Below, one piece after another: positions 1 to 64,000 of a stretch of 64,000 bases of DNA. The stretch's first letter is position 1. Each line of letters opens with the position of its first letter. The notes beneath the pieces are model-generated. The model did no database searches, was not told the DNA's origin, and saw nothing but the letters and a program-made list of their open reading frames with translations. Origin of the DNA: Entomortierella parvispora E1425 (Eukaryota; Fungi; Mortierellomycota); NCBI GenBank assembly GCA_020891255.1, contig BQFW01000015.1, positions 2,418,001 to 2,482,000 on the forward strand, written 5' to 3'. The position numbers and the translations under genes were made by a program.

Positions 1-347
1 GCATCCGTGGGTGTTCTCTTCCTGCAAAATACCTTCTGCGGGGTGACAACCAACAACTGATTCAAAGAAACAAGAACTAGAAGGATGTCAAGATGTCAAT
101 CAATAAACCGTTTCGTCAAAAAAAAAAAAAAAGGCTCGATTGCGTGTACTACATTCTCGCGTTTTGTGCCAACACCCTACTCCACTTTCCTCTTTCCAGG
201 GATTTCAGAGGAGCAGTTCTCGTTAGAAGCTTACTAGCCGACCCCAAGCCCCAGCCCATAGATAGATCATCTCATTTCCCCCTCCACTTCAACCGTACTG
301 AATGATGTCATGATTTTTTTTCTTTAATGTTCTATGCAATTCATGAT

Positions 348-1106
348 TTAGGAGTAGTCGCCGCCGAGGACAGACTTGCATCCATAGGTGGAGCGGTTCA
401 CGGGGCAGTCGGACTTGTTCTTGCAGCAACGGATGCAGTAGATCTGAGCATCTGGCTCGGTCAATTGGACAAACGAAGCGTAGCCGGCGCAAGTGGCACC
501 AACGGGGGCGCGCATGTCGTACTGACCACCACCGTCCTTGGGCGAGAGGCCATACTTGGAACGGTCCATACGACCGGTGATCTGGACGTATCCCTTGCTG
601 GGGTTGGAGACGAAATGAGCAGACTGGATAAAACCAGAGGGCAAGACACGGGCCTTGGTCGCGCCATAGACGTTGTCCTTGGTACAGAAAGCCACCGCAC
701 GGTCCTCGTTCTCGGCAATGTCACCGCCATAGCCTGGGGGCAAGAAGATGCAGAAGTTGCTGGCATCCCAGATGGCACCGGTCTGACCAGACTTGCCGGG
801 CTTCACGGAGGGAAGGGGAGAGGCAGAGGTGGTGCGAGTCGTGGTAGTGTGAGCAGCAGTGGTGGTGGGGACTGCAGTCGTAATGGCATGGGTGGTAGTA
901 GTGGTAGGCTTCTTGGTGGTAGTGGTGGTTGTATGCTTCTTGGTAGTGGTCGTGGTATGCTTCTTGGTGGTGGTGGTATGCTTCTTAGTGGTTGTGTGCT
1001 TCTTGGTGGTGGTCGTGTGCTTCTTCTTCTTGTCGACAGCAGCGCCAGAGACGAGACTGATCAAGACAGCCAACACCAAGGCGATCAGGAAGATGGAGGA
1101 ACGCAT
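348..1106 (-). CDS. Secreted Cys-rich protein, MP88/mannoprotein-like fungal domain, with KKH(T)n repeat linker (paralog 1)
   Basis: Single-exon 252 aa ORF. Signal peptide MRSSIFLIALVLAVLISLVSG and Thr-rich linker. C-terminal domain NFCIFLPP...AVAFCT...SAHF...QITG...DGGGQYD...YCIRCC...CP...GC with 8 Cys. Family assignment is from remembered similarity to Cryptococcus MP88. Confidence 0.85.
   Translation of the reverse strand: MRSSIFLIALVLAVLISLVSGAAVDKKKKHTTTTKKHTTTKKHTTTTKKHTTTTTKKHTTTTTTKKPTTTTTHAITTAVPTTTAAHTTTTRTTSASPLPSVKPGKSGQTGAIWDASNFCIFLPPGYGGDIAENEDRAVAFCTKDNVYGATKARVLPSGFIQSAHFVSNPSKGYVQITGRMDRSKYGLSPKDGGGQYDMRAPVGATCAGYASFVQLTEPDAQIYCIRCCKNKSDCPVNRSTYGCKSVLGGDYS
890..1031 (-). 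repeat. Coding tandem repeat KKH(T)3-6
   Basis: Translation KKKKHTTTTKKHTTTKKHTTTTKKHTTTTTKKHTTTTTTKKPTTTTT. Confidence 0.95.
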
Positions 1107-3559
1107 ACTGAGTATCCTTTTTTTTAATGAGAGAAAAGTAGAAAGGGAAGAATGGGCTGCTCTTTAGAAAGTGGCGAGGAAGGTCTGTCCTTTTATATTC
1201 TCCACGAGCTTTGTCAGAAAGAAGGGCGTAAAGGGCGACTGCGCGTAACCCTCCAGCGAAGAAACAGACAGATCAGAGAGAGATAAAGGAACAAAGCTAT
1301 TAATATCAAGTTGGCAGAGACAGACAGACAGAAAGAGAGAGAGGAAAGAGCTGAGAAAGAAGGGCAGCGACAAGTTCCGAACGCGGTGGGGAACGAATAG
1401 GAGGACAGCCGGACGATCGCTGTCAACGATTTCTATTTTTTTCTATTTTGTCAAAGTTTGGTCGTCCATCCAGCGCAGGCTCTCTGGCGTGTTTGTCGGA
1501 TGCGGCAACGGGCAAACCTTCAATCCTGCGAACGCAGACTGTTGAGTCCGCTTTTAGCACAGGGGTGGGGTGCGTGTGGACTGGTAATGTCCAATTGTCG
1601 CCCAATTCATATAGCAAGTCTCAAGGAGCTCGCTCGTTCACTCCCTCTGCTGGACATCCGAAACTTGGACCAGTGTACTGGATCGTGTTCCGGGTTAGGT
1701 CCGTTCACAGTTACGTAGATATCCTCCTCCAGCTAAAACGGTCAATCGGGCGCCATGAAGTCGGTGTCTCCTTTTTTTGAGAAGAGGTGGATGAACAGAT
1801 CTATGAGAAGGCGCAAAAAAAAAAAGAGAAATAAAGACACGTTCTATTTCTCCAACTCTCCTGTCCTGGTAATATCCGTAGTTCCGTCCTTGCAGAAAAG
1901 AGCTCTTGTTTCGGGGTACCGTGTCCTTCCCCAAGTGTCCACCTGGATGATGGAACTACCGGATTCATGGTGCCCACGTTCTCACTACCGCCTCCTTTGG
2001 AGAGAAGAGACGATGACCCCCGTCAAACCCCGGTTTGGAAAGGAAAGGATGGTCAAAATCTTCTTTCAGGCACACAGTTTGCAAGTCCGCACGAATCTTT
2101 TTTTATCTTTGGCCTACACTGCTTCGCAGACATCACCAGCTCATCTTGAATCAAGCCTGTTATTTGACGATTTCCCTCGGCTGGAGCGAGCTGCATGTCC
2201 GCCGCAAACTCGCTTCAACCTGGTCAGCAGTTGTGAAAAGGGAGGGGGTGACGCCCAAAGCACCCTGTCCTTCCTTCCCCACGTCGGTCATCCTGAACAG
2301 AAACGATAAATATACTTTGGATTGGAGGGGCAAGCTTTCCAAAAACGAACACAGGTGACGAACATCGAAGAAAAACGCCATGTTATTCATAGCTGGCGGA
2401 CGCCGTACATTCTTGTGTTTTCTTGCAAAAGAAACATCCGCCATGGATGCCGTTTGTTGATCGCGGCAGGGACCCCCCTCTGTTTACTGGCCGATCGCAA
2501 AGTCCTTGCAGAGGGAGACATGTGGACAAAACGTCCTTGAGGACCCTGGGTCTAGATCACATTTGGTTAGCGCCCTCTCTCTTTCAAAAAAAAAGCATTG
2601 TCCACCTTTGCCCTTCAACAGAAAACCGTGCGACAATCGGGCCCGGCGTGCGGAAAGAGATTTTATTTTTGGGATCACAGTTTTCTGTTGTCTATTCTCA
2701 GAAGGGTCCCTAGATTTTTTCGTCGGCGCAAATGCAAAACCCCGGATCGCGACACTGACGAAATAGGTGGAAGCGCAAAAAGGCAGATTTTGACCTTGAG
2801 TGGTGGACTTTCCTTCTGCCGTTTGAGGCTCTGGGGCAAAAGTGAATGACAGATAAAGGAGCTAGCAGCAGAGGGCTGCCAAGTGACGCCGGATGCTCTC
2901 CATTCTACTTTATCCCGCTGCAAGAAAAACCAGGCATGATGAGCATTCGTGAGCAGACCAGCAGGTGTTGGAGGAGGGGTTGAGAGCGTGTCTACCATCT
3001 TATGGATCCCATTGAGGGCAATTGGGGCATTTGTGCGACGCTCACAACATCTATCCAGGTGAATGTGCAACACGGCAGGATTGCGCCTACTTACCGGGGT
3101 TTCCTTGACTTGAAAAGCAGACCTGAGCTGAGTCTTGATCAAACGGACAGATATCCTCCTAGAGATGCACAGAGTAAACTGGTGCAGGTCGACACGCTTC
3201 CAACGGACGGGCGCGTGAAGACGGGGTAGTAATCATCTACGTCCAGATTCTATCTTCGATTGTTCCCTCACATCCGGCACCATTTCAACATTTTTTTCTT
3301 CTCACTATCATCTCGATCCCGGACCAGGACTTTGGTAATTTTTGATGGATAGGCGACCAATCCTTCCAGGAACATGGAACCCACCATGGCATGAACATTG
3401 GAACTCGACCTGATCTACCATCATGTACTGGCCCCCTCTTCCCATTCCTGCTCAGTCTTTTAAATCCCCTTCATCCCTGTCAACAGCCCCACTTGCTCGT
3501 TACAACCACCCTTCGACTCTGCCTTCTCCTCAAAACTCGCCGGTGAAAAAAAAAAAGCA

Positions 3560-4090
3560 ATGACCAAAGTTTTTTCCTCCATCGTCGCCCTGTCAGCCGC
3601 TGCCCTGTTTGTCGTCTCTTCCGTTGAGGCCGGCAAGGGCAAGGGAAACTATGGTCAAATCGCCTCTGTAGAATCTGCGGAAAACTTTTGCTTCTTCCTC
3701 CCTCCTAACAAGGGACAGGGTACCATCTCTGACAATGAGGACAAGGCCATTGCATTCTGCACCAAGGAGCTCGCCGATGCCCCTGGAGCCAAGGTCTTTC
3801 CCGAGGGCTTTATCGAGACTGCTCATTTCAAGGAGGACAAGGAGAAGAACTGGGTCCAGGTCACTGGTAGAATGTCGCCCAAGCTCTACGCCATGAGCAA
3901 GAAGGACGGCGGTGGTCAATACGATATCAAGGCACCCGTCGGAGCCACGTGTGCCAACTACAAGTACTTCGTCAACATGGTTGAGCCCGACGGTTCGACC
4001 TACTGCATGCGTTGCTGTGAGACCAAGGAGGACTGCCCTGTTGGAAAGAGCACATATGGATGCAAGGCCGTGATCGATGGAACCTATTAA
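3560..4090 (+). CDS. Secreted Cys-rich MP88-like protein (paralog 2, no Thr linker)
   Basis: 176 aa single-exon ORF with signal peptide and the same NFCFFLPP/AIAFCT/DGGGQYD/YCMRCC/CP/GC motifs. Confidence 0.88.
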   Translation: MTKVFSSIVALSAAALFVVSSVEAGKGKGNYGQIASVESAENFCFFLPPNKGQGTISDNEDKAIAFCTKELADAPGAKVFPEGFIETAHFKEDKEKNWVQVTGRMSPKLYAMSKKDGGGQYDIKAPVGATCANYKYFVNMVEPDGSTYCMRCCETKEDCPVGKSTYGCKAVIDGTY

Positions 4091-4363
4091 TTCATCATTT
4101 TCTTCACCACCGTGCCCTCTAAGTTATACCAATTTGTTCCTGGCGAACAGCAATTAAAAAGCACGTCGCGATCCTTTTTGTCTGTCTTGAAAAACATGTT
4201 TGGGCAAGAAAGGTCATGCTGTATACACTCCACCATGGTAAACAGATCTCAAAGTTCGGAAGAAGACACTCAGCGCTCGTCGATGCAACAAAAAAAAGGT
4301 ATCATATTGAAGATGGATCGCCTATTGAAGGCTATATACAAAGCAGGAGGAAAGAGTCATCTT

Positions 4364-4998
4364 TTACGAGTAGTCTCCTCCCAAGACATCTTTGCATCCA
4401 TCTGTAGATCGGCCACGCGGACAATTGGATGGATCATGGCAGCAGCGCAGGCAGTAACGCTGAGTGTTTGGTTCTGTGATCTGCACAAAGGCCTTGTAGC
4501 CTGCACAGGAGGACCCTCTAGGGGCTGCGACATCGTACTGTCCTCCGCCGTCATTGGGATCAAGGCCGTACTTTGATCGATCGAATAGACCAGACACCTG
4601 GATCCACCCTTGGCCATCGCCGTGCGTGATATGAGCCGACGTGATAAATCCTTGAGGGAGAGTCTTAGCCTTCAATGAGGACGCGAGGGAGTCTGTGGTA
4701 CAGAAGGAAATGGCAGAGTCTTCACTTTCGCCAATCTTTTTAAGGACAATTCGGAAAATAATAGGAATGGGTCTCGTTAGTCAAAATAAGAGATGAGGCG
4801 AATGACGGGCTACGAAGGAAGGGCATGGTTCGTTCATCTTACTTTGCCACCGCGATCTTTGGGAAGAAGCAGACAGAATGAGCTTTCTGAGTCTACAGCA
4901 ACCGTCTGTCCTGGCTTTCCCGACGGGGCAGATTCGACTGAAAATGCGACAAGCAGAGACAGCGAGACCGCGAGGAGGGTAGAGACTGATTTGATCAT
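4364..4998 (-). CDS. Secreted Cys-rich MP88-like protein (paralog 3, two exons)
   Basis: Exon 1 (4843-4998) MIKSVSTLLAVSLSLLVAFSVESAP...FCLLLPKDRGGK. Phase-0 GT-AG intron 4736-4842. Exon 2 IGESEDSAISFCT...DGGGQYD...YCLRCC...GGDYS*. Confidence 0.85.
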
Positions 4999-5651
4999 TG
5001 TTCTGAGATGGCTTGTTATAAAAAATAACAGAAGGAAGGCTTGGTGAAAGGTGGAGGGGAGATGAAACAAGAAAGAGGTGAGCAGATAGGGCCTTTCTTT
5101 TATAGTCACTCGGCGCGCACGTAAAAAAAACAAGAAAAAAAAAGAAAAAGCCCAAAGAAGGGGGTCCAGGAGAGCGGCCAAGATGGGGTTGCAAGGGGGT
5201 CGCAGGAGGGGACGTCGCAAATCCAGTGTAGCCACAGCTGTGCAAGCTAGTCCTGCGAGCACGATGGGTGTGCATGTTGGATCCGGTAAAATATTGTACA
5301 TTAGCGTCCTTTCCCCCTCAATCCTGCAATCTCTCTCTCTCTCTTTTTTTTGAGTCCTCAGAAAGCCACACCCCCCGAAGGCATATCATTAGAACAAGGC
5401 AGCAGAGCCCTTTATCTGCCTTGAGAGGTCTTTGTGCAAGACTCAGGTGCCAGAAATTGGGGGCCCGGATCGGGAAAGAATCGCAGCGCCGACTTATTAG
5501 CCCCAGGACCTGATCTAACAGCTCAGCTTTTTGTCAGGTCATGCCAGCATCCGAACAATAGGAAGTCATTTTGACCCATGGTGTGGATACTGTGTTGGCA
5601 GGATCGTATTATACACATTTATATAGGGTATTTCTCGTCTCATTGCTGATA

Positions 5652-7896
5652 TTAATCCGAGTCATCATCGAATCCAAACGTCCTTGTGGATGTGACTTGT
5701 TGGGAGTGAGAAACCAATGGCATCCCCCGAGCGCTCTTTTCCAACGTCTCCAATATCTGATTAAACTCCTTGAGAGCGCCCAAGACCCCTGTCGGTTCAA
5801 AATCGCCATCCCTTGTTGATCCAGAGTCGCCTCCACATCGAGCCCCAACAGTTGCCAGCAAACTTTGGAGTCCAGTCTAAGAGTGAAGAAGGGAGAAGCA
5901 TAGATTAGTTGTTATTCTTTTGCCAAGAATACGAGACCTCCCACCGTTATCATTCCACCCTGTTTTACCTTGGTGTCTCTGAGGTCGAGGTCTTTATCTT
6001 GAGTATGGATGTCAGGTCCATCTTCCGATCCAGTGACCTCATCCCTCAATGCTTCCAGATCAGTCAAAAATTTATGAGTTTCCTCCAGTCGACGACGTGC
6101 TCGCTCCTCTCTTTCGAAACTAGATCGGACGCGTTTCAATTCCTGACGGGTACGTTGTCTCGCCCTCTGGGTCTCCAAGAGCCGTGATCGAAGTTCCTTC
6201 TTGAGAGCCGCCGCTTTTTTCACTGAAGCCCTCAAGACCGAGTGGTCATCCAGCATGTCAACCTGTTCGATCAGCAGTGTTTCTAATTCGTTTCTGAATG
6301 TCAAAAGCTCCTTAGCCATTGCTCGATCTTCCATCTGGTCACTATGAGATGAAAAGAGCCAAGCCAAAGGTCAGTTCCAATTCAATTCAATTCAACATTG
6401 TATAAAGAAGTATGCTTACATAAACTTGTCGACGACGCCTCGGACAGCATCAGCAATGACATCCATTTCGCTCAGCGGTGCTTGGTCAATCTGCAGTACA
6501 CTCTGTACGGTTTTCCGAGCTACATCGGTAGACGCTGCTTCTGCTGCTGTTGTCGCTACAGTCTCAGATCCTGTTTCCGCCTCCGCTGGTGGTTGTTGAC
6601 TAATTTTGGCTGGTTGACTCACAGGCGCCTTTGGTCCCCAGTATTTGAGGCAATGGATCTGAAGCTGTTTGTAGGTTTTGACAGTTTGATCCGAAAGTCC
6701 TTTCCTGTTTCCTTTTGAAGCTGCCTTTTTGGTTGGCATCACTGCATTTGCCTTGTCAACTTTGCTAATGGTTTTGGCAAAGTCTGAATCGCTGCCGTCA
6801 GACTCATCCTCCGTTGCTCGAGAAGTCGACGCTTCCACCGCCTTGCTGTTGCCATCCTTGGACTTCAAAGTGTTGGATGAGAGGTGCATCAATGTCGTTT
6901 GTCGAAGAGGTTTTTTGCTTGACCTCGAGAGGCTGTTCGATTTCGTGGTAGAATCATCGCCCGTTGAATCGGGTCCTGCAGTCTTGCTTGGCCCCGGCGC
7001 AGCCTTTTGTCCATCAACTGCTTTTGACCTGCGGGATGTTGTTGAGGATCCATTAACGGCCTTGGTTAAGTTTGTATGAACGAGATCAGGATCCTCGTTT
7101 TCATCAACCTCGTCCACTATGAGTCGACGCCTCTTGACTGGAGCAGGTGCAGGTTTACTTGTGCCAGAGGTGGGTTTCCGCTTGTTCGGTTTGCTCTTCT
7201 TTCCGGATTCTGTCTGCTTGACCGTAGATTGTGTGGTTACTGGTAAAGGTTCCTCCTGCTGTGGTGACGGTTCATAATGGTCTTCAACAATCATATCCAT
7301 GTCTCCCGCATCTACAAACGAGTCCTCAGGTCCCTGATCCAATACAACTTCTTGCTCTATTTCCCGTCTAACTTCTTTGCTGGCAATTTGTGGTGGTGAA
7401 CGGGATCGCCTTGAACGTCGCTCTCGGGGTGGTGGATCTGTAGGCAGGTCGACGGTTGTAACATCCTCCTCCTCCGCGTATGAAGGTGCTGGTTGTGATG
7501 AGTTCCTCGAAGACCTTCTCCTTTCTGGCCGATTCTCTACAGGCGGCTCTGTTGGAGGTTTCTTTGCGACCGGTTCAGTTGTAATCTTGAAGTTTCTAAA
7601 GCCGGGTTGATGCGACCTATCGTTGTGCAATTGATAACACTTTTGGTTTGAATATGGACATGGTTCAGACGACATTCCGAAAGATTCTCCCAAAGTCCTT
7701 ACCCTGCTCCTCGAATACGTGCTTGGAGTCTCTCCTGGAAATGTTCACTCAAACCTCCGGTCGTGTCCTTCTTCTTGCTCGTTCTTGAAGTTGTTGGAAT
7801 TATAGAGTCTGTGATAAGTTGTTGTTGCTGCCGCGTTTCTCTCCTTGTGGTCATAGTAGCAGTAGCAGAAGTGGTAGCAGAGGGTATGGTGGCCAT
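5652..7896 (-). CDS. Inner kinetochore CENP-U/Ame1-like protein (disordered N-terminus, C-terminal coiled coil)
   Basis: Four exons joined from ORFs 7699-7923, 6416-7693, 5912-6367 and 5652-5861. First intron 7617-7702 checked in frame. Motifs LSEMDVIAD, MLDDHSVLRASVKKAAALKKELRSRLLE and LQSLL...GVLGALKEFNQILE resemble fungal CENP-U. Confidence 0.55.
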
Positions 7897-8566
7897 GGCC
7901 CTAACGGAAGCGCTTTCCTTCACGACTTCATTCCTGCTCTGTTTCTGTTCTTTGTCGTTTGTCTTTACAAGGCTGAATCCACGGTGCTGGGTCTCCCGAT
8001 TCCTAGAAAGTTTGTAAATTCAGAAAAAAACCAAATCAGTCCCCTGGGACACGCGTGTCCTTTTCTACCACATCCGTAACATGACGACAACCATCCGTTC
8101 CATCCGTGACCATACCCTGCTCCACGTTTTCTCGCCTGGACTTTTTCCTGGTACTTTTGAGCTAATGAGGCTCCTAAGAAAGAAATGACACCGGGATTGA
8201 TTAGTTGTGTTTACAAGAGTGAGGACGCGACTTTTTCTGGTGGCGCTTCAGAGGAAGAGTATCGCTTCTATTAGAGGCACATACCAGACCCATTAGCTTG
8301 GGCAGACATTTGGGCCTAGTCGAATCGAACAATGGGGAATACAGAGGCGCGGGGAGGAGTGCAATGAAGCAAGCATGCAATGGACACTGAGGAGTGTGTA
8401 TGTGTGCGAGTCGGCATTTGTTCATTTCACTCATCAACAAAATGGTCAGAAAAGTCGCGGTCACGGAAGTTCTCTCGTATAATTAATAGTTTTTTAATTT
8501 TTAATTTTTATTCAAGAAAGACTCTAGACTCTTGGTCCTCCTCTTGGGCAGACAGCAGAGTCAAGC

Positions 8567-10847
8567 TTAATGCCCGCCACCACCGCGTGTGTAGCTGACA
8601 GCATCCAAGCAGATCGTGATAACTCCAATGACAATCTCAAAGAAAATGAGGATAATCACAATCCACTCCAGCTGCTCGCCGTGCGACGATGTCAAGTGCT
8701 CCTTGAGCATGTCCAAAAGATCGCTGATAACAGAAGTGCGCTGGTTCAGTAACTCGACACGTTGTCCAATTTCCAAGTAACCTAGTAAGTGGTCGCAATC
8801 CAGTTATATACTCGTTCTTCCAGGGGACAATATTATATCAAGACTTTTGTTGTGTTACCTCTAATAGCGGAATACAAGGGCTGGAAAGATGGCTCTGACC
8901 AGAAAATTTCAGGCGTGTCCAAAATGTTACTGACCAAGTTGACATTGATTCTCATGATAAATAGCTGTCCAATCTTTTTCGTGATTGCAGTTCTGTAGAG
9001 CAAAAGGCCGTAGAATAAAGGGTGAGTAATTCTTTTCCGGTATAGTCTTGTCCTTGTGCAGTGTCCATTGTTCAGTCCCCACACGTTACCTGGACATGGG
9101 AACCTTTCCTGTCTCGGCCATGGTCTGAGGAATGTTTTTCGTGGCGTTGATGGTATTTTCGATCAATCCTTCAAACAGAGTCATCTTCACAGACTGTGCA
9201 ATGGCGTGGGAGATCGTCAGCTTGACCATGTAGTTTCCGGCACTCTTCAATGTGATGACATCGTTATAAATCCTATTGTACAGGCAGAGTTAGTGTCCGA
9301 TTGACAGGTCCCAATGTGATCAAGAAAAAGTCATCCATACCTTGGCTGGTACTGAGAATTGTAATGGTATGAGAACTCTTCAGTTTCAACATCTTCGTCG
9401 TCTAATAAATGAAAACAGTGAGTTGGGTCAACGTCCAGTATTGGATAGGACTGTCATTGCATCTCTTATATTTCAAAAACTCACCAAGTTTCTCCTCTTC
9501 GAAGCGCGACAGTTCTTGCAACAGGCGTGCTTCTTCCTGTTCCGACATTCCCCAGATGACAACCACACCATAGTCAAAGTAGAGGACCTCAGGGATCGAC
9601 TCCTTGGATTGTTGCTGTTGTTGGTGCAAGAGACGCGATCCATTCGTGGCAGCCTCATCCAGTCCCAAAAGGTCAGCCGTTGATGGAGGTTTTGACGATA
9701 GAGTGTACGAGAAAGGAGTATAAATACTATCCAATTAACAAACTATGGTTAGCATTCCAGCACATCGTAGAATGAGGGTGTAGAAAAACAAGGGGACGCA
9801 CGAAAACATTCACGCGCGCGATAATTGGTTGGGCAAAGCCAACAGGGAACAAACTTACCATTCATCAAATCTCTTGGGCGCCGCGCCGTTTGTAGTCTTT
9901 CTGGACTGGAGGTAGTTGAACAGATCATCCATTCTATAGGACGAAGCTGTACAGTAGGCAATGACACGGGGCAGTTTCTGACGATCCAGTTTACTCATAC
10001 GATGAGCATCATTTCTCGCCCTATTGTCCAGTGATCATCGACATCGAACGAGAGGGTATGAGAGATCGTTAGGAGGGGCCTCTTTTGTGCTAGCTTTTGT
10101 CCAATGGATTAGGATTTCAACCAACAATGTACCAGTGCACATTGACCCAATCTCGCCCACCATGTGCCTTGAACACAAACACAGACTAGACCACCACTTT
10201 TTTTTCCTCAACGATCGACCTGCTTCATTAATGAAAATAACGACTTACATGCTAGACGACAATTGTCCGATCTGGTTATATGTCGTGTCATCAAATACGT
10301 ATTCGTCCTCCAAAACAGGGACATCCTTTTCTTCGGGGAACAACGTCAACTTTTGACTGGTCTTGGTCGTTCTCATGGGCTGCTTGACCTTGCCTCGGTT
10401 GATGGCCGCGTTGCTACTGGCAGCAGTGGCTGTCGAGCTGCCAACAGGCAAATTGTGAGCGGCCGACAAGGCCGCGGGTCTTCCGGACAAGGCACCACCA
10501 GAGCCAGCATTCACGCTCGAATTTGAGCCAGACCCTGTGGCGGCATTGACCTTGTTGGCGCCAGGGATCTGGGAATGAATGGGTGACTGCAGCTGATTTG
10601 TCTGCTGAGTGAATGCCTGTTTGGTCGGATTAATGATCTTAGGTGGCACGCCCGCGCTCCCACCAATGGCATTGGAAGAGTTGTTTTTACTGCTGTTATT
10701 GCTGTTGTTGCTGCTGTTGTTCGTGATGCTAGTCTGGCTGGCACTCTTGGGAAGAGGCGACTGGGGAGGCAGCGCCTCTGTGGGCGAGGCCAGGGAGGGG
10801 CCGGTTGTTTCTGGGAGGGTCTGGTAACCAGCGTTCTTGCGAGCCAT
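8567..10847 (-). CDS. RMD1: RMD1/Sif2-type DUF155 family protein (multi-exon)
   Basis: Motifs RTTKTSQKLTLFPE, YFDYGVVVIWGM, VNLVSNILDTPEIFWSEP and YLEIGQRVELLNQR...HGEQLEWIVIILI (C-terminal TM). Confidence 0.85.
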
Positions 10848-11525
10848 GGCGGAGGGAGGGTGGTGATTGGGGTAACAGGGAAGGGGGATGGGCACGAAGC
10901 GATGCGATTACAAACGAATGAAGAATGAAAGGAACAAAAACAGGAAGAATGGAATGCAGAAAAAGAAGAAAAAAAAAAAAAAAAAAAAAGAGAAAAAATG
11001 ATATCACTTTGCTCTCCGCTTGTGCCCACTGTGTGACCGTGGACTGGGGCCATGTCTGTGCTTCCTTCCTTTGTTTCCTTTGTCTTCCTTGCCCTGCTTA
11101 CTCTAGCGATGATCCTCTTCGCATAGTCGGGACTTCTTTTCGCACGCGTGTTGGTGTCCAGACCACACTCATGCATGCCGTGATCCACCGATCACACAGG
11201 GCCTCTGCTCCCAAAGTCGAATCTGCAAAGACTAGGAGGATGCCAGAGCAGATCGCCACCTGTTGGTGCATCCTCCTCCGTCTCGAGCGTGCCTGTTACA
11301 ACAACACAGGATCTGAAGGGGTTGTGCTATCGGATCTCCAAGCGAGGAAGACTACCGCAAGAAGCGTCGCTCTCTGTCCATTATTTTTTAATCTGCATGG
11401 CCCCACTCCACTCGATTTCCGGATTTATTAAGGGTGTGGCCTGTTGTGTTCTTGACGCCTTCACGCGTTCAAACGCTCGAGAGTCCATTCATTGTCTCTT
11501 TTCCGCCCCTGCATCCGTCCTGACA

Positions 11526-14500
11526 ATGTCACTGCGCCAATCTCGACTGTATGGAACATACTTCTTGCTACATAGAACCCGTGTACCATCTTTTTGCAGG
11601 AACAAAGGCTAACTCGCTCATTCCCCTCATTCCCCTTCATCGACAATGTAGATCATTTGGACCGCCCAAGCCAGCTTTGGTGGCGTCAACTGCCAATTCA
11701 GACAAGAATGAAGCCAAGGTCAACAAAGACGCTGGTTCAGAACCCACCAGCAAGCCTTCAGAGGAGAAATCAAAGACTCCATCCAATGACGTCGAAATGG
11801 AGGAGGAGGAAACCGTTCGGGGTAAAAAAAGGCGTTCCTGGTCTAGGTGCCCACAATTGCCCTTCGGATCACGGATATCTAACTTTTTGATTCACCTTGA
11901 ATAGGAGGCTCAAAAAGCAAGAAAAGGGAACGTCGTTTGGTCGATTCAGATGATGAGGATACAGCTCAGGAGCCCACAAATGCTGCAGAGGAGACCAAGG
12001 TGCATGCATCTACTCAGGAACACCGCGAGGAGGAATTGGCAACTACTACAAAAAAGTTGAAGCTCGACGCTGCTTCCCCCAAGAAACCAAAGACACAGGC
12101 TATCGAGAAGATTTCGCAAAATCCACTTACGACCCCAGAGGTCACTGATGATCTAATTGAGGCTGCAGAGAAGGAGGAGGCAGAACTTCAGGCGGCACAA
12201 GCGGATGATATCGAACAGGCTGCGGAAGCAGTAGAAATTAAGCAGGCTGCTGCGAAATGGCAAGTTTGGCTGTTCTTCCTTGCTCAGTTTCAATCCATGA
12301 CTTACAGATCTAACTAGCAATTACTTTGATGTTATAGGGCGGATATGTTTTCCAGGTCATCCGACAATCTGGAAGCTGCATCTTGGAAGAAAGGAGAGCC
12401 GTAAGTGAAAATTCGTTGCCAGAAATCCTTCAATCCTGCTCACGGGCTGTTAACATTGAATCGATATGTTGTTGACCGGATAGTGTTCCCTACGCGGCTT
12501 TATGTCAGACTTTTGAACTGATTGAGGCGACCCCGAAGCGACTTCAGATTCTGGACTACCTGGTCAAGTTTTTGATTCAGGTCATCAAGCTTAGCCCCGA
12601 GAGTTTGCTCACTGTCATCTACCTCTCCATTAACAAGGTATGCTCATGGTGTTGATGTGGAGCTTCTTTTGACACTCTCTGAACTTGACTGACTGGTCCT
12701 TCATTTTTCGACATTATAGCTCTGTCCAGAATACGAAGGACTTGAACTGGGCATTGGAGAGTCATTGCTTTTGAAAGCTATTGCTGAATCAACAGGAAGA
12801 GAAATGAAGAAGATCAAGGCTGACTATGCAGAGATCGGAGATCTTGGAATTGTTGCCATGGTGAGAATTGGGCTTTGCGTTTGCCTCACGTACCGACAGC
12901 CAAAAAACGAGGGACTGACATTCTGCCCATTTTTATGACCATGTGAACTTTAGAACAGCAGAAGTAATCAGCCTACTATGTTCAAGCCAAAGGCACTTAC
13001 TATTCCCCATGTATTCAAGACCCTCAAAGACATTGCCTCTTTGTCTGGAAACTCTGTAAGTGGATCTGGGATTGCTATGGAGATAGTTTCGTGAAAACCT
13101 GATAGAGATCTAGCAACATCGCACTGATATCCTCCGTTGTATATAGTCGCAAAAGCAAAAAGTGGACAAGATCAAAGTTTTGTTGGTGTCGTGTCGAAAC
13201 AAAGAAGCCAAGTTCTTGATGAGGTCTCTGGAAGGCAAGCTTCGTATTGGTCTTGCCGAAAGAACTGTGGTTGTCGCCCTTGCCCAGGCCATTGTCTTGT
13301 CCCGCCCAGGTATAGAGAAGCTTCAGTTCCACCCTTTTGTTTTAATTTGTCTCGGCTATTGTGATACAACACGATTTTAATGCTCTCTTGGATTTCTAGA
13401 TATCAAAAAGATCTCGAAGGATAAGCTGCAGCATGAATTGGAGCAAGCTGCAGATGTGGTCAAGTCTGTTTACAGGTATCGTGGATTTAAATATACGGGG
13501 CATCTATACCTTGCTACTTGACATGGGTCTGACTGTTTACTCTTTTGTCCCTCTTTAGTGAACTGCCATGCTACGACCTCATTGTACCGGCACTTCTCAA
13601 GGGTGACATCAAAGGGCTTCAAGAGGCGTGCAAGTTGACTCCAGGTAAGACAGTATACCCGTATTAGCCATGCATTTCTCTAGTATGAGTCAACTCTCGC
13701 TAACCGTCATCATGTTCTAGGTATTCCACTAAAGCCCATGTTGGCGCATCCTACCAAGGCGCTTACCGATATTTTGGATCGCTTCGAGAACATTGCATTC
13801 ACTTGCGAGTACAAGTATGACGGCGAGCGTGCCCAAATTCACAAGTTGGACGATGGCAGCATGAGGATTTACAGTAGAAACTCTGAGAACATGTCCGCCA
13901 AGTATCCTGATGTCATGGAGCGTCTAGTGAAGGTAAGGCGAGATGGTGGATAACGGCTGAGACACACAAGCTGACGTCAGAGTGGATCCAACCCTTACTT
14001 TTCTATTTTTATTTTTCTGTAGTTCGCCAAGGCGAATACCAGATCGTTTGTTTTGGATTGTGAGGCAGTGGCGTGGGACCGTGAACAAAAGTGTATTTTG
14101 CCCTTCCAAGTCTTGAGCACACGAAAGCGCAAGGATGTCAAGGAAGAGGATATCAAAGTTCAGGTTTGCATCTTTGCCTTTGATCTTCTCTACTTGAACG
14201 GCGAGTCTCTTCTTCGGGAACCCCTCTCCAAGCGCCGAGAGCTTTTATTGGACCACTTTAACGAAGTGGATGGCGAGTTTGCCTTTGCAAAGAGCATGAA
14301 CTCGACTCAAATTGAGGACATTCAGATCTTTTTGGACCAGAGTGTAACAGATAACTGCGAGGGGCTGATGGTCAAGACTCTGGATGGCACCGAGGCCAGT
14401 TATGAACCCTCCAAGAGATCCCGCAACTGGCTCAAGGTCAAGAAGGATTACCTCGCAGGCGTTGGTGATTCGATCGATCTGGTCGTGATTGGTGCTTACA

Positions 14501-14964
14501 TTGGCAAAGGAAAGCGTACAGGAGTCTATGGAGGTTTTTTGTTGGCGTGCTACGATCCTGATCGGGAGGAGTACCAGTCGATCTGCAAGATTGGAACAGG
14601 ATTCAGTGAACAGGATCTTGAGGATCATTACAAGGAACTGAAGGAGCATGTGATCCCAGCACCTCGATCGTACTACATTCTAGGAGAGGGCAATCGACCC
14701 GATGTCTGGTTTGCACCGGAGAAGGTCTGGGAGATCAAGTGCGCAGATCTTTCCATCAGTCCAGTATACAAGGCCGCGATCGGAATTGTAGACGCGACCA
14801 AGGGTATCTCACTCCGATTCCCCAGATTTATCAGGCTTCGTGAGGACAAGTCACCAGAGAGCGCGACGTCCAGCGAGCAGATCGCCGAGATGTACAAGGA
14901 CCAGAAGTTGAACACGGTCAAGAGCGACATGAGCAAGGGCGTGGACATGGACTTTGACTATTAA
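11526..14964 (+). CDS. CDC9: DNA ligase I (multi-exon)
   Basis: WKKGEPVPY, PMLAHPT, active-site [40 protein letters not shown]. Confidence 0.97.
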
Positions 14965-15204
14965 ATCATCATACCACGATAATTAAAAAGAAAAATACCC
15001 CATTTGATTTTAGAAGGACTGAGCATGAAGATCAGGGCGACCCATGCGCTAATCTGTGCTGGGCGTGTGCGAGCCTCCTCCATGCACGCGATTCAGGCGT
15101 GTGAAAGGACTGGCCCCAACACAAAAAATTTAAAATAAAGGGCTGATCGCGCTTCAACGACGCGCAACTCTCCTGACTCTTTTCCTCCCCAACCACCTCA
15201 CATC

Positions 15205-16680
15205 ATGGATCTCGGACTGGAACGCATTACCCGGCTACTGGAATCCCTGACGCCATCGTGGTCCACATCCTCCTTCTCCTCGTCTACATCCACAGCTCTC
15301 AAACCCCCTCATTTGGCCATTCCCATTCTTCATGTCGCAGGCACGAACGGCAAAGGCTCCATCTGCGCCTACCTCGCCTCAGTTCTCCAAGCGTCCGGGT
15401 TCAAAGTCGGTCGATACAACTCGCCTCATCTGCTCGTTCCCCGGGACACGATCCAGGTGAACGGTCAACCCATCTCTCAATCTGATTACGACTATGTGAC
15501 TCAACTCGTCCGCGCCAAAGATTCAGAACTGGGATTACAGTCGACCTCGTTTGAGCTCTTGACAGCTGCGGCCTTTTATTGGTTTGCCTACGGAAGGAGT
15601 GCCGAGCATGGAGGAGCAAGAGGAACAGAACATGGTGGCGTCGATGTGGCCGTGATCGAGGTCGGTGTCGGCGGACGATTGGATGCGACCAATATCATGC
15701 CTGCCCCGGCGATCGCCGTCATTGCTTCGATTGGAATGGATCACGCTGGATTGTTGGGAAACACGGTCGAGGAAGTCGCCTTTGAGAAGGCTGGCATCAC
15801 CAAGGCTCATGTGCCTGTCGTGATCGCACCCCAGATCGAGGGTGAGAAGGTCTACAAGGTCTTGGAAGATCGAGCAAAGAGTCTCGGTCTCTCCTCTGAT
15901 CAGATTTATAAGGTCAAACCAGCCCATTGGATCCATAGCCACAATAACGGCAGCCATGAAGAGAATGCAGAATTGGACGACGGGTACCGGTTTTGGGTAC
16001 CCTTGTTGGGCGACTTTCAGCTGGAGAATGTGGCGACGGCGATCCAAGCTTTGAGAGTGCTGGCGAATGACAAGTCGGCAGGCTCGATCTGGAAGGGGCG
16101 CATCACTGAAGAATCGATCCGTCAAGGGATTCGAGGAACCGTTTGGCCAGGGAGGTTACAATGGGTCCAATCCGCCACCAACCCAAAGTTCCTCCATGGC
16201 GATTTGTTGGTCGATGGTGCCCACAACCCTGCGGCGGCGGTGGCCCTGAGAAAGTACCTGGATCAATACCTCACAGCATCCAACTCTTTGACAGAGGAAA
16301 CTTCGGCGTCCAAGAGAACCGTTCACTGGATCATGGCTTTTACAAAGGGCAAGGATATCGAGGAGATGTTTGAGATTCTTTTCCCTGAATCCGAGTCAGA
16401 GTCAGAGTCAGAATTGTCTGGGGTCGAGAATTCATTCTCGGCTGTTGAATTTAGTCCGCCAGAGGGCATGCCCTGGGTCTCACCGATCGCGGCCACAGAG
16501 GTGTGCGCACGTTTGGATGCGCAACAGAAAAAGTTGTCCCGAAGCAGTATCACGTCGATCAAGGGATTCGGAACCGATCTTGCAGAGGCATTAACGGATG
16601 TTGGCTCAAGACAAAAAGACAAAGATGTGGTGATCCTCTGTGGATCATTGTACCTGGTTGCAGATCTGATGCGATTGTAA
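15205..16680 (+). CDS. FOL3: Dihydrofolate synthetase / FolC family
   Basis: 491 aa intronless ORF. MDLGLERI, HVAGTNGKGS P-loop, IEVGVGGRLDATN, VDGAHNPAAA, CGSLYLVADL. Confidence 0.92.
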   Translation: MDLGLERITRLLESLTPSWSTSSFSSSTSTALKPPHLAIPILHVAGTNGKGSICAYLASVLQASGFKVGRYNSPHLLVPRDTIQVNGQPISQSDYDYVTQLVRAKDSELGLQSTSFELLTAAAFYWFAYGRSAEHGGARGTEHGGVDVAVIEVGVGGRLDATNIMPAPAIAVIASIGMDHAGLLGNTVEEVAFEKAGITKAHVPVVIAPQIEGEKVYKVLEDRAKSLGLSSDQIYKVKPAHWIHSHNNGSHEENAELDDGYRFWVPLLGDFQLENVATAIQALRVLANDKSAGSIWKGRITEESIRQGIRGTVWPGRLQWVQSATNPKFLHGDLLVDGAHNPAAAVALRKYLDQYLTASNSLTEETSASKRTVHWIMAFTKGKDIEEMFEILFPESESESESELSGVENSFSAVEFSPPEGMPWVSPIAATEVCARLDAQQKKLSRSSITSIKGFGTDLAEALTDVGSRQKDKDVVILCGSLYLVADLMRL

Positions 16681-16786
16681 ACGAACAAAGATAATGTCGA
16701 AATAAACCAATTTTTAATGGTTTCTATACAAGAGGTATTCAAGATGCAGATAAATGTAGATGTCCAGTAGACGTCGCGTCGCTGCT

Positions 16787-17916
16787 CTAGGCCTTGGTCT
16801 TTCCGACGATGGCATAGCGCTTTTCAAAGAAAGAGTACCAATCGGCAAGAGTCTTGAGCTATGAGCAGGGAGGCAGAGAATGAAAACAGGGTTTTTTAGT
16901 GCATTGCGATAAAGACAATGACAGTAACACGCAATTGCACCAAACAGTCGATCACTTTACCTCCTTCTCGTTCAAACTACTGTAGTCAGCAATGCAGTCC
17001 TCGACCTTCAAAGAGCTCAGACCCAAAGCCTAGAAGCAAAGAGAAGCAAACACGTATCCCGCACAAAATAAAAAAAAAAAAAAAAAAAGTCAATCGGGGG
17101 GCGAGCGAGTAAAAAGAGCAAAAAACAAAGCTACTCTGTCGTGTGACGGCAAACGACAAGGGTGGCCGTCATTGGTGCGGGGCAGGCCTCCACTCCCCAA
17201 CCAGGAACCACCAGTCACCGCAAACGAGATTTTTTTTTCTTACCTTGGAAGCATCACGACCAGCAAAGCAACGGTAACCTCCCTCGGGACCATACATGGC
17301 CTTCTTGGCCGAGACATCAAAGACAATACCCTTGATCGCCACGTAGATGGGCTTCTCTGCGTCCGATCCATCGAACTTTGAGAGCTCCTCCAACGTAAAA
17401 GTGCGGCTCAGGTTAGGCGCAGGCAAGGGACTATTTGAGAAAGTCAAAACGGCAAACACAAGGTTAGTTTTACGTGTTTGGCCAAAGGGCAAAAAAAAAA
17501 AAAGAGACAGCGAGAGAGTTGACTTGACATTGAGGAACATGGCACATGGCACATGTACTGCCATGAGTAGGTTTAATGTCATGGTATTTTTAAAGGAGGG
17601 TGCAGGAAAACTAGATTATGGGTGCTGCTCATTTGCTTTTAACATACGTATCGGGGACAGCGAAGGCCTTGGGCTTGGGTGCTGATGAGTCAGCTCCAGA
17701 CTTCTTGACCGAGGAAGAGGCACCAGTAGGCTCGACCTCCTTTTGGTCATCTTCCTCCTTCTTCTCAACCGTGGTTGACTTCTTGAATTCGAAATAACGG
17801 TTGCGAATGTCCTGCAGGATGGAGAAGACCATGGCAAAAAAGCATGCACCGAGAAGAAGCGTCATGGTGTCGCGATCGTTGCTCATCTCCTGGAATTTTG
17901 CTTTGAGGGCGTCCAT
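16787..17916 (-). CDS. DAP1: Membrane-associated cytochrome b5-like heme/steroid-binding protein (MAPR/Dap1/PGRMC family)
   Basis: Four exons: N-terminal TM exon; FTLEELSKFDGSD...IYVAIKGIVFDVS...YGPEGGY..FAGRDASK; ALGLSSLKVEDC; LADWYSFFEKRYAIVGK*. Confidence 0.85.
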
Positions 17917-18411
17917 GGTCGAAAGCTTGCTTGTAGGTAGGTTGTTGCGTTGAGATGAAGTGGAAAAGAAAGAAAGAAAGAAAGAAATGGGATAGATGGA
18001 CGAGGGCAAGAGAAAAGATGAGGGCAGAGGGAACAAAAAAATAAGTTCAGTCCAACCGCCTGTGGGAGCCAATTCTCCGAGACGTTGTGAAAAGTGGAAA
18101 CCCCAAATAAATTTTATTCTAATAATTTTGATCTCAAATAAAATATATTGGTGGCGGTGGCTCAGCCAAATTTTTTTCTTCGCACGCTTCGATCGACGGC
18201 GGTGAACAAACTTTTTTTTGGCCGAGCCCTGGGTTCTACTTGTTGTGTGGAGTCGCCGGAGGTGGAGCAGATACACTCCGCCAACACAAATAATTCTCCT
18301 TGGGCTCCGTCCTTTCCTTTTTCTCTTCTTTATCTCCTCCGACAACACCCTTCTTTCCTCTCTTCCCACGCGACAATACAACAATCAAAAAAGGAGGCAA
18401 AAAAAAAAAAA

Positions 18412-19242
18412 ATGTCTGATCAAGAACAGAAGCAGGAGCCTTACATCCAACCCCGGTTCGAGACCGCTCGTCTCACCTTGGACCCTCCCTCGGCTGATGA
18501 TGACGTTGCCATGGGCGCCATGTTTTCAGATCTGGAAACCATGACTCATTTACGATTCATGACCAAGGAAGCCCAAGGAGGATGGAAGCCTGCGGATATC
18601 ACTGCCCGTCGTGAAACCCAGTGCAAAGCCATTGCCGAGAAGCGAGGATCGACTTTTTATATCCATGACAAGAAGACGGGCGAGTTGGTCGGTGTTTGTG
18701 GCGCAAACGTGATCAACGTTGTGGATCGCAATGCTGTTGTGGGAATCATTCTTTGGAAGAAGTACTGGTCTGGTGGCTATGGTACCGAGGCCCTGTACGA
18801 GATGATGAGGGGGTTGTTTGAGGACTGGAACATGCACAAGGTAAGACGATTGATCCTCTCGTGCATCCTTTCCTTTTTTTCACGTTCTTTCTCCCATGTC
18901 CTCTTCATTTCTCAATCCCGCTCTGAGTCATTCTTGGTCAGGCTTTGAACCTTTTGTTTTCTAATTATTAATTTTTTTTTTCTATTGCTTCATCTTTCAT
19001 GATAGATCACCTACGAGACTCGCGAGGTAAACACAGGCATGCGAAAGTTCTTGGAGGAAGGTTGCATGACCCCATTGACGTATATCCGCAAGGATGAGCT
19101 GATGTGTCCTCATACTCATCAATGGGTCTCGTTGTGGCAATACGTCATTTTTGAAGAGGATTGGCCACGTATCAAGGAAAATTTGCTCGCGAACATTCAG
19201 CGTGGCGCTGCCAAGCATGCCAACAAGACCGAGTCTGCCTAA
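18412..19242 (+). CDS. RimJ/RimL-type GNAT N-acetyltransferase (tandem paralog 1)
   Basis: FETARLTL...AVVGIILWKKYWSGGYGTEAL. Intron 18841-19005. Exon 2 ITYETREVNTGMRKFLE. Confidence 0.85.
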
Positions 19243-19707
19243 TTTATATCTTTTAATACAAAGTCATGTAGAATAAAAAAAAAAAAAAAAAAAAAAAGAA
19301 AAGGGAAATCTCGAGAGAGATTCGAGAAGGTCAAGATAGTTGAGGGAGTTATCTCGTTTTCGTCCGCTTCAAAGACACTGGATTTTCAGTCTCATTTTCT
19401 CTGAACGTCGTGAAATTAGCGATATATCGCTCCATATGGTGCGGATCCTTTATATCCAGGAACCATCTGACAACGGTGGTGGCTGCGGTCAACCACATGA
19501 TGCATCCATTGGGCGGTTCAAAGAAAAGGGAAAAAAGAGCTCGGGCCGCAAAAACGAGCCTAAATGAGCCCTCTGCTCTTTTTCCATTGCGCCTCTCTTT
19601 CCTTTCTCTCGTCCTTTTCCCACGTCCAATTCTTTTCTCCATCCGTGCCACCCACTTTCTGAATCCACGGACAAAGGAACATTAGGAAACAACAGATATT
19701 ACTCGAA

Positions 19708-20473
19708 ATGGTCCAACAACCACCTCAAACATATGTTCCGACACGTTTCGAGACCGCGCGTCTGAGCATGGAGCTGCCGACGCAAGCTGACGATGCCATG
19801 CAGAAGACCATGCTCAATGACCCCGTAGCTATGGCCCATCTCCAATTCATGTCCAAGCAGGAAAAGGGAGGCTGGACCTTGGCTGATATTGTGAACCGTC
19901 GGGAGGGGCATCTCGAGGCCGTGGAGAAACACAGGGGGGCTTCGTTTATCATCCACGAGAAATCGACGGGCGAAATTGTCGGCACGATTGGGTCCAGTGT
20001 GATTCATTATGACAACAGGAATGCACATATAGGGGTCATGGTGAGGACAAAGTATTGGTTCGGCGGCTATGGTACAGAAGTCCTCTATGAATACATGCGC
20101 ACACTTTTTGAAAACGTGAAATTACACAAGGTAAAATGAACAAAAAAAAATGTTTGTTATATTTTCAGTTTCATACCATCCATTTTGGTTTTGGGTTGGG
20201 TTGGTCTGACCATCTGGTAACGCATACAATGCTTTGGGTTGCTAGGTGACATACGAAACATTGGAGTCGAACACAGGCATGCGCAAGTTCCTGGAGCAAG
20301 GATGCGGGATTCCCGTGACATACATCTTGAAGGACGAGATCTTGTGCCCGTGCACGAAAGAGTGGGTTTCGCTTTGGGTTTACGTGATCTTTGAGGACGA
20401 CTGGCCGCGTATCAAGGCAGACCTACTCAACAATATAAAACGCGGTGCTGCACAGATGGCCCAGTGTATTTAA
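19708..20473 (+). CDS. RimJ/RimL-type GNAT N-acetyltransferase (tandem paralog 2)
   Basis: FETARLSM...IGVMVRTKYWFGGYGTEVL. Intron 20131-20245 at the same position as in paralog 1. Exon 2 VTYETLESNTGMRKFLE. Confidence 0.85.
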
Positions 20474-20615
20474 GAAGACATCCTTCTAACAGATCACGAT
20501 TTATTTACAAGAATAAAAGAAAAAGAATGACGGGAGTTGGGGTATTATACAGAGTTACAATGAAAAAAAAGAAAAACACAGAAGCAGTACGACATTAAAA
20601 CAGAGGACGACAGAC

Positions 20616-23600
20616 TCAATCGGCGACGACCTGGCTCTTGTTCTTGTTCTTGGATCGGGGAGAGTCATCGTTCTCGGTTTCCCAGCCATCACTTCCAGCC
20701 TCGTCCTCTCGAACCGTGAGTTGCTTCACCAACTTTTCGGTCCTTGAGCTCGCTTTTGAAAATATCATTTCAGCTTCCGACCGGTCCATGAGAATAAGAC
20801 TCTTCCTGGAATCGCCCATTGCGCTGTCCATGGAGGTATCTTTGCCTGCAACATGACTACTGCGCCTTTCCGAGTCCAGATCGATAACAGATTCCTGCTG
20901 TGCTTTCAAAAGCTGCTTCAAAAACTTGTTGTTGGGGCGCTTGGAAGCCGTGACAGCCAAATCATCGCCATCGCCAGATCCTGTTGTATCCATGAACGGG
21001 GATTCACTCATCGAGTTGGTAGTACGACGGGGTGAAATGCTCCGTGACCGTCTCCTAGAATGGAGGGGAGATCTTGGCGGCGTGCCTGAAGGTGAAAGCA
21101 GATCGGAGGCAGGTCTCTTCAGTCGACGAGGTGTCGAGGTTTGTCTGGGAAACGAGGGAATTTCCTCCACTTCCTCCGTAAGATCGGTAAGATCGTAGTT
21201 GACTATCCGCCCAGCTCTAGCCCGTTGTGAAGGTGATGATATCTCCTCCATAGTGTCTGTCGTGACAGAAGATATGGAAATAATAGAGCCGTTTCTTCTA
21301 GAAGGTGATCCGAACGGAGAAGTCAACAGATCGAGAGAGGTCGTCGTTCCAGGAGGTCCAGAATTGCGCACAGTCGTATTCCTGGAGGTCTGAGTGGAAG
21401 GAACTCTTGTCAAGGAAAACCCCGTGCCCGCTGGAGATTCGCTCCTTGAATACACTTTGCTACCAACAGCACCAGGTCGTTGGAATGGAGTGTTGTGCAT
21501 TTTCCTAGGCGATTGTAAAAATGGATTGTGGCTCGAGTGCGATGATCGCGAGGGTGTAGTCTGCAGCGTCTGCGAGCGTGCGCGTGTCGGTGTAGTTGGC
21601 AAGAAGCTGGGAAGATTTCGAGTGTGTTGAGATGTAGGTGTGCTAGGCCGATTGAATGACATTCCGGTTCTATTTGATGTCGGTGTCCTTGGCTCGGCTG
21701 AGGATGGTGGTGGCGATCCTCGTTCAGTCGTAATCTCTGGTGGAACTGATGGAGAGATGCGGCGAGGGTGCGGAGACTGGGGTACCTTGTTTGGATTTTG
21801 TGATCCATACCGTAAATCCTGTTGAAGCGCAAGAAATTTCCGTAGTGCCTAAGTCATGATCATTCCGGAGAAACGTTGTCAGTATCGGGTCTCGGATGGG
21901 ATATCCCATGAACCGTAAAGCAAAACGCAAACGTGCTGTATTACCCTTCCTCGCTTTTCATTTTCCCTGCCTTCCCTGGCTTCCTGGGCATGCATCTTCA
22001 TGGCCGAGATATACTCTTCACCATGGACCATGAAAGGCCGGCCATTCTCCTCCTGCCACTTGATGAGAATCTCTTCCAGTTCTGAAGCAGCTTTTGGAAG
22101 CTCCCGACTCATTCGCTTCCTGAACTTCTCCTCTCTCAGTAAACGACCGGGATCACGATGAAAGAGGCGTTGCGAGTCCATTGAAGTGATCTCGAAAGCT
22201 CGAATATCTTCTAGCAACAACTGGTATCTCTCCACGGCGTTCAATACATGCTCATGCTCTTCTACTTCTGCCTTTAGTCGAGCAGATTCAGCCTCATGTG
22301 CAGCCAAATTTTCATCCGTGTATTGGTTGTCCTGAAGGGGAGCAAAACTCTGCCATTGCTCCTCAGTGTAGTACAGCTTGTCCCATAGTTCGTGAAGGCT
22401 CGCTCGTTCAGCCTTGATAAACTCTTCAAGTTTTTGACTTTTCATTTCTTCAAGTCGAGAGAGTTCATCCTTGTGCTATTGCGGACAAAGGTGCAATGTT
22501 AACACTGACGAAATGGCCTCTCAGAAGGCTCATTCCCCAAAAGTTACATAGACTTACTGCACGAATATCATCGTTGGTAAGGCCAACATGGGCTTCTAAG
22601 AAATCCTCCCGATATTTGTCGTCTATCCGTAGCTTGTCCCAGAGAGTCGAAATCTCGGTCAAATGCTCCTTCAGAAAGACTCTCCGTCGCGAACGCTCAC
22701 TTTCCAGCTATTGCGTTCCATCAAGAAAGAAATCATCAGTGGTCAGTCGACTAATTCACATTTTTTCATATGGACACGGTTCATGACTGATGCACATACC
22801 ATGGACTCTCTCATTTCCAGTCGTCGAAGAGTTTCGTCCGTGACAGAGGGCTCTTCCTGTTCACCATCAATGACCTCTTTGTCAAAAGAGTCCTGAGGTG
22901 AAATTCCTAGCTGGACCCACATTTTCTTGATCCCGGCAATTGAGGTCTTCACAGACTCTTTTCTTTGTTTCTATAAGACCAGTTGCAGTCAACAATAAGT
23001 ATATAGGCCCTGAACATGAGTACTGACTGACTTATATCCAGCTCACGTTCCTTACCTGTATTTTCTCGCAGGCGGCAATGGCATCCTCGAATTTTTGAAC
23101 GACATCAAACGTGACAGACACATTGTCCCCCGGGATGGGTCCTGGCTGTACGAGCGATGGTCCAAGAATATCAATGAAGCTTGAAAGACGTTGGTGGAGC
23201 GCTCGTATCTCGGCCAGTTTTTGATTGTAATGCTATGTGAAGAATTGCCTGTCAGCCAGGTTTTCCGCTGTCGATATAAAACGCGGTGTCAATGTTCACT
23301 TACATCCTGAATAAAATGATGTTCATCCTTGAGCAGACTATGACGGTCCCAGAGTGACATGCCTTGCAGCGTCTCAAACAGGGCCTGGATAGCGTCGTCG
23401 CCCTGGCCTAAAAGTCCGGTCATTGAGCGGATGCTGTCCATGAGTTCATCGCATTTGACGACGAGCTCGTCTCTGGATTCGGCGAGTTTAGCGACCTGAG
23501 TGTCCATGGCAGTGATGCATTGGTCAAAGAGAGCCTGACATTCCCGAGTCCTGACGTCCTCGGGCGTGCCAATGTCCTCGAACAGGGTTTGGAGAGCCTC

Positions 23601-23642
23601 ATACTTGGCCGCCAGCTCTGGCAGGAAGTCGTTCAGCGACAT
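20616..23642 (-). CDS. ASE1: Ase1/PRC1/MAP65 spindle midzone microtubule-bundling protein (multi-exon)
   Basis: L...YEALQTLFEDIG, EISTLWDKL, LHELWDKLYY, DPGRLLREEKFRK...LPK and FMVHGEEY, followed by a disordered S/T/P-rich tail. Confidence 0.88.
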
Positions 23643-24079
23643 TGTTGATTTCCACGCAAGGGTGGATCCACGGTGGCGTCGACGATCAATCCAGGAATGA
23701 GTCTGATTTTCTCGGCTGAGCGATGGAGATTGATGCTGAGCAATGGGGGCTTCAAGACAGAAGCAAGGCAAGACAGTCTAAAGGTTGAGCCAAGAGTCAG
23801 GGAGGGAGAGGGAGGAGAGGGGGCAGAGACAGAGGAAAAGCAAAGAAAAACACGCGTCGGAGGGTGTGTGCAGTGTGTGTGCAGTGTGCTGTCCCTGGAC
23901 CACTTTGATTGAAAAAAGGACACTCGCTGAGAGCAACCTGAAAGAGAATGAAAAAAAAAAAAAAAAAAGAGGCGATGGGCGAATCGAATCCGAGGACAGC
24001 GGTTTCGTTCTTTTTCTTCTTTTCTTGTGTTCTTTTGCTTCTGTTCTTCCCATTCTGGACCAGTGCGTCTTTTGCCTCT

Positions 24080-24107
24080 CTGTCTGTCTGTCTGTCTGTC
24101 TGTCTGT
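24080..24107. repeat. (CTGT)7 microsatellite in the ASE1 / nucleoredoxin-like divergent promoter
   Basis: Directly visible perfect tetranucleotide repeat. Confidence 0.95.
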
Positions 24108-24205
24108 CCTCTTTCCTCTCTTTCTCTTCTCCATCATTCCATTCCTTTTCTCTCTCCATCTCATCCCCCTTTCACTCCTCATCACCTTACTACCAATATA
24201 TAAAA

Positions 24206-25095
24206 ATGGCTTCCTCTGTCGATACCCACCCTGTCACCACAGACACCAGTACCGAGGAATCAAGAGCCAGAGCTTTAAAGGCAAAGGCTACCATCAACAA
24301 ACACGAGTCCATCCTCTTCAAGATCAAGCTGGAGGATGCCAACCACAAGAAGGTGCCCGTCTACGAGGTTGCCAACAAGATGATCGGCTTCTTTTGCAGT
24401 ATGGCTTTCTGGTTGACTAATGTAATGAAGCTTGGACGCCAGATCCGTTGATATTTCATGTCTGATCATTCTCAATCCGTTTCCATCGTAGGTGCTGGCC
24501 GTTACGCTGTCTGCCAAGAGTTGTCAGAGGTACGTCCTTCATTCCAGCAACCGCAGACAGGAAATACTCTTGATGTACAGTGGATCAATGGATTAATAGC
24601 TTATATTTGTATGCCTTGGAACGATAGGTCGTCGACAAATTCTTGGAGGCACATCCTGATTTTGCGCTGATCTACATTTCACTGGATCTCTCAGAGGCAG
24701 CTTACAACAAGACTTTGGAAGCTCATCCTCGCTGGTTGTCTATCCCCTACAATGAGCCTGTGAGGATGGACATATTGAATGAATGGCAAACCAAGGGCGT
24801 ACCCTGTCTGCACATCTACGATCCACTGGAACATACCATCGTGACCAGCTGGGGAGGATCCTGTCTTCGCTTCAATTTTAACAATTGTTTTCAGGAGTGG
24901 AAGAGAGGCGGTCAAGGTGTTTCTTTTTGGCAGATGCTCAAAGGATGGTGGTACTATAGTGCACCCATCGGTACTTTTAGAGACATGTCAGACGACGAAC
25001 TTGCTGCTCAGGGATTCCCTGGACGACTGGACGACTCCAGCAGCAGCGGTGGAAGTGGCAGCAAAGATCCACTGGAGACCAAGAAAGACAAGTAG
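24206..25095 (+). CDS. Nucleoredoxin/tryparedoxin-like thioredoxin-fold protein with degenerate active site
   Basis: Exons 24206-24398, 24492-24529 and 24628-25095 splice in frame to IGFFCSAGRYAVCQELSEVVDKF...LIYISLD...WLSIPY...GVPCLHIYD. Confidence 0.75.
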
Positions 25096-25861
25096 ACGAG
25101 CGAGTAATCTAAAGTATCCACAATGTACACGTACAAATATAAACAATATCGACCGGCACATGACAAGACCAGGTTCGGAGAGAAAGGACTGGACAAGTGG
25201 AGCGGGTGGAGGTGATGTCGTTCCATAGGTGAAGAAGTGAAGCCGTGAAATCCGACCAGAGGGCAAAGCACTTGCTTTTCCTCGGACAAAAACGTCCCAA
25301 ACGTCCTTACAAGGCCGCACGTGATTCTCACGCACGGCTGTTTTCTCGTCCGCTGAAGTCCACCCAGGCTTTCGTCTTCTTTGCTTCTTTGTTTCTGTCG
25401 ATCGTTCTTCTTTCATTCCCTCACCTCCTCCTTCTCTCCTTCTCTCCTCATCGTTCCTTTTTTCTTGCCTTGTCGTGCTTGTCTTGAAGTCAGGATCCCC
25501 CTCCCCCCCATAGAGTCTCGATTTGAATCAGGTACGTGCTTCGGTGCTCTCGGCCTCATGCTCCCTGGCTCAAGCGCAACCACGGGGACCTGCAGCAAAG
25601 CAACCAGGACCCGCGTCTTTATGGTCAGGGGACCCCATGACTCGCGTCTCTCAATCTCTTCCCGCGGGAACACTCAGGGGATGGAACATCCTGCCCCATC
25701 TGAGCATCTGGCTTCATCAGCTGATTGACCTGGATTCATTTCTTCCTTGACCCTTTCTCGATTTCTAGCACGCGAAAACTCCACAGACCAATTCACGGAA
25801 CAGTCTAGTCAACCCTCAGCACCATTCTTTTTTCTTCTCCAGTCAGGAACATTACAGCATC

Positions 25862-28393
<2,532 letters not shown>

Positions 28394-29010
28394 AACAGCA
28401 CTCTTTTGACGAAAACTGCGTCTTTTAAAGCAGTGGTTAGGAGGGCAAATGACGCGGAGCAGATCATCCAATTTCTTTTAAAGCGGGGAGCCAGGGAGTC
28501 GACCTAAATAAATCATGACTCCAGTTCACTCTGATCTCACGACCGCTCATGTCTTCGCCGTGTGTTGCTCCAAAAGGCTCTCCCAAGTAAGGGGTTTACT
28601 CGTCATGAAGCGTCCTCGGGTGGGCGTCGCCCAGGAGAGATAATCTTCGAAAGAAAGTCAGCCAATAGATCCCCGACTGACTAAATTCCCAGGGCGCCTT
28701 CTTGCTGCTCGGTGTCTCGACGAAGACGTACTTCTCGCGCGATGATTCTCAAATAGGAAGACATCCTGTCCCCTCCTCTGGGAGATTGAATTTTCATCCC
28801 ACGGTCTCGTCTTCGATCGAAGGAGAGCGTGGGGTAAAAAGTCCGTGACTGTTGGGTTTACTTCAACATGACGAGAGGGAAGGGTCCATTGTTCCTTTCT
28901 TTCTCTGTCTCTTCTTTCTTTATTACACTCACGACATCACGCCTTGTACTCTTTGCCTCGCTGACTCTCTTTCATTCTCATCCTCCTCATCACACCCCAT
29001 TCACGCTCCA

Positions 29011-32000
29011 ATGACCATCAATTCAAGCAGTCCTCCAGGCATCCGTGTCTGCATCGACCGTGGCGGTACCTTCACAGACTGCGTTGCCTCCATTCCAGTT
29101 CCGGTCTCGGAGGAGCACCCCTCAGGACGCAAGGAGTTGGTCGTAAAGCTACTCTCGGTCGATCCCAGCAACTACCCCGACGCGCCCCGTGAGGGTATCC
29201 GCCGCATTCTTGAGATCGCCACCGGCAAGCCCCATCCACGCGACCAGCTTGTCGCGACCGAAAATCTCGGTAGGACACTCGAGTCTTCTATCCTTTGGAG
29301 CTGAGGCCGCAGAAGAGACGGAAGATGGTCGTGGCAAGGAATATGCGTGGCAACTCACCAAGTGCATATCAACTCTGATTTTATTTTTTTCCGATAGAAT
29401 CCATCCGTATGGGAACCACGGTTGCCACGAATGCACTGTTGGAACGAAAGGGAGAACGCTGCGCACTCTTGATTACTAAGGGATTCAAGGTACGTGTTCT
29501 AGAGCTGTCTTTCGGCCCTGGGCGATGTTTTTTGCATGCATGAATCGACAAAAGCGACGTGTCAGACTCGTGGTGTTGCTATGGTAACAGAGCTCGCATT
29601 AACAGCACCGCCTCGTTGTTTTCTCATGTTTAGGATCTCCTTCTGATCGGTACGACAACAAACCGGAACGATGTCCGCATTGACCATCTCTCAACGAGAC
29701 GGGCGTAGATACTGAATCCCCGCCTTTTTTTTCTCTTCTCATGCTCCATCCAGGCAACCAATCGCGCCCAAAGATCTTTGATCTGTCCATTACCAAGCCC
29801 GATGTCCTTTACCAAGCTGTGGTGGAAGTAGAAGAAAGGTACGTATTCGACCCGGGAATGGACACATGGTTGACAGGAATCGTGTAGACCTTTCAATGAT
29901 CTAACTTGAGAAATGGATGGGTTTATGCGTTGGAATAGAGTCACATTGGTCGGATACACGTCGAGTCCGATGGGCGTTGTGGACAACATCGATCCGAACG
30001 ACCCTACTTTCGTCAAGGGAATATCAGGAGAATATGTCCATGTCTTGCAAAAGCCAGGTAACATTGACTTTTCGTGTCTCCATCTTTCGATGTCAGGATC
30101 GTTTGTGAGAAAACCACTGTATTAACACTCCTCTTCTTGATATAGACTTGGTCAAGATCAAGGAACAGTTGCTGGAACTTTACGGACAGGGATTCAGGAG
30201 TATTGCTGTGTGTCTTCTTCATTCATACACATTCGTGGAGCACGAGCAAGCAGTAGGCGCCTTGGCTCAGGAGATTGGCTTTACGCATATTTCATTATCA
30301 TCTGCTATCATGCCCATGATCAAGATGGTTCCTCGCGGTACCTCAGCTACTGCAGATGCCTATCTTACACCTTGCATCCAGACGTACGTCGATGGATTCG
30401 TCAGCGGTTTCGACGCCAACCTGACCAAGAATGTGTCACTACAGTTTATGCAGAGTGATGGTGGGCTGGTCCCTGTAGGCCATTTCTCAGGTCTGCGTGC
30501 TATTCTTTCGGGACCCGCAGGCGGAGTGGTCGGCTACGGCATGACTGCATTCGATCCAAAAGATGGCGTTCCAGTCATTGGATTTGATATGGGAGGCACC
30601 AGTACAGATGTCTCGCGTTTTAATGGCAAGTACGAGCATGTCTTCGAGACGACGACTGCAGGTGTGACCGTTCAGGCACCTCAATTGGATATCAACACTG
30701 TTGCGGCCGGCGGTGGGTCCATGCTTTTCTTCCGCAACGGAACATTCGTAGTTGGACCCGAGAGTGCCTCTGCCCATCCTGGCCCCGCCTGTTACCGCAA
30801 GGGAGGACCCTTGACTGTCACAGATGCCAACCTGGTTTTGGGTCGCCTGAACCCAGAGTACTTTCCCAAGATTTTTGGACCCAAGGAGAACGAGAGCTTG
30901 GACATCAACATTGCCCATAGAAAGTTTGAGGAGTTGACTGCAGAGATCAATGCATACATGTCCAAGGACAAAGCAGCGGAAGGGTCACAGTGGACAGACA
31001 TGACGGTGGATGAAGTTGCCTTTGGGTAGGTCCTCTCTGCTTACCCATCTTGAAGAGCTTGTATCAATTATTATTGAATATTCTCTAATATTCTCTCGCT
31101 TAATTTACAACAGCTTCATCAAGGTCGCGAACGAATCTATGTGCCGCCCTATCCGTGCTTTGACTGAGGCCAAGGGTCACGATGCCTCTAAGCATATCCT
31201 TTCCGTGTTTGGTGGAGCTGGAGGTCAGCACGCCTGCGCCATTGCTCAGGCTCTTGGAATCTCCAGCATCTTTATCCACAAGTACGCGTCTGTCCTCTCA
31301 GCCTATGGTCTTTCCTTGGCTGATGTCGTATACGAGGCGCAGGAACCCAGCTCGGAGATCTTATCTGAAAAGTCAATGCCTGCTCTGAAGGAGAGAATCC
31401 AGGCTCTTGTTGATCAATGCCACCAGGAGCTCGGAAAGCAAGGTTTCGAGAAGGACCTTATTGATTGCGAGATCTACCTCAACTTGAGATATAACGGTAC
31501 CGATTGTGCTTTGATGACGCTCAAGCCCGAGGAAGCCGACGGCTGGGACTTTGCATCTGCGTTTGTCAAGAACTACAAGTATGAATTCGGATTCTCGTTG
31601 CCTGATCGGGACATCATCGTGGACGATGTGCGGGTCCGTGGCATTGGCAAGTCCGGTCAGGGTTCCAACCTTTCGGTCCATGAGGAAATGAAGACTTTGA
31701 ACCCTCTTCCCGTGGACCCCTCAAAGGCGGAGGGAATGACCACCATTTACTTTGAGACGGGCCGTAACGATCAGACACCAACCTACTTGCTAGAGAAATT
31801 GGCTGTGGGAACCACCGTCCCAGGTCCAGCCATTATCATGGACGCCAATTCTGCCATCTTGATTCAGCCATCCTGCACTGGCCTCGTTACCTCCAGCACA
31901 GTCGTGATCACCATTGGAGATGGCCACAAGTCCCAAGTGACCACTGAGATGGATCCCATCATGCTTGCCGTCTTTGGAAACCGCTTCATGTCTATTGCTG

Positions 32001-33801
32001 AACAAATGGGCCGTACCTTGCAGAAGACTGCCATCAGCACTAACATCAAGGAACGCCTGGACTTTTCCTGCGCATTGTTTGGACCTGATGGTGGGTTAGT
32101 GGCCAATGCTCCTCATATCCCTGTGCATCTGGGATCTCTCTCACATGCCGTCAAATACCAAATGGAGTACTACAAGGGTGATATCACTGAGGGAGATGTG
32201 ATCATGACCAACCATCCTGCTGCCGGCGGAAGCCATTTGCCAGATATTACCATCATTACCCCTGTCTTTAACCAGGGCGAGATCGTCTTCTTTGTGGCGT
32301 CGCGTGGCCATCATGCCGATATCGGAGGTATTCTCCCTGGTTCCATGCCTCCCAACTCCAAAGAGCTGTACCAAGAGGGTGCTGCCATCCGGTCCTTCAA
32401 GCTGGTCTCTAAAGGCCATTTTGATCTGGAGGGTCTTACAAAGCTGTTGGTTGATGAACCTGCCAAGTACCCTGGATGCAGTGGTACCCGCTGCTTGCGT
32501 GATAACGTCTCTGATCTGAAGGCTCAAGTTGCGGCGAACCATAAGGGTATTGGCTTGGTCAAGGGTCTGATTGGCGAGTACGGACTAGAGGTCGTCCAGG
32601 CTTACATGATGCACATTAGAAAGAATGCCGAGATGGCTGTTCGTGACCTACTCAAGGGAGCTCTGCGTCGGTCCGAGGGCAAGCATCTCGTGGCAACCGA
32701 TTTCATGGATGACGGTAGTCGTATCAGTCTCCTTGTCGAAATCAACCCTGAGGATGGATCGGCCGTTTTTGATTTTGAAGGCACAAGTGAGGAAGTGTAT
32801 GGCAACTGCAACGCGCCAACATCAGTTACTCATTCGGCTATCATTTACTGCCTGCGTTGTATGGTTGCCATGGACATTCCTCTGAACCAGGGCTGCTTGA
32901 GTCCTGTGACAATCCGTATCCCCGAGAAGTCTATGTTGGCTCCTTCAGAGACGGCCGCGGTGGTTGGTGGAAATGTATTGGTGTCGCAGCGACTTGTGGA
33001 CGTGATCCTGAAGGCCTTCCAGGTTTGTGGCGCATCCCAGGGCTGTATGAACAACTTGACCTTTGGCGTTGGTGGAAAGACGTTGGATGAGTCAACTGGC
33101 GATGCCAAAGTTGTCGAAGGTTGGGGCTACTATGAAACCATTGCAGGAGGTGCTGGTGCTGGCCCAACATGGAACGGACAGAGTGGTGTTCACACTGTAA
33201 GTTCTCTTACTATTTGCTGATATGAAGTCTTTGCAGCAATGACTAATCCTCTCGACCATCATTCTTCAAACATTAGCACATGACCAACACGAGAATTACC
33301 GACCCCGAGATCCTTGAGCGCCGTTACCCTGTCATCTTGCGTGAGTTTGCGCTCCGCACTGGATCTGGTGGCAAGGGACTCCACCCAGGAGGAGAGGGTC
33401 TGATCCGTGACATTGAGTTCTTAGAGCCCATGGAGGTTTCTATTCTGAGTGAGCGTCGTGTCTTCCAGCCCTACGGTATTGCAGGTGGAGGACCAGGCGC
33501 GTCTGGAAAGAACCTTTGGGTCCAAAAGAGATTGATCCGCAAGAAGGACGGACTGTTGGTCGCTGTCGGAACCGAGGAAGAGGAAGAGACAGAGGTTGTG
33601 TTCAGAACCGTGAACCTGTCTGGTAAAAATACGGCTCACGTCCGCGCAGGCGACAGATTGATGATCTGCACTCCTGGTGGAGGGGCTTGGGGATCTGAGG
33701 ATAATAAGACGGAAGAAGTATCAGCATTGCCTCCTTCATCGGTCGTGCATTCCCGAGGCAGTGTGAATGACTACCAGTCCCTCCAGGAGGCCAGCGTGTA
33801 A
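29011..33801 (+). CDS. OXP1: ATP-dependent 5-oxoprolinase (hydantoinase A+B fusion, multi-exon)
   Basis: [79 protein letters not shown]. Confidence 0.97.
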
Positions 33802-33985
33802 AAAAAAAAAAAAAAAAAAAGAAAAGATGAATAAATTGGTGGCAAATCAGCAAAAGTCACGTGTAATATGCTCACCTTCGCTTCATCTGAATCGCGTTGC
33901 ATCAAATGCTTGCATTCATCCCGTTCCATCACCTTTTTTCTTTCCCTCCCTCAACTCCACATCGACAACACAACCCGGGAATAAA

Positions 33986-35208
33986 ATGGGCGCATGGACT
34001 GTTCTTCAGGAGAGGTAATGATTCAGGATGTGGCTACGAACTGGAGGATACTCTTGCGCTCAACCGCTCATCTGGAAAGTCGAAAGGAGACAAATGGGAC
34101 CTAACCCCGCCTTTCTCTCTTTTTTTGTGATGATGATGACGATTTCTATGGCAACTCTGCATTGCTTCGCAATCCTCCCTTCAGGCAAGCAATGCTTCTC
34201 GACCCAGGTAGGACAGAGCTTTGTTTTTGGACTGGAGGCCGGCTGTCAGTTCGAGTTGCTCTTCACTTTCCCACAATGGATATCTAACTGTAGCCCTCTT
34301 TTTTTCTACTTGACCTGGTTGACTACTCGTAGCTATCAGAGATTGGGTTCTGATCCCAATTATGATTGTCATGGTTCTCGTCGGTATTGTCCGTCATCAG
34401 GTCACCGTTCTTTTGAACGGTACTCCCAAGAAGGCCGATCTCAAATCTGCCCGTGAAACGTACGTTGTGTGCTCGCTGTAGTACCTTAACTCGACCGCAG
34501 ACCTCCATGTGCACTGATGTTGTTTCTATGTGAGGAGGCCGTTATACTAACATGAACTGGACTATGTTTTTGTTATGATTCTCGACGACGATGTTATACA
34601 GTAAGGCGCTTCAGAGAGGAGGCATCTTGCGCGCGCATGGAACCCATTTGCCCGAGCACGCGTTCGAGGCCCGAAAGACTTTTTTGAGCGATGCTTTCGA
34701 GAAGGGTACTTATGAGAAGGACCCCAACGCTAGCAGTAAACCCAAAGGCAACGTTATGCAGGATCCCGCCTATGTCGAGACCATGATGGACGGCATGAAG
34801 AAGAACATGATGAACATTATCCCCCAGACCGTGATCATGGCCTGGATCAACTTTTTCTTTTCGGGATTCGTCTTGAGTAGGTTTTTTTCTCTGGATTATT
34901 TTGGGCTTTTTATACTGGAACTCTGACTGAAAGATGGCCATTGTTTTGACTCCCGACCTTTTTGTTCTATTGTAGTCAAGCTGCCTTTCCCCTTGACGAT
35001 CCGCTTCAAGAGCATGTTGCAGCGTGGAATTGAGACCAGCGATATGGACGTTTCCTGGGTTTCGTCCTTGTCGTGGTACTTTTTGAACTTGTTTGGTCTT
35101 CAGAGTGTCTTTACTCTGATCTTGGGCAGTGGTCATGGTATGTTCATCGTTTTGGATCATCCGTGCCTTTTCGGGCGAGAGTATTTGAGCTGACCATTTT
35201 TCCTCTAA

Positions 35209-35244
<36 letters not shown>

Positions 35245-35605
35245 TGCTGATGCCATGCGTGATATGCAGGCCATGTCGACCATGGGAATGGGCGCTGCTG
35301 CGGGTCCTCAGATGGGCCCTACTGGACAGCCCGCCGACATGCACAAGATCTTCTTGAGCGAGAAGGAGAACTTGGACTTGACAGAACACGAGTGGGGTTT
35401 GGAGAACGTTGAGATGCGTGTGTTAGTCAAGTATGGAAAGCTTCCTCGCTCCGTTTTGGTCGATTACAAGAAGGCAAAGTCTTTGGGAAGCGCCTCTAGC
35501 CAATCTGCATCATCCCCTTCATCGGCCTCAGCGCAGATTGCCGCTGCTGCCTCGTCTTCACCTGCCGTCACTGCCGGAAAGAAGAAGGGCAGGAGACAGG
35601 TTTAG
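33986..35605 (+). CDS. EMC3: ER membrane protein complex subunit 3
   Basis: MLLDP|[71 protein letters not shown]. The start is either ATG 33986 via intron 34015-34184 or ATG 34192. Confidence 0.93.
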
Positions 35606-36119
35606 GCGAGTCTTGGAATTGGTGTTGGGCGACAATGGAGGCGTTTAAAGAAATGCAGGAACGCGCGACAGCGAGATTGGATAGTCAGGAGAACAAGACA
35701 AACTCGCTATATAGAAAAATACGATATCCAACAATAACAAATGTATTCAAAAAAAACCCCCCATCGCCTCTTTGTCACCCACACGATGGGACCTGAGCTT
35801 TGATATGATATAGGCGAGTCCTTGCTCCTAGAACTCTGCCGGTCTTGTAACAACAACCGAGCTCTGAAAGAGACCCGGGGCGAGATGACAGACCACTTTT
35901 TTTTTCCTTTTTCTTCAAAATACCAGAAGAAGGACACGTGTGGAACAAGAAGAGCGATTTAAAGTCCCCCCTCGACTTCCTTGACACTGGCCAGAGAAAA
36001 AGCTTTGCATTACGGTTGTTGGATATCAGGATAAGTTTGCTTTATAGGTGTTTGATGTGATACTCCCAAGGCTACGGAGGGGAGGGGTACAGTCTTTTGT
36101 AAATTGAGATCTTGATATT

Positions 36120-37595
36120 CTAGGAGCCCCAGAAAGGATGGACACCAGGGACTTTGGGCCCAATCGGATGAACCAGAGGGCGGTGTGTGCTGTTTTGAAC
36201 AGCTGACAGTGAATTGTGGTACAAGAGCATTGTGCAGAAAGCAATGGATCGGCCTTGTGGTTCAGGATTGGATGTTTTTTTTTTTTTTTTTTTCATGGCA
36301 GTTTGGATATCATCATACACAACAACCCAAAAAATACGCCCAGTCTTGAACTTGATGTCTGTTTACTTGCAAATTGATCTGCTTTATGGATATCCGATGA
36401 AAATCTCGAAGACTACAGGGGCTGGGAGTATGGCGGTCCTCGTAAAACGGATATCTTGATTCTTGAAACAAATCCTTGGACCTCAAAAGGGAATCAGCAG
36501 GACTTGGGTCCAATTGGACGGTGAACCAGTTGGATGGCTACAGTGAATGTTGAAGAGAATGTAAGTAAAGGAACTCAAACCCACAAATCTGATCCCTTGA
36601 CTTCAATTGAAGCGCTTATCAGCAATGACTTACAAGCTACAAAAATATACGAGAAAACATGCCAAGATGCAGTGAGTGGACCAAAACCACTTTCTTTCAC
36701 ATTTGCAAAACACCTTCTGAAGAACACGCCATTGTCGGTACTTGGTGCTTTACCTATTAACTGAGTGACAGGCAAGCACGTTAATTTTAAATCTCACGAT
36801 TTGCCTCGGCTTTTTTTCCTTGAGCTCAAACACCGAAATGAAACTCACAGCCTGAAAGAGTGATGGAAGCACATCAAGAAAGAAGCAGGCACCTGTATTA
36901 GTGTCACGTTGACCATTGTCTGCCACGTCTTTTGTTTGTGAACATAATCAATCATCCTCGACTTACAGATCCTCGACCTACACACTGGAGGAGTGAAACC
37001 AAAAAAAAAAAAAAAAAAAAAAAAAGAGCGACCATGTCAGTTTCGTATCTGGAATCAATCTTGCTCCTGGTCACAGATGGCAACTTACGCGGCAATTCTG
37101 CAATACATAGGTATGATAAAAGAGTAATGAGTAACCTTGTTAGATGCAAATTCCGAGACTGATGCATCATTATCATTATCATTATCATTGAAAACGAGCT
37201 GCAAATTCGACTATGAACTGGTTGCACAACAATACGGAATACCAGACAAGAGACCTCATGTTATAGCTCTTTCACATTGAGATCAACCATGCAAATATTC
37301 AGCTTGTCTCTTATTCATCGAAGAGTGCTAGTTTTGGATTCAACTTACCCGCTGAACGGGCAGAACAGAATTTCCAACCGTACCTCTTTCTTCGAGGACA
37401 AAGGTCAACCATGAACTTACTCGCCGCTAATAGAGTAGATCGGGAATACCAAATGGAGAAGGGTTGTTGGGTGAAGGTAAGTTTCGGGCCTCTGGTTAGT
37501 GGGTAGATTCTTCATTCTACGATATTTGCTTACACTGGCGCAGCAATGACGACGCAGACCAAGGCAACAAGGACAAGCAGATATAGGATCTTCAT
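36120..37595 (-). CDS. Putative micro-exon gene encoding a small secreted peptide (not in the ORF track)
   Basis: Signal exon 37534-37595 (MKILYLLVLVALVCVVIAAP). Then YAG|exon|GTRAGT micro-exons at 37421-37426, 37349-37351, 37089-37097, 36982-36984 (donor GTAGGT; or 36967-36984), 36849-36851, 36754-36760 (donor GTAAAG) and 36634-36636. Candidate terminal exons start at 36537 and at 36189/36202. Confidence 0.65.
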
Positions 37596-37944
37596 TATAC
37601 GGTGTAGAGGCTGTGAGTGGGGTGAAGTGGTGAAAGTGGTGGAGGCTAGAAAAGAAAGAAAAGAAAACCAAAGAGAGCCTTGCAACAGAGGCGGGTGCAT
37701 CTTTTCGTAGAGGATCTGGGTAGAAAGCAGTCCAGTAAGAGCATCATGGGAGAGAGGCATCCCAGTGCCGACACACGAAGGCGTTTGCTGTGAGGGTAAA
37801 AAGGGCCGCGGTGGTGATGGAGAAGCATGGAAGGGTCCCTGCAACAATGACCCGCTGGCTGGAGATTGACAATGAACCATTTTTTTTTGAGATTGTGGGT
37901 TTTTATTGTAATTGTTGATATTGTTGTCTGGTTCCAAGATTTAT

Positions 37945-39986
37945 TTACAGTCCACGGGAAGCGTTGAAGTTCTTGGTGATAGCCTCCATGAACTCGCTGG
38001 TGGTTGCGTAGTGCTTACGCTCCAAGTTGGCACCATGGATGGCCAATGCGAGATCCTTGGTCATGATACCGGAGACATCAACCGTGTCCACGCAGGCCTT
38101 CTCCAAGTCGAGCGAGAACTTGAGCAAGGCCTCATTCTGATCCAAACGTGCACGATGGGCCAATCCGCGAGTCCAGGCAAAGATCGAGGCGATAGGGTTG
38201 GTGGAAGTCTCGCGACCTTTCTGGTGCTCACGGAAATGGCGAGTCACGGTACCATGAGCCGCCTCAGACTCCAAAGTCTTGCCATCGGGGGTCACAAGGA
38301 CCGAGGTCATCAAGCCCAAAGATCCGAAGCCCTGGGCCAAAATATCAGACTGGACATCACCATCGTAGTTCTTGCAGGCCCAGACAAATCCTCCCGAGGA
38401 CTTGAGTCCCTGCGCCACCATGTCGTCAATCAAGCGGTGCTCGTACCAGATCTTCTTGTCCTCAAACTCCTTTTTGTAATCCCTGTGGAATATGGACTCT
38501 TAATTAGTTCCTAATACCTCGAGTTGCACAACGAATGTAACATGGGGATAATCGAAAGAGTCACTGCATCAAAACGAGTCTTACTTCTGGTAAATATCCT
38601 CGAAGATATCCTTGAAACGACCATCATACTTCTTCAAGATTGTGTTCTTTGTGCTGAGGTACAATGGCATGTTTTTCGTAAGGGCCATCTTGAAGCAGCT
38701 GTGGGCAAACCCTGTGATGGACTGAGAGTCAGTAGAAATGATAAGTCATGGTCAGCAAAAGATCCTATTCTGTGCAGTTTTTTATCACCGAAATAAAAAA
38801 GGACGGGATCCGCGTCTGCACTTACAGCATCAGTGTTGTACATGGCCATGCCGACACCAGCGCCTTCATAGTCGTAAACAACCCACTTCTTGGTCTCGCC
38901 TCCGTTCTTGGGTGTAAAGGACATCTCGAAACGACCAGGTCCCTCCGCAATAAAGTCAGTAGCCTTGTACTATGATTGTCAACCAAATGAAGACATCGGG
39001 GGAGCGTTGGTTTAGTAAAATAAAAATCTTTCAAGGCACTTGCAAAAAAAAAAAAAAAAAAAAAAACCGTTCCTCTTTTTACCTGATCTCCGAAAGCGTG
39101 ACGACCAATGATGATGGGCTTGGTCCAACCAGGCACAATCTTTGGTACGCTCTTAAGCAGGATGGGCTCCCTGAAGACCGTTCCGTTGAGAATGTTGCGA
39201 ATGGTGCCGTTGGGAGACTTGTACATCTCCGACAGGTTGTATTCCTTGACACGCTGCTCATCTGGGGTAATGGTTGCACACTTAATTCCCACGTTGTACT
39301 TCAGGATGGCCTGCGCAGCATCGATAGTCACTTGGTCCTTGGTCTACAAAGATCAGGAAAGCGTCAGATTATACGTTATCAGTTCCATACGTTGCGGAAG
39401 GGACCTTCTCTCCTCTCCCCTCTCTCCTCGTTCTGATGGTGGTCCAAGTTTGGTTGCCCTGATCGATGAGTAGAGACAGTTGGCTGTTGAAAGTACCTGC
39501 TCACGATGATCCATGCCAAGGTCATAGTACTTAATATCGAGGTTGACGTGAGGCAAAATAAGCTAAAGGAAGAACAAAAGGTGCAAAAGAGTTAGATCGG
39601 GTTCTTGTCAAAAGCTTGATCGATATCAAAAAGATCGAAAAATGCGGGGTACGAAGAGCAGGCGCGTGTTCTGTCGTCATGGTTACCTTCTCCTTGATGG
39701 ACTGCCAAATGATGCGAGTCATTTCATCGCCATCGAGATCGACGACGGGGTTAGCAACCTGGATGCGAGAGTCCTTTGTGTCTAAAAGATGGACGGCATG
39801 AACAAGGGGAATGGAGCAAGATTTAGCCATTGCACCAGACTGATTGAGCTGGTTCCTGGGAATCAGGTGGATGCATTCAGGGGATCACTTGCAGGCGCGG
39901 GTGGCGTGGGCGTTGGCGGAGGCGAGGGTGGCAGTCCTGGCGAGGCCAGGGAAGGCGCGGCGGGCAGAGGAGGCGAGCAAGGACAT
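37945..39986 (-). CDS. IDP1: NADP-dependent isocitrate dehydrogenase with mitochondrial presequence (multi-exon)
   Basis: Arg-rich presequence [98 protein letters not shown]. Confidence 0.97.
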
Positions 39987-40773
39987 GGCTGGATGGGAGT
40001 GTGAGTGAAGAGGAGGAGAGAGGAGAAGAAGAGAGAGAGGAAGGAGGCAAGGAAGAAGAGAAAAGTGATCCTTTGTGCTTCTGCAGCGTGCAGCGTGCAG
40101 CGTGCAGAGGGAGATCGAAACAATCAAACTCTGTTTGGAATGAGTAATTCCATGTCTTTTCTGTCTTTTCTGTCTTTGCGCCAACGGCTGCCCAAAAGAG
40201 TCCTGAGTCTTTATCTCTGTTCTCTGTCGCCGTTCCCTTTCAAAGTCTGCTCTCTGTAGTCTGTCGTCCGTGTGCCCATCCCCCCCCCCCCCGTTGCACA
40301 CACTCACACTTGGGCACTTGTCCTCTCACACGGCTGCTGCTCTCGGTGGCTGTTTGTTGTTTTTCGCTCGCCCGGTGATGCGGATCGACTGCACAAAGAT
40401 AAGATCACAGCACCTTGATCTTATCCATCTCTGGCTCTCGTCCTCCCTTTCCCTCCCTCGCTCGCCCAACCCTCTCTCCACATCGTCTTCACCCACAATG
40501 GATCTGTCTATTCAACCACCAGCTCCTTCCTTCTTCTGGTTCGTGTCTCTGCTCCTGCTCCGTCCGTTTCCGGCTTCTCCGGCCTCTCCCTCTTCCACCT
40601 TCTTTCACCCCTCGCTCTGTGTTCAAGTACGTTCGGCCTTTAATCTCTGGTGATACTATCTGGTTTATTTGTTTCGCGAGTTGCACCATAGCTTCTCCTT
40701 CGTGCTCGACTTTGAATTACACTCTAAAAAGTGCCCAATTCTCTTCCCCTCGCCGATCGCTCCGGTCCATTTC

Positions 40774-43584
40774 CTACATGAACCACATGACCTTCATCAA
40801 CTCCGGCTTGATAGTCTGATAAGAGCTCGTCTCGCTAGCGCCAGACTCGGACGAGACCGTGTCACTAAAGCGGTCCCCCCTGGAATGGAACCGGGCTCGC
40901 GCCGCCACAATGTGAGCATAGTAAGCCGGGGGCACCACAGAAACCGTGCGCGTGCAGCGTGCAAACAAGTGACACAGTCTGTAGGTCAATTCCTGGATCT
41001 GATCCGCTTCAAACTTGTTGTCGTCGTGCAAAACATAGTAGTGCGCCGGTCGCGACGTGCCCAGCAATCCACCGTGACTCTGCAGGTAAAAGTCGTGCTC
41101 AAAGGGATGCACAATTTCGGTGTCGATGACTGTCCCGGGCAAGCAATTGCCCAGCTTGTCACCTTCCTCTCGCCGGTTAGGGAAGAACCGAGTATGGTGT
41201 CGCTTCTGGACAATTACAAAAGTCAATGGCGGGTTGTAGTTCGCATCGAGTCGACGGCAAGCGGACTTCAGCGCAGCGACCTCAGACTTGAGAACGTCTG
41301 CAAACTGACCCTCGGAAACGCCATCACGGTAGAACAGGATGCGCTCAGGCTTTTGACCGGTGCTGTGGAAAAAGCTCTTCAAGAGTTCCACAGCCATATC
41401 GCCCAGATCTGCAATGGCCTCTGTTCGAGCCGTTTGGACTCGGACAGTTGCGGCATACCGCGCGGCGAATCTGTCCATGGAACCAACAACGCTCGCAATC
41501 GAAGGACGTTGCGTATCGCCTGGCTGTGGATGAGAGACATCCCCTCCCAAGATGATGGTAGGGCGCGATGTGATGAACGGCATCATAGTCGAGCCCAGAT
41601 GCTGGTTCGTCCCTCCCAACTTGACATTCAACTTGAGGCAGACGTTTGCACAGTACTGGATCTTGGGGGTTCGAGTGTGCTTGATTTGGATGCACTGGCT
41701 CGAGACTCCGAGAATGGTGTCGGTGACGCGCTTGATCTCCGCGTACAGTGGGACGCCAGTGTTTGGCAAGACACAGACTAGGAGCTGAGGTTGAGACTTG
41801 ACAGCATTTCCGGCTTGGATCCAAATCTGCTTGAGGGAGTTTTCAATGTTTCCCTGTGGGCTCATGTAGGCGATCGGCGGGTTCTTGTTGACAATGACCA
41901 TGCCGGTAGCGGTACAGGTATCTACAAGTTGACGGATAAAGCCATTGATCTGCGGGGCAGGTGCATCGCGTTCACTGGCAAAGACGACAACACCCCAGGA
42001 ACCCAAGGTTGCACCTTGAAAGACCTTCTTGTCACGGAGGTTCCAGGCACCGTCGCGGGGGACAAAGCTGCTCTCGCGCGTGGAAGAAGAGTACACCACG
42101 GTGGGGGCTGCAAGGACGCGTGCCTTGATGCAAATCATTTCGCTCGAAACCTTCATACCAAAGTCCTTGAGGAATTCATTGCCTTCGAAGTTGAGAATGC
42201 GGAGACCATCTTTGATGTTGTTGGCCCGAGCATTCGGCGGCTGGCATGTGAATGTGATCATGTCGGCCGTCTGGCGCTCGTCTAGTTTCTTCATGTAGCG
42301 CTGGCCTTGGATCACAGTGCAAACTTCGAGAGGGAGTATGACAAACTTGCCGACCACGATGCAAGGCAGCATGGGGAACTTCAGCACCATGTTGTACGTG
42401 TCCTTGAAGTAAGTGACAATGTCCATCTCGACCTCCTTGGATTGAGGATCGTCCTTGTCGAGTCGGGAGGTGAAACGAGTATCACTGGCTGCCTTGTCGG
42501 TAATTCCAAAAATCTTGAACGATCTTGACGAACGCTCTCGATGGGTCACTGTGATGCGGAGGCCTTTGATGAGCTTCTCAACCTTTTTCCAGTTAAGAGG
42601 TGATGTGGAGCGTCGCAAGTCGTCGGGGGTCTTCAAGTTGAGGATCTTGGCGACCATTTCGACTAGATTGCCAGACTGGAAGAACGCCGTGGCAGAGACG
42701 TCCACGTTGATCATCATCTTGCCTAGTTTCAAAAATACAACACCATGGGAAAAAAAATGGTTCAGTTAGCCATTCGAAAGGCGTGTTCTTGTTTGAACGT
42801 GTGTATGAGCTGCAGGCTACTCACCGGCAGCAGGACGCACAGACTGGTAGTAACCACGCCATGCATCCAAGGGCCCGGCTAAAGGCTGCTTTCCCGCGGG
42901 TGTGTAGAAGGATCGGCCGATGGTGGCATAGAGCATGGCGGGTGCATGATGGATCAAGACGTCCAGCGCCATGATGGCAGTGAGGCAGTTGTTGGTCTGA
43001 GCCGATTTGCCCTGGAGAAAGAGATGGAGCTCTTCCAAGTTGATGGTCGCGACTTTTTTGACCTTCAGCGTGAACTTTGGCGGAGGTCTCTTTGAGTGTT
43101 GCTGAATGTCGCTTGTGAGAGTGATCTAGTGAGGAAAGAGCGGTGGTATCTTGTTAGCGGAGGTTCTTCCCGCTGCCGGCTTGTTTCGTCTTTCGCATTC
43201 GATACACACACATGGACAGGCGCTAACAATAAAATAATTCCTAAACTGAGTGGCGAAGGCCCTCTCCTCACTTACCTCAAATGTTCGACTCTCAAAGGGA
43301 AACTCCTTTGGAGAGAACAAGTTCTTTCGGCCATCATAGACTGGTCGAGAGTTGGCCAAGTCCGAGACTTTGAAAGTGGTGATAAACTGATCAAATACCT
43401 TGCGATTGACAGGCGGGGGCACATCTGGAGTCACCGTCACATCGTAGTGAGTGATTCGAATGTTGGGGAGTTGCTGGATCTCAACGTAGTTTGAGCGAAC
43501 TTGGATGGCTTTGCCGAGTCTGCCAACGCCAGGGCGTCTGGGCAGCAGCGTGATGACGGGACCCGAGGAGGCAGAGGCGGACAT
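40774..43584 (-). CDS. AGO1: Argonaute (RNAi; ArgoN-L1-PAZ-L2-MID-PIWI)
   Basis: RRPGVGRLGKAIQVRSNY, VYDGRKNLFS, PAZ LPLEVC, PIWI LGGDVSHP, RTE, FYRDGVSEGQF, VQKRHHTRFF, FYLQSHGGLLGTSRPAHY, PPAYYAHIVAARAR. Confidence 0.97.
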
Positions 43585-44145
43585 CTACTGATCAACGGGC
43601 ATCAAACGGTCAGATGGATATGCAATCGAGAGATATTTCTTCATTCAACTGCCTTTTTCTTTTGAGTTCAAAAGGCACTCAAATGAAATCGATGCCTTTA
43701 AGTCAAAAGTGAGGGGAGGGGTCGAGATAAGCCCAAGCTGAGGGATTCTTCGGTACAGAAAACAGCAGGCAAAGGAGGGTTTTGGTGGACTTTTCTGTAC
43801 CTTGGAAAAGGCGGTATCCGTGGGGTTGTAAGAGCTGAATGTATTGTGTATTGTTAGTTTGCCAGAGGAGCAATGAGAAGGCAGATGTACTGTACAAGAA
43901 TCAGGAAAATGAACAGACAAGAGAATTCAGAGGCGATCGAGAAGAAAAAAAAAAAGGAACAATGGAAGGTGTGGGTGTCTTTTTATATCTAATTTCGTAG
44001 ACTCACCCCTTCTGGGACAGACAGCAGAAGGCGGGAACTAGAGGCTGTTTGTGGAAACATCCGGCTTTCAGCACCAAATGCGGTGGTCAAACAGGGACTG
44101 GCTTTCATAATGGACGATGAACCTCTTTCATGGAACGTCGTTCGA

Positions 44146-44700
44146 TTATCTCCCCCCAAAAAATGATGACAACAAAGCGCGCCTCATTGTTGAAGATGAA
44201 TGCGTTAAGTCCATAGAGGTATGAGTAATGAAGTATATAAATGATGAATCCCAAGACCAATTCAACCCTTGGCTGGTTCCAGGTGTCAGGATGCACCTGT
44301 AGGTTCCCAAAGATGCACAATTGGTCTCGGATCCACACTTTTCTTCAACTGCTTGCAAATTAAAAAAAAAGAGAGAGGCTTCCGCTGCAGCCTCACCATG
44401 AGTTTCGATCATCTTGAGCTTGGCCTGCTCAAACTTGGACCAATCTACATCCTTGGCACTGAAAACAGTCAAAGCGACAATCTCTGCAATGTCATTCAGC
44501 TGCGGAAGTTTGCTGGTGAGGGCTTCGTTAGGAACCTCTTGACTAGCGAGTATCTCGATGCCTCTGGATGAGATTTGTCGTACAAGATTTGGTGCAAGGA
44601 CTTGCACTTGAGGGTCATTTACGAAGTCTTTGAGTCCTTGACCAGCCAGTACCGAGTACGCCAACAAGGCAGCAACGGAAAGTCGTAGCACAAACTTCGT
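44146..44700 (-). other. Putative secreted protein ORF whose expected ATG is ACG (non-AUG start or start-loss pseudogene)
   Basis: ACG-AAG-TTT-GTG at 44700 reads (M)KFVLRLSVAALLAYSVLAG, a textbook signal peptide. Open frame continues to 44146. Possible in-frame 48-nt intron 44349-44396. The 3' end is uncertain. Confidence 0.5.
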
Positions 44701-45530
44701 AACAAGAGAGGAGAGAGGATGAAGGACAAAGGACAAACACGACGTAGGAAATAAAGTATTCAATAGAGCGAGAAAAGGGCTGCCTTTCTCAGTGAAGCTG
44801 GGAATGCGTGAAGGAGCAGCCGATAAAAAGGGGACGAAGTAAGGAAGGATACAAAAGAGGAAGGAGAGTCGAGTGTTGGTTTTGGTCTGCCATCAATGCT
44901 ATGGATCTGGCAACAATCTCCCGCCTCTCACTCATCATCCGTCCCCCATCCTCTGCCGAAGATACGTTCAAGATCTTGTCCGGTTGATTGGGGTAGAGCT
45001 CAAGCAATTTATTTCAATAGTTCACGAAGCAATGCTCTAATCGACATGTGGGTTCATTTGGTTAATCAACGCATGACGATGCGAATAATCGACGGAGAAT
45101 CACACGACACCACCCATTCTCGCAATCCAGTCGAATGGAGGTCGGATGAAGCACTGGTTCTGCAACAAAATAGTTGTCATTGCGTGGACAATTAACAGAT
45201 CCTCGAATGAGCACATTTCACAATAGCCAATGAACAGCACTAGAAGATTCGAGCACAACTGGGTCCTCCAGTATGGTTATACTACTTTTGTTGAAGTGAA
45301 GCATGAATGCTACAGGGAGAAGAAGTTGATGGAGAGACAGGAGACGCGAGAAGACGCGAGAAGATTTGAGTCCGCACGCCCAAAGAGGGGACAGGACACG
45401 TGCCCCTCCTTTCTCAGGGCGACTCAGGTTTCATACATCTTTTCTTGGCGCTTTTTTCAGAAGGCGATGCTTTTCCATTGCACTCATTCTTGACGCAGGC
45501 AATCCCACTATCAGCACTCTCCCTTCCATA

Positions 45531-48496
45531 ATGACCGACAAACGAAAGCTCTTTTGCGTTTACGATGGAAGCCCTCCTTCGAGGTCATTCGAAATCAACA
45601 AGATTGAGGCAGATGTCAGCTCTTCAAGACTCGCTCAGGAGATCTTGCAAATGTCAAACAAACCCTTCGACCCCTCGAATGTCCCTACGCTTTCGAGCGT
45701 GGACCTCAGCTTGGCCGATATGGACACCAACATCAATATCAATTCTTATATCGGCGACAAAGAGATGCTCGATCCGAGAAAAAGTCTTTCTACACTTTCG
45801 CGAAACGGTGTTACATATATCATAATCCAGTTGTCGTCACCAGGTTCGATCCAGAATCAAAAAATGTGTTGATCATTAATTTGGACTTCTTAATAATACT
45901 CCTCTCTAGGCGCCTCTTTGGTTGGTACACCTTCGCCCGCGAACGTGTCTGGTAAGATTATGTTGATGAACGGCGGTTGACTTTCCAGTTATATGTTGCA
46001 TATCATATACTAACTTTTTCAAACAGTGGCATTGGCCAGGATAGTGGATGATTTCTTCGCGTCTGATTCGGACCAAGTCACCTTCCTGAAAGAGTTCGTA
46101 CAAGGCAGCAAAGACTTGCCTGTCACTAGAGGGGGTGTTCCAGGTCTTCCTTGTGTTCGAAGACGTGGATTTGGAAGGGTCCGGACTGCCCCGTCGATGC
46201 TTTTTTTGATCTTCCTTCTCCAGATGACTCTGACGATTCGCAAAAGATGGGACGAGCCGAGGAGTTTCTCTCCAAATACGAGAAGCAGTATTTACCACTC
46301 TTTGGTGTTTCTGGTAACGGTTTTGTGCCTGATTGTGCGATGAAGAACGACCAGCAATCATATTGACCATTACTGAATACACTCGTTATTTCTTATTAGG
46401 CTGTGGCAAAACGCGAACGGCTATAAACCTTCTGTCAAAGTCATGGGGACTCTATTTCAATGCTGGCGAAGAGGACTTGGGATCAGGCGACATGACGTCT
46501 GCTCTCGAAGTAATATCGTCATACCCGCACATTTACCTAACGCCTACCAAAACAAAAAATACCGACAACACAACTCATCTAGTCTACTGCCTACTCTACG
46601 TCAAGCTGTCAATCCTGGAGTACTGCCTGAATATCGTTGGAAGCAAAGACACCTTTACATGCAAGAGATGGATGCTTCTTCAGGTTGCCACCCCTGTTTT
46701 CAGAGATGTTTTCCTGGAGCTCTTTGTACGTATCCATATGGAATTTAATGTTGTCCATGCGGCAACTGGTGCCATAGACATGGTGCAATCCCGATTCCGC
46801 ACCGTGAAGGCACTTTTCTCGGATCGATTGCCTCCTCGTTCATCTCACAACAAGCTTCTTGTCATCTTAGACGAGTCACAAACTCTAGGGAGGCGCCACG
46901 AGGCCATGTTTCTGGACTCTGACCGCATTACGCCTCGGCCTGTCTTAGCCCCTGTGCTCTTTGCATTCCGACGACTCTCAATCCGTGAAGAAGAGATCTG
47001 TATCATAACCAGCAGTACTGGCTTGAGCTCATTCGAACTTGATTGCGTTGGGGGGTCGGCATCCGGCTTCAAGCTTTCTGCCCGTGAATATGAGGTCGAA
47101 CCGCTATCGAGCATGGTGATCGAATTTGATGGATGGACGAATTTCGGATTGGTTGCGGCGTACTTACAGCGAATTGGCGATAGCTTGAGCGTGGAAGCAA
47201 GGGCACGGTTGCAGGAATTGATTCCACTAGGTGCCATACGGATGCTTTATCGCGATTTTGCGGGGCCGCTTTCGACCAATCGTTGTTGCCATTGAGGACA
47301 TTATTGAACGGGACGAACTTGATTCTTGGCGGCAGTGTATCGAGTTACGCCAATATCGCTTGACAACTGCAATGATACTTAAGACCTCCCAAAATAAGAA
47401 GGCTCTTGAGGGTAACCTTTGTGGTGAACTTCGCCGCATGTTTGATCGTGCGAACAGGCTGATCAACACTGAAGAAAGCAAGGAGGCTCTTAACGATCTG
47501 AAAATGGTCAAAGAAAATCTCAAGACTGCCATGGCAACTTTTATAACTCAAGGAGGTTGCACGGCCTTCTCAGGCAAGCTACCTAAACTGGTAGAGTCAT
47601 CGTTCGGTCGGATCAGAACCATTGACGGCGTTTACGAGACAGTGATCGACGAGCCGTTTGCATTTAAGGCGGCAGACAACTACTTTCAATCGGAAGATCC
47701 AGAGTATGCAACTCATCGAAGGAATTTGATGTATGGCAGCCCTACAGAGCAGATACGCGGGAAGCTATGGGAATTCAGCATTTCGTACGAGATGGTCCGC
47801 TTGTTTGAAGACCGCATTGTCCCGCGACTGCTCTTCCGCGATGACGTGGTCCCTCACAATATGATGCACTTGGTTTCCTCTATCATGGGCTGCACCGGTC
47901 AAATGCGGACCACGAAGGAAGAGGAGATTCCCTTGGCTGAATTTCTGAATGCGCACATCAACAACAACTCTCAGCGCAATGGCGAGGCTGTGCCTCCGTT
48001 CATCTTCCCGCGTGAACACGATCCAGGTCCAGACCTCGCTTTTGTTATTCAATTCGGCGACTGTGACACACCATCCCAGTACGTCTGCCCAGTATTTGTA
48101 CAGTTGAAACTCGAACAGGATCTCTACGGCAAAACGAGGCAGGATGCATGCAGTACGGTCCAACCGGAAAAGATCAAAGGAAGACATAACGTTGATATCC
48201 GCCAGTTTTGTGGAGAGCATGGACACTACATCAGCATCACTGTGGCCTTTCCTGCAACGATTTCCCAGTTTTTCAAAGACAAGCCTGTTCTAGAATATCA
48301 TCCCGACTTCGGTGTCACACAGATCGCGCTGGTCATCGACCACAGCAACATCTGCCTCTTCGACGAGAAGCATGTAAGTGCTGTAAGGTACATGAAACGA
48401 TGCGCAGATGAAATGTCTAAGGATGAGGAAGAGAAGGAGAAGGAGAAGGAGGAGCGGGTGGTGGTGAACGCTGCCAAACGACGCCGCTCTCAATAG
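45531..48496 (+). pseudogene. Crinkler (CRN) effector-like gene: Ub-like header + P-loop NTPase + PD-(D/E)xK nuclease, with two frameshifts
   Basis: Header MTDKRKLFCVYDG...YIIIQ. Walker A FGVSG|CGKT across intron 46314-46399. Walker B VILDESQ. REase-like GPDLAFV...VFVQLK. Frame changes at T-runs 46201-46207 and 47256-47259. Confidence 0.75.
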
Positions 48497-49417
48497 TCGC
48501 CAGGGAAGAGAGATTTCTGCTGTGCAATCAACCTTTGAAACGTCAACTCTTTATTCAAGATCTCCTCTTCAAACTTGTGCGTGTTTCTGAAAGATCCTCA
48601 AAGTAACGCCACTTTATCTTTGAGTTGAAATAAAAGTTGTTTCTTGAGAATGGTTCAAGTGTTTTCATGTAGTTCTGGGGCAGCGAGAGCACAACTTTAC
48701 TGTATCTTTGGGAAACCAAGGAAGGACGACATTAGATCGTTTACCCTAAGAAAGTAGACGGATGGATGGGCGATCTCAGGTGTGGAAAAAGAACATTCGC
48801 TCGGGGGAGGGAAGAATAACACCTTCCTATCAGACATGTTCCACCATGGCGTGAAAAGGACTTCTAGATCCACCTCCACCACCTCTTCTCCACCTGCCAA
48901 GTTCAGAAACGCCCCTCTGCCCTCTCTGTCTTGCACCAGCAACTGAAAGCTCTCTTTCAACTGGAAAACCAAACTGATCCAGAGCTTCTCCTGCAGCTCA
49001 AAGCCTCTTGAACTTGACAGGACTTGGAAGTGGGCACTAGAAGACCGATATCGTGAACCGATTTAAAGGTGGCGCCATGGATGCATGGATGAGCGTTCTC
49101 AATTGATTGGTCGGACCACGATCCCAGTGTGATTGTTCTGGGGGATCTAAAGGGCGAGGGGAGTCCTGGGTGCCCAGGCGCTGCTCTAGGGACTTTTTTA
49201 TTTCGAGAATGGACTGTGCCTGACCGCCCTCCAGATCTGAACGATCCCCACAGCACTCCGAAAAGAAATCCCCTCCGAAAAGAAATTTGTGTTTATGCAG
49301 GTTGCGCTTGAGCACGGCACTGACCGTTGCGCGCATCCCCTCGGAACAGGGAAACACTCTTCTGCACCAGATCCTTTCGTCTCTCTGTCTCCATCCCATC
49401 TCTCGACCTGATCCATA

Positions 49418-51562
49418 ATGGCCTCTGTGAGTTACATTCCCTATGTGATAATATTATGCACCACTGCATACCCTCTCATTCAATCGTCCATGGAGTTCGA
49501 TCGAGAACCTCTCTAACTTACATTCGCTTCTCAATCACCATGGCTCAAAACAGCAACAACCCAGTCAAGAAGAGTTGGCCGCCCATAGAGAGCGCCAAGA
49601 GGCGTTCGAGAGGGCTGCTCGCGACATTCAAGCCATGGTAGAGCGACGTTTTTTGATAAAGTGAACGGGGGTGATTCCCTGCATTGATCAGGATGGAATC
49701 AGTGAACAAACCCTATACTAATGCATCGTTCGCTCTCACGCTAGGTCAACAACATTCGCCATGACCCCATGAGACTTCGCAAGATCACAGTTCATGGCAC
49801 CAGCAAAACCAGGGAGTCGTTCTTGCACCGCATCCTTAAGCCCGCATTCGAGGCAGAGTCCCTCCACGAGGTTATCGGGCTCTCTCGACAGGCAGTTTTG
49901 AGGATGGAACGTTTTGGTATCTTTGAAGATATCAAGATTCAGTTGGATAGCCCCAAGGAGAATTGGCTTCAGGATCGCAAGGACCTCGTGGATTTGGGCA
50001 TGTGGGTCAAGGAAGGAAACCGCATCCAGCTCAGGACAGGCACGGAGGCTGGAAACGCAGAAGCCAGCATGGTACCTGAATGATTCGATGCGATTGGACT
50101 TCAGTATATTTCCAACACCATACACATGGATTGATCAGCGGTCTAATGCAATGCCTGATCTCTTTTGAATTTAGTACGGTGCGTTGACTGTCCGGAACCT
50201 CTTTGGTGGTGCCGAGACTTTGACCACTAGTATGGCTTTCGGAACTCGTACTTCCTCTGCCTTCCAGGTACAGTGCTACAGATTTGCATGCGTTTGATTG
50301 CCATATTTCTGATGCTAACTGAATTTATTGTAACTATGTAGTTTGCCTTGTCTACCCCTGTCCTCGCGGATCCCGACAAGAACTTGTCGATCAACCTTTT
50401 CAGTCAAGCCAGGAACAATACCCAGTGGAGCTCATACGAAGAGGAGCTCAAGGGAGGCTCCCTGAAGTATAGCGTAGGTGGATTGGGATATTCGATTCTT
50501 CAAGCAGGGCAATTTCATTTGGTGTCTAACAGGGACCTTTGTTCGCAATTATAGACACTTTCTCCCCTTGGCTACCACGAATTCGCTTATGAGGGACACT
50601 GGAGAGACGTTTGCCGTCCTTCGGAAAAGGCCTCTATGAGGTAATTTATCGTTGAGAATATCACTGGTAGATGACAATTGCAATGCGACATCCTTCATTA
50701 CTAATATATTGGGGTGTCCTTTCTAGCATTCGCGAGCAATGCGGTCACAGCCTGAAGTCGGCTTTGACGCACATGTGGATTCATGATATGAGAGACGAGC
50801 CCTTGATGCCCTCTAACGGTCACTTTGTTCGCGTCATTCAGGAGTACGCTGGTCTCGGGGGAGATGTGGAGCACTTACGTCAGGAAATCGAAGCTCAAGC
50901 CTGCCGCTCCAACGACAAAGGATATGTAAGTGCCTAGCTCCTGCATGGCGATTATGGTCACTGAAGATCATAGTCTGACATAGGTTACCTGGCTTTAGAT
51001 CATTTCCGCCACTGTCAAGTCTGGATACTTGCACTCTTTGAACGGAAAACCCTCCAAGATCTCGGATCGTTTCTTCTTGGGTGGGCCCATGTCTGTCCGT
51101 GGCTTCAAGTCCAACGGTCTCGGACCTCGTGAAGGAGGTAGGCTTTTCTTTTTTGCTAAAAAATTCGTCCGCATTATTTTTGCATGAGGCAGGGGCGATT
51201 GGCACACGTATCTTAACCCTCTGACAACATTCTGTCTGACAGATGATTCTCTTGGAGGCGATGCCTATGTCTCTGCTGGCGTCAGCTTGCTCACGCCATT
51301 CCCTGGTCTTGCTACCCGCGATTCTTTCAAAGCTCATTTCTTTGCCAACGCCGGTTCCTTGGTCAGCGTCAAGCCTGGCCAGTCCGCCGAGAAGACTGTT
51401 GATGCTTTGACTAAAGCCCCCAGCGTCTCTGTTGGTGCCGGTATCGCCTACCGCCATCCTCAAGTTCGCATCGAACTCAACTTTGCTCTTCCTTTGATGG
51501 CTGCCAAGACGGATGCTGTTCAAAGAGGATGGCAATTGGGACTCGGTATCAGCTTCTTGTAA
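49418..51562 (+). CDS. SAM50: Mitochondrial SAM50/Omp85 beta-barrel assembly protein (multi-exon)
   Basis: POTRA-like MRLRKITVHGTSKTRESFL, RNLFGGAE, GHSLKSALTH, DRFFLGGPMSVRGF, RIELNF, C-terminal WQLGLGISFL*. First exon ATG GCC TCT, intron 49427-49553. Confidence 0.93.
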
Positions 51563-51694
51563 AAGCTTCTCATGCCACATTGCAACACATACATCTCATG
51601 CAAACAACCTAGACGGCACCGTCCAACCCCCCTTCAAAAAGTAATTAAAACAGCACTTTCAAATGAAAAAAGGCAGTTGTGAAGTAAATGGATG

Positions 51695-52156
51695 TTATTT
51701 GATCGGATTGAATGCAATCAGCTCTCGAACCTCTGTCAACTCCTTCTCCAGGACACCCAGTTTCTCCTGCAGTGTGTCCATTTCCTGCTTGGAGACGGAA
51801 AGTTGCTGTTGCATCTTTAGGAAATCCGATGCCACCTCGAACCCGTTCTCGACCACACCTTCTTCCCTTTGGCTCTTGGATGTCGAGTCCTTGAACCGCT
51901 GTAGTTTTTCTAGACTTGGGGCAGACACTTCTTTTTTATCTACGAGTAAGAAACGAAGAGAAGCTGAAGGCTTAGACGGGAGGTTCCTTTTGTTGCAATG
52001 TGGTCACCCCATGAGTCTCAGAGGTCATTGAATGCAAGTACCTTCTAATGCTGATGAGAGTGAAATGGACCCTGCGCAGAGTGTGTTGAGATCGTTGAGA
52101 ATGTCGCCAAGACTTGGAAGAGGGACGGCAATAGGTTTGTCAGTGGCCTTTTGCAT
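51695..52156 (-). CDS. Small hypothetical protein with C-terminal coiled coil (two exons)
   Basis: Exon 1 MQKATDKPIAVPLPSLGDILNDLNTLCAGSISLSSALE splices in phase to exon 2 DKKEVSAPSLEKL...QQQLSVSKQEMDTLQEKLGVLEKELTEVRELIAFNPIK*. Confidence 0.65.
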
Positions 52157-52296
52157 GATGGTAGTCTGTTATGAAGTTTGTGGGGATGTTTGAAAAGAGA
52201 TGCATTCCAAAAAAACGGAAGCGCGTCAAAAATTGTCGTGTTCGTGTCCCCTCCACACAGAAGGACCTGCTCTGATCCACTTTTTCCCACTTTCAC

Positions 52297-52329
<33 letters not shown>

Positions 52330-52343
52330 GCATACATGAGGAT

Positions 52344-53635
52344 CTATTCGCCTCCGCGCAGGTATTGTTTCTTGTGCTCTGCCGCACTGACCATGTTCTT
52401 TTGCGACCAAATACCGATCTTTTGTTGCCTATAAAAATGGATGAAAAAGAAAGGAAAATAGAAGAAATAGCAGGTAATTCAGTACTTTGGGTCCGACTTG
52501 TCCATCTTTCTGAACACTCTTGCAATCTTTTGCTTTCTTACTTTGCTTTGGCCTCCGTCTTTTCCAGCTTGTCGAGTATATCGCCGTATTCTGATCCTGC
52601 CTGTCGATAGATCTGGCCGAATCCGACTCTGAGCATCTCTACACTGATGTTCTTTTTGGGGAGGAATGGCAAAAATCTTGGATACCATGCCATGGCAACC
52701 TAAAATAAAATAGAAAAATAAAGGTCGTTGGCATGTTGTTCAGTCGATCATGTCCAGAAAAGAACTGGGGAAGTTGAGCGCTGTCCAGATCCTTCTCAAC
52801 TTACAACACGGTCGTATCGATCCTTTGAAAATGGTTGGACGGTGACGGTCTTTCCCTTGATCTCCTTGCGAAGCCATTCCAATGATTCCCGCGAGAAAGG
52901 CTGTGCTGGCATCCCGAAATGAGCTCCCTGGATCATCAAACGAGTTATGAAAGGAGCTTTGTTAGCCATGCCATGCCAGTTGATTTTGGTCCAGACCGGG
53001 CTAGGCTACTTACCTCGGGTGCGTCCACTCCTGCAATTCGGATGTGCAACGTCTGATCCTTGAGTTCTACAAAAAGAAGAAACAAAGAAAGGTAAATTGT
53101 CAGTAAGCAGATCCAAGTTACAAATCAAAGGATGACGATCCTGAAAAAAAGAGAAATCCTTCTTACCTTTTGACGCCACAGGCACATGTCTCAACCAACC
53201 CCATCCGCCAAGAACGCCTCCAGGAGTATGATAGAACCGAAAGTTGTCCGAGTCGCCTACACTAGTGACCTTGCCCTTCAAGATCCGTTTGCCCTTCAAC
53301 ATGTTGGGGGTCAAGTAGGCAGCCGAGGGGATCCTTCTCAGTCGAGTCCTGTAGAATACCACGGCCATGACCGAGACGCCAAAGACGGTCGAAGCGATCA
53401 AGTAGGGTTTTACGCTCTCGGGGATATAAGACATTTGCTTCTGTACAACCTCCATGGATGGAGCGGAGGTGGTTACAATGTCCTCGATGGATGCTTTGGT
53501 CGATTCAAAAGCGGCTTTGGCATCCTGTCCTGCATGCTCCAAAGTGTCGATCGCATCCGAAATGGTCAAGGACGAGGTTGAGGATGATCCAGCCTTTGAG
53601 CTGTCGGGTTTGCTGGATGAGAATGGCCAAACCAT
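52344..53635 (-). CDS. LCL3: LCL3-type staphylococcal-nuclease-like endonuclease (multi-exon)
   Basis: TM segment, then [75 protein letters not shown]. Confidence 0.9.
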
Positions 53636-54019
53636 GCTTTGCTTGCTTGCAGATGAAATGCGTCGATGGGGTGAAAGAAAAGAAAAAAGTGGACACGAGC
53701 AGAAAGAGGCGCGACCTTCTTGTTCCACAACAGAAAAAAAAAAAAAAAAGGTGCTTTGGTGGGGAATGCCAGATTGGCTCAGCACGCGAAAATGGAAGTT
53801 TGTTCCTGGGCGGCCGCCAAGTTTAAAAAAAACAAGCACAAAATTAACTAGGGGATGGCTCATCTGTTCGTCCAGAGTACCTTTACGTGGCTGCATATCA
53901 AAACTTGGGACTAGCTGGGAACGAGGTACTGCAATGGAAGATAGTGGAAGAGGCTATTTGATTAACAGATTACAACAGAAGAGTGCATCCACTCATGAAT
54001 TTATTAGACGGGTAACAAG

Positions 54020-55430
54020 TTAGAGGGAGAAAAGCTCCTTGAGGATTCTCTCGGTATCCAACGGGCTGGTGACAGCATGTCCAGTGACGCGGGGGTCGCT
54101 GTAGATCTCGTAATCGTTGCCACCCTTGAAGGTCTTGTCACCGAAAAAGTGAACGGTCTTGAAGTTCTCGTGCTCAATGTGACGAAGGCAGTAGGTCTTG
54201 TCCCATCCAGTGGGGAAGACATCGAAGGAAATCTGTCCTCCGATAGAGTAGGTCAAACCATAGTCGGGGAACTCGTTCTGGAGAGCGATGACAAACTTCT
54301 CACGCAACTTGTGCTCCTGCAAAAGGGAAATAGCCAGAGCAAATTAATATCCCTTCTCAATAGTAGACAATCAATCCTCGCTCTCCTCATGTTGACAACA
54401 GCATGCAAAATTGCCGTACCAAGTCGAACTTCTCAAACTCGTTACGCTCGGGGTGACTGCAGTTACGACCAATGGGGGAGATGTTGATCATTCCGTTGCG
54501 GAACTCGACAAAGGTTCCACTAATTGAACAAAAACAGGTTGAAATCATGGATGGTCAGTGAAGTTTGATGGAACACATCATCTTCTCATTGTCAGCAGTC
54601 AAGTGGGACATACCGCTTGACAGGGATATCCATGTCGGCGATATAACGGAGGACAAAGTTAACAAGCTTCTTGTAACGTTCCTCGCCCAAGTATCCGATG
54701 AAGCTCTACGAGAGTGTATGACAGGTGGATTAAAAAGTGCAATTGAGTGGCACAGTACTATCATTCGCAGTCTTGGTCATTACCTGGGAAGCGAGCTGGA
54801 CACCCATCTTGTAGGCAGTCAGTCCGTTCTCGGAGAAGCAGTAGTCAAAGTTGTTCAAGACTATTTGAGATAACGAGCGGGCAATGAAGATCAGGGACTA
54901 TAATTAGTTGGTGCACCTTCGTTTTCATTTAATTTAGAGCCTGGTAGATCAACGCAAAAAAGTGAATCGTGGCCGCTTGTCAACAGGCACACGTTTTCAT
55001 TCTTGTTCGAGAGTGTGGGGAGATCCATTGGCTGCAGGGGCATGGAAGATCGATTGGTTTGCATCCACGCTATGCAAACCTGGCCCTTCTTCCTCAGCGT
55101 AGATGGATAACTTACCGTTCTTTCCAAGCTGCTCGACCTGCTTGCTCAAATCGGATCCGCCAACAAAGCCAACGACGCACTTCTTTCTAAGGGCGACGAG
55201 GGTCTTCTCCATGGCCTCAGTGATCTCCTGTAGAGTCAGTAGAAGAGTAGCTGTGAGTGTGAGTGGAGTGTACTCAGGTTCTCTTTGGTGCAGCTTGTTT
55301 GCATTGCATCAGGGACGAATTCCCTTACCAAGCGGGCAGGGGTAAGGGTGCCATCAACATCGAACAAGCAGATGGTGTCGGGGTGCTCTCTGTCCGAGAA
55401 GTTGGAGGCGGCGGAAGCGTCAGTCATCAT
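54020..55430 (-). CDS. SEC53: Phosphomannomutase (multi-exon)
   Basis: [71 protein letters not shown]. Confidence 0.96.
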
Positions 55431-55742
55431 GGGTTTATATATGTGAGGAAGAGTGAGAGAAAGGTAGGTAGCGAAGTGAAGAGAGGTGAAGATGCAGTCG
55501 AATGAAGAGAGGCGAAATGAAGGGAATCTTCCTCACTTTTATAATGTAGAAAAGTGGCTTCTGGCCTGTCCAGGAAACGAGTCGCGATCTGATTGGTCCA
55601 AGTCGCAGCGTGCCTTCTTGCGCTCCCTTCCCTTTTGGCTCTTGCTCTTGCTCGCCCTCATCATCTTTTCTTCTTCTCACTCCCTCTCTCCATCCTTCCT
55701 CTCCTCCTTTTTTACCTCCGCCCATCTCTTCACATCTTCACT

Positions 55743-56397
55743 ATGGTAATGCACTCGAACTCTGCTGTGTTAGCTGGAGTCTTCCTTGTAGCCACCGCCA
55801 GTGAATGACGCGACTTTTGATCCAGGAGCAATGTTACTGATTCTGATCTACCCCTTTGCCACCACTTCATCTAGTCTGATTCCCCTGTTTCTCCCCCTGC
55901 CGGTGTCTCCCCCCGTGGTGCTGCCATCAGGTGTGTTCATGTAGACCGAGATGATGACCAGGATTCGACAATTCAAGCAGATGGACAGCTAGATCATCTG
56001 TGAGCGACTCCTTGTTGAACAGGACCACTGACTCCTTGATCAATTGAATCGATAATAGACGCTCCCACTCTTCCAAGGACAAGACTTCCCGTGCCCCCGG
56101 CCCCAGCACCTCTGGAATGATGCGCATCTACACCGATGACTCTCCCGGTCTGCGCGTGTAAGTTATCCTCTTTCTCACTGGGCTTTTTTTTATTGTCACT
56201 GGACTCAGATCAAGGCGCGTTGTCCAACCCCTTACTGTGCAACATGAGGACTGGATCGACTGGTACTCATTCTGTCTGCTCTCTCCGTCTCAATTCTCTT
56301 CAATTATAGTGACCCTGTCGTCGTCCTCGTCTTGTCCTTGGCCTTCATTGCCTCGGTCTTTGCTCTTCACATCTACGGAAAGCTTACCCGTGCTTAA
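55743..56397 (+). CDS. SBH1: Sec61 translocon beta subunit (four exons, not in the ORF track)
   Basis: Exons 55743-55745 (ATG only), 55875-55930, 56059-56157 and 56310-56397 give [81 protein letters not shown], containing the diagnostic [9 protein letters not shown].P motif. Confidence 0.93.
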
Positions 56398-56584
56398 ACG
56401 ATCGGGACTCTTCACCGCCAGGACTTTCACAAATGTATCATAATAACCTAATAAACAGCCGACTTTTTTGTAACGCGACAAAAAAAGGGAATCACTTCTG
56501 GAATCATGAATGGACAGTAGAATCCGGGGATCAATTGGCCGACAATTTTTTTTGTTGCCAGCGTGAGGGGCGCCAAAGTTTATT

Positions 56585-58293
56585 TTACTCTTTTCGCATC
56601 TTGTATGTACAAATGGGACGCAATACAGCCACGATTTTGACGAAGGGACTCAGATCTTCAATGACATCGGTAATATCCTTGTATGCATCCGGCTGTTCTT
56701 CAAACAAGAGATCAGAATCCTCACATATTACACTGGATCCCAGATTAGTTGTCTGCAAGGCCGAGATCGACGCCTGCTTGGATTGTTGGGGTCGCTTCTG
56801 CAATGCTTTAGCACGGGGCAATAACCGTCCAGCACCGTGGGCCAACGAGAATCCATTCTTTTCTTGATCTCCGTGGGGCATGACCAAGTAAGAGAAATGT
56901 CCACGACTACCTGGAATCACGACCAGGCCACGATCACTTGGGGCGGCGCCCTTACGATGGATCCAGCATGGTCTTTGTGGGTCAACACTCTCAATCATCT
57001 TTTCCTGTACGTTGTTGTGCCAGATGTCCAGGATTTTCTCCGCATCCTGCTCTGCATTCAGACGGTGCAAGACACGATGGGCAATCAACTCTCGGTTCGT
57101 CCTTGCCCAAGCGCAGGCCAGGTCATGCTGTTTCAGATAGGCCTGTCCGAGCTGAGATTCGACGTCGATCCCTGTCAGTTTCTTCTCGGCTTTGGTCTGA
57201 GAGGCATTGGAGGATTCCAAGACGGCCTGACCAAACTTTCGGGAGCCAGAGTGCACAATCAGATAGGTCTTTGAATCGACCAACCCAAAAGAGTCGCAAA
57301 GTTCCTGGTCGACCAGCTTTTCAATCACGACAAATTCTGCGAAATGGTTGCCACCGCCCAAAGTCCCGAGTTGATCCAGATGAGCCTTGCCAGTCTCGGA
57401 ATGCTCTTCACCCAATTGAGAGATCAAGAACGCATGAGGATCCCCTTCGGTCCACTTGCCCTCCAGATGATGAAGTTTGTCCACAATTTTTTGAGGTTTG
57501 ATCTCGGATGAGAGTCGCGTCTTGTATACAGCCATGCCACATCCCTTCACAGAAAGAAAAAAAATATATGAGTATCAAGGGTCAAACGACATTTTCTTCC
57601 TCAGGAATAAACCCTTTTTTCTCCGGTCCATAGACTTACAATATCGTTTCCGATCAGGGCTGGGTAGATGAACTTTTGCGTGATGAACGTCGCACCGATG
57701 GGGTATTGGTTTCCAGGGTGTAAATCCGGCTGACCGACAACCCGTCGCATCCCTGGCAACATGGCGGTCCGGTTCAACTGGGCGTTGGCATCTGGGTCCA
57801 CATAGCTCTTCTTTGCGAGAATTGAAATCGAGGCAGAGATCTCGCTATTGATCAACAGTGAAGCAAAGTCCAATCCAGCATTCCCTGACTCTCCTTCTTC
57901 TTCTCCACTGGGGGTTGCAGCTCCTGATACAGACGCAGATTCGGCTCCCTCTGGTTTCGTTTGTCCAACGTATCCCTCTCCACATGAGATGTAGATCAGA
58001 CTACAATGAGAAAGACGGTTAGTTAGGAGATTCATTTGTTGATCGCATTTTCACTTGATCCCATTTTACCTGTCTTGCGCAACGTTTCCGTTGGTAAGCC
58101 ACAGTGGATCGCTGAGTACAACTCCATGATTCAAATAGAGGGTCTTTGCTTTCTTGAGTCGCAGCTTGTTCTTGGCCAGCGTCAAGATATCATTCAGTGC
58201 TTCTGAAGCTGATGACTCGTCTATTTTCAAGATCACGGCAGATCTTTGTGTTTGCTTCGCGTTGTTGACGAGCGTGAGTCGAATTGAAGGCAT
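56585..58293 (-). CDS. rtcB: RtcB-family RNA ligase, release-factor-H-coupled (RtcB2-like) type, with N-terminal extra domain
   Basis: Three exons (58070-58293, 57640-58000, 56585-57544). Motifs PDLHPG, DIGCG, GTLGGGNHFAE, IVHSGSR, IWHN, WIHRKGAAP, VIPGSRG, FSLAHGAGR, EEQPDAYK. Confidence 0.9.
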
Positions 58294-58629
58294 TATTATT
58301 AGGTATACGCTTGTGGAAGGAAGGTGAGGTATATGTTGATGGTGTGTTGTTTGAAAAGAAGAAAGTGCGAAAGGCGCCTTTTTACACCAAGCGTCATGGG
58401 CGAAGCTGCGGGCCTGCGCCAATCACATGACGAAATCCGCAGTTGATGCGTTTTTTAACGGTCCGACCCGAAATCCGGTGACGTATTATGGGAGCAATTT
58501 ATGCTTTACCTCGATAGGCTTGAGCCAGAGATGCAATCTCCTCACGCTGCTCCATTTTGCCTTGCTTTGCCATCGAATCGACCTCACCATCACAGGACGC
58601 CCCGCCACTCCAACCATCAACTCTGTACA

Positions 58630-59802
58630 ATGCCAGCACAAGAGGAATTTTACGTGCGATACTAGTAAGGACTTGAAATGCAGGAAGAACCACAGCTGGA
58701 ACATTCCTGAAAAAACGCCCGACAGTGCCATCAAGCAAAGAGTGGCATGCGTGGAAACAATGGCGTCTAATTCCCAACATTCCCTTTTTGTGAACTTGAA
58801 AACAACTTAGCTCGGGCCATCAGGGACGATATGGACACGAGTTTATCGAGTTTGAGTTTCATGCGGACGGACGCTGTCGTTATGCCAACAACTCCAACTA
58901 CAGGAACGACTCTTTGATCAAGAAGGAGAGTACGTACTCAACACTGCTTTCAGTCTTGGAAAAAATGACATGCTCTTGTTGGATGGATCAAAAGACTCGA
59001 GGACTTGGGGGCGAAGGCTAATATCCCGGTTCCTTTTCTTTATAGTGACTGTGAGTCCGTTGATGATCAAGGAACTCAAGCGGATGATTGAGGATTCCGA
59101 GGTCATGAAGGAGGATGATAACAAGTGGCCCAAAAAGAATGTGGTCGGAAAGCAGGAACTCGAGATTCGTTTCGGAAATGAGCACGTTTCTTTCGAGGTA
59201 TGACCCATATTATTATTTCACCTTCAGGATTTTCAGAGATCAGGAGTCCACAAACAGAGAGAAGGGAGCTGGACATTTACAGGATCGATCCCCAATCCGC
59301 CGCCGTCTGATCTACGCAGACAACTCGACATTTCATCCAGGAGAAAACAGCCGCTACTCGTCTGTTTGGATACTGGACTGGAGATTATGTTTTGAAAAGA
59401 GATGGCAGATCACGCTCGCAGCTCGACGATCGTGCATGGTTTTATGTGAATGCCTGACAGGACTAATTTTATGATCGCCCATGACCTTTGACTTTGCATT
59501 GGATTTTGCCCTGACCTCCCTCCTTTGCGCCTTTTCTTTTTGAACCTCCACTTTACGAACTAGACTGCCAAGATCGGATCACTCGTGGATGTGCAGGGTA
59601 GTGAGGATCCCGAGGGCTTGAAGGTGTTTTACTACTTGGTGCAGGATCTCAAGTGCTTAGTCTTCTCATTGATCACATTGCACTGGAAGGTAAATACTTT
59701 TATCACGTTCTTGAGATCGCATGCGACATCGATCTTTTGGCTCCTAGGTTCCACTGACACTCGTTTCCATATTCTTCCTCTGTGCAGATCAAGCCTATCT
59801 AA
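58630..59802 (+). CDS. MAGOH: Mago nashi (exon junction complex core; multi-exon)
   Basis: [12 protein letters not shown]|[16 protein letters not shown]...[17 protein letters not shown]...GKQELEI...[30 protein letters not shown]|IKPI*. Confidence 0.96.
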
Positions 59803-60179
59803 ACGATGAAAACACTGGATGATATGACCTCAAGGATTGACAACAACAAAATAAAACCCCCTCGATTATTGTATATCAGCCCGTCAGACCAGATTGGAGT
59901 TCTTCTTGTTGGAGCAAAAGGAAGAATTTCAAGGATAACGTTGGAATACAGAGGGTTTTATTGAACAAGGGGAGGCGTTGGTATATGGTACAGATATGGA
60001 ACAGAGCAAATGAATGAATGCAAGGACGAGCAAAGAGAAGAGTATGCAAGTAAAGCAAAGTCGACGCCACCGAATTGAGAAAAGGAAATCGCAACGCAGC
60101 AAAGGAGATGAGGGTTGAAGGTGCCGTCGAAGAAGGGGTACTGGTGCGGTGCGATTTGAAAGAGTTTTCCAAAAGAAAA

Positions 60180-62471
60180 TTACTCCTCCATATCATCTGA
60201 GACTTCGCTACCATCTTGGAACTGTCGGACACGCTGCTGATGTTGGATCATGGCCCGGATCTGCTTCAAGAGACGCTGCTCCTCTGACTGCTGGGGCTTG
60301 ATGGGCCGTCTCTGGTAAGGGTTGAAGTGGGTGATAACCTGGACCACTGGATGTTCTTTGGTCTTGACCAGTCTGGGAGCAGGCGAAGACGAGGCAGCGT
60401 TCTTGACAGGGGAGGGAGACTTGGCCCGTTGCATCTGTGGTGATGAAGCGGTGGTTCGGATAGCCAACTCTTCGTCGCTGATGGCCACGTCAGGATGCAT
60501 CTTGACAGTGTGGGTCTAAAGTTGAGAGACGCTATTAGCATCTAATGGACTGCAATTCAGTCCGAAAATCGTGAATAAAGATCTTTACCTTCAAGTTTCC
60601 AAGCTGACTGAAGGTCTTTCCACATCCAGCGAGACGACACATGAAGGGTTTAACCTCATCGTGAATACGCTCGTGGGTCTTCAGGTTTCCGAGCTGGGTG
60701 AAGGTCTTGCTACATCCGGGATGGGGGCAGCTGTAGGGCCTCTCGCCGGTATGCTTACGCTCGTGCGTCTATATCAGTTGAAAGGAACCAAAGGAAAACG
60801 TTAGATATAACGGTGCAGAGAGGACAGATGAAGGGCGGGGCAATTCAAAACCAGAGCTTGACATCAAGATATATTACCTTCAAATTTCCGAGTTGGGTGA
60901 AGGAGCGCTCGCATCCATCAAAGCGGCAAACCTAGATATAGTAAAGAAAGAAAGAGAGAGACAACCACACAAGGCCGCCGCGTTCCATGCAACCCAAGAG
61001 CCAACAAGCCAGCAATCCGCACCCAATACCAATGCAATTTTTGATATTGACATGGTTTTTGAAAGGAGGGCCAAAAGAAACGGTAACAAAGCACAAGAAT
61101 TGTGTGAAAAAACACAAGACGACAGCGCAAAGAACCAACAGCCCCAAACCAGCCATTATATCGGTAGTTTCAGCCAAAAGAGAGTCAAAAAGTGGGAGCG
61201 CAACGTTTTTTGCAAAGGTAGAGTGGGACAAGAGAGCGCAAAAGAGGCCAATCGCAAGATTCCAACAGTAGCAACAGAAGAAACGCGGACAAACCCATCG
61301 TTAAATAAGCCAACACGCCACAGGGAAAGGAGATAAAAGAGAGATAGACCGTGAGTCGTCAAAATATAAATACGTTCGTCATTAAACATTTCTTGAGAGG
61401 AATCGAAAAAACAACTCGAGAGTAAAAGGTCAAGGCATTGAGGAAGAGAAAAAGGGTTGCAGAAGAAAGAACAATCTTTTTCTGCGCTCCAACTCCTTCG
61501 GGGCTGTCTTTGCTTCTCGTCATAATCGTTTCTCCTTTCTAGCTCTCCCAAGGTCTTGAGTAAATGCTGTGCTCGCGCTGACGGTTGTACCAACTTTTCG
61601 TCACGGTCATTGTGGCGTGGTAAACAGGTATATGCAAACGAGTAGAGGCGACTCAATCCCGAGCAGTCATTAAGGATGGGGTGTGGAAGGAATAGAAAAA
61701 ATGAAGAAAGAGAAAAAAAAGAAAAACAAAAAATAGAACTGAACAGGGTACTGAACCAACAAAAACAATGGCAAGAAAAGAGCTGTCAAGTTCCGTCAAA
61801 TTTCGGGGCCTCCTTTTTCATCTCGTAATCTCAACCAGTTGCGGAAAGGCATGGGAATCAGAGTGTCAATGGTGCGGTCCGGGCAAATGGTGCGGGAGAC
61901 TAGCTGTGACATTATGTCGTATTTTCGGATGCAACAGAGGCAAATCCGCAGGCCGTGGACGGCTCTCTCACCAACCCATGGGAGAAAGATCAAGAACGCG
62001 CTTGATTTGATATCGGTACGATATCAACCGGTCCGCCTGTCGAGGGTGCTGACGGGTGCATACTAGAGAGGAGGGACTCTACTGACCGACAGCAGGATCC
62101 ACTCTCTAATAGCCCTGGCAGTCCTCTGGAAGGGTGCGAGCTAGATAGCCAAGTCTCCCCTTTCAATCGTGGGTGATTCCAAATTTCCACAGCGGCGAAA
62201 AAGTGGGCCCCATTCCATGGTCTCTTTTTTTTGCTCCATTCTTATATCCAAATTTTCAATCCTTTGCACAAGGGTGCAGAGGCCAAAGATCAAGGAATAG
62301 AAGGTATGAAGAATCGACCAGAGAAACAAGGGATGGGACTTACAAAAGGACGAGTCCCAGTGTGGCACCTAACATGATTGGGGGAAAAGGTTGAGTGTGT
62401 CAGTGCGTGGGCAGGTCAAAGCGGCAAGCAGAATAGAAACGTGACGATGATCTATAGAACGTTTTGTTCCT

Positions 62472-62502
<31 letters not shown>

Positions 62503-63254
62503 GGCTCAGATGTTTGGCATGGAAAGAAAGCACAACAAAGGGGACTTTGAGTCACTTACCGTTCGTGGATACGCAGATGGGCGACCTGGTAGAACTTCTT
62601 CTCGCAGCTACCAATCGTGCAAGCAAACTCCTTGGTGCGCTCACCAGACGAGTTTGTTGAAGACACAGAGCCGACAGAAGCCTGGCTGCTAGTCGACATC
62701 TTGCGATGGGCAATGGCCTGGCCCGAGGGGACCTGGCTTGGATGGGTGCTGGGAGTAAGACCCGAGGCGGCAGCATCGACAAAAGAAGCAGACACAAGAG
62801 TGGCCGCTGCTGCTGTCACAGCGCAGGTCTGTTCAGGAAGAGTCGACACAGCGGCCTCGGGAAGGACCAGGGATGGAAGCTGTTGAAGCGAGGGCGTATC
62901 GGCGGAACGCTTCATGAAAACTGTAGGAGAAGAAGGAACAGTCGCATTAGGGTCCTCTTCGTCGTCGTCGTTCAGGGGACGGCGAGTGGCAAAGAGGTCC
63001 TGGTCTTGCATTCCGTTCATCTCTTCGGCAGTGGCTTCCAGGGCAAGGACGAGGGCATCCAGGGGAGAGGCAGGAGGGTTAGCAGAACCCATCAGGCTCT
63101 TGACCGAGGAGCGACGACGGTCAGCGAGAGTGTCCATGGAGGATTGGAAGGTAGTCATGGGGGAGAGGGAGGGGGATGGGTAGCTTTGGGCTGACGTCAG
63201 GGTAGAGCAGGATTCCTTTTGGGCGAAGGAGTGAAGGAGAACAGGGGAAGTCAT
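60180..63254 (-). CDS. AZF1: Azf1-like transcription factor with four C2H2 zinc fingers
   Basis: Five exons. Fingers CTIGSCEKKFYQVAHLRIHERCH, CRFDGCERSFTQLGNLKTHERKH, CPHPGCSKTFTQLGNLKTHERIH and CRLAGCGKTFSQLGNLKTHTVKMH. The helix pattern matches fungal Azf1. Confidence 0.8.
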
Positions 63255-64000
63255 ATTGAACAGCGAGAGAGAAGGATGCGAGTGGCTGTTGTTGTTGCAG
63301 AGGCAGAAGGTGGTCAAGGCGACGGAAGGATGGGGCGTGCGAAGGTGGGCAAAGTATGAAGATGATGAAGAGATGAAAGATGTGAGCTTCTTCTTCTATG
63401 GGGTCCTTGTCCTTCTCCTGCTCAGGGGCACTGCAGCCCATGGTGTGGGTCCGCCTTTGCTTGGTGCAGAAGCACCTCGAAGAGAAAAAAAAAAAAAAAA
63501 AAAAAAATGTAAACAAAAATCTGGTGGCGCATTTCAAGCCGACTGGCTGGCTTGGTCTGGCTCTCTCTGCCCTTGCTTGGCTGGTCTGGCCCAGTTGGAC
63601 AAACCTGCTTTGTCGTCGCTTCTAGACTCCGACAGGGCGGCGGCGAGGTCCCTGCCCTGAAGGTGTAAGGTCCCTTGTAACTTGGGCGGAGTCGCCCCAA
63701 GACCTGTCTGGAAGTTCTGAGCGACTTGCAACGTCGACCCTTTTTGAGTCTGATTCTGGGTCAGGACGAATAGATGGGAGACCCCACGTGGCCAATTGTC
63801 CGACCATTGAACCTTCACCCTCCTCACTAAAGGCACTTTGCAGACTCTTTTGGGACTTTCCTTTGAGGATTTGAGGCAACCTCGCAGCAACGAAAAAAAA
63901 AAAAAAAAAAAAAAGAGCAAAAGAGACAATCCTCCTCACCTCTTTGAAAGTACTCATCGTATCAACCATTAGTGCTAGTCTGGACAAAGGGTTGTCCAAC

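Follow-up and report, generated by a model that had tools for sequence, protein, structure and literature searches.

Between the convergent genes for EMC3 (plus strand, ending at 35605) and NADP-IDH (minus strand, ending at 37945) of Entomortierella parvispora E1425, closely spaced splice signals enclose stretches of only 3 to 9 nt. The question which this locus raises is whether a gene is written there in such small pieces and, if so, what it encodes. A preliminary description, made from the letters of the DNA, had proposed an exon for a signal peptide followed by a chain of symmetric micro-exons, and the use of these micro-exons in the combinatorial manner of the schistosome micro-exon genes (MEGs). 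Here, this proposal was examined computationally. All positions refer to the whole 64-kb stretch of DNA that was analysed, called the window below.

Materials and methods

The close relative used for comparison is represented by metagenome contigs only, with L005 as the main locus and L006 and L007 identical to it. Among the other loci, L001 is without synteny, and L003 and L004 end before the IDH-EMC3 interval. The gene family was defined from the relative's loci L005 and L008-L017, and metagenome contigs were scanned for two consecutive unit junctions. Codon-position base composition was derived from housekeeping ORFs of the same organism. In phase 2, as the term is used here, the first base of an exon is the third base of a codon.

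For transcription, assembled contigs of run X2 were used, a cDNA run that shares its sample with the DNA run X1, though listed as 'DNA?'. Illumina adapters stand at the ends of the X2 contigs, and in the one for IDH 38482 is joined to 38585 over a GT..AG intron; for these reasons X2 was read as cDNA. This fits the genome paper on E. parvispora E1425, which describes one RNA library, prepared from cured mycelium (PMC8759367). The best protein matches that carry a name come from Mortierellaceae, in agreement with this source.

Results

Every element of the predicted chain, splice signals included, was found in the window sequence exactly where it had been placed, on the minus strand (Table 1). 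The gene is about 1.1 kb long, and most of its coding sequence consists of symmetric micro-exons between the signal exon and the last exon. Exon 1, with its ATG at 37595 and the boundary GT/GTAAGC, encodes one lysine, 16 hydrophobic residues and AAP, which makes a typical signal sequence. It is followed by six micro-exons of 6, 3, 9, 3, 3 and 3 nt, each lying between a YAG acceptor, preceded by a pyrimidine-rich stretch, and a donor of the GTRAGT type; the spacers along the chain measure 107, 69, 251, 104, 130, 212 and 96 nt. The lengths of the micro-exons are all multiples of 3, and the reading frame is open as far as either of two possible stops. GT..AG ends are retained in all eight introns, with perfect GTRAGT in six of the eight donors. 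At the TGT exon, a local duplication of 15 nt has given rise to a second donor, GTAAGT at 36966, and the 18-nt form of the exon which ends there contains an in-frame TAG. Skipping of the 7-nt exon turns 36848-36637 into a single intron of 212 nt.

Table 1. Parts of the gene and of its immediate surroundings, in window positions; slashes mark exon boundaries
Element	Position	Strand	Remarks
5' leader	37596..37643	-	37643-37563 aligns to L005 12996-12910, 74%; 40 nt before ATG alike in all family members
Exon 1, MKILYLLVLVALVCVVIAAP + GT, signal-peptide-like	37534..37595	-	62 nt, 20 codons plus GT, phase 2, donor GTAAGC
Intron 1, 107 nt, GTAAGC..TAG	37427..37533	-	
Micro-exon TAG/CGGCGA/GTAAGT, 6 nt	37421..37426	-	
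Intron 2, 69 nt	37352..37420	-	3' end, CGG exon and donor match five to six L005 array junctions, 70-79%
Micro-exon CAG/CGG/GTAAGT, 3 nt	37349..37351	-	
Intron 3, 251 nt, two fused intron units and ATGATA microsatellite (about 37165-37190)	37098..37348	-	nhmmer, BLAST
Decayed junction CAG/TTC/ATAGTC inside intron 3	37220-37209	-	BLAST aligns 37253-37182 across live L005 junction
Micro-exon CAG/AATTGCCGC/GTAAGT, 9 nt	37089..37097	-	
Intron 4, 104 nt, CTGAC branch-like site, T25 tract 37025-37001	36985..37088	-	
Micro-exon CAG/TGT/GTAGGT, 3 nt	36982..36984	-	
Intron 5, 130 nt from GTAGGT or 115 nt from GTAAGT at 36966	36852..36981	-	
Micro-exon CAG/GCT/GTGAGT, 3 nt	36849..36851	-	aligns to CGT exon junction of L005
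Intron 6a, 88 nt	36761..36848	-	
7-nt exon TTAATAG, weak donor GTAAAG	36754..36760	-	TTAA and flanking introns align with four family members
Intron 6b, 117 nt	36637..36753	-	last 87 nt retained in the sole cDNA fragment (colinear 36634-36723)
Micro-exon TAG/CTT/GTAAGT, 3 nt	36634..36636	-	donor used in RNA; identical CTT exon in L012
Intron 7, 96 nt, spliced out in cDNA	36538..36633	-	acceptor TAG before 36537
Terminal exon, 3' end putative	36300..36537	-	47-aa frame stops at 36485-36483
Conserved block CAAGGATTTGTTTCAAGAAT (KDLFQE) in terminal exon	36478-36459	-	one base off chain frame
Diverged second copy of last-intron end and terminal exon	36038..36244	-	local alignment, 36573-36380 vs 36244-36038

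The second copy of the terminal exon follows the first at a distance of about 330 nt downstream. In the frame that matches the chain it has no stop for about 66 codons, a stretch which includes its counterpart of the conserved block. An alternative last exon and a leftover from a tandem paralogue are both conceivable; the single RNA fragment described below used the proximal acceptor and not that of the second copy. An A19 homopolymer (36275-36293, minus-strand reading) follows the terminal exon.

The argument that a chain of exons of 3n length with near-perfect donors would hardly arise by chance was upheld by motif counts. Of the 33 GTRAGT hexamers on the minus strand of the 64-kb window, six are crowded into the 0.8 kb of this chain, and YAG-NNN-GTRAGT was counted six times in the whole window where shuffles predict 1.4, three of the six being at the locus. 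Of the three matches outside it, the two that were inspected (10243 and 23298) are both ordinary ends of long exons. No second micro-exon cluster was found elsewhere in the 64-kb window. A loose group of short YAG-N(3-8)-GTRAG motifs at 12300-12630 on the minus strand probably represents ordinary exon ends as well.

The interval between IDH and EMC3 was then compared with that of the close relative, in which the IDH protein is 98% identical to that of the window. In L005, the two genes are 3 kb apart (10501-13524) and a homologous gene lies between them (10868-12942, minus strand); it is inverted relative to that of the window strain, with the orientation of the flanking IDH and EMC3 unchanged. 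The 5' leader and exon 1 of the two genes align at 74%, and the end of the last intron with the terminal exon at 68% (83% in the core), while the intron bodies of the window are alignable to those of L005 at only about 60-65%. The L005 gene consists of a first exon, about 12 exons of exactly 3 nt set between tandem introns of 112-118 nt (about 113), and, at the end of the array, an 8-nt exon TTAAACAA, one further 3-nt exon and the terminal exon. Conservation of the splice signals in syntenic relatives had been put forward as a check on the gene, and in this close relative they are indeed conserved between IDH and EMC3. The same convergent pair is present, and the gene absent, in L002, which represents a relative at a greater distance (coding identity about 78%); since only about 220 nt (9661-9881) separate IDH from EMC3 there, the gene is young or dispensable.

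Two features of the L005 gene may be mentioned separately. Its first exon of 63 nt is in phase 0 and ends in FCSCS rather than in ..AAP. When its 8-nt exon is included, a frame of 137 codons is open in the terminal exon, with no homologue and no confident fold; either the copy is frameshifted and this long frame has stayed open by luck, or the protein exists in a longer form.

The contig scan revealed at least nine further loci of the same design, from the same organism as L005, in the metagenome of L006; a second metagenome contributed one array that looks unrelated. The latter (L018, 400-700, metagenome Ga0187728) is a tandem array of 130-nt units starting GTAAGTTGAATG, with at least one CAG/AAT/GT junction, and may be a more distant array of the same kind. 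In five of the nine further loci (L010, L011, L014, L015 and L017) there is an intact first exon, MKIQ(Y/C)LLV..AAP, similar to that of the window, and L013 has a variant without the usual donor. These first exons are 62 nt long in L010, L011, L014 and L017, 65 nt in L015 and 59 nt in L013, all of them in phase 2, to which the 63-nt exon of L005 is the exception. Exon 1 of the window shares the features by which the family was recognised, namely an alignable signal sequence MKIxYLLV...AAP of 62 nt plus or minus 3 in phase 2, and so does its chain: where the family has 3-nt exons, each between CAG and GTAAGT, the window has four of that length and two longer ones, of 6 and 9 nt. In the DNA run X1, several other contigs match exon 1 of the window at 83-89% and have the same ..CCAGT/GTA boundary.

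When 49 intron units were compared, conservation was highest in the columns of the donor, of the CAG acceptor and of a CTRAC branch site situated about 45 nt ahead of that acceptor, and lowest in the three exon bases. This pattern fits introns that would be kept spliceable around a freely changing codon. A profile of the relative's units gave one clear nhmmer match in the window (37212-37107, E=6e-5), and junction-centred BLAST gave matches for introns 2, 3 and 5/6a; the remaining introns, in a gene whose intron lengths range from 69 to 251 nt, are too diverged. Judged by these alignments, the introns of the window may be diverged members of a family of units of about 110 nt. The window copy is short (six micro-exons, two of them of 6 and 9 nt); with introns diverged to 69-251 nt, it is unlike a satellite. 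Taken with the family, these observations show a genuine gene design which is held under constraint for splicing.

A conserved intron fold or an intron-encoded RNA was also considered, and dropped, since RNAalifold produced no consensus structure for the 49 units. The Rfam scan gave no match above noise; its only hit, snoU85 at 36047-36112 on the plus strand of the window, lies outside the gene and reached 20 bits where the gathering score is 41, and being below the threshold it was taken as noise.

The reading frame was approached from two sides. The 65 micro-exons of the relative favour phase 2 over the other phases by 17-33 natural-log units of codon-position composition, and the nine triplets of the window do so by 4-6 units. 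Composition and the phase set by the first exon are independent lines which agree, and on this ground the chain was taken to be translated in phase 2, as had been proposed from the outset; the lengths of the first exons across the family and the codon-position composition both favour that reading. Translation of the micro-exons in phase 0, which would yield a product rich in Arg and Pro, was rejected on the same two grounds.

Less straightforward is the C-terminus. After the array, the whole family has an 8-nt exon, (T/C)TAAACAA, whose bases 2-4 form an in-frame TAA in phase 2; with its donor it is written TTAAACAA/GTAAGA. The 7-nt TTAATAG of the window is its homologue with one base lost, and is read in phase 2 as T followed by the stop TAA. 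Because of this in-frame TAA the protein would end in one of two ways: inclusion of the exon gives 29 aa (..APVGDGIAAVL), and its skipping gives 47 aa, with the stop at 36485-36483. The peptide originally proposed thus holds in its 47-aa form if the 7-nt exon is skipped, but is replaced by a 29-aa form ending ..AAVL if the TAA-bearing exon is included. In L010 the 8-nt exon has lost its donor, and therefore the skipped form must exist there.

One possibility is that the terminal exon is nothing but 3' UTR, yet long open frames weaken this reading, and so do the frame shifts of L009 and L013, which compensate each other. The KDLFQE block is in the frame of the chain in four of the seven members examined, in two of the four by way of compensating frame shifts, and it seems from this that some members of the family, at least, translate the tail. 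The chain frame of the window stops just before the block, which is present but displaced by one base from that frame. A homologous contig of X3 has a net length difference of one base within 36491-36495, and from the indels listed we infer that this homologue would stay in register with the block.

Searches with the products returned little. The spliced 47-aa peptide had no match among 5.8 billion proteins. For the terminal ORFs of the relative and of the window, no Pfam family scored above noise, the ESM Atlas gave no confident fold or relative (pLDDT 0.45), and comparison with 1.84 billion representatives yielded only chance matches, to leucine-rich repeats of plants and to a protein from a phage.

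Evidence from RNA comes from one X2 contig with an insert of 139 nt, which joins 36634 to 36537, the exact removal of the predicted intron 36633-36538. The joint is unambiguous, and CT..AC on the plus strand corresponds to GT..AG on the minus. Transcription of the locus thus takes place from the strand that had been predicted, and the donor of the CTT exon is used. This support amounts to a single low-depth fragment: the cDNA word depth in X2 is 3.4 at the locus compared with 64 for IDH. The fragment is colinear with the genome from 36634 up to 36723, so that the intron before CTT was still present in it. Such a half-spliced molecule fits sequential removal of the introns, and also ordinary intron retention. 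Among the X2 contigs, with their one fragment at the locus, no micro-exon spliced on both sides was seen, and neither exon 1 nor any paralogous first exon is covered by a cDNA contig of this one RNA data set. The RNA test named in the preliminary description therefore turned out favourably for the last intron, spliced as predicted, but not for exon 1, which was unseen, nor for the intron retained in the fragment. That so little is expressed in axenic mycelium suggests that the gene is used under particular conditions.

The DNA run also contains a paralogous IDH (51 differences in 304 nt, window 38160-38463), with a cDNA depth about eight times that of the window IDH.

Discussion

The results presented in this report indicate that the locus is probably a real, spliceable member of its family, with a predicted secreted prepeptide of 29 or 47 aa as the product. 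The gene of a signal exon and symmetric micro-exons, as first proposed, has gained one cDNA junction, a syntenic homologue of the same design and a multi-copy family in its favour. We regard the locus as a weakly transcribed, diverged member of a family of small secreted proteins in the Mortierellaceae.

The most serious alternative is that of a decaying copy, which inherited the architecture but lost its useful product, so that the RNA would represent background transcription of a pseudogene. We consider this possible, though the less probable account. The dead junction at 37220-37209, the 7-nt exon that is one base short and has the weak donor GTAAAG, and the insertions of T25 and a microsatellite into introns are all changes expected on this account, as are the very low expression, with one intron retained, and the chain frame being off-register with the KDLFQE block, which is in frame in four of seven members. 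However, a gene without function would hardly have preserved GT..AG in eight of eight introns and perfect donors in six of eight, while its intron bodies are alignable at only about 60-65%; nor does it agree with this that all micro-exons are multiples of 3 in an ORF open up to either stop, and that the last intron is spliced precisely. Truncated tails occur in L008 and L010 of the relative too, and for this reason the tail may not be needed. Judged from these features, the window copy looks partly decayed.

A separate problem is whether the micro-exons serve to generate diversity. By analogy with schistosome MEGs, combinatorial skipping of symmetric exons would produce a library of secreted variants, and lengths of 3n mean that any skipping keeps the frame. 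The exon bases are, moreover, the most variable part of the family, and the genes for Tuber NLR proteins with codon-sized exons are reported, in two papers that cite Iotti 2012, to be extensively alternatively spliced (PMC4986451, PMC13449251). Even so, we find such a role unlikely. RNA from the locus shows no micro-exon either included or skipped, the strong and uniform donors and acceptors look constitutive, and symmetric lengths are explained equally well by constraint on the reading frame and by duplication of a unit of 3 nt plus an intron.

It is far less likely still that the exons are irrelevant and the array acts without a protein, as a set of self-propagating introns or a host gene for small RNAs. 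Introns far better conserved than exons, and products without homologues, could be understood in this way, but the conserved hydrophobic signal sequence of the first exon, with its many synonymous differences and a length which keeps one phase, speaks against it; the same applies to the composition of the exons, which matches codon positions in the phase of the first exon, and to their lengths, always multiples of 3, and neither an Rfam match above noise nor a conserved intron fold was obtained. Finally, chance clustering of splice-like motifs in an intergenic spacer, which has in its favour nothing beyond the missing annotation and the weak RNA signal, is refuted by the motif statistics, the predicted junction spliced in cDNA and the homology to a multi-copy family of another organism, and its probability is negligible.

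If the locus is a genuine family member, a mechanism may be outlined. In this family the sequence after the signal peptide is written in exons of one codon, here of 3-9 nt. Every exon is trailed by an intron of about 110 nt that is complete in itself, having a donor, a branch site some 45 nt from the acceptor, a pyrimidine tract and the final CAG. The introns would be recognised singly, by intron definition, and presumably removed one after another, because an exon of 3 nt is too short for both of its splice sites to be occupied simultaneously. Arrays would evolve by duplication or loss of intron-plus-codon units. Decay of a junction would delete a codon, as the relic at 37220-37209 may illustrate, and loss of an intron may have fused codons into the exons of 6 and 9 nt. 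Translation would proceed in phase 2 from the 62-nt first exon, and the TAA exon of 7 or 8 nt, present throughout the family, would end the protein when included and let the frame enter the last exon when skipped. The full scheme for the Mortierellaceae, in which hypervariable secreted peptides are built codon by codon through unit duplication, ordered splicing, skipping libraries and a switch at the TAA exon between short and tailed forms, is put forward tentatively, and we would not expect all of its parts to hold together.

Several known systems resemble the one described here. Schistosome MEGs likewise have a first exon for a signal peptide, short symmetric exons and a conventional last exon; their products are small and secreted, and their families have many copies and evolve fast. 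Their exons measure roughly 6-36 nt, while here they are mostly of 3 nt and the introns are tandem copies of a unit of about 110 nt. The hosts differ as well, a flatworm and a fungus, and there is no sequence relationship, the spliced peptide having no protein match. Exon skipping is the hallmark of MEGs, while in the fungal gene it would be a possibility offered by the design; the likeness between the two systems is one of design and not of descent.

A closer precedent among fungi is provided by Tuber melanosporum, whose NLR genes contain arrays of codon-sized exons, according to later papers (PMC3689799, PMC4986451, PMC13449251) that cite Iotti 2012. The NLR genes of the nank type form a fungal family with arrays of one-codon (3-nt) exons, just as the family described here does, but they encode intracellular receptors of an ascomycete rather than a tiny predicted secreted protein of Mortierellomycotina, and alternative splicing is reported for them. 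Our gene starts with a signal sequence, and Pfam detected neither NACHT nor ANK in the terminal ORFs of the relative or of the window. As to novelty, we found no paper linking micro-exons with Mortierella or Mortierellaceae, but codon-sized exons as such had already been published, in the NLR genes of T. melanosporum.

Two further parallels concern the introns. Like introner-like elements, in which near-identical introns multiply and duplicated segments with splice signals create introns, the units described here are repeated; introners, however, spread to unrelated genes, whereas these copies stand head to tail in one gene, each with its codon. Recursive splicing at ratchet points shares with our arrays an acceptor and a donor placed nearly back to back, which forces neighbouring introns to be removed stepwise. 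Ratchet points leave nothing in the mRNA, while here 3-9 nt would stay and be translated.

If the family is spliced as its DNA predicts, the spliceosome of these fungi routinely copes with 3-nt exons in long succession. Exons can physically be hardly smaller than this, and an early-diverging fungus would offer a tractable system for finding out how such exons are recognised. The arrays would also represent a simple route of peptide evolution, in which one intron-plus-codon unit is gained or dropped each time. Common soil fungi of this kind live with endobacteria and plants. Standard gene finders miss genes of this design, and the 47-aa peptide is without a match among known proteins; part of the secretome of these fungi may therefore be unannotated.
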